Origin: Fonticula alba ATCC 38817
Lineage: Eukaryota > Protista > Nucleariida
Length of the DNA stretch: 62,036 bases
Direction: 5' to 3' (one strand)
Assembly (NCBI GenBank): GCA_000388065.2
Contig: KB932201.1
Shown here in pieces: positions 1-62,036 of this stretch; the stretch's first letter is position 1; every line of letters starts with the position of its first letter. Under the pieces are notes generated by a model that was given only the letters and a program-made list of their open reading frames with translations, made no database searches and had not been told where the DNA came from. The position numbers and the translations under genes were made by a program.

Positions 1-78
1 GGGGACAGGAGGGGGGGGGGGGGGCAAAAAGGAGATACAGGGTCAGAAAGTGCGAAGAGAGAGATAGAGTGCGCGCGC

Positions 79-113
<35 letters not shown>

Positions 114-138
114 AAGAGCATGTGCAGGGAGGACGCAC

Positions 139-2530
139 CCTCGACCACGGCCAAAATGCCAGTGTTAATGTCATCTACCTCCAGTTCGGACAAGCTATTC
201 AGGTGCCCAAGGCAGTGGTCCAGTGCGGCCGGCACCGCGGTGGCCACCTTCCCCAGGCCGTTGAGGGCCGCGGTGACGATGCTCTTTTTGGGGTCCAGAG
301 CATATTGACTGAAGGCAGGCTCAGCCAAAGGGAGGGGGGGGGGCGGGAAGGAGGGGGGGAGCGAGGGCGACAGTCAGAGGGGGGGGGGAAGAGGCGCAGT
401 CGCACGCGAATGGGCATGCATCGAGCAGGCAGAAGGAGGGACAGGGAGAGCAGCAGAGAAAGAGCCAAGCAGAGCCGGGCAAAGGCCCTGGCAGCCGGGG
501 GATGACTCTACCTCAGTTCATCGACGATGATGCCATAGTTGGTGGCGGTGGCCGACTGTGCCAGGAGGGCGATCTTCTGGCAGCGGAGGAAAGTCGACTC
601 GTTGTACTTAAGGAAGAACACCCGGAAGTCGCGCTCCATCAGGGCGGGCCAGCGGCGCATGAGCATTCGCAAGTGCTGATTAATGATGTAGATCAGCTCC
701 GGGCAGTTGGCCGACATCAGGGTGACCAGAGAGTCTAATGTGTGTGTGTGTGTGTGTGCGCGCGTGAGGGAGAGAGAGAGAGAGAGAGAGAAAGGGAGGG
801 AGGGAAGGATGGGAGGGATGGCGGTCAGGTCGGCATGCAAGGAGATGCTAGCTCGGGAGGGGGGAAAGAAAAAGAAAGGCCGACTGGCCTGGTGGCAAAC
901 AAACCCTTCAGACGTGTGGACACATCGGCATGCAGCTCCGGGAAGTTTTCCGTATACAGGATGAAGAGCTTGGCGCAGGCGAGCACGACGCCGGAGTTGG
1001 TGTGCTTCAGGTTGCCGTCGATGACATTCTGGAGGCCATGAAAAGCGGGGAAGCCGGCGCGGAGGATCAGTCAGGCAAAGACCATGTGGGGACACATTGG
1101 CATCTGGGGAAGAGCACGCACCAGGACGTCGAATAGCTCGTCCTCATTCCTGGGCAGGAAGTGCCGCGCCAGAGCGGTGAGGACCGTATGCATGCCCCAC
1201 TCATTGAATGTCGGCAGCCGGGCGAGCAGCAGCTGGACCACCTCGGCGGAGCTGAGCTCTGGGGCACCGGCATCGGCTTGGATCTCCTCCAGCGCAGTAA
1301 GGGCGCCCACTGGAGAAGTGTGTTAGAAGACGGGGGAGGGGGGGGGGGCGAGAGCGGACAGAGCGGGCAAGATGGGCATACCGACAACAAGGGGGTCCTT
1401 ATCACGAAGCATGTGGAGCAAGGAGGGAATGATGGAATACTCTGCCAGGAGGGGAGAGGGGGGGGGGGGCGGGCAAGATTGGGGTGAGTGGATGGGCAAG
1501 GGTCGACAGAGAGAAGGCGACGGCCGGTGGATGTGGCCTTCTTCCTCCCCCCGCCCCGTCGGCAGCGTACCCTCCACCAGGTGGGGCGCCAGGTAGGAGA
1601 TCTTGGCAGCGGCCAGGGCCGAGATCTTCCGGACATAGGAGCTGCTGTCGGCCATCAGCTGCTTGGCCACGGGGAAGACATATTCCGCCAAGGAGGGGAT
1701 GCTGGAAAGGAGGGAGAGGTGGAAAGAGGCGGGGGAGGGATACCGGGGAGACACGGGTGGAACCCGGCATTAGAACGAGGGAAGGGGGCATTTGGCGGAG
1801 GAGATGAGCCCGGGAGACCAGCCGAAGGAGAGGTCTCGTACCGCAGGGAGCTCAAGCTGCGAAGGGCCAAGCCACGGACAATGGGGTTGCTATCGTGGCA
1901 GTCCTATGGGGTCGGGCAAAGTTGGCAGGTGAGCATGCGAGATGGCGGTCGATCGCCGGGGTGGGGACGGGCAGGGGGATCACACCGGGGTGTACCTTCT
2001 GCAGGGTGTTCACCACAAGCAGCGCAAGCTCCGAGTTGGAGTCCGCATAGTTGCACAGAAAGAGGTACACCAGCTTTCGCTGGATCATGCTCTGAGTGTT
2101 GGTGGCCTGGAGACGCGGGTTGTGGGGCAGCAGTTGGTTCATGTGCGAGAAGGGCATGGACGGGGGGGGGGAAGGAGTCAGTGGGAGGAGAAGAGAGGGG
2201 GAGGGGGGAGGGAGCGAAGAAGGAGGCATCCTGAAGGTGAGGGGAGGAAGAGCGCGCAGTCTGGTACGAACGATCACAAGCTCCGAGAAGAGGGACGACA
2301 CATCGATGCCCTGGGTCATGTAGGAGATGGTTCGCTTGACATACTTCAGGTACTTCTCTGGGTCGCGCTGATTCTCTGGGCTGAAGCGGACAGGGGGTTA
2401 GCTTGGCCGATCGAGGGGGCTCCGGGGAGGGACAACTGACAAGCGGGCGGCGGGCGCACCTGCGCAACTGCAGGCGCAGCTGGTTGACCTCGCGGCTGTG
2501 ATCCTGCAGGGTCATTGCCCGGCCGCTCAT
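139..2530 (-). CDS. AP4B1: AP-4 complex beta subunit (beta-4 adaptin), multi-exon; 3' end runs off the window start
   Basis: Spliced exons read MSGRAMTLQDHSREVNQLRLQLR|PENQRDPEKYLKYVKRTISYMTQGIDVSSLFSELVI|..IQRKLVYLFLCNYADSNSELALLVVNTLQK|DCHDSNPIVRGLALRSLSSLR|..SSYVRKISALAAAKI..|LPRNEDELFDVL|..FFLKYNESTFLRCQKIALL..IVDELR. This is the adaptin N-terminal HEAT trunk. YMTQGID-S, PRNEDELFD-L and FF-KYNE fit beta-4 (YMTQGLDMS, PRSEEELFDIL) better than beta-1/2. Internal exon limits are approximate. Confidence 0.85.
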
Positions 2531-4014
2531 GGTGTTGTTTCCGAGCAGTAGGGAAAGCGGAGGGGGAAGGGGCGGGGGGAAGAGGGGCACAGCGAAAGGG
2601 GGAAGGAGAGCGGGAGGGGGGGCTGTCTTGCCTGTGGTGCCTGGCCACCAGCTCGCGGGGGACTTTTCACCTCCGGCTGTCCTCTTGTCGGAGGAGGGCT
2701 GCCAAGAAGGAGCGCCGGGGGCGCGCGCTTGCCAGCCTCCCGGCAGGCACCCGGGGCGGCCGGCAAACAGGGAGATTGGCCTGGCGCGTGCGATGGGGGC
2801 TTGTTTATTTTTCTGCCATGGCTTTTTCGCAGGACCTAAGCGTGGGCTGTCGCGCACGTGCGCCTCGCGCTGGGACGTGATTCGGATTTAAACCTGTCCT
2901 TTTGTCCTGCTTTGACCGAAACGGTTGGGCCCCGGCTCGCGGTGGTTGGCCGGGGCCGGGGTCGGAGCCGGAGCCGGAGCTGTGGGCGGGGGGCGGGGGG
3001 CGGGGGCGGCGAGGGGGGGGCGTCCACTTGTATTGGGCGGCGGGTGACAGGCTGCCTCGGCCCCATCCTTCCGTGGGGGGGGGGGGGGTTGCTGCCCATG
3101 CTCGCTGTCCAGGTGCGGAGGAGGCTGATTTGTGTGATCCGCGTCGCGGGGCCAGGCCCCGATTGGGAAAAGTAACGGACAGCCAACCAGCCAGCAGGGG
3201 GGGGGGGCGGGGACGCAGGGCGCTGGCAGTGGCGGGACTTTCCCGGGGCGCAACCCGGACAAAAATGAAATGCAGCCGCGGTCGGCAGCCATCGCCGTAG
3301 ATCGCGCATGCTTGCCATTCACTCGGGAGGAGGCTCATGGCGGTTCACAACGGTCTCGCGCGCGCGCGCGCGCGTGTGTCTTGGTGAGCCTGTCCCTCCA
3401 GGGGGGAGGGCGCAAGGCGAGTGAGTGGGTGTTTGTGTTAACACCCACGGGCAGCCGGCAAGGCATGATTCGAGGGGAAGATCTGCCCCGGGGTGCATAC
3501 CCAAGATCGAGGCCGGGCTGCAGCTCAGGAGCCAGGTGTGCTTTGGCATCCTGCGGGCGGGTGCCCATGCACCTCGTGGCGAATCCAAGTAAAAGCGGGG
3601 CGCTGATGTGTGTGTGTGTGTGCGTGTGCGCGCGCGCACGCATATATGTGTCTGTGGGTGGAGGCGGAGGCGTGAGGAACGGCCCAAGCCGGCCGAAGCG
3701 CGATCGGAACTCAAGACGCTGCGGGGGAACGGGGCGCCCCCTTCCGCCGGGGCTTCCGCACTCCGCTTCCCTACTCCAAACACTTGCTGCGCCCCTGTTC
3801 CTCTCCTTCTGTCCCTGCTCGCCCTTCCACCTCCCCCCTCCTTCTCCCGATCCCACCCTGCCGAGCGCCCCCCCCGATCCGTTTCCTGCCCCCCCCCCTC
3901 TCTCTCTCTGGTCCTTGCTGTCTGGGCCTCCCTTTGCCTGCCAACTCGACCCCGCTGGCTGAGCCTGCCTTCCCTCTTGTATTCGCCGGCCAGCCGCTCG
4001 GCAACTCCTTGTGC

Positions 4015-4057
<43 letters not shown>

Positions 4058-4166
4058 CCTGTGACACACGCCCGGCTGGCGCATCTAGCGACCGGTTTCC
4101 CCTCCCCTTTCGTTCCAGCCTGCTTGCCGGAGGAGGGACCCCCCCCCCTGAAAGACCAAGCCTGCC

Positions 4167-5492
4167 ATGACCTCAGCCGCCGCGCAGTCAAGCGAGCCGG
4201 AGCCGCGCCCGGCCATGGCCTCAATTCCCTCGGATTCCACCTCGCTGCCGTTGGCTGCAAGTCGTCCTCCGTTGCCTCCGTCGGCCGCCTCATCGAAGGG
4301 AGCCGGATCGGTGGGCGCTTCGCCGGCGGTCTTCCCCAACGGCGAGTCACTATCCGGCGGCGGGCCTGGGGCGCGCGCAAACAAGGAGCTATTTGTCGCC
4401 TCGACACCCAGCCGGACGCCACGCAGCGACCGGTCCTCCGCCGGGCCGATCTTGCCCGGGACTCCGGGCAGCAGCGGCGGTAGCAGCAACACCGGTGGCG
4501 GCACATACCCAGGGGGACAGCCCCCGGGCGGTGTCTTCCGCGATTGCCTTCCCTCCACGTTCGGGCTGTTTACCTCCACCGAGCCGGCCCCCCTGGAGCC
4601 CGGATCGCAGCCGCCCCACCTCGCCCTGGCCCATGTTCTCGGCCTGTCGGTTCGTACCGGGCCCTTGCCCTGCCCCTGCTAGCCGTCTCCCGGTGTCTGC
4701 CGCGAGCATGGCGGCGTGGCTGCCACCAGCCAATGCCTGTTCGTTCCTCACGCCATTTCCCTCCTCGCCTCCCCTCCCGCCGGTCGACCCTGAATGGCCC
4801 ATGGACATGCGCCCCCTGAAGAAACGCATTCGCAAGCCCTTGTCCCGGCCGGCGGTCCGGCGCTGGGCCCGGTGCGAGTATTTCTACTCGCCGGTCGACT
4901 CGGTCATCTTCCAAGATGGCTTGAACTCCAATCGCGAGGCCATCTCCTCGACCATCGCCGACCAGCTGGCCTCGCATGGGGTGTTCGATGTGCGTGTCTG
5001 TGGGCTCCCGCCGCCGCCTCCCCTGTGGGAGATGTTACTTGTGTGTCCTCTGGCTGACTCGCCTCCTTTACGCCAGGTATCCAAACTGTCACCCGGACAG
5101 TGGCACACCCTCAAGCGCCGGTACCTGCGGCCGGCACGGCGCTTCTCCGACGCCTTCTTGCGCGAGGAGCTGACTCGGATCGGCCGCCTCCGGACCGCCA
5201 TCTATGGCATCCAGTCTTCACATGGCCTGGTCCGTCTGCCGTATCGATGTCCTCCCCCGAATGCATCGCCCAGCTGACCGTTTCCGCCGCGCCTGGCCCT
5301 CCTCCTCCTCCTCCCCTCCCTTGAACTGCCTCCCACTGGGTCCTCTCCCTTGCCCATGGAAATGCCCATCCCCAGGTCCCGGATGACATCGATCCCGAGG
5401 TGGATGTCCCGCTTCAAGTCCCGGCGCATCTGGTCGTTGGGACCATTGTCAAAGGTGCGGGCGCGTGCGCGCGCTTGCGCGCGCGTGTGTGC

Positions 5493-5525
<33 letters not shown>

Positions 5526-8500
5526 TGTGTGCACCTGTCCCCGGGTGCTGGCCATGCCGCGCCGCTGGGCGATTGAGGCTAACCTTGGCCACTTGCTTGT
5601 CCCTCCGGGCGGCAGTTCGCATCTATGAGTCCATGTCGCCGGCTTGGCTGGCACAGCTGGCCAGCCAGGCGGGCGGCTTCCTCCTTGGCCGGGTGGTGGC
5701 GGTCGATGTGGCGGCCGGTCGTTATTTGGTGCACTTCGTTGATCGCGCCGATGCCCTCTACTCGCCGCCACCATTGGCTGGCGCTTCGCAAGGCGGCGCC
5801 ATCCTGTCGGTGGCCGAGCAGGACATCCTCGTACGTCATGTGCCCGCTCGGCCCGGCAACACCTTGAATGCTGGGCCGTCCGGTGTGGCACTCTCCTTGC
5901 CCCCCCCCGTCCCCCTGTGCTTGACACTGGCCCTGACCCCCAGTTGCTTTTCTCTCTCTCTCTCTCTCTCTCTGTGTGTGGGGGGGGCCTTCTTGCCATG
6001 ATCAGCCTCTTCGGCCATCGGAAATGTTGGCCGTGTCTGTGGCCATTGACTCGGCGACCACGGCCACCGCGGCGGCGGTGGCCGCCGCCGCCGCCGCCGC
6101 CGCAACGGCCACCCCCGGTAGCACCGATGCGGGTGGCTTGCTTGTTGGGGGTGTGCCAACCGGGCTGCTGGGCCCCGGGACTGGGCTTCCGGCCGTGCCG
6201 CCGTCACCCCTGGCCGCCACTCCAACCGCCTCGCGGACATTCTCCTTCAGTCTCGGGGCCGAGTCGCCGGCTGCCGGGGCGGATCTCGTGACGCGACTCA
6301 CAAGTACCCCCTCCTCCGGGACATCATTGCGTGCCACCACCCCGAGCGCCACCGGTGCCGGGGCTCCTCCATCGCCCTTTGCATATGGCCTGCGGACGCC
6401 CTCGCGCAGTGGCACCGCCCCGGCCCTGGCGGCCGCCGTGACAACCCCCCACCGGGCTTCCTTGTCGGCGTCGGCACTGACCGCGGCCGCGGCCGCGTCG
6501 CTGACATCGCCGCGTGGCTCGCGCGAGCCGCCCACCCCGCTTGGTATGTAGCCACGCATGCGAGTCCACATGCCAGCCTGGTCGCCATGCGCGCCCGCCA
6601 GCATGCCTATGCGAGGGCGAGAGGGCGAAAGAGACAGGGGGAAAATGGAACAGGAAGAAGAAGCCCTGGACGCCCTGCCCCCGCTGACTTGGTTCCCTCC
6701 CCCCCCCCTCCCCCCTCCCCTCAACCACTGCCGCTTGCTGTCCCCCCCCCCCCCCCCGCCCCCTCCTGCAGTGCCCCTCTCGCCAGCTCGGCCGGCGACG
6801 ACGCACAAATTCCATGCCGTGCGTAGCTTGCTGAACTTGGAACGCCAGCTGCAGGTCAAGCGCGTGCTGCTGGATCACCTGGCCGAAATCAATCACCATG
6901 CGGCGGCCCGGCTGCGCAAGGCCCGTGCGGATGCCGGGCCCGGCGGCGCGTCCACAGCCATGGCACCAGCCGCCCCGCCGCATGAGTGGAGTCCCGACTT
7001 CCGGATGTACTATGCGCGCATTCTGGCCGCCCTGGCCTCCCTGGACTCGTCCATCAGTGCGGCTGCCCTGCAGGTGTCCAATCACCTCTGGCTGATGGAC
7101 CGCCAGCGTGGGGTCAGCGCGGCGGCCGCGGCATTGATGGTGTGTCCCCCCCTTGCCGAGCCAGCCCCTCCGGCTCCCTTTCCACCTCCGCCGCGGCGTC
7201 CTCCGCCCCCTCCTCTCAGCGTCCATCTGCCCGGCCGGGCTGTGGGCTGTGTCTTGGTGCTTACTGACACTTCTCCGGGTCTCTTGCTGGGCCTCCCTCC
7301 CGCCCCCTCGGGAATGCTCCCAGCCACGCTCGGTTGACACGACATCCGACGCGGAGTTCGGGGAGCTCGGTGGCTTTGAGGACTTGGATCCGGAGGCCGT
7401 TCGTGCGTCGGATCAGGCTCTCTTCAAGTTCAGCCAGCTGGCCGCCAGCACCCGGGCAGCCGCCATTTATCGGGACCTGTGTGTGGCGCATACGTTCCGC
7501 TCGTCGGCCCTCCTGCGCCAAGCCATCGACACCTTGGGCCAAATCCTGGGCCCAGGGGCATTGGACCAGGCCCCGGCCGCGTCGATTGCCCCAGGCACTC
7601 CGGCCAGCCGGCATCCTGCGGGATCCCACCGGGGCCGCGATGTCGCCAGCCCCCAGACTGGCTCTGGCTCATCATCATCATCATCATCATCGACGGGCAT
7701 GGCCATGGTCGGAAGTCCCTTCACACTGTCGCCGGGGTCGCCGGACATCGACCTGTCCAATCCACTGTCGCTTCTGGCCCGGGCCGCCATTCAGTCCCCG
7801 CCACAGCCATCGCTCGGTGTGGCCCCGGACACGGGGTCACCAGCATCTCCGGCCGGCCAAGTCCTCGGTGTGTCTGTGGGACCTTTGGCCCCTTGTTGGA
7901 CACCTTGCCCCCCCCCCCCGCCCCCCCTCTCTCTCTCCCCCTCTCCCCCTCTCCCTCTTGCCTTGCATTTCCGGCTGACTTATCCTAACCCCTCCTCCTT
8001 TCGTGTGTCCCGCACAGCCGCCAGCAACCGGGACCCGACACAGGCCTTGCGATTTGTCCGCCTGGCCATTGAGTTCCTGCTGTCCATGCGGGCGGTGGCC
8101 GGTGCCCCTGCCCCGAGCATCCCCTTGTCGGCTCCGTCATCCACGCGCGAGGCGGCCCTGGCCAATGCCAAAAGTGCGTCCCTCTTCTCGGTGCTAGATG
8201 TGGCGGCTCGCGAAACCGGTCGCCTCATGGTGGCCAATCAGGCCGCAGCGGCATGCCCACCGACACCGGTCGGCGGGGTGGCGCCGCCGGTGGCAAGTAC
8301 CGCCGGCGACCGGATAGCCGGCCTGTTGGCCGGGCCGCCGGGGTCCCTGACCGCCGCCGCGGTGCAGCCGGTCCCCGAGGACTCGATGTCCGACGTCGGC
8401 ATCTTGGACCTAGATGCGACGAGCCTCGGCGCGACGGCTGCCTTCCAGGCCAGTGTCCTGTCCCTGGTGCAGGTGTACTCGGCCATCGCCGGGCAGGCAT

Positions 8501-8993
8501 CGGCTCGGGAGGGCCCCTCGGCCGGCACGCCGGGCGAACTGGCTTCCGGTGGCGACCCCATCGGTGGCATGGAGTCCGGCCCGACACCCGAGCAGATGCA
8601 CCACGCTTTGCAGGCTTTCAGCTCGGCGGTCCAGCGGACGGCCCAAACGTTGGGGATTTCCCTGGCGACGGTGGACTCGAAGTCCGGCCCACCGGGTCTT
8701 GGGCAGCTCCTGCCCGACGCCACGACCTTGCTTCCGGGCTTCCCGGCGCGGCCGAGCCTGGAGGTGGTTGCCGCCGCCGGGGGAGGTGACATTTTCGACC
8801 TGCTCGAGCCATCCATCGAGTGTCCGGTGGTCGTCGTGCGCGATGTGGATCTGCTCACCGGGCGCGGAGATGGACATGCCGCGCCTCCCATCGTGGGCAC
8901 TTGCACGACACCGGTCGCCGGCGATGGGGGGACAGCCTCCCGCCGGGAGGGCCTGCCGACACAGAGCCCGCTCTTTCGCTGTGGCGACCAGGA

Positions 8994-9063
<70 letters not shown>

Positions 9064-9900
9064 GGCGGCATCCTCAGCGCCAGCACCAGCACTCCCAACG
9101 CTGGAGACGCTGCTGGCGGCGGTGGCGTAGACCCTGGCACCGGGCCCGGGTCCAGGCCTGGGGTTGAGTCTGGTGGGAGAGCTGGGTCGAATGGTGGGTC
9201 TTCCACGGATCCGGAACCCGCGGAGGGGCTTCCCCCACCGGCCGAGGTGCTGTCCCTGCTGCCATTCCCCCCAACTGGGGAGCTGCTGGATGCCCGGCCG
9301 GCGAGCCCCTCCCCACAGGATGGTCCCCGGCGGCGGCGTCCTATTGAGGGCGATGAGTCGCCCACGTGTGCGATCAAGCGCCCGAAGACCGAGGCTCCTG
9401 GGTCCCTCTCGTCGACGTCCCTCCCGCGGGCCGAGTCGGCCGGGCTGGACTTGCTCTTCTCGGTGGCGGACTCGGTCTCCCAGGGGGACTTGCTGCTGGA
9501 CTCGGCGGCGGGCCCGCGTCTGGAGAAGACGCCGCCCCTGGGCGAGGCAGGCTCCTCGTCAGGGCCACCGACGCCGTCGCTGCCTGTGGCAGGCTCCGTC
9601 GATGGCCCCGGGGTTGTCATCGCCGCCGCCGCCGCCACCGCCGCCGCCGCCGCCACTGCTGCTGCTCCTATGTCGGACAATGTGGCGGCGATGTTGGTTG
9701 ATGAGTCGCTTCCGTCAACGCCGCTGGTTCGGCGGGTGGCAGTGACCCCCATCGGGGAGGCTGACGAGGGCGGCGCCAAGGAGGCGGGCCACGGCTTGGC
9801 GGCTGCGGGTGGTCCTCCTCCGCTGAAGGGTGATTGTGCGATGCGGGCAGCGGCAGCACCCCTGCCGGACACCGACGCCACGGTCAGCTCGACGGACTGA
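4167..9900 (+). CDS. LIN9: LIN9/Mip130/ALY homolog (DREAM-MuvB subunit): DIRP domain, Tudor-like domain, coiled coil and long low-complexity C-terminal extension
   Basis: DIRP-like RRWARCEYFYSPVDSVIF (cf. KWCIYEWFYSNIDKPLF) and KLSPGQWHTLKRRYLRPARRFSDAFLREE (cf. KLTRVEWGKIRRLMGKPRRCSSAFFEEE). Tudor-like GFLLGRVVAVDVAAGRYLVHFVDR. Coiled coil LERQLQVKRVLLDHLAEIN..DFRMYYARILAALASLD (cf. EFQRRYATIVLELEQLN). The domain order matches LIN9. Exon boundaries are approximate. Confidence 0.8.
8995..9069 (+). repeat. (GGC)n trinucleotide run encoding 25 consecutive glycines within LIN9
   Basis: Directly visible GGC/GGT run, in frame with ORF 7153..9900. Confidence 0.95.
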
Positions 9901-11602
9901 CGCGTCGTCCCCCCGCTCCCTGGGGCCTGCCTCGGCCCTCGCACTCCGAGAGGCATATGCATGGGGGGAGCCTCATGTGTGTTTTATGTGTGCGCGCATG
10001 GGGTAGTACGAGCCCTCCGTGCTCCCTCGGTCCCTCGTGCAACAGCTCTGGGGCTGGACGTGTTTGCCCTTGCGCATGCGTGAACCTGGCGCGCTTCGCA
10101 CCCAGGCACACGCGCACACACGCACCTATATAAATATGTTTATATTTATGAATACACACCCACTCTCTCTTTCTCGCGCACACACACACAGGCCAACATG
10201 CCTGGGTGCAACTGCTGCCCCCTCTGCGAGAGGCTGACTTGCTGCACATCCTCTAAGGTGCCAGGAGAACACACAGGCATTTTGCTTGAGGGGCGAGGGA
10301 AGAGGTGCATGCGCACCTAGGGGGACGCACCCACGCGATCGCGTGTGGCCCAAGCTGGGACGGGCGAGCGAGGGGGTGCGGTGAAAATGACAGGTCCTTG
10401 GGGAGGGAGGCGGCAAGGGGGGGGAGCAAGGGGTGCCAGGCCTGATTGTCCATCAATCGCCGCGGGTCGCCGGACCCCGGCCCGGCCCGGAAGGGACAAG
10501 CGCTGGCGGGTGGCAGGACCGATCGAGAACCACCTGCCAACGGAGACCTATTAACACCCTTGGCACGATCGCCCTGGCTGTGCACGCCACCTGCATGGTG
10601 GGCGGGGGGGGGGGGGAGCACAGGCGCGCGATGCCAGGAGACTCACTTCGACGGCCCACAGGCCGATATGACCGGCGTGGAATACGCCCCGCGATTTCCC
10701 CCCCCCCCCCCCCCCTGGCCGGTGGCCGCTGTCCGGTTAATCCGGCCCGTGCCCGGTCGCCGGCAATGACGCTTTTGAGCGCCTCGGCACCGAGGGGAGC
10801 GCCTGCACGCCAGCACCCGGCGCCGCGCCCCTCCCCCCTGTTCCACCCCCGGAAGGATCAGGCTGCGCCGAAGCCGGCACCCCGGGGAAGCCCGCGAGAG
10901 TCAGGGACTGGGCCGGCAAGAGCCAGCGAGATGGGGAAGACACTTGGGCGAGAAACTCCGGGTGCTTGCCCCCTGGGGGCCCTGTCATTTTCCGCGACAC
11001 CGATCCCCCCCCCCCCTCCCCCCGCGCCCGGCCAAGGGGAGGGATGTTTAAATTTGGATCACCGGCCCCAGCTTCCGGCGGATCTCCCGTCGCCCCGGTC
11101 CCGGCGCCGGGAGCATACCGACCGTGTCTCTCTGTGCCGCGGGTGTGCTCGGGTGCGCATGCTCCTCCTCCTCCTCCTCCTCGGGCGCGCACAGCACACA
11201 GGCGGCCGGGCACCAGTTGGGGGTCACGATCCGGGTTTTTTTCCCGCTCCCCTCGGAGCGCCGGACTCCCCCGCCAGATCAGCCATTTCCCAGTCGGCCC
11301 AAAAGCCGCACCACCCTGCCCCCCCGCCCCCTCCTTCTTCCCTCTATTCCACTTTCCCTTCCTGCCTCCACCCACCCCCTCCCTCTCATCACTCCTCCTC
11401 CTCCTCCCTCTTTCTCTTTCATACCCGCTCCCCCCCCCCTCCCCGCCCGCTCTGAGCCCCACCTGGAGTAGGTCAGTCGCGGTGCCCCTCCCCCCTCTCC
11501 CCCCCCCCCCCCTCCCCTCCCCCGCTCGATCCGTTGTAGTCCGCGCTCGTCAGCCCCATCCATGGCAGTCGGCCGCCCGGCGCGCTGCTCGGGGCATTCA
11601 CC

Positions 11603-14600
11603 ATGTTGGCCAGACGCCGCTTTGCTGCTCTCGGCATCATCGTCCTCCTGTTCCTGGCCGGTGCGGCGATCATGATGTCCTTCTCAGGATCGCCAGGGCT
11701 GGACCTGGGGCCAGCATTCGCGCGTCACCCGGCCCCGGCGACCGCGGGCGATACTCCGCCGGTACGCGCATTCGCATGCCCCTTGGCCTGTGCTCACCCC
11801 TGCTGCCGCGACGCATGCGCCCTCCCTTTCCCCCTCTTTCTCCCTTCTTGCTCTCTCTCTCTCTCTCTCTCTCTCGCCTCCCCTTGAATGGTGATTCCTC
11901 TCTGACCACTGTTGCCCCCCCCCCCTTCCCCCCGCCCCCCCCCCCGCATAGCCTCGCTACGCCATCCTGATTGATGCCGGGTCCTCCGGCAGCCGGCTGA
12001 TGCTCTACCGGGCCACCTTCCGCGAGGGCGAGCGCCTACCACGCACGGAGATTGTCATGGCCCCGGCTTCGGCCTTCCTGGAGCCGGTGGCCACTTCGTC
12101 TCCGGCGCCGACCGGCGGCGGTGGAAGCCCCACCGGCATTGGCGGCCAGGCGGACGACCTCCGACCGGTCTTTCTCAAAGTGGAGCCCGGCATCTCATCC
12201 TTCGCCGGGGCGCCGGCGCGCGATGTCGAGGCTTACTTGGCTCGCCTGCTGGTCCCGGCCCTGCGCCACATTGAGCCTGAGGCTGTGAGCGAGACGACTA
12301 TCCAGTTTATGGTGCGTCTTGTGGACAATCCCCCCCCGCCCTTCTCCTCTCTCCCCCCCACCCCCCTGGGATCATCCCCTTGTCGGGCCTCTGCTAACGA
12401 CCGGCCTCTTTGTCTCTCCTCCGGTCACGCGGGCGACATGCGTCGAAAAAAAAAAAACAACAACAACACCCAAACAGGCCACTGCCGGGATGCGGCTCAT
12501 TCCGGATGAGCAGCGCGAAGGTATGTCCTCCTTTGCTTCCTGCCAACACCCTCCCCTCGGCCCCCACGGGCTTCTGACCTCGAGTTTTCTGTTGCCTCCT
12601 TTCCCCTTCCCTCGCCCCCCCCCCCCCCCCCCCCTCCCCAACAACCATCATGGGCACCGCCTGCCGGCACATTTCCAACAACTACGACTTCATCTTCGAC
12701 TGTGCGCAGGATGTGCGGGTCATCAGCGGCGAGGAGGAGGCCCTCTTCGGCTGGGTGGCCGGCAATTACATCCTCAATGCATTGACCGAGGTGGATGCGG
12801 TCCGGTCGACCCCGGCCGGCCCCGGTGCTGACCGGTCTCCGCCTCCGGGGTCCCACACGCATGGCAATGTCCGCCATGGTGATGGCACGACCATGGGCTT
12901 CCTGGACCTGGGTGGCGCATCGACGCAGATCGCCTTCGAAGTTGATCGGGATGTGCGTTTACCTCTTCTCTCTTCTCTCTTCTCTCTCGGTCCCTCCCCT
13001 CCCCCTGGCCCAAGCCAGCCGAGACACCAACCCCATTGTCTGTCCGCCTCGTTGCCCGGAGCAGCTCGCCAAGCACCCGGGTGTGCGCCTGGTCGATCTG
13101 TCCTTCGGCATGGATCCGCCACTGGAGTTCCACATCTACACTGCCTCGCATCTGGGCCTCGGCGCCAATGCCGCTCGTGACCGCTACATGGCCGGGCTCG
13201 TCTCGGCGGCCGCCTCACGGGCTCTCGAGGCTGACCTCAATCCGGGCTTCGATCCGGAGTGGCCACAGGCACGCATGGGCAACCACCCGCACGCCGAAGT
13301 CCCCTCCGGCTTCACGGTCACCGACGCGTGTCTGCTGCGCGGTGCGTCTGAAGCCTCGGCTCGTTGTTCACCTGCTCGGGCTTGCTGACTGACCTTTCCT
13401 CCTCTCCCTGCCCTTCCTGGCTACATGTATGTATTTATGTATGCGCATTTTTACGGCTATATATATATATGTATGTGCGTTTAAATGTGTATGCACACAT
13501 GCACATCCAGGCTTTTCCACGCAAGACAAGCATGGCAACACCTTCGAGGGTGCCGGTAGCCTGGACCAGTGCCTGCGCACCATCATCCAGCAGGACCTCA
13601 TCAACAAGGGAACCCCCTGCGCCGGGGCCACCGGTCCCGGTGGGGCATCCCTCTCTCCGCGGTCCATCGCGGAGGGCCACTCGCTCGCCGAGCCTGGGTC
13701 TCCCTCCCTGTCGGAATTGGAAGCCATGCTGGATGGCAACATGCACGGTTCGTCGTCGTCCTCGTCCTCCACCCCCTCTTCCTCCTCCTCGTCGGGCTTG
13801 TTTGGGCGCCTCTCGAGCACCGTCAGCGCGACGCTCCATTCCCTCCAACGGTCGGCCACCGGCCGCCATGGGGCTCGGAATGAGGAGGCCGATGTGGAGG
13901 AGCAGGAGGCCGAGGACACCGGCATTCGGTCGGTGGCCCAGGCCTCCGGCCGGCCGGACCGCCGGACCCCGGCGAGCGGGGTCATCACCAGCGCCGCCGA
14001 GCGCTTCTGCCGGTTCAATGGTGTCCTGCATCCGCCCTTCAACACCGGGCCCATGAGCTTCGTGGCGGTGTCGGAGTTCTGGTACACCATGTACGATGTC
14101 TTCGGCCTGAGTGGGGCCTACGATGCGGGGACTCTCTTCCAGCATACGCGGGCCTATTGCGCGCGGCACCACCAGGACGTCATGGCCGACCATGAGGCCG
14201 GTGTCTTCCCCCGGGCAGACCGCATGCGCATTGAGACCGAATGCTTCAAGAGTGCCTGGGTCATGTCCCTGCTGCATGATGGGTATGGCTTTGGACGGGG
14301 CAATGCCGGGCCCGGGGCCGGGGCCGACTGGCCTTGGGCCGAGGCCTCCGGTGCGCATTCCCCCGCCAACAGCCCGCTGGCCCGGCAACACACGGACTCC
14401 AGTGTGTATGTGGTGAATTCCGTGGCCGGGACCGAGGTCAGCTGGACGCTCGGCGCCCTGGTGCTCGGCCTGGCGGGGAGCTTCTCCCCGGCCGGCCCGG
14501 GTGCGGCGGGGGAAAACCGCGAGGTGGCGAGCCCGGGTGGCGGCATGACCCCGGCGTCCGGGCTGCTGCTGGGGGCCGGCCTGTCGCTGGTGGTGCTGGC

Positions 14601-15534
14601 TGGCCTGGTGGCCCTGGTGGGCCGGATGCGTCGGCCCTCGCTCAGTGCTCGCCGGCGCCGGTACCAGCGCCCGGGCAGTGGCCCGGTGCCGAGCGCCTCG
14701 CTCGATGGGGGGCTTCTGTCCTCGGCCGGAGGCGGTGGGGGCTCCTTCGTCAAGATGACCAGCCTGTCTGGCGGCCTGTCGCCCGGCCTCAGTGCCTCCT
14801 CGTCGTCGGCCTCGTCGGACCAGGCCTCACCGGCTGTCACATCGCCGCTGCTGATGCAGCCGATGGGCGGCGCTGGCGGGCTTCGGTCCGGGTCGGACTT
14901 CGCTCCGCACATGTATCCCCCGGTGACGGCGCCCGGCACCTTTGCCCTTTCCGGTGGCGGGCCCACCGGCGGACAGCCCGCCTCCCAGCACCATCCCTTC
15001 GCCCTGGCAGGAGCCGTGGCCATGCCCTCTTCCGGGCCCTCGTCCGCCGGGACACCCTTCGAGTCTCCGCCATTGGCCTCGGCCGGGACGATGGCCAGCG
15101 GTACTGGCACCGGCGCCGCCGGCCACCTCCTGCTCTATCCCTTGCAGGCGGCTCCGAATGGCGGCGGCCCCGCCGGGGGTAGCAGCGCTGGCACCACCCT
15201 GGCCGGGTCTTTTCCGGGCATGGGTCCGCCGGCGTCCGGTATGATGACCTTCCCGGCTGTGGGCCAGTCGCACTTTGTCCCCCCCGGGCCCGGAGGTCGT
15301 AGCATGAGTGCCGGCGGGGCGGCCATGCTTGCCGGCACCCCGCCACACACTTTCGCCACCATGGGCTCGCCCAACACCGTGGGGCTGGGCGGCTCGCCGG
15401 TCCCACTCGGGGCCAATGGCCCCGGCGGTTCTGGCGCCCCTCCGCATCACTTCCCCCCTCAGCAATACCCGGCATACCAGCCCCCGGGGTCGGGACAGGG
15501 CGGCCCACCTGGGCGTGGCCGGTCCTTCTCGTAG
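11603..15534 (+). CDS. GDA1/CD39-family NTPDase (apyrase), ENTPD4/7-Ynd1-like, with N- and C-terminal transmembrane segments
   Basis: All five apyrase conserved regions appear after splicing: YAILIDAGSSGSR, ATAGMR, ISGEEEALFGWVAGNY, LDLGGASTQIAFE and VSWTLGAL. N-terminal TM is FAALGIIVLLFLAGAAIMM and C-terminal TM is LLLGAGLSLVVLAGLVALVG. Exon 1 is 11603-11761; the acceptor lies before 11952. Confidence 0.93.
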
Positions 15535-16366
15535 AGAGGGCAAGGAGGGTGGGTGATGAGGGCCCCCCTTCGCGCTCCTCTCGCCCTCTTTGCATTTCTC
15601 CCGGGCTTCTTTTCCCCTCTCCCCATCCATCGACTTGGGGGGGGGTAATGCGCCCCTCCCGTCGCCGCAGTGCCGCAGGGGAACCCGCAAATGGCGTCCC
15701 CACGTTCCCTCTCCTTTCTTTCTCCTTCTTTCCCTCTTTCTCCCTCTCTCTCTCTCTCTCCCGCCGCATGAGTGCGGTCTGACGGAGAGCCAGTGAGCCT
15801 GGGCACGCAAGGGGCCAGGGGGGAATTCCTCCCCAAGGGCCAAGCCATTCGAGAGACAAGCGAGACGGAAGAGCGCGCCCTCATGGGACATCGAGGAAAA
15901 GGGAGAGGACGCGCATTTGTCACTCCACTCCGCCGCGCATTCACACATACCACCATTGTACATTATTTTACCAAATACATCCCAAGCATGAAGAAGTCTC
16001 CTCCTTTGCTGCCAACGCAAACCGCCATCCGCCCAGCGCGGAAGCAAGGAGGCAACCCCAGAGAGAGGGAGAGAGGCAGAGGGAGAGAGAACATGCGTGG
16101 GTTCGAATGCACACGGAGACCACACGCGGGCATGCACGCACGCGATCGGGCACGATCTCTGCTGCGGCTTTTCGGCCAGGCCACCCAACACACAGCCGGC
16201 CACGGGCCAACTCCCAGCCACCCCCCTTTCGCCCGATGTCCCTGCTTGCTGGTGCTCGTGTTGCACCTTCCTCCCTCCCCCAACCGCCCACTCTGCGCCT
16301 GTCTGTGTCTGCTCCGACCCCTTAGCTGAGCACACACACACACACACACACACACAGTTATACACG

Positions 16367-18042
16367 ATGAGCCTCACGACGACCGGCTTGCTTGTCGGGC
16401 ACAAGCAGAGCGTCACCTTCCTGGCGGCCCTGGACCCGGTGGCCACCAATGCCGACCTGGCCTCGGGCTCGGCCGACGGGACGGCCCTTCTGTGGGACCT
16501 GCGCAAGCCCGGCGCAGTGGGATGTCTGGCCCCCGGGCGCGGGCCGATCGAGGCACTCACCAGCAGCCAGTCATCGATTGTCCTATCGGTGGCCGACGCG
16601 CCGGAAGCCATGCTGGAGTACGATGTCCGGATGCCCGATCGGCCGATGGTCCAGCGCATGCCCTCACGCGTCTTGGCCTCGGCCGAGGGCGCCCCCCGGC
16701 GCGGGGCCCCGGCTCCGAGCAAGAAGGCCCGGGCCGCGGCGGCCGCGGCTGCTCCCGTCGGCTCGACCGCCGCCCGGGTGACCGCCGCCGCGCTGTCTCC
16801 CTCCGGCCGGCGTCTGGTCATTGGCGACGCGGATGGCCGGGTGCGGACGGTTCTCTGGCCAGAGGCCGGTCCGGACGCAACCCTGCGCCCGGCTCCGACT
16901 GCCCGGCTTCCCGACACCCTGGCCCCGAGCGCGGTCCCCTGGCGTCCGCTTCCGAATGCCCACTCTTCGGTGTGTTCATCGTCCCTCATTTCGCCCCCTC
17001 TCCCCTCCCATGCTGGTCCCTCCTCGATGGCGGCGCATGCATGTTTGCCTGTTCTTCACTGACCCGAGCTGCCGGTTCCCCCTCTCCCCTTGGGCCGCCT
17101 GACGTTAGCTCATCAGCTGCATCACTTTCCGCCCGACGAAGCCGGATATCGGTGCGTTGGGTCCCCTCGATCTTGCCTTTCAGCTGGGGATTCCGCGCTT
17201 CCCTGGCCACAGCCATAACTCACTCGGCTCGCCCTCTCCATGCTCTCCTCCCTCCGCGTGGTAGTTTTCACCGGCGGCCTTGATTCCACCATCACCATGT
17301 GGGCATGTGCCACGCGAAACCCGCTCCATGTCTGGCCGATGCGTACGACCCTTTCCCCGGTTGCCTTTTCCCGCATACCGCCATGAGGCCCATCCCCTCC
17401 CCCCCCCCCCCCCCCCCCCCTTTGGGCCTTCCTTGCTCTTTCCATTTCCCTCCCCCCCCCCCTGGCATCCATTCGCTAACACACGGGGAAATAGCGGACC
17501 TCCTGGGGCCCGGGGTCTTTGCCAACCCGAGCGTCAACCCGCCTGTGGTCAATGACATGGTGTGCTCGACTGATGGGCGCTTCCTGCTGGCGGCCCTCGG
17601 CAGTGGGGCCACGGCCGTCGTGGACTTGACGCCCTTCGAGGATGGCGCCGGGCCGGATGCTCCCTACGAGACCCCCTGTGTGGCTGGCCTTGTCGGGCAC
17701 TCGTACAGTGTCAATTGTGTGGAGCTGGTCCCGCGTGGCGGCGGCAACGACCCCTCGGACTTCCTCATTGTGACCGCCTCGAATGATCGATCCTTGGCCG
17801 TGTGGCCGATCGGCCCGGCGGCGGCGCTTGCTTCGGACGGTGCACCGGCCGGCGCGTGCCAGGGCCCCGACAGCCAGATTGACAGCCGCCCCACCCTCTC
17901 GGCTCTGCCCTTCAGCCCGAATGCCTTGCTGGCAACCGGCGGCGGTGCTCGGCATCCCGGGTCTGGGGCTCGGCGCCCGGCCGGCGAATTTGTCCTCGCC
18001 GGTGCTGACACATTCATTCCGATCTTCCGCCTGGCCGAGTAG
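16367..18042 (+). CDS. WD40-repeat protein, WDR53-like
   Basis: WD motifs GHKQSVTFL..LASGSADGTALLWDLR and GHSYSVNCVEL..IVTASNDRSLAVWPI. AHSSVCSS and NPPVVNDMVCS resemble WDR53 HSNICSSV and NPALAHSISV. At least two introns lie between about 16970 and 17490. Confidence 0.8.
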
Positions 18043-18119
18043 AGGCCTGGCCACATGTCTCACTTCACACCGATACATGGAAATGGGCAAGCAAACAAGC
18101 AAGAGAAAGGAATGGGGGC

Positions 18120-18480
18120 GTGGAGATGGGAGAGAGGGTGCCGATGGAGGAGGAGGGGGATCGAGAGAGGGCGAGAGGGGAAAGAGAGGGCGAGAGGGGA
18201 AAGAGAGGGCGAGAGGGGAAAGAGAGGGCGAGGGCGAGAGAGAGGAAAGAGAGGGCGAGAGCGAGAGAGGAAAGAGAGGGCGAGAGCGAGAGGGGAAAGA
18301 GAGGGCGAGAGAGAGAGAGAAAAAGAAAGAAAGAGAGCGAGAGAGAGCGAGAGCGAGAGAGAGAAAGAGAGAAACAAAGAGAGCGAGAGCAACAGCAAGA
18401 GCGAGAGCAACAGCAGGAACAAGAGCAACAGCAACACCAAGAGCAAGAGCAACAGCAAGAGCGAGAGAGAGAACCAGAAA
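18120..18480. repeat. Compound purine-rich tandem repeat (about 19-bp AAAGAGAGGGCGAGAGGGG units, then GAGCAA/CAGCAA units) between convergent genes
   Basis: Directly visible; lies between the WD40 stop (18042) and the orphan-gene stop (18577). Confidence 0.9.
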
Positions 18481-18576
18481 AAAAGAAGTTGTAAGTCTAT
18501 TGGTGGCTGCCATGCCACATGATCCAAATCGAAGACATCCGCGAGAAGGGAGGAGTAGACCCCGGGGCGAAGAGGA

Positions 18577-21500
18577 CTAGCCCTCGGCCGGGGCATACTT
18601 GCCAAGCACGGCAAGGATGTCGGCCAGCAAACCCGGCAGGGAGGGCGACTTGTCCTCGCCAATGCGCAGGCGCTTGCGCCGGGGCAATTCATCGGCCGGC
18701 GAGCCCGAATCGGGTGGTGTGAATGTGAAGTCCGATCCCGGGGCCTCGGCCGCGGGATCTGGGTGAGGGCGCTTGGGTGCCAGGCGACCAGGCCGACCGG
18801 GGCCCGGCAGGTCGCGGGCCACCAACAGCACCTGACGGATCAGACCTCGGAGCAACTGCTCCCCGGGATCACCGGGTGATGCTGCCTGGGGGGAGGCCGA
18901 AGCATCGCCCGGGGTCGAGGCGGGGACCGCGGCAGCCATGTCCAACTGTCGGCGGGACTCGGCGGCCGCCGCAGCTACATGGGCCGCCGACCAGGGGGAG
19001 CCCGGAGCCTGACCGGTGGTGCCGGTGGCGGCCGCCGCCGCCGCCGCCAGAGCCTCGAGGGCCCGGACCGCCGGGACCCTTGTCGAATCGGCCACCGCCA
19101 GCCGGGCCAGCACAGCAGGCAGACGATGGAGGTGCATCGGGTCGGCCGAGTCGCCCAAGAGCGTCAAGTGGCCAGCCGCCACGCCCATCAGGAGATCCGT
19201 CAGGGCCGGTAGAAGGAGACCCGGCTCCGGGCCATCGGCTGCCAGCGCCGCGGCAAGTGGCCCCACCAGGTCTCGCCCAACGGCCAAGGGCCCGGCCGAG
19301 GCCGCGCCACCCTTCGGCCAAGTGGCCAGCACCATGCGCAGACACGCCAGCCCGAGGGCCAGCCGTCCAAGCTGCGCCGGACCCCCGGCGGGCGCTTCGG
19401 CCAGGGCCAGTCGAACGGCCTCGGCCACGGGACCCCAGGCACCGGGGCCTTCCTTCGGAGCAAAGCCCACCAACAGGTGCTCCAAGCGACCAAGGACCCC
19501 GAGTGCCGACGAGGGCGAGCCAGGTGCGACAGGTGGAGCGGCCAATTCGGCCGCCGCCAGCAATGCCTCGGCCACCGGCGTGGGTGGGCCGTTTGGCGGT
19601 CGGCTCCCGGCCGACAGCAAGGCCGCCTGACTTCGGAGGAAGGCCCAGTAACCGGCCATTGTGACGGAGGTGGTCCGGTACTGGACGGCCCGGAGCCCGG
19701 CCAATTGGGTCAGATGCCCGGCCAACAGTGTGCCCACTGGGCCTGGAGGATCGGCCACCAGGGCTCGGCGACAGGAAACCCAAATGCCCGCGGCCAGGCG
19801 GGACACCGCACACCGAGACACGCATGCCGGGAGGCTGTCCAGTGTCCTGGGCGCCGGGAGGACAGCCCGCCAGAGAGTCTGGCAGAAGGCCAGCACACCG
19901 GCAAGCCCGCCGATCTCACCGGCGCGGAAGCCGATGACCACCATGGCCTCGGCCAAGCGCTGGCCAAGAGAACCGGCCTCCGGGCCATCCGACGAGGAGC
20001 GGAGCAGCCGACGAAAGAGCCGCTCATCGGCCTGGTGCATTTGCCGGGCCAGGCCGAGGATCCGGCCGAGGAGGACATGCTCCATCCCCTCGGGCCCGGG
20101 GGCGGTGGCAGTCAGCGGCAGCGCGGATTTCGGACCCGGCGACTGCAGGGCCAGGCCGAGGGTCAGATCGAGGGCCTGAAGCAGGCACAGGCCGGAGACC
20201 GGGCCAATCGGCAACAGGGCATTCAGATGCCGGGCCAGCGCCAGACCCCCGGAGGCCGATGCCCTGGAACACTCGGTCGCCGGGGAGAGGAGCTCGCGAA
20301 GGAAGCCCGGCAGCCAGCGCCCGAAGACAAGCAACTCGGCCAGCACGCGCTCCTCCCACAGGAGCTGTGCATGTGCGGCCGCATGCAGGCAGAAACCGTC
20401 CGACGAGCAGGCAGGTACCGAAGGCGGAGGAACGGAAGCGTCCGGGGCCGGGGCCGGGGCCGGGGCCGCCGAGGACAGCGCCTCGCAGGGCAGGGCCCCG
20501 GCCAGGGGCAGGACCCAGCAAATGGGTGCCGCTCGAGCCAGGCGGCCAAAGTGTCCCATCACCTCGGCCTCCGGTGGGAGGAGGTCGACCACGAGGGCAG
20601 CGATGCCCGAGGGCCGGCGGGCCCGTCGAGCCAGTGCAAGCAACTCCGCGCCCAATTGCCGGAGCATGGCCAGGGCTCGGAGGAAATTGGCTTGCTGGCG
20701 GGCGGCCGGCCGGAAGGGACCCGAGTCGGTCGGGGACCCATCACACCCGAGCAGCCCCTTGGACGCCCTCTCCAGGAGAAGAGTCGCCGGCTGGAGATAA
20801 TGCAGCAGGGTGGACCAGAGGCGATCGAGCAGGGCCCCGAGCAGATGCTCCGCCGCGGCGTCGGTGGCCGCATCCGGCACCCGACCGCCCGCCCGCCAGG
20901 CATCCAGACCGGCCAGCAGGAGCCCGGGAGTCTGCCACAGGAGCCCGGCCGAGGCCGGGTCTTTTTGGAAGAACCCGGCAGCGCGCTCGACAAAACCCAT
21001 CAGCCCGAGGCACAATCCAGCAGGGAATGCAGGCGCCGCACCACCGGGGAGGAGGCCGGCCAACAGGGCGTCCAGCATCCGGGAGCCCCGGGACAGGGCC
21101 GGATCGGGGGCCCGGTCGGCCATGAGGACCGTGCACTGGGCCACGTAGGCAGACCATGCGCCGAAAGCCTCGAGGCACTTTTGCAGCAGGCGATTCGAGT
21201 GGGCCATCAGCTGGATGACCGCCGGGGAGGGCCGGCCGGGAGCGGCAGCCAGGCCGGCCAAGGCCTGCTCCACCGCCCGGCGCAAATGCAACGCAGCCAG
21301 GCCTTGACACATGGCCACGGCATTGCCAACCCGCGCCAGGAGGGGGCCTGGCACATCCGGGGCATCTGGCGCCGGGAGCACGGTCGACAGGCCTTCGATG
21401 GTCAGCTGAAAGTGCCCGGTGCAGAGAAGCATGGCCACCGAGGGCCCATGCAGGCTGGGGCCTTCAAAGAGGTCGCCATGGCTGTTGCCGCACTGCAGCG

Positions 21501-22245
21501 CCGAACTCTCAAGGAGGCTTGCAAAGAGCGAGAGGCAGGCTGCGCGAAAGCTGTGATGCCTCAGTCAGTAAAGTGAGGAGAGGAGGAGGGAGAAGGGGCG
21601 GGTGGGGGGGNNNNNNNNNNNNNNNNNNNNNNNNNNNNNNNNNNNNNNNNNNNNNNNNNNNNNNNNNNNNNNNNNNNNNNNNNNNNNNNNNNNNNNNNNN
21701 NNNNNNNNNNNNNNNNNNNNNNNNNNNNNNNNNNNNNNNNNNNNNNNNNNNNNNNGGGGGGGGGGGGGGGGAAGGAGGGGGAAGGAGGCAGACAGGTGCA
21801 AAGAGACAGAGAGAGAGAGAGAGAGAAGGAGGGGGAAAAAGCCGGGGACCACGCACCGATCGGACAGACTACTCAACAGCAGGAGCGCACGAGCAACCAC
21901 CGAGAAAAGCCCCACCCAGTCGGCATGCTCCAGGGAGGGGGCCGGCGTCTGGGAAACCACGGCCTCGACCTCTGCCTGGAGGAGAGCCGGCAAACGGGCC
22001 GGATCCCCGACCAGCCGATCCGCCAGGTCAGATAGCCAGGCCAAGGCCAGATCCTCGGCCTGGGAGTCCAGGCCGGGGGGTGCTTTGATGTCCAGCGACT
22101 GCGAGGAGGCCGGGCTGCCACCGGCAGCGAGGGCCACCAGCAGGGCCTCCCCACTGCGCAGATGCGCCAGGATATCCGCGCCATCGGCTGGCGACCGCGG
22201 GTCGATCTCCTCAAGAGCACTTAAAATCAGGGCCACAATGCTCAT
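18577..22245 (-). CDS. Uncharacterised ~1120-aa Leu/Ala-rich helical (alpha-solenoid-like) protein with C-terminal NLS-like PRRKRLR
   Basis: Exon 22245-21857 (donor GTGCGT) joins in frame to exon 21550-18577 (branch TACTGAC, acceptor CACAG), giving an open frame of about 3.36 kb. An N-gap lies inside the intron. An acceptor just upstream of the ATG allows a further 5' exon. No family recognised with confidence. Confidence 0.75.
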
Positions 22246-22732
22246 CTTGCGCTGGGAGAAGGGAGGCGGGAAGAGTTCTCAGGAGACAGCGGGGTCGGTC
22301 GGGTGCATCGCAGGGGCAGGAATGGAGGCGAAGGGAGGCAGAGGGAGGGGGTGGCGACAGGCCAAGGGGGGAGCGACAATTTATGGAACAGGAGAAAAGG
22401 CGGGGGGGGNNNNNNNNNNGGGGAGAGAGCGATCTGGGAGCGGATCTCGGAAGGGGGATGTATTGGAAAACTATCCCCCCAAAAGGGGGGGAGGAGGAAA
22501 GGGGGGGTAAATATATGCCAGATGTGTGCGGAGAGAGGTGCATGCGCCGACGTGACTGTGGGTGGGGGTAGATGAGATGGGTGTGTGGTCCGCGCGAGGA
22601 CCGGCACGAGCGCATGCCCGTCTGCATGCCCCGGGTTGCGTCCACGACGAAAAGGGGCAACGATCGCGCGGAGGGCGGGCGAAAGGCCCCGAGGGACCAA
22701 GTGCCACCGGGCCCGGCCGCTGGTAGCGCTAC

Positions 22733-23201
22733 TCAATCGTGCTGGTGGATCTGCCAGCGGAAGGGGCAGGAGGGGCGGTCAGCGATGGTTCTATGGTTGG
22801 AGAATGTGCGACTCTTGACCCACGATTGGGCCGGGCGAATGCGCTTGCCGGTGGCCTTGAAAAGTACCTGTGCCTCGGTCTCGAGCCAGGCGCCCAAGTG
22901 GCCGAGTGACTGTGGGTCCAAGGACCAGGCACCATCGGGATGCGTGCCCTCGCCGCCGGGGGTGCCCGGCCCATCTGGGGCCAGCCCGCTGGGAACTGCG
23001 GGGTGCCCCTCGGGGAGCGGAGTCACCAGGACGTCCGGCATCGCGGTGTCCAGGTGCCACACGCGTAGACTGTCGGCCAAGTGGTCCACCTGCAGAGTGA
23101 CCGGGGTCGAGTCCGCGGCCTCGCTGGGATCGACGGCATCGCGGCGAATGGACGCCACTAGGTTGGTGCATGGGCGCGCGCGTGCGTGCGTGCGTGCGTG
23201 C

Positions 23202-23266
<65 letters not shown>

Positions 23267-24052
23267 TGCGTGCGTGTGTGCGTGCGTGCGTGCGTACGTG
23301 CGTGCGTGCGTGCGTGCGTGTGGGAGTGGGGGCATGGGGTCCCGCGGGGGAGACGGAGAAAGAAGGCCGGCGGAGGGACATGCCTCTTTGAAGTCAGCAA
23401 GGCAGGGCCCCACCAGGCGAAGAGGGAAATACCAAGGGCCAGGTGCGGAGGAGCAGTCAGTGCCACCGGGCAGATGCGCACCGAAGGCAAGTGGCCGAAG
23501 GCCGATTGTGGTGGATCGCAATCGCCGACCGCGCAGATAGATCTCCTGCTCGGGCAGGACCCCGGGTCCGGAGGAGGGGGCAGCCGGGGGGGCCTCCTCG
23601 GCCTGGCCGTCAGCGGCGGCCACGGCCGGGATGGCCAGCGCTGGGCCGGCCAGCTCGGCCGAGAAGTCGGCACCAGGCCCGAAGAGCGGATCAGCCACGC
23701 CGGCCCCGCCGGCGCCGCCCAGCGAACGAGGGAAAAGACGCGTGGCCTTTCGGGCGCCAGGCCCCCGGCGTCCGCTCGGCCCTGGCGATGCCCCGCCCAG
23801 GGGAACATACTGCGGGCGAGTCCACGGCCGGAAGAGCCCCGCATCGCCGGGCAGGGTCACGGCCGAGGCCAGTCGGAAGGGCAACACATCGACAGGGGCC
23901 AAGTGCGGATCGTGGCCAGAGCCCGGGCCGGCCGGGGGGCTGGGCGGCGGCGGCGGCGGCGACGGCGGCGGCGGCGGCGATCCCCCACCTAGAGATACCG
24001 GGCGCCGGAGGAGGAGCCGTCTCTCGCTGGACCGCGGGCCATCACCGGTCAT
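22733..24052 (-). CDS. RNASEH2C: Ribonuclease H2 subunit C (Rnh203)-like protein with low-complexity insertions
   Basis: Four ordered blocks match RNASEH2C: VDVLPFRL (HLLPCEV), [16 protein letters not shown] (EVSFRGRCLRGEEVAV), [13 protein letters not shown] (SRFTLWGLETIP) and [12 protein letters not shown] (ALTWPSLAAAI). Predicted intron 23481-23158 (GTGCGC..CTAG, phase 1). Confidence 0.65.
23175..23320. repeat. Compound (GC)n/(GCGT)n/(GT)n microsatellite in the RNASEH2C intron
   Basis: Directly visible alternating purine-pyrimidine tract of about 145 bp. Confidence 0.95.
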
Positions 24053-24789
24053 GCGCGCTTGCCGATCGCCGTGCTGGGGCCTTGTCAGAGAGAGGGAGAG
24101 GGAGGGAGAGAAGGAGGCAGGGAGGGGGCTCCGCGACAGAGAAACAACACCAGGGGCTCTGGCTGGGGGGGGGGGGGGGGCACCCACAAGGGAGGAGCTG
24201 GCTCGGCGGTGGATGGTGGGGCGGGAGGGGAAAGAGGGCCGGCGACCGAGGGCCGAGCGCGATGCAGGACAGGAGCAAGGGATCTGGGCAGAGGGGACGG
24301 GAGTACGGTCGTGGAGCTCCGCGGCCGCGAGGGCAACACCTGGCTATGAAAAATGCTCCCCCCCCCCCCCCCTGCCCCCTGGGCATCGCCAGGAGGGGCA
24401 GAGGGCCGGGAGACGGGCACCGGCGCCTGCCTACACCGGTACCAGGGTGGAAAAATGTTGGCTCGAGCCTGGACCTGCCAACTCATGGGCCGGCGTTAGG
24501 CACGTCGAAGCAACCGTCCTAGTTCGAGATCTCTCTGTCCGCGGGGGGGGGGGGGGCGAAGGGGCGCACCCAGCTTCGCCAGGCCGTTGCAATCGACCAG
24601 TGCACTTGTTGCGCACGTACGCCCAACGGCAGCAATATGAATGGGCCCGCGATGCCGGGCGTGGCGGCAGCCGCCCGCATCAGCCCCCTCCCCTGCCTCT
24701 CCTCCCCTTCCTTCCGGTTGCCAGCCTTCCTCCCCCTCCGCCTCCGTCCCCTGCCCCCCCCCCCTCCCCCCGATAGCGACGCAGCAGCC

Positions 24790-27168
24790 ATGTCGGGTGC
24801 GCCTTTCACGATCGCCTCCAGCACGCACTACCCATCGCCAGCTCACTCGGTCCCCCCCCCGCCCCCCCGCCGCAGCCCCTCCCCATCCTGGTAAGAACCT
24901 GTCCGTGCAGCAGGTCTGCGACATGGTCCACCACTTGAACATCAACCCGGAGTCGCTCCACCGCGCGGGCATCGACGGCGAGAAGCTTCTCGGTGTGCGT
25001 CGGCCTCCCCGCCGAAACTCCCCCTCTTTGGCGTCATGCTCATGGTGTCCGGCTTCCTCTCTCTCTCTCTCTCCTGACCCCTCCTCCCGCCCACCCTCCC
25101 CTCCGAAGATGAATCCCGACGTCCTGGTCCACGACTTCGGCTATGCCCCGCCCGAGGCCGATGCCATCCTGCGGACCTTCCACAACCCGGAGCACGAGCG
25201 CCGCGAGCGCCGCCCCATGCGCCCGCGCAATCCCGAGGGCCAGCAGCCCACTCGCGGCATTGTCCAGGGAACCGAGGAAGACGCCGACCAGGTGCGCCCA
25301 CAGATGTCCCTGCCGTGGTCTGGAACCGCTCCTGGGCCTTGGCCAGATGCCCAAGACCGGCAGCTCCGACGGGGATGGCAGGGGGAAGGGCAGCAGGATG
25401 CCGCTGCTTTTACTGACCAGCTCCCGACTGTCGCACAATGCCGGTAGCTTTTCGCCGACTCCGGCGACGCCTCGATCGCCAGCTTCCAGAACATGCCGGT
25501 CAACTGCACCGGCGAGAACATCCCGGCCCCGATCTCGGGCTTCGATCAGGCCGACTTCCCGGCGGGGCTCTACGAGAATGTCGTCCGGTCGCGGTACACC
25601 CAACCGTCGCCGGTCCAGGCGCATGCCATTCCGGTCATCGTGGCCGGTCGCGACCTGATGGCCTGTGCGCAAACCGGCTCCGGCAAGACCGCGGCCTTCC
25701 TCCTGCCGATTATCTCGCTCCTGATGAAGCAGGACCCCCTGCCGGCGCCGAAGGACCCCCGGTCGCGGGCCGTCCGCCCGCAGGCCATCGTTGTCTCGCC
25801 GACGCGCGAGCTGGCTTGCCAGATTTTCGACTCCTGCCGCAAGTACACCTACAAGACCCCGATTCGGCCGTGCGTCGTGTATGGCGGTGTGCATCATGAG
25901 CTTCAGATCGAGCAGATGACCAAGTACGGGGCCGACGTTCTGATTGCCACCCCCGGGCGTCTGCTTCATCTGCTGGAGACCCCGGGCCTGCTGGACATGT
26001 CCTTTGTCCGGTACGTCGAGCACGCCTGCTCATCCCTCCGCCTCTCCGGCGGCCGCCGCCCTCTTCAGCCTCCTTCAGCTCCTCGCCTTGAATCTTGCGC
26101 CCTCCTCTCTCCCGCCCTCCTCTCTCCCCCACCCCACCCTCTTTCTAATGGCCCATCTGCGCGTGATGCGGGACACATTGCTCCCCGCGTATCCGCGCCC
26201 CCCAAAGCTTCCTCGTGCTCGATGAGGCCGATCGGCTCCTGCACTTCGGCTTCGGCGACCAGGTCAACCAGCTGCTCAACTACCTGGACCCGGACTTTGT
26301 GCGAGTCATGATGTTCAGTGCCACCTTCCCGCCGGCCATCCAGCAATTGGCCCAGCGCATCCTCTCGCAGGATTACGTCTTCCTGAGCGTCGGCCGAGTC
26401 GGGTCCATGGCCTCCTCCATCGACCATGTGGTGGACTATGTCGAGGAGTCGGACAAGCATGCGGAGCTGGTCAACCACCTGCGTGACCTGCCGCCCAACC
26501 ACCTGGTCATCGTCTTTGTGCAGACTCGCATCCAATCCGACTCGCTGATGAACTACCTCCTTCAGCTGGGCTTCCCCACCACCACCCTGCATGCGGACAT
26601 GAGCCAGTACCACCGGGAGTACGAGCTGAATGAGTTCCTCACCCGGCGCAAGAGCATCCTCGTGGCCACCGATGTGGCCTCCCGCGGCTTGGACATCCCC
26701 AATGTGACGACCGTCATCAACTTCGACATGCCGGCCACCATCGACGATTACACCCACCGGGTGGGCCGTACCGGGCGCGTTGGCCGCAAGGGCCTGGCCA
26801 TCAGCTTCTTCAATGACGCCGACACGGCCCTGGCCGGGCCGCTGCTGGATGCCCTGATGGAGGTGGGCGCCCCGATCCCCGAGTGGCTCGAGGCCTTGGC
26901 CCTGGAGAACCGTGGCCACGGCGGCCAGTCCCGCTACCGTCGGGGCGGCAACCACCACATTGATCGGGACATCCGTGGCCCGGCGGCCAGTGGCGGCGGC
27001 GGTGCCGCCCCCCGGGCCGGTGGCGCTGGCGTCTCCCACCAGATGCCCGCCGCCTCGGCCCCGGCCGCCTCCGGGTCTTCCGCTCAGGCCGCCCCTGTGT
27101 CGGCCACTCCCGCCACTTACGAGTCGATGAACCGGAGTCAGGAGACCTACTCCTCCTGGGACATTTGA
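24790..27168 (+). CDS. DEAD-box RNA helicase of the DDX3/Ded1/Vasa clade with N-terminal SAM-like domain (~610 aa, 5 exons)
   Basis: Exons 24790-24796, 24876-24994, 25109-25291, 25448-26010 and 26208-27168 keep frame with GT-AG ends. Motifs: Q (YTQPSPVQ), I (AQTGSGKT), Ia (SPTRELACQI), GG, Ib (TPGRL), II (DEAD), III (SAT), V (TDVASRGLDIP) and VI (HRVGRTGRVG). Clade signatures are QLFADSG..FQNMPVNCTGENIP, GRDLMACAQTGSGKTAAFLLPI, YVFLSVGRVGS and a terminal Trp (SSWDI). Confidence 0.95.
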
Positions 27169-27928
27169 GTGGCTTTGCCTTTTCTGCCCCTTCTTGGCTC
27201 CCCCTCCCTCGGCGAGCGCCCTCGGGCGCCCCATGCTCGCGCATAGCCGCGCTCATGTGCTTGTCCAGCCCTCCCGGCTGTTGGCTATACGAGATTCCCC
27301 AACACCCCATGCAGCAATACACACGGCACATGCATTCTCCATGCGATTCTTCGGACGACGGGCGAGTCGGTCGAGTGCACCGGCTTTCATCATGGCCCCT
27401 GCTGCCTGAAAGTGAGAGGCGGGGGAATGACCAGGCACAGGCCTGCCTGCCTGTTCGCTGCGGCCTTTGCCTTGCTCGGTGGCGGCGGAGCCGGCAAAGG
27501 GGCGCAATCCGGCAACCGGGCACCAGTCAGGGGTGGCCAACAATGTGCCTTTTGTGTCACGTGCACGTCAGGCGTGACGTACTCTGCGCATTTTCAGGAT
27601 CCCCCTCGGCCCGCGAGGTGTGGCCCACCACGGTACCGGACCGGACCGGACGACACGGTGGCCGGCCAACGAAGAGGGGCGGACAATGCGGTGGCGATCC
27701 CTGTCCCCATCCCCTCCCATGCTGACACCCTGTGCTCGGGGCAGAGCCGGTCCTTGTTCCCCGCCCGGGAGGGGCGCCTCGGGGGTCGCGGGGCATTTTT
27801 CAGACACGCCGATTGCCCTCGCTCCGCCTCCGGAGGGACTGGCATCCGTACNNNNNNNNNNCCCCCCATCCGACAGATCCCGCCCCACCACCTCCCACCG
27901 CCGGCTCGTGAGACGACCAGAGAACGAG

Positions 27929-29073
27929 ATGACCAAGGGCAAACCCCAATCCTCCAGTGCGTCCGCTTTCCCTGCCTCCCAGCCTCGCTGGTGCCCTGAT
28001 CGGCCCCTCTGACCGCTCTCTCGCTTCCGGGACTCTGTGCTCCGCCCTCCCCCGCGCTCCCCCCCCCCCCTCCTCCCTGATCACCACCCGAAAGATCTTG
28101 AGGCCTTCTCCCAGGCTGTGTCCAACATCCTGGGCACGAAGACGCGCTCAGTCTCTGCGGTACGCGTTCAGCCGCATATATGGGGCTATACATACATATG
28201 ACTGCACCAAGACGCTGTCCCCGCCCCCCCCCCCCTTCCATTGTCTGACCTGTTTGTGAAACCCCCAGACCCCTGTCCTTTCGCAGTCTCGCCAGCTGGA
28301 CAAGGCCATCGAGAAGGAGCGCGCCGAGCGTCGGGCCCTTCTGAAGAAGCGTGCCGAGCGTCGGGCCGAGCGTCGTCGTGGCCATGTCCCGCCCCCTCGC
28401 TATGGCAGCGCCTCCAGCCGGTCTGCGGCTCTGGCCACCCAGTGGGACATCCCCTATGAGCGTCAGCTCCGTCGCGTGGCCACCAAGGGCGGTGCGTGGC
28501 CCTTGTGGCGCCTTTTCCGGGGCTTTGCCTTCTCTCCTGGTGGACATGCCTGTGAGACCCTCCGCTGACTCGGTCCTCCTTCTTCCCTTCCCCTTGCAAC
28601 CATGGATGCACTCATTTGTTGTTGGGGGCGGCTTGCTTTTTTCGCCCCCTTGCTCCTTCAGCGGTCCATCTTTTCAATGCCATCTCCAAGCACAAGGCCC
28701 AGGTCGAGGAGACCGTCGAGTCCGTCAAGACCTCCACCGAGAAGGAGAAGGGTACGTCGGCTTCTTGGGCGGTGGTCGGCTTTCACGGTGCTCCCAGGGC
28801 TTGCCATTGCCTTTCTCCCCCGCCTCCTCTCTTCGCCCGGCGCAGGAGAACCAAGCCTCACCCACCCTTTGCTCTTCCATTGCGCTGTCCCTCCCCCTCG
28901 CCTCGTCGCCCGCCGGGTCCACAGTCACCAAGCTGTCGAAGGACTCCTTCCTGGATTTGCTGAAGAATGTGGCCAAGGACAAGCCGGCTCCGGGCTCCCT
29001 TTCCAATGCTGCCAAGGCCCAGCTCGAGCTTCCCAAGGCCGGCTCCCTGTCCTTGCCTTCGCTCTGTGCGTGA
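27929..29073 (+). CDS. RRP15: Ribosomal RNA-processing protein 15
   Basis: Spliced YERQLRRVATKG|AVHLFNAISKHK matches the RRP15 core (ER.LRKIATRGVVQLFNAV.KHQ), followed by VTKLSKDSFLDLLK. Confidence 0.85.
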
Positions 29074-29444
29074 TGCCATCCTCTCCTGCTGCCTCTTGTG
29101 TTTCCCCGCACACGCATGTATGCGTGAGCCTCCCTTTCTGAACAGCAACTCTGACCATCCCGAGATTGTGCCCTTTCTTAGAAACCTCCCACGCACATTG
29201 TCGCCTCGTCCCTCCCTCTCTCCCTCTCTCTCTCTCTTCACCCCCGCCTCCGGCTGTAAAAGGCTCTCCCTTTATGTTGGCTCTCTCACTCCACAGGGGG
29301 GGGGATTCGGCCATGCACACGCTTGTGTGCGCTTGTGTATTGGTGCACGCGTGTGTACTTCGCACACGTGTGTGTGCCCATTGTATCTTTAGTTTCATCC
29401 TGGCCGTTGCCCGCGGCTTCCAGACAAAAATAGACAACACCCTT

Positions 29445-31589
29445 TCATTCGGAGTCGGAGCTCAGGTCATCCGAATCGTCGGAGTCCGAGTCGTCGTCAT
29501 CCGAGTCGTCATCGGAGCCATCATCCGATGGGCTGGCCTGCCCGGAGCCGGGAGCGGCAGTTCGGCGTGCGCCGGGCCGGGCATTCCGCGCGACGCCACT
29601 CGGCGGCGATGAAGTGCTAAGCTCACTGGCCACTACACGAAGACGGGCGAGCGTCACCCCCCGATCGGGAATCGCGCACAAGTGCCAGCACATGGACACA
29701 CGCACGCGCACGCACGCACGCACGCGCGCACAGACGTACACGCGCAATCGGGCAATTTGGTCAGACGGATGGGGGGAAAGCGCGAGGATCGACATGGATG
29801 GGAGAAGGTGGCGCACCCTTGACATGACTGTAAAAGGAGGAGGTGGACCCGATGGACCGGGGGACTGTCCGGGCAGGAGCCCGGCGGCCGGACATACGGC
29901 CCGAGTCGGATCCGCTCCCCCCGCTGCTGCCGAACTCCGCCGGGGTCAGGCAACCGGGCGTGGTGGGGGTTGTGGTGCCGCTGGATCCGGGCCCGCCGGC
30001 TCCACCAGCCCCGACCCCACCAACCGGTCCCCGAGCACCACCACCACCACCACCACCACCGACCGACTGGGCCCACGGAGAAGCCGTCAAGGTCGGCCGA
30101 GGGGGCGCAGCCACAGGCGCCACTGACCCTTGGACACTGGCAGACAGCGCGGGAGTCTGAGACTGCGGGCGGTGCTGCGCTTCGGACGGCGCATGAGGAG
30201 CCGAGCCGCTGGCACTACCGACAGCGATGGAGAGTGGACCGGGATTGGGGCCGGCATTCGGGCCGGAGTTCAGACTGGCGCCGGCCGGGCTGGCACGGAC
30301 GGGGCTCATCCCTCGGCCAGCGGGCGATCGGGCGGATGACGGCGATGGCGACGGCGAGGAGGAGAGCCAGTCATCGGAGTCCGGGGAGAACCCCACCGCC
30401 GGGGCCGCCGGCGAGGTGGGCTCCGCCTCTGCCCGAGTGGAGGCAACGGCGGGCGAGGCGACCGGCCGCATCGGGGGCGTGGTGGAGGAGGCAACATGCG
30501 GGGACGTTTGTGAGAAGCGCGAGCGCTTCTCCGCCGGAGGTCTCCCCCGGTCGCTGGCTGGCGGGCGCTTGCCATCGATCACGCTTGGGGATGAGGTCGG
30601 AGCCGGGGCCGGGGCGTGGCCAGCTTGCGAGCGGCCGGCTTCCTCGTCATCGTCATCGGTGCACGAGGAAAAGGCACCGGCTCCCGGGCCGGCATCATCA
30701 TCGTCACTGGAGAAGGCCCCAGCCGCCGAGGAGGAGCGCCGGCCTTGGGAAGCTTGCTGAGAAGACAGCGAGGCTTGAGTCGAACGCCGGGACGCCGGCT
30801 GCTTGGCCAGACCCTGGGCAGGCAAGCTGCTGAAGGGCCCCTGCCGGGAGGACGTCATTCGGAAGCGGGAGCCAATGCGCTCCAGCACCAGGGACTACGA
30901 ATGGACAGGGGGAGGGGGGGGGCACATGAACAGCGGACGCGGTCAGTAAGTCACGCGAAAGGCCGAGTGCAAGACAGAGCCCCGGACCCGGAGCCTACCT
31001 GGGTCTTTTCGTCGTAGACGAAGAGGCACTCGTAGCGCGGCCCACCGCCGCCGTGCGGGTCATCCGGGGCCGGGGGGCATTGGGGGCCATCAAAGAGGTG
31101 GTTTTTTTGATGAGCCTGCTGTCCCCGAGGGCATCATGAGGGGGGAAGCAGTGTGAGGGCACGGAGCAGGGGAAGGAAAAGGAGGAAAAACAGCCTTGCA
31201 AAGACACCGCGGACGCACCTCATCCGGGGCAGTGCCGCGAAGGGTCGACGGAAACTGCAGGTGCCAGTCGGAGCTGTCACCGGTGGCGGGACGCAGCCGG
31301 CCAGCTTGGGTTGCATCCACGGTTTGCGGGATCTGATTGACTGGGGAGGGGGGGGGGGGGGAGGTACGGGATTAGGAGGGGAGAAGGGAGCGGGGTGCGG
31401 ATTACTCGCGAGGGGGAAGGAGAAATGAGGAGACGCACACTCGAACAGGTGCAATGTCGGACTATCGACGCTGCTGTAAGATTCGATGCTCGTGAGGGAC
31501 TTCGTGTCGCCGGTTAGCTGGCCGTCCAGGAGGGACCGGCCAACTGACAGCTGGAAGGAGGAGAAGGTGTGGTTGCCCCGGGAGGCCAT
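29445..31589 (-). CDS. EAF1: ELL-associated factor (EAF) family protein
   Basis: Spliced FQLSVGRSL..TLHLFE|FNQIPQTVDATQAGRL..|HLFDGPQ..YECLFVYDEKTQ|SLVLERIGSRFRM matches the EAF domain (LRLGESF..FHTIRYDFKPASID..GEL..FKG..DCVLIINHDTGEYVLEKL). It is followed by a Ser/Pro-rich region and the acidic end DDSDDLSSDSE typical of EAFs. Confidence 0.75.
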
Positions 31590-31648
31590 CCTTCCAACAG
31601 CGAGGAACGGAGAAGCGATACTGGCGGTGGCGTGGAGGAGGACCAAAG

Positions 31649-31684
<36 letters not shown>

Positions 31685-32303
31685 GGCCAAGAGGGGAGGA
31701 AGAAGGGGCATCCTCGTGCAGGCGCCCCGGGCTGGGGGCAAATCAATCCCGCCGGCCGAGGGCGCTGGAGCCGGAGTCTTGCATCTCCCCCCCCCCCCCC
31801 CGGGGAAAGGGCGTGCCAGGCCAATCCAGGAGCCGGACCAGGCCATGAGGCTCCCTCTCTCTCTCTCTCGCTCTCTCCCTCCGCCTCGCTCTCCGCGTCG
31901 CTCTCCGCCTCGCTCTCTCGGTCGGTCCTTCACGTTTGCCCAAGAGACAAAGGGGATCGGCCGCCGGTGTGGAGCGAAAGTGATGAAGGTGTCAGGGCGG
32001 ATCGCCGGCCCCGAGCGGATGCCAACGCTTGGCCGATCGTCTGTTCTGTCCGAGGCGCGTCTTTTCGTACATGTTCATTCTCCTGTGCACCTTTTGGGAG
32101 GTTGTCTTGGCGCATTGTCCCCCCCCCCCCCTTGCACACACATCCACAGGCCCTCCACATCGATGGGGAAAGGAGGTGTGCGTCCTCAAACACACCAGCA
32201 AGCTTAGCCGTCGCCACCATTTGCCCAAAGAAGGGAGCACCAACAGCCGGAATTACGGTGCAGCGTGTGTATAGTTGTTTATTGGATGTGCAAAAGGACC
32301 CAT

Positions 32304-32340
<37 letters not shown>

Positions 32341-32451
32341 AGGAAAAGAAGAAGGGAGAGACCCTCCTGACGGGCGTCCCCCTGTCCCAGCACCCGGCGT
32401 CCAGCCACCGAGCAAAGGACCGAGGGCGGGAGGCGGGCACATGAACGGCCC

Positions 32452-33299
32452 CTAGACCTCATCCTCATCGAGGAGCATGTTGGGGATGGACTTGACAATC
32501 GGGAAGACACGGCCAGACTCCGGGCAGGTGAGAGACCCCTCGACAACGTCGAGCTAATTTTTCGAAGCCCGAGATCAAGGGGGCGAGGCGAGGAAAGCGC
32601 ATCATCAAGTGTCAATTGCCAAGGGGGAAATCCGTGCGAGAGGACAGGGGCCGGGCCTGAACAGGGCCCCCGACAAGGGGGGAAAAAAAAAACACCGAAC
32701 ACCGCGACGCACATAGAAGAGGATACGGTAAATGGTCTTGCGCTCCTGCTCGGTGAGGGAAGCCAGATCGGGGTTCGAGCTGGAAGCCACGGTGGCCGCA
32801 TCGACGCCCATCGAGGGGCTCACGGCGACCTTCGGGGGGGGAAGGCCCTCAGCGTGGCCAAGCTGCGGGTGGTGCACACGCCACCAGGGGGTGAGGGAGG
32901 GCGAGGGGGAGGTCTCGCACGTCAATGGGAAGGGGCGGGAAAAAAACAGGGGGGGCCGGCGGCTCGAGAGGGAGAGAGAGAGAGAGAGAGAGAGGAAGGA
33001 AGAGAAAACCAGGGTAACGGGAGGAAAACAACGAGGGAAGTCCCACGCACAGCAGAGGCAGCCTGGTGCAGGACCGAGTAGACGACCTTGGGCCAGATGT
33101 TGGCCATGACATCGTCATTGTACTCCGGCAGGCCGTACTCGCCATCACTGGCGTCCGAGTCCTCGGCCATCTGCTCGGCGATGGCCTTCTCGGCCACTTC
33201 GTCAAGGAAGCGCACCTCGGTGGCGGCAAGCCCGAGCGGGTAGCCGTTCTTGACGCCACGCACGTGGGAGCACATCAGGTTGTGGGCGAGCAGACGCAT
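32452..33299 (-). CDS. TRM112: Multifunctional methyltransferase activator TRM112
   Basis: Exons 33299-33051, 32862-32713 and 32553-32452: [30 protein letters not shown]...[33 protein letters not shown]. Confidence 0.93.
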
Positions 33300-33375
33300 G
33301 GTGGAGGGAGAAAGGGGAGGAGCACGGCAAGAGGGCAAACCGGGGGAGGGGAACACAGAAGCGGGGGAGGAAAGG

Positions 33376-33411
<36 letters not shown>

Positions 33412-33777
33412 CGAGGAGGGAGTTCTACTGTGGCCGGAGTCAGACGTGCCCTTCTTCGGGATCTCACTGAAAAAAGGCGCGGCGATCTTGCCATGCTGGC
33501 TGGGGGTGGGCTCTGGCCGCGGGGCAGACGACCCGCGAATGAGCCCCCCGTCTGCGGAAACGGCCCCAGCCAGAGAGCGGCGAGGCCGGCGGCCGCGTGC
33601 CCGCCCGCCCCCCTCATCCCCCTCCCGCAGGAAGGCAGAACACCCGCGACAAGGCCTCAGGGATCGACCATGCTTCCATCGTGCCCGGGGAACATGTGAT
33701 GTGCTTCTGGTATATCAGAATAGCCGGCCAAGAAGATTCGGATCGACCGGAGAAGCCCCTGGCACGCCAGCCGGCGG

Positions 33778-33816
<39 letters not shown>

Positions 33817-34061
33817 GCCCCCTGCCGGTTTTTGTCCCCCCGCCCCGCTGGAGGAGGGGGAAAGGAAAGGCCCAAGCGGGTCATGACATGGTGTGTATTG
33901 TGTTGTAGGCCGAAAAAAAAGGGGAAACAGGAAGGGAGAGAGAGAACGAGGAAGGGGGGGGGGAGGGGGAAGCCCAGGACTCCTGAACGCGGAGGGAGAG
34001 CACGCGCTGACACGGGGCCAGCGCAAAGGCAGTCGGCGCACGGGAAAAACGGGCGATACAT

Positions 34062-36329
34062 CTAGACGTCCCAGTCATCCACCTCGGCCGGCATGGGCAT
34101 GGGAGGGATGGCAGGCACACGGGGAGGAGAGACGGAGACCGGGGTCAGGACCGGAGGGGCATCTCCCTCGCCGGCCGGCCGGCTGGCCACCGAAAGGCCA
34201 ATGGTGGGGACCGTGACCGGGGCCAGGCTCTCGTCGGACCAGGCATTCGAGACGCCGGCGCGTCCGGCCTCCCGGGCGGTGATGGTCGGGGCGCCGGCCG
34301 CAGAAGCGCCGCCACTGGCATCGCCACCGGCAGCAGGAGCAGCAACGGCCCCAGCAGTGTCACTGGTGGCCATGGCCCCCGCGGCAGGACCGCTGGCCGA
34401 GGAGGGGGGAGTGCCGTCGGTCGCCGGCGCCGGGTGATCATCATCACCCCAAGCCGATGATGACGGGCCGCCAGCCAGCGAGGAAGACAGCAGGGAGAAG
34501 GCATTCGGCACGACCGGCAACAGGGAAGCAGCGGCCGGAGCCGGGGCCGGGATCAGCCGCGGAGGCCCGGCCAGGGCCCCGGAAGAGGAGCTCCCCCCCG
34601 GGACCATGCGCCGCACCGTGACAAAGGGCGTCTCCAGGGTCATGTTCGGCAGGAGCCAGGCAGCCTCGAGCTTCAACTGCCGGAGGAAGGTCCGGATGTC
34701 GATGGTCGAGGTGAAGGCCTGGGCCAGCTCGGCCCCCAGCTGGGCATCGGTCTCGGCCGAAGCCAGGAAGGCCTTGCTGTCGGTAAGTGAGGCGTCCAGC
34801 TCCGGGGGCCCGGCGGTGGCGCGCTGCTGGTGGCTGTGGTACAGGTGCTCGAAGGAACTGCATAGGCTGACCAGGGCCTCCTTCAGGGCATGCAACACCC
34901 GCAGATACTCCTCCGGGGTTTCGGTAAAGCCACTACCCACCCCCAGGACCAGGACACTGCACTGGTCCGGCAGCAGGGCCAACGACCCATCCGCCTGGGG
35001 GATCATGTCGAAGGAGGGACTGCAAGACCGGGCAAAGAGAGCCAATGCCCCCGACACGCGGACCAGCTCCGGCCCGGACAGATGCAGGCAATTGATCCGA
35101 TTGTCGGTGGCCGCCTCGAAGCGCCGGCTCTCCGCCTGGCCGCCGGCCGCGGCGGCAACCGCGGCGCCAGCCCCATCAGCGGCGTCCACCTGCCCGGCAC
35201 CAGGGACATCGGCCACCAGCAGCACCCGGCAGAAGGGCACCACAGTGCCAATCCCGCTGGCGCCCGTGTGAGACAGGCGAGAGCGAGCCGTTTGCGCCGG
35301 GCCGGATGCCGCCCGGGCGGCGGCCGACTGGTGCTGGTGCGAGGCGGCCTGCGCGGCGGCCAGGCTATCCGGCGCGGCCGGGTCAAACTGGAAGTCCTCC
35401 TCCTCCTCGCCCCGGCCGGCGGGCTGGGTCAGGAGGTCCTGCTGGTCCAGCGGCGTCAGGCCCAGGGCGGCGGCCCAATCGCCGCTCAGGAAGAAGGAAG
35501 ACAGGCGCGTCGGTGGCGCCTGGAGAACGGCCCCGGACACCACACGCGTGACCACGACATACCGGTGCGGCGGCCGGCCCACCGACCGGGCCGACAGGAA
35601 ACGCGCCGGCTGGAAGGCCTCGATCAGGATGTAGCACAGGTGCCGGAGGTTCTTCGGCAGGGGGGGCAAATTGAGGGTCTGCTCGTAGGGGCTGGAGGCG
35701 AAGGCCAACAGCGAGTCCTCCAAGCCGCGCAGGATGCGTGACACCACCGGCGACCGGAGGACAAACCGGAACAGCCGGACCCCCTCGGCCAGGGCCAGGT
35801 GCCAGTGCGCGTGGCGCTCCAGCAGCCCGGCCAGCCGCTCGGACTGGGCTTGGATGTCGGTGGTCGAACGGACCGGGCCGATGGCGCCGGCCGCGGCCGA
35901 GGCCGCCATGGCGCCAGCCGTGGCCACCGTGCCCGCGGGGCTGGCGCCCGCCGCATTGCCCATGCGCCAGGACATGGCACCCGAACAGTGGGCATCGCAG
36001 CGAGGCGGCTCGGCCGGGGGGGTCCTGCTCCCACGGCAGCGCAAGGACACCACCCGCAAGCCACAGGGGCAGGCCGCCCGTGTGGCCGTCGAGCAGGGCC
36101 CGGCCTCCTCGCAATCGGCCTGGGTCCCGGCATGGCAGGGAAGCTGGCACGCGTGGCCGCACCCCCGGCGCCGGCCACACGGATGCTGGCAGGGAGTCAG
36201 GCGCCCGGCCGCCGCGGGGTCGGCAACCAGCGCCTGGAAGCGCAGGAGGTCCGGATCGCCCGTCGCCTGAGCGCTGGTGCCCGTGGTGCTAGCACCGGCG
36301 CCGGTGATCGAACGGGGAACCCCGCCACT

Positions 36330-36384
<55 letters not shown>

Positions 36385-39300
36385 GAGGAAGTCATGGGAC
36401 CCGCAGCGTCGGGCGACCCGGCATCCTCATGGTCGGCATTGCCGTCGCCGGCTTCGCCACCAGCGAGGGGAGCCATCTCGGGGGAAGGAGACCCGAAACG
36501 ACCGGCCCCGGCAGAGGCCCGGGAAGCGCTGACGGCCAGCTGGTGCTGTAGGCGCTCCAGCATGCGAACCACCTGTCGATCCAGGGTGTCCAGACCTTGG
36601 CATGGGCCAAGATGGCAGGGACGCCCGCAGGGATGCCCGCAAGCTAGTGCCCGGCCGCACAGCTGCCCGCAGCTGACGCGCAACGAAGCAGGCGGCTGGG
36701 GAAGGAGGATGGCCCGACTCAGCTGCATGTATGACCGGTCGACCGGGGCATCCTGGGCAGCATCAGCAGCCGCGGAGGCGGCCGTGGCCGTGGCGGACGC
36801 ACGCTCAGACTCCGAGGCCTTGCTACTGGCGGCCGGCGCAGCACGATTGCGGCCCCACACGGATTCGACCGTCGGCCGAGCCGGCGTGGCCAGGGCCTGG
36901 GACAGCGACCCCGGCGAGCCGAGCGTCGTGACAGCCGCCGCGGTGGCGGCCGTCGCCAGCGCAGGGTCATCCTCCAGCAGGGTGAGCCGCGGGCCGTCCG
37001 CACCATCGGCGGCCAGGGTCACCTCGCGAGCCAGGAGGGCCGCCGCCACGCGGGCCACCTGCGCCTGCCAGCAGGGCAGCGTCACCGCCTGGTGCCGGGG
37101 ACAGGGACAGTGCATGGTCACGCGCGACAAGCAGGGGGGACAGCTGGCCGCCGGGGGATAGGGGGTACTGTGGGACACGCGGTCGCCACGGCGCAGGGTG
37201 GCCGACGACACGGACAGGGTGGCCTGCTGGCTTGCCAGGGCCAGTAGCTGGGCAAATGCGCCGGCAAGGGCCTCCGGGCCCTGGGAAAGGGCGCCAGGCG
37301 CCTCGAGGGCGGCCAGCTGCTCGGCCAGGCTCGGCACCCCGCTCAGGATCCGATGGCACAGATGCTCCACCGGGTGCGGGCAGGCTCGCGATGCCGAGCA
37401 GATTTGACTGCAGGCGTGCAGGCGGACGCCACACCGGAGCGGCGGCCGGAGGATGGTACTGCCACACTCGCAGGCAAGTGGCGTGTGGATGAAGTCCGTG
37501 CATGGGGGACAGACGCCACGGTGGCAAAGCTCCGAACAGTGATGATGGCCACACTTGAGCAGGCGCCCGCACACCTCCATGCAGGTGTGTGACGCCGTGG
37601 CCAGGCCAGTCTGGGCGGCGATGGCATCGGCCGCGGCGAGGGACGTGGTCCCGCGGGAGGGGCAGCATGCCTGGCGGCACACATGCCGGCCACAGGACAA
37701 CTGCCGACCGCAAACCAGCTGACAGGTGGCCGCCGCGGCCGGGGCTTCCAGCGAGAAGGCCTCGGGATTGTGGCCTGCCAGGAGGGCACGATCGGTCGAT
37801 GACAGGGCCGACAGCAGGGGATCCGCGCGAAGTTGCGTACAGGGGAGGTCCGTTTGGCTGTTGCCGCAACGACAAACAATGCGAATCGGCCGGGTGCATT
37901 GAGAGGGCCGGCGATCGTCGCCCGGCGGCAACAGCAGAAGCCCGAGAGCCACGGTGGAAATCTCCTCGCCAGGGGCCTCGGCCATGCTGCTGCCGGCATC
38001 ATGGCTGTGGTGCTCGCCGATGGCGCGAGCCAGACTCAGGGCCAGGGCCTCATCGGAGGCCGGGCAGGGGCCCACGTGGCAGGGCTGCTGGCAGGTGTGG
38101 TGAGTGGCCCCATCGGCCGAAGCACCGGACTTGCCGGTCGCGCCTCGCAAGGCGGCCGTGCTGGGCAGCCGCATCGAATGCAGGGGTCGACCACAGATAT
38201 TGGAGCAGGTGGGCACCGGGTCGCTGCAAGTCAGTCGCTCCGCCTTGCCGTCGGTTCCCTGCCACAGAGCCAGGTCCATCTTGCCACAGGGGCAGGACAG
38301 GACCGTGCCCGGCTGCAGGTGGCACGGTGCACAGGGACCAGGGTGGCAAGGGCGCGTGCAGCGATGGGTGTTACATCCAAGAAGCCTATGTGTGCGTTGG
38401 GGGAGATGAAGTCAGCAAGCGAAGACCATATGACTGAGAGGGAGGGGGAGAGGGGGGAGAGGGGGGGNNNNNNNNNNNNNNNNNNNNNNNNNNNNNNNNN
38501 NNNNNNNNNNNNNNNNNNNNNNNNNNNNNNNNNNNNNNNNNNNNNNNNNNNNNNNNNNNNNNNNNNNNNNNNNNNNNNNNNNNNNNNNNNNNNNNNNNNN
38601 NNNNNNNNNNNNNNNNNNNNNNNNNNNNNNNNNNNNNGAGAGAGAGAGAGAGAGAGACAGAGAGACAGAGAGAGAAAAGCGGGAAGCCAGCCAGTAATAC
38701 ATACCGATTGCAGAGCCCCCGACAGGAGAAGGTTCGCGGGAGGGCGGATCCCGCATCGTTGGGCGCCGGCGAGTGGGCCGGGCCACGTAGGCCACTGCCC
38801 TGGTGGCAGAGGGTGTCCTGGGCGGTGACATTGCCACAGTAGCAAGTGCTCGGCGTGGGAACCATGCACGGAGGACACGGGCCCTCATGGCAGGGGGTTT
38901 GGCAGAGGTGTGGCTCCGGGGCCGTGCCGGTGGCCCCCGGGCGGGAGCGATTGCCCGGGCAGGAGAGCACCCGGCCGCAAGGATTCTCGCAGGACCACCG
39001 CAGGGCGCGAAGCTGGCTGCCGACAGACGCGCGTCCGGAACACACGCCCGGGCTGGCATGGCGCTCGCAATGGCAAGGGCTCGTCGGCAGCGGAGCCTCA
39101 CAGGGGGGGCACTGGCCCGGGTGACAGGCCAGCGGACAGGGATGCCCGCAGGGACGCGGCCGACTACAGCGCTGCTGACAGCTCTGCGGCACTGGCCGCC
39201 GGCCGGATCGCGCCCGGGACACATTTCCACAGAAGCAGGACACCGTGCTCGGGATCTTGACGGCCTGCGGCTCCAGGCAGCTGGGGCACTTCCAGTAGAA

Positions 39301-40381
39301 GGTCCGCCGAGGCCGGGCGCCGGGGGTACTGGCCTCCTGCTCTGCGGGTCCGACGGCAAGAAGGGAGGAGGCAATGCAAAAGGAAAGGCCCCGGGTAAGA
39401 TGGCGGCGAGGGGAGAGGAAGGAGGGGGCAGGACAATGGAGAGAGAGAGAGAGAGAGTGCGAAGGAGGAGACCGCCTGCAACGCACCCTGGTGAAGGTCA
39501 ATCTGAGCTCGAGCCCAGGCGACGGCACACTCGAAATGCAGGAGGTTGAAGCAGGAGATCGAGTCCATCCAGATGTCCGAGCTCGGGCTGATCGGCTCAT
39601 AGCAAACCGGGCAGCTGAGGGTCTCGTCGAGCAGCGACTGGCGGAGCTCCTTGACCCGCTCGGGCACCGGTCCGGAGTCGGTCCACTTGGCCACCGGAAC
39701 AGCCTTCCGCGGGGTGGGGCTGGGGCTGGGGCTGGGATAGGGGCTCGGGTCGGTGCTGGACGGGCTGTCCTCCTGGCCGAGGGTGGTGCCGGTTGAGGGG
39801 CGATGGCCGAGGCTGCTGGCCAGATCCCGGGGGACCGGCAAAAGGCGAGCACCGCGAGGAGGGCGCCCAGAGCGCCCGGGCCCGCGCGAGGCCGTTCCCT
39901 CGGTGCCGGCTTCCGGGTCGACAATGGTCGTGTCGGCGCTCGAGGCGCCAGAACGGGAGCGCCGGGAGGGGCGCGATGTTTGGCCGCCGCGACGAGGGCC
40001 GGCCGCCGGGCTGGCGGGCTGCTCGAGGCTGACGGGGTCAGCCGGCTCGGCGGTCGTGGCGCCGGGCTCGGGCTTCTTGCGCCGGGGGCCGGCACGGGGC
40101 CGGGGGCCGGCGCGCGGCGCGGCACCCTCGGCGTTGCTTGCGTCGAGGGTGGGGGGGGAGGCATTCGGGGCGTCCTGCTGGCCGGGGTTGGCGGCGGCAG
40201 CGGCGGCACCCGAGTTACGGGGCTTGCGGGTGCGGCTGCGCGTGGGGGCGCGGCCGGCCGACTGGCCGGTGTTTAGGTCGTGCGCATCATGGTTGCCCGA
40301 AGGACGAGAAGCGGCAGCGGCGTCTGGGGGGGGATGCTCTCTGGGTTGCCTTGGGGGATGATGGTGTGACTCTTCTTGCAT
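34062..40381 (-). CDS. NFX1: NF-X1-type zinc-finger protein (RING, multiple NFX Cys-rich repeats, R3H-like domain; NFX1/Fap1/shuttle craft family)
   Basis: Exons 40381-39487, 39341-38705 and 38385-34062. RING-like CPVC..CFNLLHFEC..WKCPSC, many C.....CG.H.C...CH.GPC.PC repeats, and R3H-like LEDSLLAF..LNLPPLPKNLRHLCYIL..SVGRPPHRYVVVTR. Confidence 0.9.
36334..36381 (-). repeat. (GCC)n run encoding a poly-alanine tract in NFX1
   Basis: Directly visible GCG run on the + strand, in frame on the - strand. Confidence 0.9.
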
Positions 40382-40515
40382 GAGATGAGCGGTGACGGGG
40401 GCGGCGCGATCGGGAGTGCGGGAGGAAGCGAGCAGTATCAATCCGGGAGGGGGGGGGGGGAGAGGGATCCGAGGTAGGCCGGTCGGTGGGGGACGATGGT
40501 TGAACAATGCCAACG

Positions 40516-40523
40516 CTTATATA
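40516..40523 (-). promoter_or_regulatory. TATA-like element (TATATAAG) upstream of NFX1, in the short divergent NFX1/S1-gene interval
   Basis: An AT-rich octamer in a very GC-rich interval, about 135 nt upstream of the NFX1 ATG. Function is inferred. Confidence 0.35.
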
Positions 40524-40988
40524 CGGCGACCGGGCCGCCGGCGGGGGCCCCGCCCCCCGAGATAAGCGCGGCCCGGGGGGGGGGGGGGGCGGCCATGGAC
40601 TCGCATGGGTCGCCGGCCCTCGGGACGCACACACGCGCCCGCGTCCACCGGCTCGATATCGGCCGGCGCCGGGCCCCATGCGCGGGGAGGGCCGCACGGG
40701 CCAGGGGGGGGGCAGGGGCGGCGGCCGGCGGGGCGGCCGGCGTTCTTGCGCAACGCCCGCGTGAACCGCCCCGGCTGCCAATGCTTCAGTCGACTTGGCT
40801 GCCAGCCAGGGGGGGCGGCCGGGAGCGGCTGCGGATCGACGCTAGAGCGGGGGCGGGGNNNNNNNNNNNNNNNNNNNNNNNNNNNNNNNNNNNNNNNNNN
40901 NNNNNNNNNNNNNNNNNNNNNNNCCCCCCCCGCGGCCGCCCTTCTCGCCTCCTGCCTCCTCTCCCCCTCCCCGGCCTGTCCTGTGCAG

Positions 40989-43273
40989 ATGACCAACGAC
41001 GCCCCGCCGCCGCGCGCGGCCGTGCGCCGATCTCAACCTCGAATTCGCGTCACCACCTCCGACGATCTGGAGGATTATGACCTGCCGGACGCGGCCCCGG
41101 TGCCAAACCCGCGCCCGGTCGTCCGACATGATCCGCCGGCTCCCGCAGACACCCACCGGAGGCGCAGCCCCTCGCCGGGTCCCGGCCCGGGCCAGTGGCG
41201 CGCCCGGAGTCGCTCCCCGCCCCCGGGGCCCCGGAGTCGCTCTCCTCACGCAGGCCCTCGGGGCCGGTCTCCGGTTGGCCGAGGCCCTCGCGATCGCTCG
41301 CCACATCCGGGCCTCCGTGGGCGTTCCCCGCCGCCTGGCTTCCGCCACCGCTCCCGCTCGCCGGGCTTCCGTGGGGGATCTCCGCCTCCGGTCCATCGTC
41401 GACGCTCGCGCTCCCCGCCGGGGCCCTGGCATCAGGGCCCCGAGCCCCACCGGCATCGGAGGCCCTCTCCGGACGGCCGGCCTGACCATCGACACCGGGG
41501 CCGGTCGCGCTCGCCACCCGCCCATCACCGGCCGGGGGCCGGCCCGCCGCCACGTCGCCCGGCCCCTGGCATTCTCCCCGCCGTGGGGCAAATCATTCGC
41601 GGCACGGTATGTCCCCCGGGTGCACTCTCTCCCCCTGCAGAGGGCCCTCTTGCAAAGGCGGGCGCCCGCACATACACACCCGGCATGCTGACCCTTCCTG
41701 ACACGACGCTCTTCCGATCTTGGGGCAAATCATTCGCGGCACGGTATGTCCCCCGGGTGCACTCTCTCCCCCTGCAGAGGGCCCTCTTGCAAAGGCGGGC
41801 GCCCGCACATACACACCCGGCATGCTGACCCTTCCTGGGCCTAGGTCAAGTCCCTGCACCCATTCGGCGCCTTTGTCCACCTGCCGGCGCCTCACTCGAT
41901 GGATGGCCTGGTGCACATTGGCCAGATCATGAGCACTGGCGCGCGTCTCGGCCACCCGGAAGAGGTGCTGGATGTGGACTCCAGCGTCATTGTCAAGGTC
42001 CTGGAAATTACGTTCCCCGAGCCGGAGGACCAGTTCCACCATTCATCCGGCCGGCGGAGGCCGCCCCAGCCGAAGATCGGAGATCGGAAGAGCACACGTC
42101 ACCTGCCGGCGCCTCACTCGATGGATGGCCTGGTGCACATTGGCCAGATCATGAGCACTGGCGCGCGTCTCGGCCACCCGGAAGAGGTGCTGGATGTGGA
42201 CTCCAGCGTCATTGTCAAGGTCCTGGAAATTACGTTCCCCGAGCCGGAGGACCAGTTCCACCATTCATCCGGCCGGCGGAGGCCGCCCCAGCCGAAGATC
42301 GGCCTCTCCATCAAATATGTTGACCAGCGTGCGTGGCAGTGCCGGAGCCCCGGGCAGCGGCAGAGCTTGCCTCGCCGGGCAGGCGGAGGATGCACCCTGG
42401 GCCTGGGCATTGCCTCGGCCATGGTGGCCCGTTGCACCGAGTCTAACCCTCCTTCTCTTTACTTCCAGGCACCGGTGAGGACTTGGACCCTGGCAATATG
42501 CTGTACAACGAACAGGCCCTTGGTCGGTCGGCCGGGCCGCGCGGTGGCCCGACGGATTCCCGCCGGAGCGGTGGCGCCCCTCCCGTCGATGTGCGCCAGC
42601 CATTCTCCCCTCCCTCTCTCCCTCTCTCTCTGTCTCTCCCTCTCTCCCTCTCTCTCTGTCTCTCCCTCTCTCTCTGTCTCTCTCTCTCTCTGTCTCTCCC
42701 TCTGTCTCTCTATCTCTCTCTCCCTTTCCCTCTCCCTCTGTCTCCCTCTGTCTCCCTCTGTCTCCCTCTCTCTCTCCCTCTCTCTCTCTCTCCCTCTCTC
42801 TCTCTCCCTCTCTCTCTCTCTCTCCCTTTCCCTCTCTCTCCCTCTATCTTCCTCTCTTCCTCCCTCTCCCTCTCTCTCCCTCTGTGATTAAAGCTTGCTC
42901 ATCTAACCATCCTCCGTTGGTCCTTCTGACCCGGGCGCCTGCTGGCTTTGTCCCTCCACAGCTGGCGGATCCCTTCAGTAGCGTCCTCATCAGGCCCGGG
43001 TCGCTGATGCCGCCCGGGGCCACGACCCTGGACGAGGAAACCGAGCGCCAGATCCAGCTACTGGAGCGAGAGGCCCAGGAGAAGGAACAGCGCAGCCTCG
43101 AGCGCGCACGAGTGCGTGCCGCCCGTCGTCAGGAGCGCGAAAGTCGCCGCAATGAGCAGCGCGCCCTCGAGCGTGGCGAATGGACCGACCGGAACCTGGC
43201 CCTTGGGGCCATTCACTCGTCGATCGACCGGTGCCTCGAGCGCCTCGAGCGGGCCAGCGGCATCCTCAAGTGA
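40989..43273 (+). CDS. S1 RNA-binding-domain protein, pNO40/ZCCHC17-like, with RS/RSP-rich N-terminus and C-terminal coiled coil
   Basis: After removing the artefactual duplications: LPAVGQIIRGT|VKSLHPFGAFVHLP..DGLVHIGQI..EEVLDVDSSVIVKVLEI..KIGLSIKYVDQR|TGEDLDPGN, similar to ZCCHC17 (SLSMKVVNQGTGKDLDPNN). The start is uncertain because an acceptor precedes the ATG and there is a gap at 40859-40923. Confidence 0.75.
41701..41720 (+). other. Illumina TruSeq adapter remnant between two identical 117-bp copies (41584-41700 and 41721-41837): assembly artefact
   Basis: The sequence is ACACGACGCTCTTCCGATCT, the 3' end of the Illumina read-1 primer/adapter. Confidence 0.97.
42081..42100 (+). other. 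Illumina TruSeq adapter remnant between two identical 202-bp copies (41879-42080 and 42101-42302): assembly artefact
   Basis: The sequence is AGATCGGAAGAGCACACGTC, the start of the TruSeq indexed adapter. Confidence 0.97.
42608..42885 (+). repeat. ~280-bp intronic (CT)n/CCCT/CTGT polypyrimidine tract
   Basis: Directly visible; lies in the last intron of the S1-domain gene. Confidence 0.9.
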
Positions 43274-43290
43274 AGGCAGCCACCAAATAC

Positions 43291-43389
<99 letters not shown>

Positions 43390-44410
43390 ACACATCGGGC
43401 ACACCGTTGGCCAAGCGAGGCGCGCAACACACGGCTCAAGCCTGGTCACCAATGGCCGGGAGAGGGCGGGCGGACGGGGGCGGGGCCGGGGGCGGGGGAG
43501 GGGTCTCCACTTGACTGGCGGATGATGGCCATCCAAGCCCCACGCTGTGGTCCGCTCCAGCATACCCCCCTTATGGGCCAAAGGGACAGGAAAATGGGCC
43601 AGGACGTTTTCCCCGGACGGGGGCATGTGGGACGCCTGCGCCGGTGAACTGCCACCGCATGCGGCCGCCGTTTTTTATCCACCCCATTCAAACACCCATT
43701 CCACCCTGGTCGCGCGTATACGCCTGTATATATATATATCTTTATCCATATGTGCGTGTGTGCGTGTGTGCGTGTGTCTGCGTGCGTGTACGACCAGCAA
43801 CCCGGCATGCATGCGCTCATCCCCACCCCGGGGGGATATTCCCGACAATTGTGCACAGCACGCAGGCACCCCCAGACGGAGTGGACTACTACTACTACTC
43901 GACGGGCCGGGCGGCGATTGAACATCCACCCTCGGGGATGGTGGCGGCCTCTCGGCCGACGCGCTGCCTGTGGGGTTTCACACTAGTCGTGCATCCGGGC
44001 CTGGCTTCCCCCGAGAGCTGGCCCTGGCGTGGTTTTTAGCGGCCAGACCCCAAGCAAACTCCTTCCAGTTAGAGAGAGAGAGATCCCCCTCCCCCTCCTC
44101 CCTGCTGCCGTGCACACCCACCCACACATATCCCCGCCCTATCCTCCCACTTGCTCGGCCGCCACTCCCTCCCCCAGCAGCACGCCTTCGGTGCGATCTC
44201 CTCCCCCCNNNNNNNNNNNNNNNNNNNNNNNNNNNNNNNNNNNNNNNNNNNNNNNNNNNNNNNNNNNNNNNNNNNNNNNNNNNNNNNNNNNNNNNNNNNN
44301 NNNNNNNNNNNNNNNNNNNNNNNNNNNNNNNNNNNNNCCCCCCCCCCCGCCTCTAACCATACCTCTGCTTTCCGTCACTGCCCTGCGCTTCTTCCATCGT
44401 GCCCCGGCAG

Positions 44411-47400
44411 GCACCTTCTTGCCCTTGCCCAGCCGGGAAGCGCCTCGGAGGCCGACCTGAACGCCTTGCTGCGCGTGATCCCGGATGCCGATCGCATTCT
44501 CCGTCGGAATGCCTTTGCCGGGGTCGCCACAGCGCCGGGGGCCGCGGATGCCCGGCATGCTGGCCGGCGCCGGGCTGGCCCAGGCGAAGATGAGGATGAG
44601 GATGATGCCTTCGCCGAGCCGGCCTCCGGGGCCACCACTGCTGGACGTGCCAGGGCCGCTGCCCTGCCGGCCAGCACGCGCGCGGCCCTTGACGACGCTG
44701 CGGCCGCCGAAATCGCCGCCGTCTATGCCTCCTCGCCGTCCTTCATCCAGCACATGCCGATGCGCCCGTACCAGCTCCATGGGCTGGGGTGGATGGCCCG
44801 TCTGGATGCCCATGCGGTTGGCGGCATTCTCGCCGACGAGATGGGCCTCGGCAAGACCCTGCAGACGATCTCCCTGCTTGGGCACCTGAAACACTCGCGC
44901 GGTGTGCGCGGGCCGCACCTGGTCATCGCCCCGAAGTCCACGCTGCAGAATTGGCAGAATGAGTTCAAGCGCTGGTGCCCGTCGCTGAATATCTTCGTGC
45001 TCCATGGCTCGAAGGACGATCGTGTATGTCCACACCCCCGGCCGCCGCACCCTTGCCCTCATGCATGCCCTCGTTTTAAGCGTGGCACTAATTTGCCCTT
45101 CTCCTCCGCCCGCCCGCCTGCCTGCCCACACTCACACATATACACACACACACACCATCCCACAGCCCAAGCTCATCAATGAGCGTCTCTTGACCGGGTC
45201 CTTCGAGGTGTGTGTCACCTCGCCGGAGATGGTCCTCGTGGAGCGCGGCCCGCTGCGCCGCATTCCCTGGTACTACATCATCCTCGATGAGGCTCACCGG
45301 ATCAAAAACGAGAAGTCGTCTCTGGCGCGCATCATGCGCCAGATCTCCTCCCGCCGGCGGCTGCTCATCACCGGCACCCCGTTGCAGAATAACCTCCACG
45401 AGCTGTGGGCCCTGCTGAACTTCATCCTGCCGGACCTGTTCGCTCGCAGCGAGGACTTTGACTCCTGGTTTGCCTTCACCAGCACCGGCGAGGACGAGCA
45501 GGCCAAGGAACAGGTGGTCAACCGCCTGCAGAAGGTGCGCATCCTCATCGCCGGTCTTTTCTCCCTTCTTTTTTTCTCCCCTCCCCTCGACCTATGCCCC
45601 TTCCGACCGGGTCCGCCGAGAAGACCGCGGCGTCTGAGAGCAGCCCGCCCCCCTCGCCTAATACCCTCCCCCACGCGACTGCAAAGGCCTCCGCCCTCCA
45701 GCAACAAAGCATGAACTCCGTCGAGCCGGCACCCGGCCCGACCCCCTCGTCGGCCGGGATGGTCGTTTCGGCCGCGGCCAGCGTCACCGACGGCCCGGAC
45801 CGGATGCCCATCGACGCCACCCCGGCCGAGGCCGACTCCCTCTTCCAGCCACGCCCTTTGACGCCGGAAGCTTCGGCCGGCGCCAGCCCCGGCTCGGGGC
45901 TGGCATCGCCCGACCTGGCCGATGATCCCTCCACCCTGGCCCTGCTGACGGAGCCCATGGGCGAGAGCGACGCCGAGGACGACGTCGCCGGCCTGGTGGC
46001 CGCCTCGGCCGAGTCGGTGCTCGACCACCCGGATGTCCAGGCGGTCCTCCACCCACCGGCCCTGACATACACCAGCGTGGATACCTTTGCTGGCCGGGCT
46101 CCCGGGTCCGAGGTCCTCTCGAAGCTCGAGCTGCGTGCCCTGCACGAGCGCCTCAACTCCTTCCGCGAGATGGATCAAGCTCGTCGGGTGCACTTCCTCC
46201 TGCATCAGACCGATGTCTTCCAGTGCGTCGCCCCTTCCGTCCTCCTCCCGCGCGCCTCTCTCTCTCTCTCTCTCCCCCCCCCCCNNNNNNNNNNATGCAT
46301 GCCCTCGTTTTAAGCGTGGCACTAATTTGCCCTTCTCCTCCGCCCGCCCGCCTGCCTGCCCACACTCACACATATACACACACACACACCATCCCACAGC
46401 CCAAGCTCATCAATGAGCGTCTCTTGACCGGGTCCTTCGAGGTGTGTGTCACCTCGCCGGAGATGGTCCTCGTGGAGCGCGGCCCGCTGCGCCGCATTCC
46501 CTGGTACTACATCATCCTCGATGAGGCTCACCGGATCAAAAACGAGAAGTCGTCTCTGGCGCGCATCATGCGCCAGATCTCCTCCCGCCGGCGGCTGCTC
46601 ATCACCGGCACCCCGTTGCAGAATAACCTCCACGAGCTGTGGGCCCTGCTGAACTTCATCCTGCCGGACCTGTTCGCTCGCAGCGAGGACTTTGACTCCT
46701 GGTTTGCCTTCACCAGCACCGGCGAGGACGAGCAGGCCAAGGAACAGGTGGTCAACCGCCTGCAGAAGGTGCGCATCCTCATCGCCGGTCTTTTCTCCCT
46801 TCTTTTTTTCTCCCCCCCCCCACCCCTCCCCGCCCTGTTCCCCTGTCGATGGCTGACACCCGGACCGTCACCGATCCCCCTCCCCCCTCCGGCAGATCCT
46901 CCACCCCTTCCTGCTCCGGCGTCTGAAGGCCGACGTGGAGAAGTCCCTCCTGCCGAAGATTGACACCACTCTCTACATCGGCATGAGCCCCCTGCAGGCG
47001 GAGCTGTATGAGCGCCTGCTGATGCGTGACCTGGCCGCCGTCAATGGTGTTCTGTCCAAGGGCGAAGCCAAGACCCGGCTGCTGAATATCGTCATGCAGC
47101 TGCGCAAGTGCTGCAACCACCCGTACCTCTTCGATGGCATTGAGCCCGGCCCGCCGTATACCACCGGCATGCACCTGGTCGAGTCTTCCGGTGCGCGCTT
47201 TTTTTTTCCCCCCCCCCCCCCCCCCCCGCCAATCGGGCACCTTCCCTGGCGGCCGGCTCGCGCCGCATACCATCGCCCACCACTGACCCGGCGCCATGCC
47301 AACATGCGTGCTCACGTCACATCCAGGCAAGATGATGCTCCTGGACAAGCTGATGACCTCCCTCAAGGCCAAGGGCTCGCGTGTGCTCATCTTCAGTCAG

Positions 47401-49656
47401 ATGGCTCGAATGCTGGACATCCTGGAAGACTACTGCCTCTTCCGTGGCCATGCATACTGCCGCATCGATGGCCAGACCCCGCATGAAGACCGCCAATCCC
47501 AAATTGATGCCTATAATGCCCCGGGGTCGGAGAAGTTCGCCTTCCTGCTGACCACCCGTGCCGGCGGCCTCGGCATCAACCTGTACACCGCCGACACGGT
47601 GGTCCTCTTCGACTCGGACTGGAACCCTCAGGCCGATCTCCAGGCGCAGGATCGCGCCCATCGGATTGGCCAGCGCCGGCAGGTCCGCTGCTATCGCTTT
47701 GTGACGGAATCCTCGGTCGAGGAAAAGATGATTGAACGGGCCGAGATCAAGCTCCGCCTGGACCGGGTGGTCATCCAGCAGGGTGGGGCCGAGGCGGCGC
47801 GTGCCATGCACTCGGCCGCCGCCGCGTCCAAGGACGAGCTGCTCGGCATGATTCAGCACGGCGCGCGCGAGCTCCTCAACGCCCGGGCCAAGGCCTCGGC
47901 CACTGCCAGCGAGGAGGGCACATCCGCCGGGGCCGATGGCACCGGGACCGCCGACGGTGCTTCCGAGCCTGGTGACGGTGCCCCGGCGGCCGGTGCCTCG
48001 CCCACCTTCAAGGCCATCACCTCTGTGGATGACCTGGACCTGGATGCCCTGCTGGAGCATGGCAATACCAAGACCCGCGAGCTGCATGATCGCCTGCGTG
48101 CGGCCGGCCTCGATGCCCTGGAGACCATGTCCCTCGGTGGGGATGGTGCCTCCGACCGGAGCGTCTACGAGTGGGGCGGCGAGGATTACCGCGACAAGCG
48201 CCGGCGTGAGGAGGAGGCTGCCGCCGCGGCGGCCACCCTGCTGGCTGTCGACCCGAATCAGGAAACCATCGGCGGCTTCGATGCGATGCTCCATGCATCC
48301 GGGCTGGGCGGTGCCATCCTGGCGGAGCCACTCCAATCGCGCCGGAACCAGAAGATCAGTTACAATGTCGATGAGTATTACCGGGATGCCCTGGCCACGG
48401 GCGGCCGGGCGGCCGGGTCGACGCCGGCCTCGCCGCCGGTTCCCCGGGCCCCGCGCCCTCCGCGCCAGGTGGCCGACTACCACTTCTACCCCGTGCGGTT
48501 CTTGGAAATCCAGCAACAGGAGCTGCTGCACTTTTGGCGGACCATCAACTACCGGCCTCCGGAGCCGTCCACGGCCACCGTGACGGCCGACACCTTGGCC
48601 CGGTACCCGGACGATGATCCGGAAACGCAGAAGGCCCGCTTGGCTCAGGCCCTGGCCGATGCCCAGCGCGAGCATCAGGCCCTGTGTGGGCGCATTGCCG
48701 AGGCCGAGCCCCTGACCGAGGAGGTGGTCGCCGAGCGTGATGCCCTGGCCGCCCAGGGATTCCCGGATTGGTCGCAGCGCGACTTCCGGGCCTTTGTTCG
48801 GGCATGCGAGCGCCATGGCCGCGAGGCGGTCGCCGCCATTGCCGAGGAGCTGGCCGCCAGTCCGCATGACAAGTCCCCCGAGGAAGTGCGCGCCTATGCG
48901 ACGGCCTTTTGGTCGGCGGCCGCCGCTCGGCGCAGCCTGTCCCAGGCCGAATGGGACCGGGTTTTGGGGCAGATTGGCCGTGGGGAGACCCGCCGCGGGG
49001 GTGCACGTCTGGCCCAAATGCACCTCGAACGCAAGGTGGCCGCCTATGCGGACCCCCTGCGGCAGTTGCGCGTGGCATACGGGGCCGTCGGCTCGGCCGG
49101 CGGGGAGTCCTGCCTGGTCGGGGTCAATGCCCCATCGGCCGGTGCCGCGGCCCGTGGGCGCCTCTTCTCCGAGGAGGAGGACCGCTTCCTGGTGGTGGCC
49201 CTGGCTCGGATCGGGTATCCGGGCTCGGCTCCGGGGAGCTCGGCCGACGACGCGCCCGCCGTCTATGAGCGCCTGCAGCGGGTCATCCGCGCGTGGCCGG
49301 CCTTCCGCTTCAACTGGTTCATTCGCACCCGGTCGGTGGCCGAGCTGACTCGCCGATGCCAGACTCTGGTGGCTTGCATCGAGCGTGAGCACACCGACGC
49401 CGAAGCCGGCCGGGTGTCCGGCTCTCCGGCGCCCACCTCCGGCATCAAGCGCTCGGCATCCACCGCCGCGGTTGCCGGCTCGGATGATGATCCCCTGAGC
49501 TCCGGCCGTGTGACGCCCATCCCCGAGGCGGCTGCCCCGGCCAAGAAGCGTGCCAAGAAGGAGCCGTCCGCCCCGGGCGCCAATACGCCCGCGGGCGCCT
49601 CCCCCGGCACATCGCCTGCCACGTCCAAGAAGGCTGCCCTCAAGGTCGAGCAGTAG
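44411..49656 (+). CDS. ISWI: ISWI-family SNF2 chromatin remodeller (SMARCA1/5-like), exon order scrambled in this assembly
   Basis: Motifs [69 protein letters not shown] and [30 protein letters not shown]; [26 protein letters not shown]; [37 protein letters not shown]. Likely exon order: 45711-46222, 44411-45023, 46400-46768, 46896-47190, 47327-49656. Confidence 0.93.
45061..45580 (+). repeat. ~520-bp direct duplicate of 46295-46814 (ISWI DEAH exon plus intron flanks)
   Basis: The two copies look identical by eye at offset 1234. Copy 2 starts right after a 10-N gap, and the copies diverge at a poly-C tract. Confidence 0.92.
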
Positions 49657-49884
49657 CTTCCCCTCTTTCTCCTTTTTTTTTGGGTGCTCGCGCGCGCGCA
49701 CCTCCCCTCTTCCCCTCGTATGCGGGGCGCGTCGCCCTGTCCTTGAATAAAAAAAACCCACCAAGAAACCGAAACCCACGCGCACCATGCCACTACCGAT
49801 GTCATCTTTTGCAAGCACACATGGCGGCACGGCAAATGCACGCACATCAGCAGGCGGGGGCGAGGGAAGTGGCGCGAAGGAGGT

Positions 49885-50568
49885 TCAGGTGTTATTGGGT
49901 TTCGCCAGGGTGGGAGCCTGGAACACGGGCTTGCTGAAGGTCGGGACGCGCGGGTCTCGCGCCCGGGGGTCAACGACCGAGTCACTAGGTGCCTGGGTCG
50001 CGACGAAAACCGGCACCTGCAGGTGTGGCGCGCCCAGGCCGTTGGCGCCAGGACCACCGCCGCCCCCGGGCCCGGTCGTGCTTCTGATGGTCGGCGGCCG
50101 CGTCGGCGACCCGGGATCCGAGAGGAAGCGTGGAGCGGCGAAGGCCCCGGCGCCGCTGCCAGGAGCGCCGGAGGGGCCGGCCCCGTGCCAGGCGCGTGAG
50201 ATCGAGGCGGTCATCGAGTCGAAGAGGTGCGTGGCTCCCGAGGCTGACAAGAGAGCCCCGGCCAGGCTGCGCTTCACGGGGAAGCTGGGCGCCTCGGGCA
50301 ACAGGGCGTGCAGCATTTCGGGGACGGTGACATTTTGGCCCGCCTGGCAGGACATTGCCCCGGCCACACTGCCCGGGTCTCCGCCAACCAGCAGCCAGCC
50401 AGCCAAGATCGGCGTCGCCAACGCCAGCGGGGAGCCCATCCACCCGGCCTGGAGGCCCATGTCGGTGGAAGTGGTGGCCAGGAGGAGCATGGCGATGGCC
50501 GGCACGGCGGCCAGTAACATGGCTGCCAGCAGCAGGCGCCGCCCATGGAAGAGCGCTGCGAGGCACAT
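49885..50568 (-). CDS. Hypothetical ~227-aa protein with hydrophobic N-terminal segments (membrane or secreted)
   Basis: ATG-initiated ORF in the gene-sized space between the ISWI stop and the p24 promoter. Hydrophobic LLLAAMLLAAVPAIAMLLLA and LALATPILAGWLLV, an NVT sequon and a Gly/Pro-rich tail. An upstream acceptor suggests a possible extra exon. No family recognised. Confidence 0.5.
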   Translation of the reverse strand: MCLAALFHGRRLLLAAMLLAAVPAIAMLLLATTSTDMGLQAGWMGSPLALATPILAGWLLVGGDPGSVAGAMSCQAGQNVTVPEMLHALLPEAPSFPVKRSLAGALLSASGATHLFDSMTASISRAWHGAGPSGAPGSGAGAFAAPRFLSDPGSPTRPPTIRSTTGPGGGGGPGANGLGAPHLQVPVFVATQAPSDSVVDPRARDPRVPTFSKPVFQAPTLAKPNNT

Positions 50569-51590
50569 GTCGCTGCTCTTCTTTCCGAAGAGAAAAAGGA
50601 TCTGCCAAAGGCAGATGTGAAGAGAGGGAGAGGGAGGGAGAGGGGGCGGAGGCTGGACAGGGCGGCGCCGAGTGTGTCGCCGGGAGACTGGCTCTCAAGG
50701 GCATGGGGGGGGGGGGGGGGACGGGGCGATCAGGCCCCGATCGCCGGCCGCCGCAGGGAACAGGAGGAAACGGGCGGAACGCCACACGGGCAGGTGATTT
50801 TGCTGGGCGAGGGGAGAGAAAAGCGCAACGGCCACCGGGCAGGGCTCAGATCGCAGGGGGGGGGGGGCGGCGGCCTAGATCTGGGCACGGGATCTTCGCG
50901 AGATTGAGCTCGTGCGTTCTGCATTCATCAGGTGGGCCTTTCTGGGCGTTGGTGCCGACCGTCCGGCCAGCCAGCCCGGAGATGGCTGCCCCGCCGTCCT
51001 GGGGCTTTCGTCCGCGCTTGGCAGCAGCCGGTCCACTTCGGAAACTAGTGATGCCCGCCCGGGGGGCTGCAGGCCGGGGCCGGGCCGCCCTTAACCAGTG
51101 GCCGGGGAGGCTCATGCATCCGGACATCCGCGCAGACAGAGTCGCATACATGCCTCTCTGCACACACGCACACACACACACACCCACAGACACTTGACCT
51201 TTTCACACACACACGTCCACTTGCCCCCCCGCGGCCGAGCATCCAGGTCCCCCCTTCGCGGTGCCCATCAACCGGGGCTGGGGGGGCGCAAGGGGAGCCG
51301 TCCTGCGCCAGGACGCCGAACCAGACCCATCCAGACCTCTTCTCTCGCCTCCTCCCCTCCCTCCGCTCCTCGCTTTCCTCCCTTTTGCTGGCTTTCCTCC
51401 ACCCCTGGCCCCGCCAACAGCGCTTGCCTGTGCGTCACCCGTTGTCGCTTCATCATCGTCATCATCATCAGCCCTTTGGTGAGGTCCCTCGCTCCCCGCC
51501 CTCCTCGTCTGCTCAGGCATGTGCACTGACCATTGGGCACCCTGCGCCTTGCCCCGCCTTCCCGCCTGAGGGGTGCCTAGGCATTTCACC

Positions 51591-52488
51591 ATGCTTCCGA
51601 AGCGCCTGATTAGTCTGCTGCTTGCCGGCATCATGGCCCTGTCGGCCGTCCAGGCGGCCGTCGTCAAGTTCGACCTCCCGACCGTCCGCGAGGGCAGCAA
51701 CAGCTGGGTCTGGTGCGTGACGCGCCCCTCAATCCAGACCGGGGCCGAGAGACACCCCTACGGCCCCAGCATCAGATCCACGCGCATGCATTCTCCTCCT
51801 CTGACGCCGCCCCCCCCCCCCCCNNNNNNNNNNAGGGGGGGGGGGCCGGGCGGGTTGGCCGGGAACGCCGATCATCCTGTCCCCTTCCTGGGGCTCGGCC
51901 GTCCCGGTGGAATCGCAAATGGTGTCCCGCCGGAAGGGGGGGGGGAGGCCGGGAGGGCAGATGTTGGCCCGGAGATCGGAAACCAGTTTGCGGGTCATGC
52001 CCGACGCCCCCCCCCCCCCCCCCCCCCCCCCCCCCCACGCGAACATCCCAGGGGGTGGGCTGGGCCGATTCCCCGGGCAGCCTCGTCTCCCGCCATGTAA
52101 CACCGGCGATTGGGTGCGATATTACCTTCATTTATATTGCCTTCCCTTTCCCATCGCCCTGCAATAGGCCCCTTTCTCCGCTGGCGAGGTCGCCCATGCC
52201 GGCGGGGTGAATGGGGCCTCCGAAGGGGTCCCGGCCGCCCGGAGGCGCACACCGAAGACGGTCGGGAGAAAAATTCCCCCCCCCCCCCCACCCCCCCTAA
52301 AGTACTAACTAGCAGGCACCAGCGCCCCCGACTACCCCCCGGCGGGGGGGGGGGGGGGGGGGGGGGGGCCGGGGGGGAAAGAAGAGCCGGGGGGGCGGGG
52401 GCCGGGGGGCCCCCCCCCCTTTCGGGTTTTGGCCGGCCCCGCGCCCCCCGCCCCCCCCCCCCCCCCCCCCACCCCCCCCCCCCCCCTT

Positions 52489-52524
<36 letters not shown>

Positions 52525-53570
52525 ATGATGCTCCTGTCACTCGCAGCATTGGCGATTTCGCATCCCAGAACAGCCTGGTTAGCATCTCGTACAAGCTCTC
52601 CGAGCCGGCTGTTAACATGCGCACCATCCTGCGCATCCTGGACCCGTCTGGCAATCGCCTGCATCTGCGGGAGGATGCCCCGCCGTCTGGGGATTTCACT
52701 TTCGCCACGCTGGACCCCCATGGCGCCTTCGAAGCCTGCTTCATGAATGTCGGCGACAGCCGTGCGTCTCGCTCTTCCCCCGTGTGGCTGCGGGCGCGAG
52801 CCTCCCCGGCATCCTCTGCCAGCCTTTTTTTTGCCTTTTTTTTCTGCGAGGCAACAGATGTCTCATCAACTCCCACTCACCTGCCTCTGCTGCACATGCA
52901 TCGCCCGATCCTGCGGCCACAGGCGCCAATCGCCGGGCATCTCCGCAGCCCCGCTCGGTGGTTCTTGATGTGCGTCGATTTTCAAGCAGCCTGCCGACGA
53001 TCTTGACACATGCCTCGCCTGGCAGCAGTCGTCTGACGCATTTGTCTCCTGCTTCCCTTGCCCTGCCCCCTCCCTCGCGGGCATAGATCCGCACGGGTCA
53101 CGAAACCAACGACTACGACATGGGGATGGACGACCCGGAGTCCAATCGCGAGCTGCTCACTCTGCGCACCGCCGAGCAGACCATCCGCCAAGTTCTTGAC
53201 ATCAGTGAGAACATCCGCGACGAGATGACCTACATTCGCTCGCGCGAGGCCCGTCTCCGCCGGACCAATGGTGCGAACTGGCTGGGCGCCGTTTAGCAGG
53301 GAGGAACATTCTCTGCTTGAGATGGGGGGGGGATTCCCTTTTGTCGCATGTTTCACCTACTCAAGGACGCTATCTGACACAATCTGCCCCTTCTCCGGCG
53401 GAACTGCTTTCCCCCTCCTGGCCCGCCACGCACGGACACACCCACACGCAGAGTCCACCTACGACCGCGTCAAGTGGTTCGGCTACTTCTCGGTCCTGGT
53501 CATGATTCTTCTTGGTGTGTACCAGGTGTCGCAAGTCCGTAGCTTCCTCCGCAAGAAGAAGGCCATCTAA
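51591..53570 (+). CDS. TMED10: p24/emp24 GOLD-domain cargo receptor, p24delta (TMED10/Erv25) type
   Basis: Exons 51591-51712, 52547-52761, 52923-52969, 53087-53270 and 53452-53570. Signal peptide, GOLD cysteines (WVCIGDF, FEACF), coiled coil EMTYIRSREARLRRTNEST, TM and the cytosolic tail RSFLRKKKAI (KKxx-type). Confidence 0.9.
51834..52013. repeat. Dispersed repeat, copy A (in p24 intron 1)
   Basis: GGCCGGGCGGGTTGGCCGGGAACGCCGATCATCCTGTCCCC...GGAGATCGGAAACCAGTTTGCGGGTCATGCCCGACG also occurs at 54149-54340 and partly at 60535-60642. Confidence 0.9.
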
Positions 53571-54148
53571 GGACACAGGACCCCTCCTCCGCGCCCTCCC
53601 CCCCCCTCCCTTTCCATCTCCGCCCAAGTGCCCCATACTCGTGGACACAAACCCATGCATGCATGCGTGCGCCTTCTGTCTCGCGGCTACGCGGCCCCCT
53701 TTTCACGTCCTCCCTGAAGAGGTGTCCCCCGTCGACCGTGAGGACTCCTCTTGACATCAGAAAAAAAATAAATCCCTCCAAAGCACCCGGCGCACGAGCA
53801 GAGCAAGCACAGCGCATACATGCGCGCGCGAACACACGAGGGGGGATCAGCACAGCGAAGGCCGGAGTGGCCCACTCCAAACTGCAAAAGAACCAGGAGG
53901 GGATGGGTGTACCTGCCTACACCCATCAAGGGGAAACACCCATGACAGGCGTACAAAGCACACTCAGACACACACACACACGCACGCACGCACACGGACA
54001 CACTGCGCCACCCCGCCTGTCACGAAGCACGACAAGTGAAAGACGTCGCTCTTTGGCCCTGGCCGCGCCCGGCTGACATTTTCGTGGGACACATGCACGC
54101 GCATGCTGGCCCTCCCGCCCCCCCCCCCCNNNNNNNNNNNNNNNNNNN

Positions 54149-54340
54149 AGCGCCGAAGGGCCAGGGGGGGGGGGCCGGGCGGGTTGGCCGGGAACGCCGA
54201 TCATCCTGTCCCCTTCCTGGGGCTCGGCCGTCCCGGTGGAATCGCAAATGGTGTCCCCCGGAAGGGGGGGGGGAGGCCGGGAGGGCAGATGTTGGCCCGG
54301 AGATCGGAAACCAGTTTGCGGGTCATGCCCGACGCCCCCC
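54149..54340. repeat. Dispersed repeat, copy B (between the convergent p24 and BiP genes)
   Basis: Near-identical to copy A, with one small indel (GTGTCCCCGG vs GTGTCCCGCCGG). Begins at an N-gap and ends in poly-C. Confidence 0.9.
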
Positions 54341-54341
54341 C

Positions 54342-54373
<32 letters not shown>

Positions 54374-54585
54374 GAAGTAGAAAGCCCCCAGCCCCACACA
54401 CACACACGGGCACCGGAGAGTAAGAGAAGGGCACAAGAAAAATGCAAGGAAGAATAATGATTTGAAGATCTGTGTATATTGGGGAGGGGAGAGAGAGAAA
54501 GAGAAAAGAGAGAGAGGAGGATTTCTCGGGGCCTTCTCGCGCGCGCGCGCGCAAAAGCACACATCACTGCACACTCTTCCTTCCT

Positions 54586-56823
54586 TTAGAGCTCAGTGTG
54601 GTCGGTGGGGTTGGTGAACTGCTCACCACCGGCGGCACCGCCCGCGTTGGAGGCATACATCTTGGCCACAATCGGCTGGACAGTGGTGTCCAGGGTCTTG
54701 CGGGCCTCGGCGTACTCCTCGGTGGAGGCCTCCGGGTTCTCGGCCAGCCAGGCAATGGCCTGGTCGACGGCGGCAGAGACGGCCTTCTTGTCCTCCTCGG
54801 CGAGCTTGCCGAGAGACCCCTCGTCGGTCAGCTGGCCGCGCAGGGAGTAAGCCTGAGACTCGAGGCCATTGCGAGCATCGATGCGCTCCTTGGCCATGCG
54901 GTCCTCCTCGGCGAAGCGCTCGGCCTCGGCGATCATCTTCTCAATCTCGGCGGTGGAAAGACGGCCGCGATCGTTGGTGATGGTGATCTCCTGGCTGTTG
55001 CCGGTGCCCTTGTCGACGGCCGACACACGCAGCAGGCCGGACACGTCGATCTCGAAGGTGACCTCGATCTGGGGAATGCCACGCATGGCCGGCGGGATGC
55101 CGGTCAGCTCGAACTTGCCCAGGAGGTTGTTGTCCTTGGTGAACTGGCGCTCACCCTCGAACACCTGGATCAGGACGGCGGACTGGTTGTCGGCGGCGGT
55201 GGTGAAAATCTGCGACTTGCGGGTGGGGATGGCAGTGTTGCGGGGGATCAGCTTGGCCAGCACACCACCGGTGGTCTCAATGCCCAGAGTCAGGGGGCAA
55301 ACATCGACCAGGACCAGATCGTCGGCCTGCGAGTCACCGGAAAGGATACCACCCTGGACGGCGGCGCCAAAGGCAACGGCCTCATCGGGGTTGATGCCCT
55401 TGCTGGCCTTGCGACTGCCGAAGAAGCCCTCGAGCAGCTCCACAACCTTGGGAATACGAGTGGAACCACCAACCAGGACGATGTCATCGACGTCGGACTT
55501 CTGGAGGCCGGCATCCTCAAGAACACGGCGGACCGGCTCCAGGGTACGGCGGAAGAGATCCATGTTGAGCTCCTCGAACTTGGCACGGGACAGGGTCTCG
55601 GAGAAGTCCAGACCATCGACCAGGGCCTCGATCTCCAGACGAGCGGAGGGCTGCAGGGAAAGGGCACGCTTGGCCTTCTCGACCTCGCGCTTGAGCTTGC
55701 CCAGGGCGCGGGTGTCGGGGCGGATGTCACGGCCGTGCTTCTTCTTGATGATGTCGATGAAGTGGTCCATCACGCGATGGTCGAAGTCCTGACCACCGAG
55801 GTGGGTGTCACCGCTGGTGGCCAGCACCTCGAAGACGCCGGAGTCAATGGACAGCAGGGACACATCGAAGGTACCACCACCGAGATCGAACACGAGGATG
55901 GTGCGCTCGTCGCCCTTCTTGTCCAGGCCGTAGGCAATGGCAGCGGCGGTGGGCTCGTTGATGATGCGCAGGACATTGAGACCGGCGATGGTGCCGGCAT
56001 CCTTGGTGGCCTGGCGCTGGGCGTCGTTGAAGTAGGCCGGCACAGTGACGACGGCGTTCTTGACCTCATGACCAAGGTAGGTCTCGGCGATCTCCTTCAT
56101 CTTCTGGAGGACCATGCCGGAGACCTCCTCCGCGACGAAGGTGGTGGGCTTGCCGTTGACATCGACATGGAAGCTGGGCTTGCCGGACTTGTCAGCCTTG
56201 ACGGAGAAGGGCCAGTTCTTCAGGTCGTCCTGGATCTCCTTGTCGTTGAACTTGTGGCCAATCATGCGCTTGGCGTCGTAGATGGTGCGAGAGGGGTTCA
56301 TGGCGGCCTGGTTCTTGGCGGCATCACCAATCAGGCGCTCATCATCAGTGAAAGCGACGACGGACGGGGTAATGCGGTTACCCTACGGAGGGGGGAGGGG
56401 GAGAGGGGAGGAGAAGACCAGGACAAGGGACGAGTCAGCGGTCTGGGCTCATGGCCGAGAGGGGGGGGGACAGGGCCGGGCGGCCGGGCGCGGCAGAAGA
56501 GGGAGAAGCAGAAGAAGCGGAAGAAGCGGAAGAAGCGGAGGAAGCGGAAGGGGGTGGGTACGAACCTGCTCGTTGGCAATGACCTCGACGCGGCCGTTCT
56601 TGAAGACACCAACGCAAGAGTAGGTGGTGCCGAGATCAATACCGATAACAGTGCCAAGGTCCTCCTTGGCAGCGACGGGGGTGGGAGAGAAAACGAAGGC
56701 CAGAATGGCCAGGGTGGCGATGACGAAAGAGAGGAAGAGAGCGCTCAGGTGGCGGGGCGACGAGGCGCCGGAGCCGCGGGAACGGCGGGCGCCGGCCGGC
56801 CGGCGAGCAACAAGGACCGACAT
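54586..56823 (-). CDS. KAR2: ER Hsp70 chaperone BiP/Kar2/GRP78 (684 aa, 2 coding exons)
   Basis: Exons 56823-56566 and 56382-54586. Signal peptide, [21 protein letters not shown]|[37 protein letters not shown] and an ER-retention-type C-terminus HTEL. Confidence 0.97.
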
Positions 56824-57073
56824 TTTGGTGAAATAGAAAATTCAGCCAACCTGTAGGGGCACAGGGAGGAGGAGGGGGAGGAGGGAGAGGGAGAGGGAGA
56901 GGGAGAGGGAGAGAGAGAGAGAGAGAAGGTGTCAGTGGGTGGGGGAGGCAGCTGGAGCAAGGGAGAGGGAGGGAGAGGGAGGGAGAGGGAGGGAAGAGAG
57001 ACACACTCAAAGAGAGAAATGAAAGCCCAAAGTTTTCTGGCAACAAGTGGCTGCTGGAAGGTCGGGTCAGCCA

Positions 57074-57081
57074 CTTAAATA
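57074..57081 (-). promoter_or_regulatory. TATA-like element (TATTTAAG) upstream of BiP
   Basis: About 250 nt upstream of the ATG, with an apparent 5'UTR intron (CT tract, acceptor CTACAG near 56853) in between. Function is inferred. Confidence 0.3.
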
Positions 57082-58329
57082 GCTGGGCCGCCAGTCACCC
57101 GGGCCGGACCCCCCAGGCGGGCAGACAAGAAAGAGGGGCCCCGCCACCCCCCACCGGGAGGGGGGGTAAACACACGGACCACCCCTCGTTCCTGTCCGCC
57201 GCCTCCCGCCACGCCGTCCCCCCTCAACCACTGGGAATGACTGTGAAACGTCTGTTTGTGACTACGAAAGAGCATGGCCCGGGAGGGGGAGGGAGGGAGA
57301 CAGCCCCATCCGCCCTCCCCGGCTGGTGCCGCCCAGTCGCGCCCCGCCACCCCGGCAACTCCACACGCGTGCAAGGAGTCCCCCGGGCGAAATTCGGACA
57401 GATGTCACACACAAACACACACACACACACACCAGTGGCGAGAAAGAGGCAGAGGAAGCCCATGGCCCGCAGACGTGCGCAAGTGTCGATGCCGCTGCTC
57501 GCCCCATCAAGCCCGGAGGAGGATGCCTCGCCGGGGAAATGGGAGCATGCGTGCCTCCCCGGACTGATGTAAAAATCAGGGCCCGGGAACCGGGCAGGGA
57601 GAGCCTTCCCCACCATGGATGGCGGCGAAAGAACCCCTACTACCACAGACACCGACAGCAGCCTGCACGCTGGAGGTGGTGTGCACACTCGCGCGGCGTG
57701 CCTGGGGAAGCGACCGCCCCACAGAGTGATGCCCGGCATGAAAGCCGAACGCCTCTGTCGAACGACACAGGCTCAGGCGCACCAACCAAGAGGCACGGGA
57801 GAAAGGACGTGGGGGAGGGGGGGGGGGGGGGGGGGGGGGGAAAACCCAACAAGGCAGGCGCCGGAAGGAGAAGGGGCCAGGCCGAGCGGGGGCCGGCACG
57901 ACCGCCGAAGGGGGGGGGGGGGGGGACGGGGCAGGACATCGAGAGTGCGAGGGCANNNNNNNNNNNNNNNNNNNNNNNNNNNNNNNNNNNNNNNNNNNNN
58001 NNNNNNNNNNNNNNNNNNNNNNNNNNNNNNNNNNNNNNNNNNNNNNNNNNNNNNNNNNNNNNNNNNNNNNNNNNNNNNNNNNNNNNNNNNNAAGGAACCG
58101 CGATCGGCCAGCAATGCCCGTAAGGACGGGGGATTGACACCGTTTGACAATGGGTCAGCATGGAGGTCTCTCGGAGTGTGTTTGTGGCGGTGACGCGCTG
58201 CTGCCCATTTTACCAGGCGACCATTGAGTGACAGCAGGGGCCCCGAAGAGGAGGCGAGGCGGAATGCAGGGACGTACGAGGATACAAGGGCCTCAGGGGA
58301 AGAGGACGAGGATCTGGAACAGGAGGCGG

Positions 58330-59886
58330 TGTAACGGTGGCCCGTGTAGTGGCGGAGTAGGCGAAGTAGGCGAAGTAGGCGAAGTAGGCGAAGTAGGCGA
58401 AGTAGGCGAAGCAGGCGAAGTGGGTAGAGGCACTGGACGCTGGTGGGAGCTCTCAGGCACTCGACGGGGGAGCGAATGGAGTACAGGGCATGCAGGTAGA
58501 GAGGGAGGGAGGATTGTCTGGGGGAATGGCTGCATGCTCTGGCTGTGGCCCGGGGTGAGGGCCTTTTATAGCCTCGGGCCTCCGAGCTGGGCGACATGGA
58601 TACTCGGCCGCCGGGCACGATCGACCGGATGGCCCTCGCCATCTGACGCCCATGGACCCAGAGTAGCCGGGGAGGTGGCGGGCAGATCGCCCTCCGGGTA
58701 GGCCATGAACGGCCGGCGATCCAGCCCGAGATCTTCGGCAGAGAGGCGTGCGAGAGGCGAAAGATGCTCTCATGGGGCTAGGCAGGGAGCCATGTCACCC
58801 GTCCTGCCGCAGCCCCCTCCCGCCCCAATCGCAGACACTGGGCCGGTCCCATTGGCTAGCCCTTTCGGCAAGCGGGAGTCAGGCCCCGGGAGGGCAGGCG
58901 GGGGCACACAGCCAATGGGGCTCGGCACCGATGGAAATGGAGACCCGGCCACCCGGGCGCCATGTGCCGCGTGGCATAGCTCAACCCCAAGCGCCCCGGA
59001 ACTCGGCACATGGGTGATGGCGCCATCGGGAGGAAAAGAGCGGAGGGGCAACAGGCATATCCGCCTCTCCAGGCGCAACTGCCTCGCACACACACGCACA
59101 CGCGTACACACGCGCACACACGTACACACGCACACACGTACACATACACATCCACGGACCCAACAGACATGCTGGCCACACGGACGGAAGCACACCCTCC
59201 ACCGGAGGAGTACAGGCCATCGAAATGGGGGGCTACAGGGCGCGGGGTGGCAACCGCTGCGGAGTTTCCGGGAAGGGGGCAAGGGGACGACGGCACAAAC
59301 AGCGTGCACTGGATGATGAAAGCACCGTCGCGCGCGCTCACACCCCGGCCAGCCTTTGCTCGGGCTCCGGTGCCCGGCTCTCGATTCCGGTGGATCGCTC
59401 GCATGCCGGCCCGATCAGCATCCTCCGGCTCACGGCCCACCTCTCGGTGGGAGAATCGCAACGCGGGGCCAGGAGGGGGGCGCGGCCGGCCTTCGGCTCC
59501 GACAAACACAGCCAGCCAACCAATGGAATAGCTCCACCCACGGAGCGGCGAATCTGGATCGTTCTAGTGTTCATGCGTAAAATGATATATCCCACAGGAC
59601 CAATCATCGAGCGACAAATACGCACTCGCGCCTTTCTCCCAAGTCTCTAATCCCTCGCCACCACCGAGACCTTCGGCTGGCGCACAGTGATTGGTTGGAC
59701 CGGAAATTGCTTTTCCGACACCCGAGCCCCTGACTCAGACGAGAAGCGCTCCTGCCGCGCCGCCACATGATGGCAGTGTGATTCGGTGCTGCGTGTGAAT
59801 CACGTGCATGGAATACGTTTGTAGTGGAATCCCCATGTAAACGATAGATGAAGCAACACGTGAGTCCAATTGCCACACGTGTTACA
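58330..59886 (+). mobile_element. Candidate LTR (solo or 3' LTR) of ~1.56 kb with TGTAAC...GTTACA termini
   Basis: Terminal 6-bp inverted repeat TGTAAC/GTTACA, purine-rich GGAACAGGAGGCGG immediately 5' (PPT-like), and an internal 9-bp tandem array. No host-style gene is inside, and N-gaps lie nearby on both sides. No TSD, PBS or RT/integrase is seen. Confidence 0.3.
58357..58419 (+). repeat. Tandem array (GTAGGCGAA)x6 plus one GCAGGCGAA
   Basis: Directly visible contiguous 9-bp units with no spacers. Confidence 0.95.
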
Positions 59887-60534
59887 TCGTGGGAATGATA
59901 GCATCCCAGAACAGNNNNNNNNNNNNNNNNNNNNNNNNNNNNNNNNNNNNNNNNNNNNNNNNNNNNNNNNNNNNNNNNNNNNNNNNNNNNNNNNNNNNNN
60001 NNNNNNNNNNNNNNNNNNNNNNNNNNNNNNNNNNNNNNNNNNNNNNNNNNNNNNNNNNNNNNNNNNNNNNNNNNTCGCTTGCCACTAACTCGTCTCAAGC
60101 CGAGTTACTGACTCATCTGGTAACAGACGACCGTGAACCGCTGGTTGGTATGTCCCCTCCTTCATGCCAGAGGTTACTAACCGGGTGGCAGATCACACTG
60201 GTACCCTTCGTCAAGCCTCACTCACTTGACTTAGGCTTAACCCGTGTGAACCCTGCTACAACGTTTCGCGCGCCGCAGCTGCAGCTCCATCCAGGGGTGC
60301 TCGCCGATGGGGTCGGGGCTAGCTCCCGCCGCCTCCCCCGCCTCGTTGCCTTCCCGAAGATGGGCCCATACGCCACCTCGGGCGCCACTTGCACGTAGCA
60401 AAAAATAAGCGCCCCTCCCCCCCGCGGCACGCACTCCGGCCGATATTTAGGGTAGGATTTTTTTCGGCAGAGCATCCGCCTTCGAGACCTCAGGCTGAAG
60501 CGCGCCTTGCGAGGGCCGCTCCCCAAACAACCAA

Positions 60535-61050
60535 GCGCCGAAGGGCCAGGGGGGGGGGGCCGGGCGGGTTGGCCGGGAACGCCGATCATCCTGTCCCCTT
60601 CCTGGGGCTCGGCCGTCCCGGTGGAATCGCAAATGGTGTCCCNNNNNNNNNNNNNNNNNNNNNNNNNNNNNNNNNNNNNNNNNNNNNNNNNNNNNNNNNN
60701 NNNNNNNNNNNNNNNNNNNNNNNNNNNNNNNNNNNNNNNNNNNNNNNNNNNNNNNNNNNNNNNNNNNNNNNNNNNNNNNNNNNNNNNNNNNNNNNNNNNN
60801 NNNNNNNNNNNNNNNNNNNNNNNNNNNNNNNNNNNNNNNNNNNNNNNNNNNNNNNNNNNNNNNNNNNNNNNNNNNNNNNNNNNNNNNNNNNNNNNNNNNN
60901 NNNNNNNNNNNNNNNNNNNNNNNNNNNNNNNNNNNNNNNNNNNNNNNNNNNNNNNNNNNNNNNNNNNNNNNNNNNNNNNNNNNNNNNNNNNNNNNNNNNN
61001 NNNNNNNNNNNNNNCCGAAGACGGTCGGGAGAAAAATTCCCCCCCCCCCC
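60535..61050. repeat. Dispersed repeat, copy C (interrupted by a 372-N gap)
   Basis: 60535-60642 matches copies A and B. After the gap, CCGAAGACGGTCGGGAGAAAAATTCCCC (61015 onward) matches about 52252-52290, downstream of copy A at a similar spacing. Confidence 0.85.
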
Positions 61051-61331
61051 CCCCGGCGACAAACACCCCTCCCCCATTCGGTCGCTTCCCCCTGCCTCCC
61101 GTGGAGAGGGGGCGGGGGAGGGGGGGGGGCGCAGGAGGAATGTAGAGCCGGGTGGGCTTGGGCATGTGTGCGCCCCCCGCTTTCGGGTATTTGCGCGGCC
61201 GCGGCGCCCCGGTCCCCACCTCCGTCGTCCGCACGCACCCTAGCTGGCTGGCGCGACACATTACCTACCTCCCGCGAGGAGGAGGAGTGCCCCATTCCCG
61301 GGGAGGCAGCTCCCCCTGACTCCTCGCGCGC

Positions 61332-61363
<32 letters not shown>

Positions 61364-62036
61364 CCGTATGAGCCGGGAGCTGAGAGCCCCCACCGGGGGT
61401 TGCCGCACACGCCTCCCGCCCTCCTGCCGAGGGGCCTAAGATGCTGACTGGCCTCGCGCCGGGCGGCTGATATCACCCGGGACAATGGTGTGTCCCTCCC
61501 TCCCTCGGGCGTGCGGGTTTCACTGAGCCCCCCCGGTTCTCCCCCCATGCGGAGGGAAAGAGCTTCGTACGGGTGTGTGTGTGTGTGTGTGGGTGTGTGG
61601 TTGAAAGGGGCCCCAAGGGGGGATCCCCGGGACAGCGAGGGGCCCACCCCTGCAGCTGCTGCCACCCGGGCGCGCAAGTGACGCTCAGCCCCCCCCCCGG
61701 ACCCATGAGCCGGGGCTCGGTCCGGGCTCCTCTGCCCCCCGCCCGGCGTGTTGGGGGCTCGTGCCGTGGGGCCGGGGCCGGCCACTCAGGGGGGGCAACG
61801 GCTCGGCCGGCCGCCTCTCTCCCCGCCGAGCAAGGCCCATACCCCCCCTCCTAGCCATATGTTGCCCCCCCCCCCCCCTCCCCCCGCCCCCGGTCTTGGC
61901 CCTGTTCTCCTCATCTCCGGTCATTGAATGTGCTGCTTTGCAGGTGACTCAGCAACATGCATGTTTTCTCCGCTCTGTGCACCTCCGGGCCTGGCCGCCG
62001 CCCAAGGGCCCGCTCGAAGCCCCGCCAGTGGGGAGG

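What the first reader, a model, noticed from the sequence alone, without database searches (positions are those of the whole stretch)
24790..25291. SAM-like domain fused to a DDX3/Ded1/Vasa-clade DEAD-box helicase
Seen: splicing exons 24790-24796, 24876-24994 and 25109-25291 gives MSAPPHPGKNLSVQQVCDMVHHLNINPESLHRAGIDGEKLLGMNPDVLVHDFGYAPPEADAILRTF. This follows the sterile-alpha-motif pattern (SVxxVxxxL..IDGxxLLxL..L..xG....xIL). It replaces the RGG-rich disordered N-terminus and eIF4E-binding motif of Ded1/DDX3/Vasa, while all catalytic motifs and the Vasa-like terminal Trp (SSWDI) are intact. Knowledge: SAM domains polymerise or bind RNA hairpins (Smaug/Vts1), and DDX3/Vasa drive RNP granules. 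Inference: a helicase whose granule assembly or target selection uses SAM; I know of no described SAM-DDX3 fusion. The ORF track misses it because the domain is split by two introns.
Basis: partly seen in the sequence, partly recalled or inferred. Interest (0 to 1): 0.78.

Follow-up and report, generated by a model that had tools for sequence, protein, structure and literature searches.

The report
SAM-fold head on divergent DDX3-like helicase
The amoeba Fonticula alba expresses a fast-evolving relative of the translation helicase DDX3/Ded1 whose usual floppy front end is replaced by a small folded module that two structure predictors place in the SAM protein-docking fold, a combination not seen in any relative examined.

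Summary
The product equals the public protein H696_00194 of Fonticula alba, 610 aa, filed as hypothetical.

The helicase part is DDX3-like. DDX3X is the best solved match, all catalytic motifs are intact, and the family's S-x-W-D end is kept. It is strongly divergent: 44-46% identity, where true orthologues share 60-79%, and a very long tree branch.

Residues 9-70 give no Pfam SAM hit and have no sequence relative. Fold evidence points the other way:
- AlphaFold2 (pLDDT 77) and the ESM Atlas model both give a five-helix bundle.
- Its neighbours are almost all SAM domains. Foldseek ranks 1-46 are SAM or Pointed; VIA gives Z 9.7 to L3MBTL3 and 9.6 to PHC3.

The conserved YxPPHxR eIF4E motif and RGG repeats are absent from the front end. 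None of 99 relatives' N-termini carries SAM.

Function is inferred: most likely a protein-docking or self-association module. Verdict: a new variant of a known kind, of moderate interest. Whether Fonticula also has a conventional Ded1 gene could not be tested.

The parts
24775..24789 (+). Minimal 5' UTR seen in transcript contigs
   Evidence: Contig of run X3 starts at 24775; X1 and X2 reach 18-20 nt before the first joint. There is no depth in 24621-24727.
24790..24796 (+). Exon 1, coding part (ATG TCG G; Met-Ser and first base of Ala3)
   Evidence: Joint 24796|24876 with GT..AG in three runs. Same start as the public CDS.
24876..24994 (+). Exon 2: residues 3-42, helices 1-3 of the SAM-like domain
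   Evidence: joints; translation equals P0001 residues 4-42; helices.
24995..25108 (+). Intron 2 (114 nt, in frame, no stop). It falls between helix 3 and helix 4 of the domain
   Evidence: Skipped in all four runs with GT..AG. The read-through translation has no stop.
25109..25291 (+). Exon 3: residues 43-103, helices 4-5 of the SAM-like domain (to about residue 70) and a 33-residue charged linker (71-103)
25448..26010 (+). Exon 4: residues 104-291; DDX3-type N-terminal extension, Q motif, motifs I, Ia, Ib
   Evidence: Pfam DEAD 6e-30; 100% match to P0001 residues 104-290; joints.
26208..27168 (+). Exon 5: motifs II-VI, Helicase_C, C-terminal extension, low-complexity G/A/S/P tail ending in SSWDI, stop TGA at 27166-27168
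   Evidence: Pfam Helicase_C 1e-28; tblastn 100% for residues 292-610; for the tail.
27169..27334 (+). 3' UTR as far as transcript contigs reach
   Evidence: Contigs end at 27330-27334.

Best explanation
Window 24790-27168 (+) is a five-exon, expressed gene of Fonticula alba (H696_00194). It encodes a 610-residue, catalytically intact but fast-evolving member of the DDX3/Ded1 family of DEAD-box RNA helicases.

Canonical members carry a disordered N-terminus with a YxPPHxR eIF4E-binding motif. This protein instead has:
- an orphan, acidic, about 62-residue five-helix domain of the SAM fold (residues 9-70), nearest in shape to the self-associating Ph/PHC3, Scm, L3MBTL3 and SAMD1 SAMs;
- a 33-residue charged linker (71-103);
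- the DDX3-type extension-core-extension (104-535);
- a low-complexity tail ending in the family's S-x-W-D motif.

Shown: the gene model, its expression, the helicase family, the absence of the eIF4E motif, and the predicted fold.

Inferred: the SAM-like head is a protein-protein docking module. It would act by self-association or by binding another SAM protein, raising the local concentration of the helicase or placing it in a complex. A folded interaction domain would thereby stand in for the disordered N-terminus that in yeast Ded1p contributes to oligomerisation and eIF4A binding (PMC4990422).

The strong divergence of the core suggests a specialised paralogue rather than the housekeeping Ded1. 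That point could not be tested.
For: Gene model and expression:
- Splicing and expression.
- Identity with the public protein and locus.

Helicase family:
- Pfam DEAD 2.6e-44 and Helicase_C 6e-30.
- Best solved relatives: DDX3X 389.6 bits over residues 103-535, against Vasa 339 and Dbp2 296.
- The top 120 database hits are all DDX3/Ded1/plant RH37-52.
- The S-x-W-D end is shared with homologues.

Fold of the N-terminus:
- AF2 of residues 5-75: pLDDT 77.1, five helices. The same helices appear in the 1-110 model.
- Foldseek ranks 1-46 are all SAM or Pointed, TM 0.64-0.79, rmsd 1.4-2.5 A.
- VIA Z 9.7, 9.6 and 9.2 to L3MBTL3, PHC3 and SAMD1 SAMs over 63-67 of about 70 residues. The first HhH-type fold scores Z 7.1.
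- The independent ESM Atlas model matches SAM_1/SAM_2 clusters at TM 0.69-0.78 over residues 5-72.
- Language-model neighbours include four SAM-clan families.

Missing canonical features: no YxxxxL-phi motif or RGG in residues 1-103, while relatives' N-termini have a YVPPHxR consensus.

Divergence.
Against: - No Pfam SAM_1/SAM_2 hit at E<=10 on residues 1-75, 1-110 or the whole protein.
- phmmer against PDB sequences finds no SAM.
- The domain has no detectable sequence relative, so both structure models rest on one sequence.
- Four of the five AF2 models of residues 5-75 had pLDDT 49-60.
- Foldseek E-values are only 0.008 or worse, and VIA Z below about 13 can be a common helical arrangement, by the tool's own note.
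- Nothing here shows self-association, a partner, or any effect on helicase activity.
- With no orthologue there is no evidence of purifying selection on the domain.
Confidence: 0.55

Rival explanations
1. The SAM-like head is an RNA-binding SAM of the Smaug/Vts1 type. It would recognise hairpin RNAs and give the helicase target selectivity.
For: It has the same fold class as the RNA-binding SAMs, is fused to an RNA helicase, and a basic linker follows the domain.
Against: The domain is acidic (4 K+R against 9 D+E, pI 5.3), whereas an RNA-binding surface is expected to be basic (my knowledge of Vts1/Smaug). The nearest structures are protein-binding, polymer-type SAMs; no Smaug or Vts1 entry is among the 50 rows listed by either search.
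Confidence: 0.1
2. The domain belongs to the helix-hairpin-helix branch of the SAM-like fold (RAD51 N-terminal domain, NusA acidic repeat, ERCC1/XPF type). It would contact nucleic-acid duplexes or a partner in that manner.
For: RAD51-paralogue N-terminal domains score Z 6.6-7.1 with 16-21% identity. NusA clusters appear in the Atlas shape search. By eye the two hairpins (AGIDG, FGYAPP..A..IL) resemble HhH hairpins; this is a lead from memory only.
Against: With the better model, true SAM domains stand 2.5 Z units higher and fill Foldseek ranks 1-46. Language-model neighbours are SAM-clan families, none HhH. No Pfam HhH family matched. The domain is acidic.
Confidence: 0.1
3. The N-terminus is a lineage-specific orphan sequence without a stable or functional domain. 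The SAM-like models would be artefacts of single-sequence prediction on a short helical peptide.
For: There is no homologue and no Pfam hit. Small helical bundles easily find matches.
Against: Two different predictors converge on the same five helices and the same family of neighbours. Matches cover whole SAM domains end to end at rmsd 1.4-2.5 A, with one family nearly exclusive among the hits. The hydrophobic pattern follows the SAM layout without large gaps (direct reading).
Confidence: 0.12

Closest known systems
DDX3X / Ded1p / plant RH37-RH52 (DDX3 family of DEAD-box RNA helicases)
   Same: Best sequence match (389.6 bits to DDX3X, covering the N- and C-terminal extensions of the crystallised construct). 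All motifs Q, I, Ia, Ib, II, III, IV, V and VI are present. It has a low-complexity C tail ending in S-x-W-D.
   Different: Only 44-46% identical, where orthologues from plants, fungi and animals share 60-79%. 53 of 185 family-invariant positions are changed and the terminal branch is 4.27 against a median of 0.16. It lacks the N-terminal YxPPHxR eIF4E motif and has a folded SAM-like domain in place of a disordered N-terminus.
Polymer-type SAM domains of Polycomb-group proteins (Ph/PHC3, Scm, L3MBTL3, Sfmbt, SAMD1)
   Same: Nearest predicted-fold neighbours: Z 9.2-9.7, rmsd 1.6-2.3 A over 63-67 residues, TM 0.7-0.79.
   Different: 14-24% identity and no Pfam SAM hit. The context is entirely different (N-terminus of an RNA helicase). 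Head-to-tail polymerisation is not shown.
Vasa/DDX4
   Same: Sister family of DDX3 and second-best solved match (339 bits).
   Different: It scores lower than DDX3X. Vasa-type N-terminal zinc knuckles, seen in 4 of the 99 relatives, are absent here. The terminal Trp is not Vasa-specific.
DEAD-box helicases with accessory folded domains (DDX1 SPRY; Hera dimerisation domain plus RBD)
   Same: A conserved core is combined with an added interaction or oligomerisation domain (titles and abstracts of PMC4555926 and PMC11850223).
   Different: The added domain type and its position differ. No SAM example was found.

Membership tests
SAM / Pointed domain superfamily | Compact five-helix bundle of about 65-70 residues superposable on solved SAM domains | tested here: met
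   On predicted models only. AF2 pLDDT 77.1; Foldseek ranks 1-46 are SAM/PNT, TM up to 0.79; VIA Z 9.7/9.6/9.2; ESM Atlas model TM 0.69-0.78 to SAM clusters.
SAM / Pointed domain superfamily | Significant match to the sequence profiles SAM_1 (PF00536) or SAM_2 (PF07647) | tested here: not met
   No hit at E<=10 on residues 1-75, 1-110, the whole protein or the single exons. No SAM chain found by phmmer against PDB sequences. Profile-profile comparison (HHpred) could not be run.
SAM / Pointed domain superfamily | Self-association, hetero-SAM binding or RNA-hairpin binding | not testable with these tools
   This needs biochemistry or multimer modelling.
DDX3/Ded1 family | Complete DEAD-box core (Q, I, Ia, Ib, II, III, IV, V, VI) | tested here: met
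   Pfam DEAD 2.6e-44 and Helicase_C 6e-30. Motifs read directly: TQPSPVQ, AQTGSGKT, PTRELA, TPGRL, DEAD, SAT, ARGLD-type SRGLD, HRVGRTGR.
DDX3/Ded1 family | Closer to DDX3 than to any other DEAD-box subfamily, including the flanking extensions | tested here: met
   DDX3X 389.6 bits (residues 103-535) against Vasa 339, Dbp2 296, DDX46 265. Top 120 database hits are all DDX3/Ded1-type. No outgroup-rooted tree was made.
DDX3/Ded1 family | N-terminal eIF4E-binding motif YxPPHxR in a disordered N-terminus | tested here: not met
   There is no YxxxxL-phi in residues 1-103. The consensus of 99 relatives' N-termini contains YVPPHxR.
DDX3/Ded1 family | C-terminal tail ending in a Trp-containing S-x-W-D/W-type motif | tested here: met
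   The protein ends in YSSWDI. 174 of 262 fetched relatives have a Trp in the last 8 residues, typically SAWD or SSWD.
DDX3/Ded1 family | Orthologue-level conservation of the core | tested here: not met
   44-46% identity against 60-79% among orthologues from four kingdom-level groups; 29% of invariant columns changed; terminal branch about 25 times the median.

The most novel reading that the evidence does not exclude
A DDX3-derived helicase that assembles through a folded, polymer-type SAM domain instead of disordered low-complexity tails. This would be a structured route to helicase clustering or RNP-granule formation. It may be a specialised paralogue tied to the aggregative life cycle of Fonticula.
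Probability: 0.2. Interest if true: 0.65.

Novelty: new variant of a known kind. Interest (0 to 1): 0.45.

Why it matters
DDX3/Ded1 helicases are thought to work as oligomers and to enter RNA granules through their disordered tails. A natural family member in which the N-terminal tail is replaced by a folded SAM-type interaction module would allow a clean test: can defined, domain-mediated self-association or recruitment substitute for disorder-driven assembly?

The case also shows that fold prediction can reveal domain fusions that profile libraries miss. The public entry lists only DEAD and Helicase_C.

The value is limited by three things: it occurs in one species, the domain has no detectable relatives, and its function is untested.

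Tried and rejected
- **Pfam on single exons and on the in-frame read-through of intron 2.** No SAM hit. This was expected for a split domain and was repeated on the database protein.
- **phmmer against PDB sequences** with the read-through and with residues 1-80. Only chance hits.
- **Word-index searches for relatives of the N-terminus.** Tried as part of the whole protein and as a stand-alone piece. Only the protein itself, or nothing.
- **Literature searches** for SAM plus DEAD-box or DDX3, and for Fonticula plus DEAD-box. Nothing relevant.
- **Scan notes for a second DDX3/Ded1 gene in this genome.** No note. That says little.
- **A second copy in the window.** None; the other hits are low-complexity.
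- **A longer protein starting at the in-frame ATG at 24637.** Rejected: no transcript coverage at 24621-24727.
- **Retention of the in-frame intron 2.** Rejected: all contigs skip it.
- **A hand-joined exon model** was not submitted to any tool. The identical database protein P0001 was used instead.

Full report
**Observation**

The region lies in a eukaryotic window of about 67% G+C. Contigs of four public runs were laid on 24300-27500 (one study, two samples, 2012; labelled 'RNA?').
- One contig per run, of about 2 kb, skips four stretches with GT..AG ends. This gives exons ..24796, 24876-24994, 25109-25291, 25448-26010 and 26208-27168, with a 3' UTR to about 27330.
- Three assemblies include the 7-base coding part of exon 1 and begin at about 24775.
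- Nothing covers 24621-24727, so the in-frame ATG at 24637 is not used in these data.
- Intron 2 is 114 nt, in frame and free of stops, but every contig removes it.

A search with exon 4 by reference returned a 610-residue database protein, P0001. It is 100% identical to exon 4 over residues 104-290, and its N-terminus equals exons 2 and 3 translated by reference. I used that protein for all further work. It is NCBI H696_00194, 'hypothetical protein', of Fonticula alba. It is encoded on KB932201.1 of GCA_000388065.2 with the same start and stop as the window gene.

**The helicase**

Evidence that it is DDX3-like:
- Pfam finds DEAD (2.6e-44) and Helicase_C (6e-30) and nothing else.
- Against solved structures, DDX3X is best (389.6 bits, residues 103-535). 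That span includes the N- and C-terminal extensions of the crystallised DDX3X constructs. Vasa (339), Dbp2 (296) and DDX46 (265) follow.
- The 120 best database hits are all DDX3/Ded1/plant RH37-RH52 proteins at 44-49% identity. None has a SAM Pfam domain and none is a second Fonticula protein.
- All catalytic motifs are intact on direct reading.
- The protein ends in YSSWDI. Most fetched relatives end in SAWD or SSWD, so this is a DDX3-family feature, not a Vasa mark.

The core is nevertheless unusually divergent:
- It is 44-46% identical to DDX3 orthologues from plants, algae, fungi and a coral. Those share 60-79% with one another.
- 53 of 185 columns invariant among these orthologues are changed here.
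- In a maximum-likelihood tree of 22 family members its terminal branch is 4.27, against a median of 0.16. The tree has no outgroup, so its position is unresolved.

I read this as a fast-evolving, probably specialised member of the family. Whether Fonticula also has a conventional Ded1 could not be tested, because no tool gives access to the whole genome.

**The N-terminus**

Sequence methods see nothing:
- No Pfam SAM_1/SAM_2 match even at E<=10.
- No SAM chain by phmmer against PDB sequences.
- No relative of residues 1-103 among proteins of similar length, and none of residues 1-80 among short proteins.

Fold prediction is consistent and specific:
- AlphaFold2 without an alignment gave five helices (13-22, 27-33, 37-41, 45-51, 56-67). 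Mean pLDDT was 57.8 for residues 1-110.
- For residues 5-75 the best model had pLDDT 77.1 (82-85 in the core); the other four models scored 49-60.
- With the better model, Foldseek ranks 1-46 in the PDB are all SAM or Pointed domains. The best E-value is 8e-3, TM is 0.64-0.79 and rmsd 1.4-2.5 A. The first other fold, ERCC1-XPF, comes at rank 47.
- An exhaustive VIA-align search gives Z 9.7 (L3MBTL3 SAM), 9.6 (PHC3 SAM) and 9.2 (SAMD1 SAM). Fourteen SAM entries come before the first helix-hairpin-helix relative of the fold, a RAD51-paralogue N-terminal domain at Z 7.1.
- The ESM Atlas holds its own model of this protein, from a different predictor. Residues 5-72 of that model match clusters carrying SAM_1/SAM_2 (polyhomeotic-like, Scm, GAREM) at TM 0.69-0.78.
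- Language-model neighbours, although weak (0.77-0.81), include four SAM-clan families.

I conclude that residues 9-70 very probably form a SAM-type bundle (about 0.8) and more likely a true SAM than an HhH-type relative. Membership in the sequence family is not demonstrated.

**What is replaced**

- The aligned N-termini of 99 DDX3-like relatives have the consensus YVPPHxR, the eIF4E-binding motif.
- P0001 has no YxxxxL-phi and no RGG in residues 1-103.
- Pfam domains found in those 99 N-termini are zinc knuckles, CCCH fingers, WW, a cyclophilin and a RanBP zinc ribbon. SAM never appears.
- Shape-search neighbours in the Atlas include no cluster with DEAD.
- Literature searches found no SAM-DEAD-box fusion.

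These samples are limited, so 'not widespread' is supported but 'unique' is not proven.

**Mechanism (inferred)**

- The domain is acidic (4 K+R, 9 D+E, pI 5.3) and is followed by a charged linker with an Arg-rich start. This argues against Smaug/Vts1-like RNA-hairpin binding.
- Its nearest structural neighbours are SAMs that self-associate or pair with other SAMs.
- Yeast Ded1p unwinds as a trimer. Its N-terminus contributes to oligomerisation and binds eIF4A, and its C-terminus binds eIF4G (PMC4990422).
- The most economical reading is that the SAM-like head supplies a folded docking or self-association surface. That surface would concentrate or recruit this helicase, replacing the eIF4E/eIF4A-directed disordered N-terminus.
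- Loss of the eIF4E motif together with the accelerated core suggests a role shifted away from canonical cap-dependent initiation.

None of this is shown.

**Verdict**

This is a real, expressed gene. The architecture claim holds at the fold level. The function is unknown and only inferred. It is a new variant of a known kind and of moderate interest.

Noticed in passing
window 24995-25108: Intron 2 is 114 nt, in frame and without a stop. Retention would insert 38 Pro/Ser-rich residues between helices 3 and 4 of the SAM-like domain. No retained form was seen in the contigs.
   Followed up: partly
window 26325-26345: A different transcript contig of 2.5-2.9 kb in the same runs touches this 21-nt stretch (motif III region). 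It continues with sequence encoding DEADKLLSQ. By my memory of family motifs this is a Dhh1/DDX6-type helicase mRNA of the same organism (loose ends).
   Followed up: no
window 24360-24373, 24544-24557, 24750-24770: Long C and G homopolymer tracts lie just upstream of the gene. They attract unrelated contigs and may be why transcript assemblies stop at about 24775.
   Followed up: no
window 27853-27862: A run of 10 N (assembly gap) lies about 0.5 kb beyond the 3' UTR end.
   Followed up: no
window 22733-24052 (-) and 18577-22245 (-): Two annotated upstream genes (292 and 1109 aa) have no Pfam family on record. The first ORF contains a CA-repeat-encoded Thr-His run.
   Followed up: no
window 27929-29073 (+), 29445-31589 (-), 32452-33299 (-): The annotated neighbours are Rrp15p, EAF and a weak Trm112p match. 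This is ordinary housekeeping context with no obvious link to the helicase.
   Followed up: no
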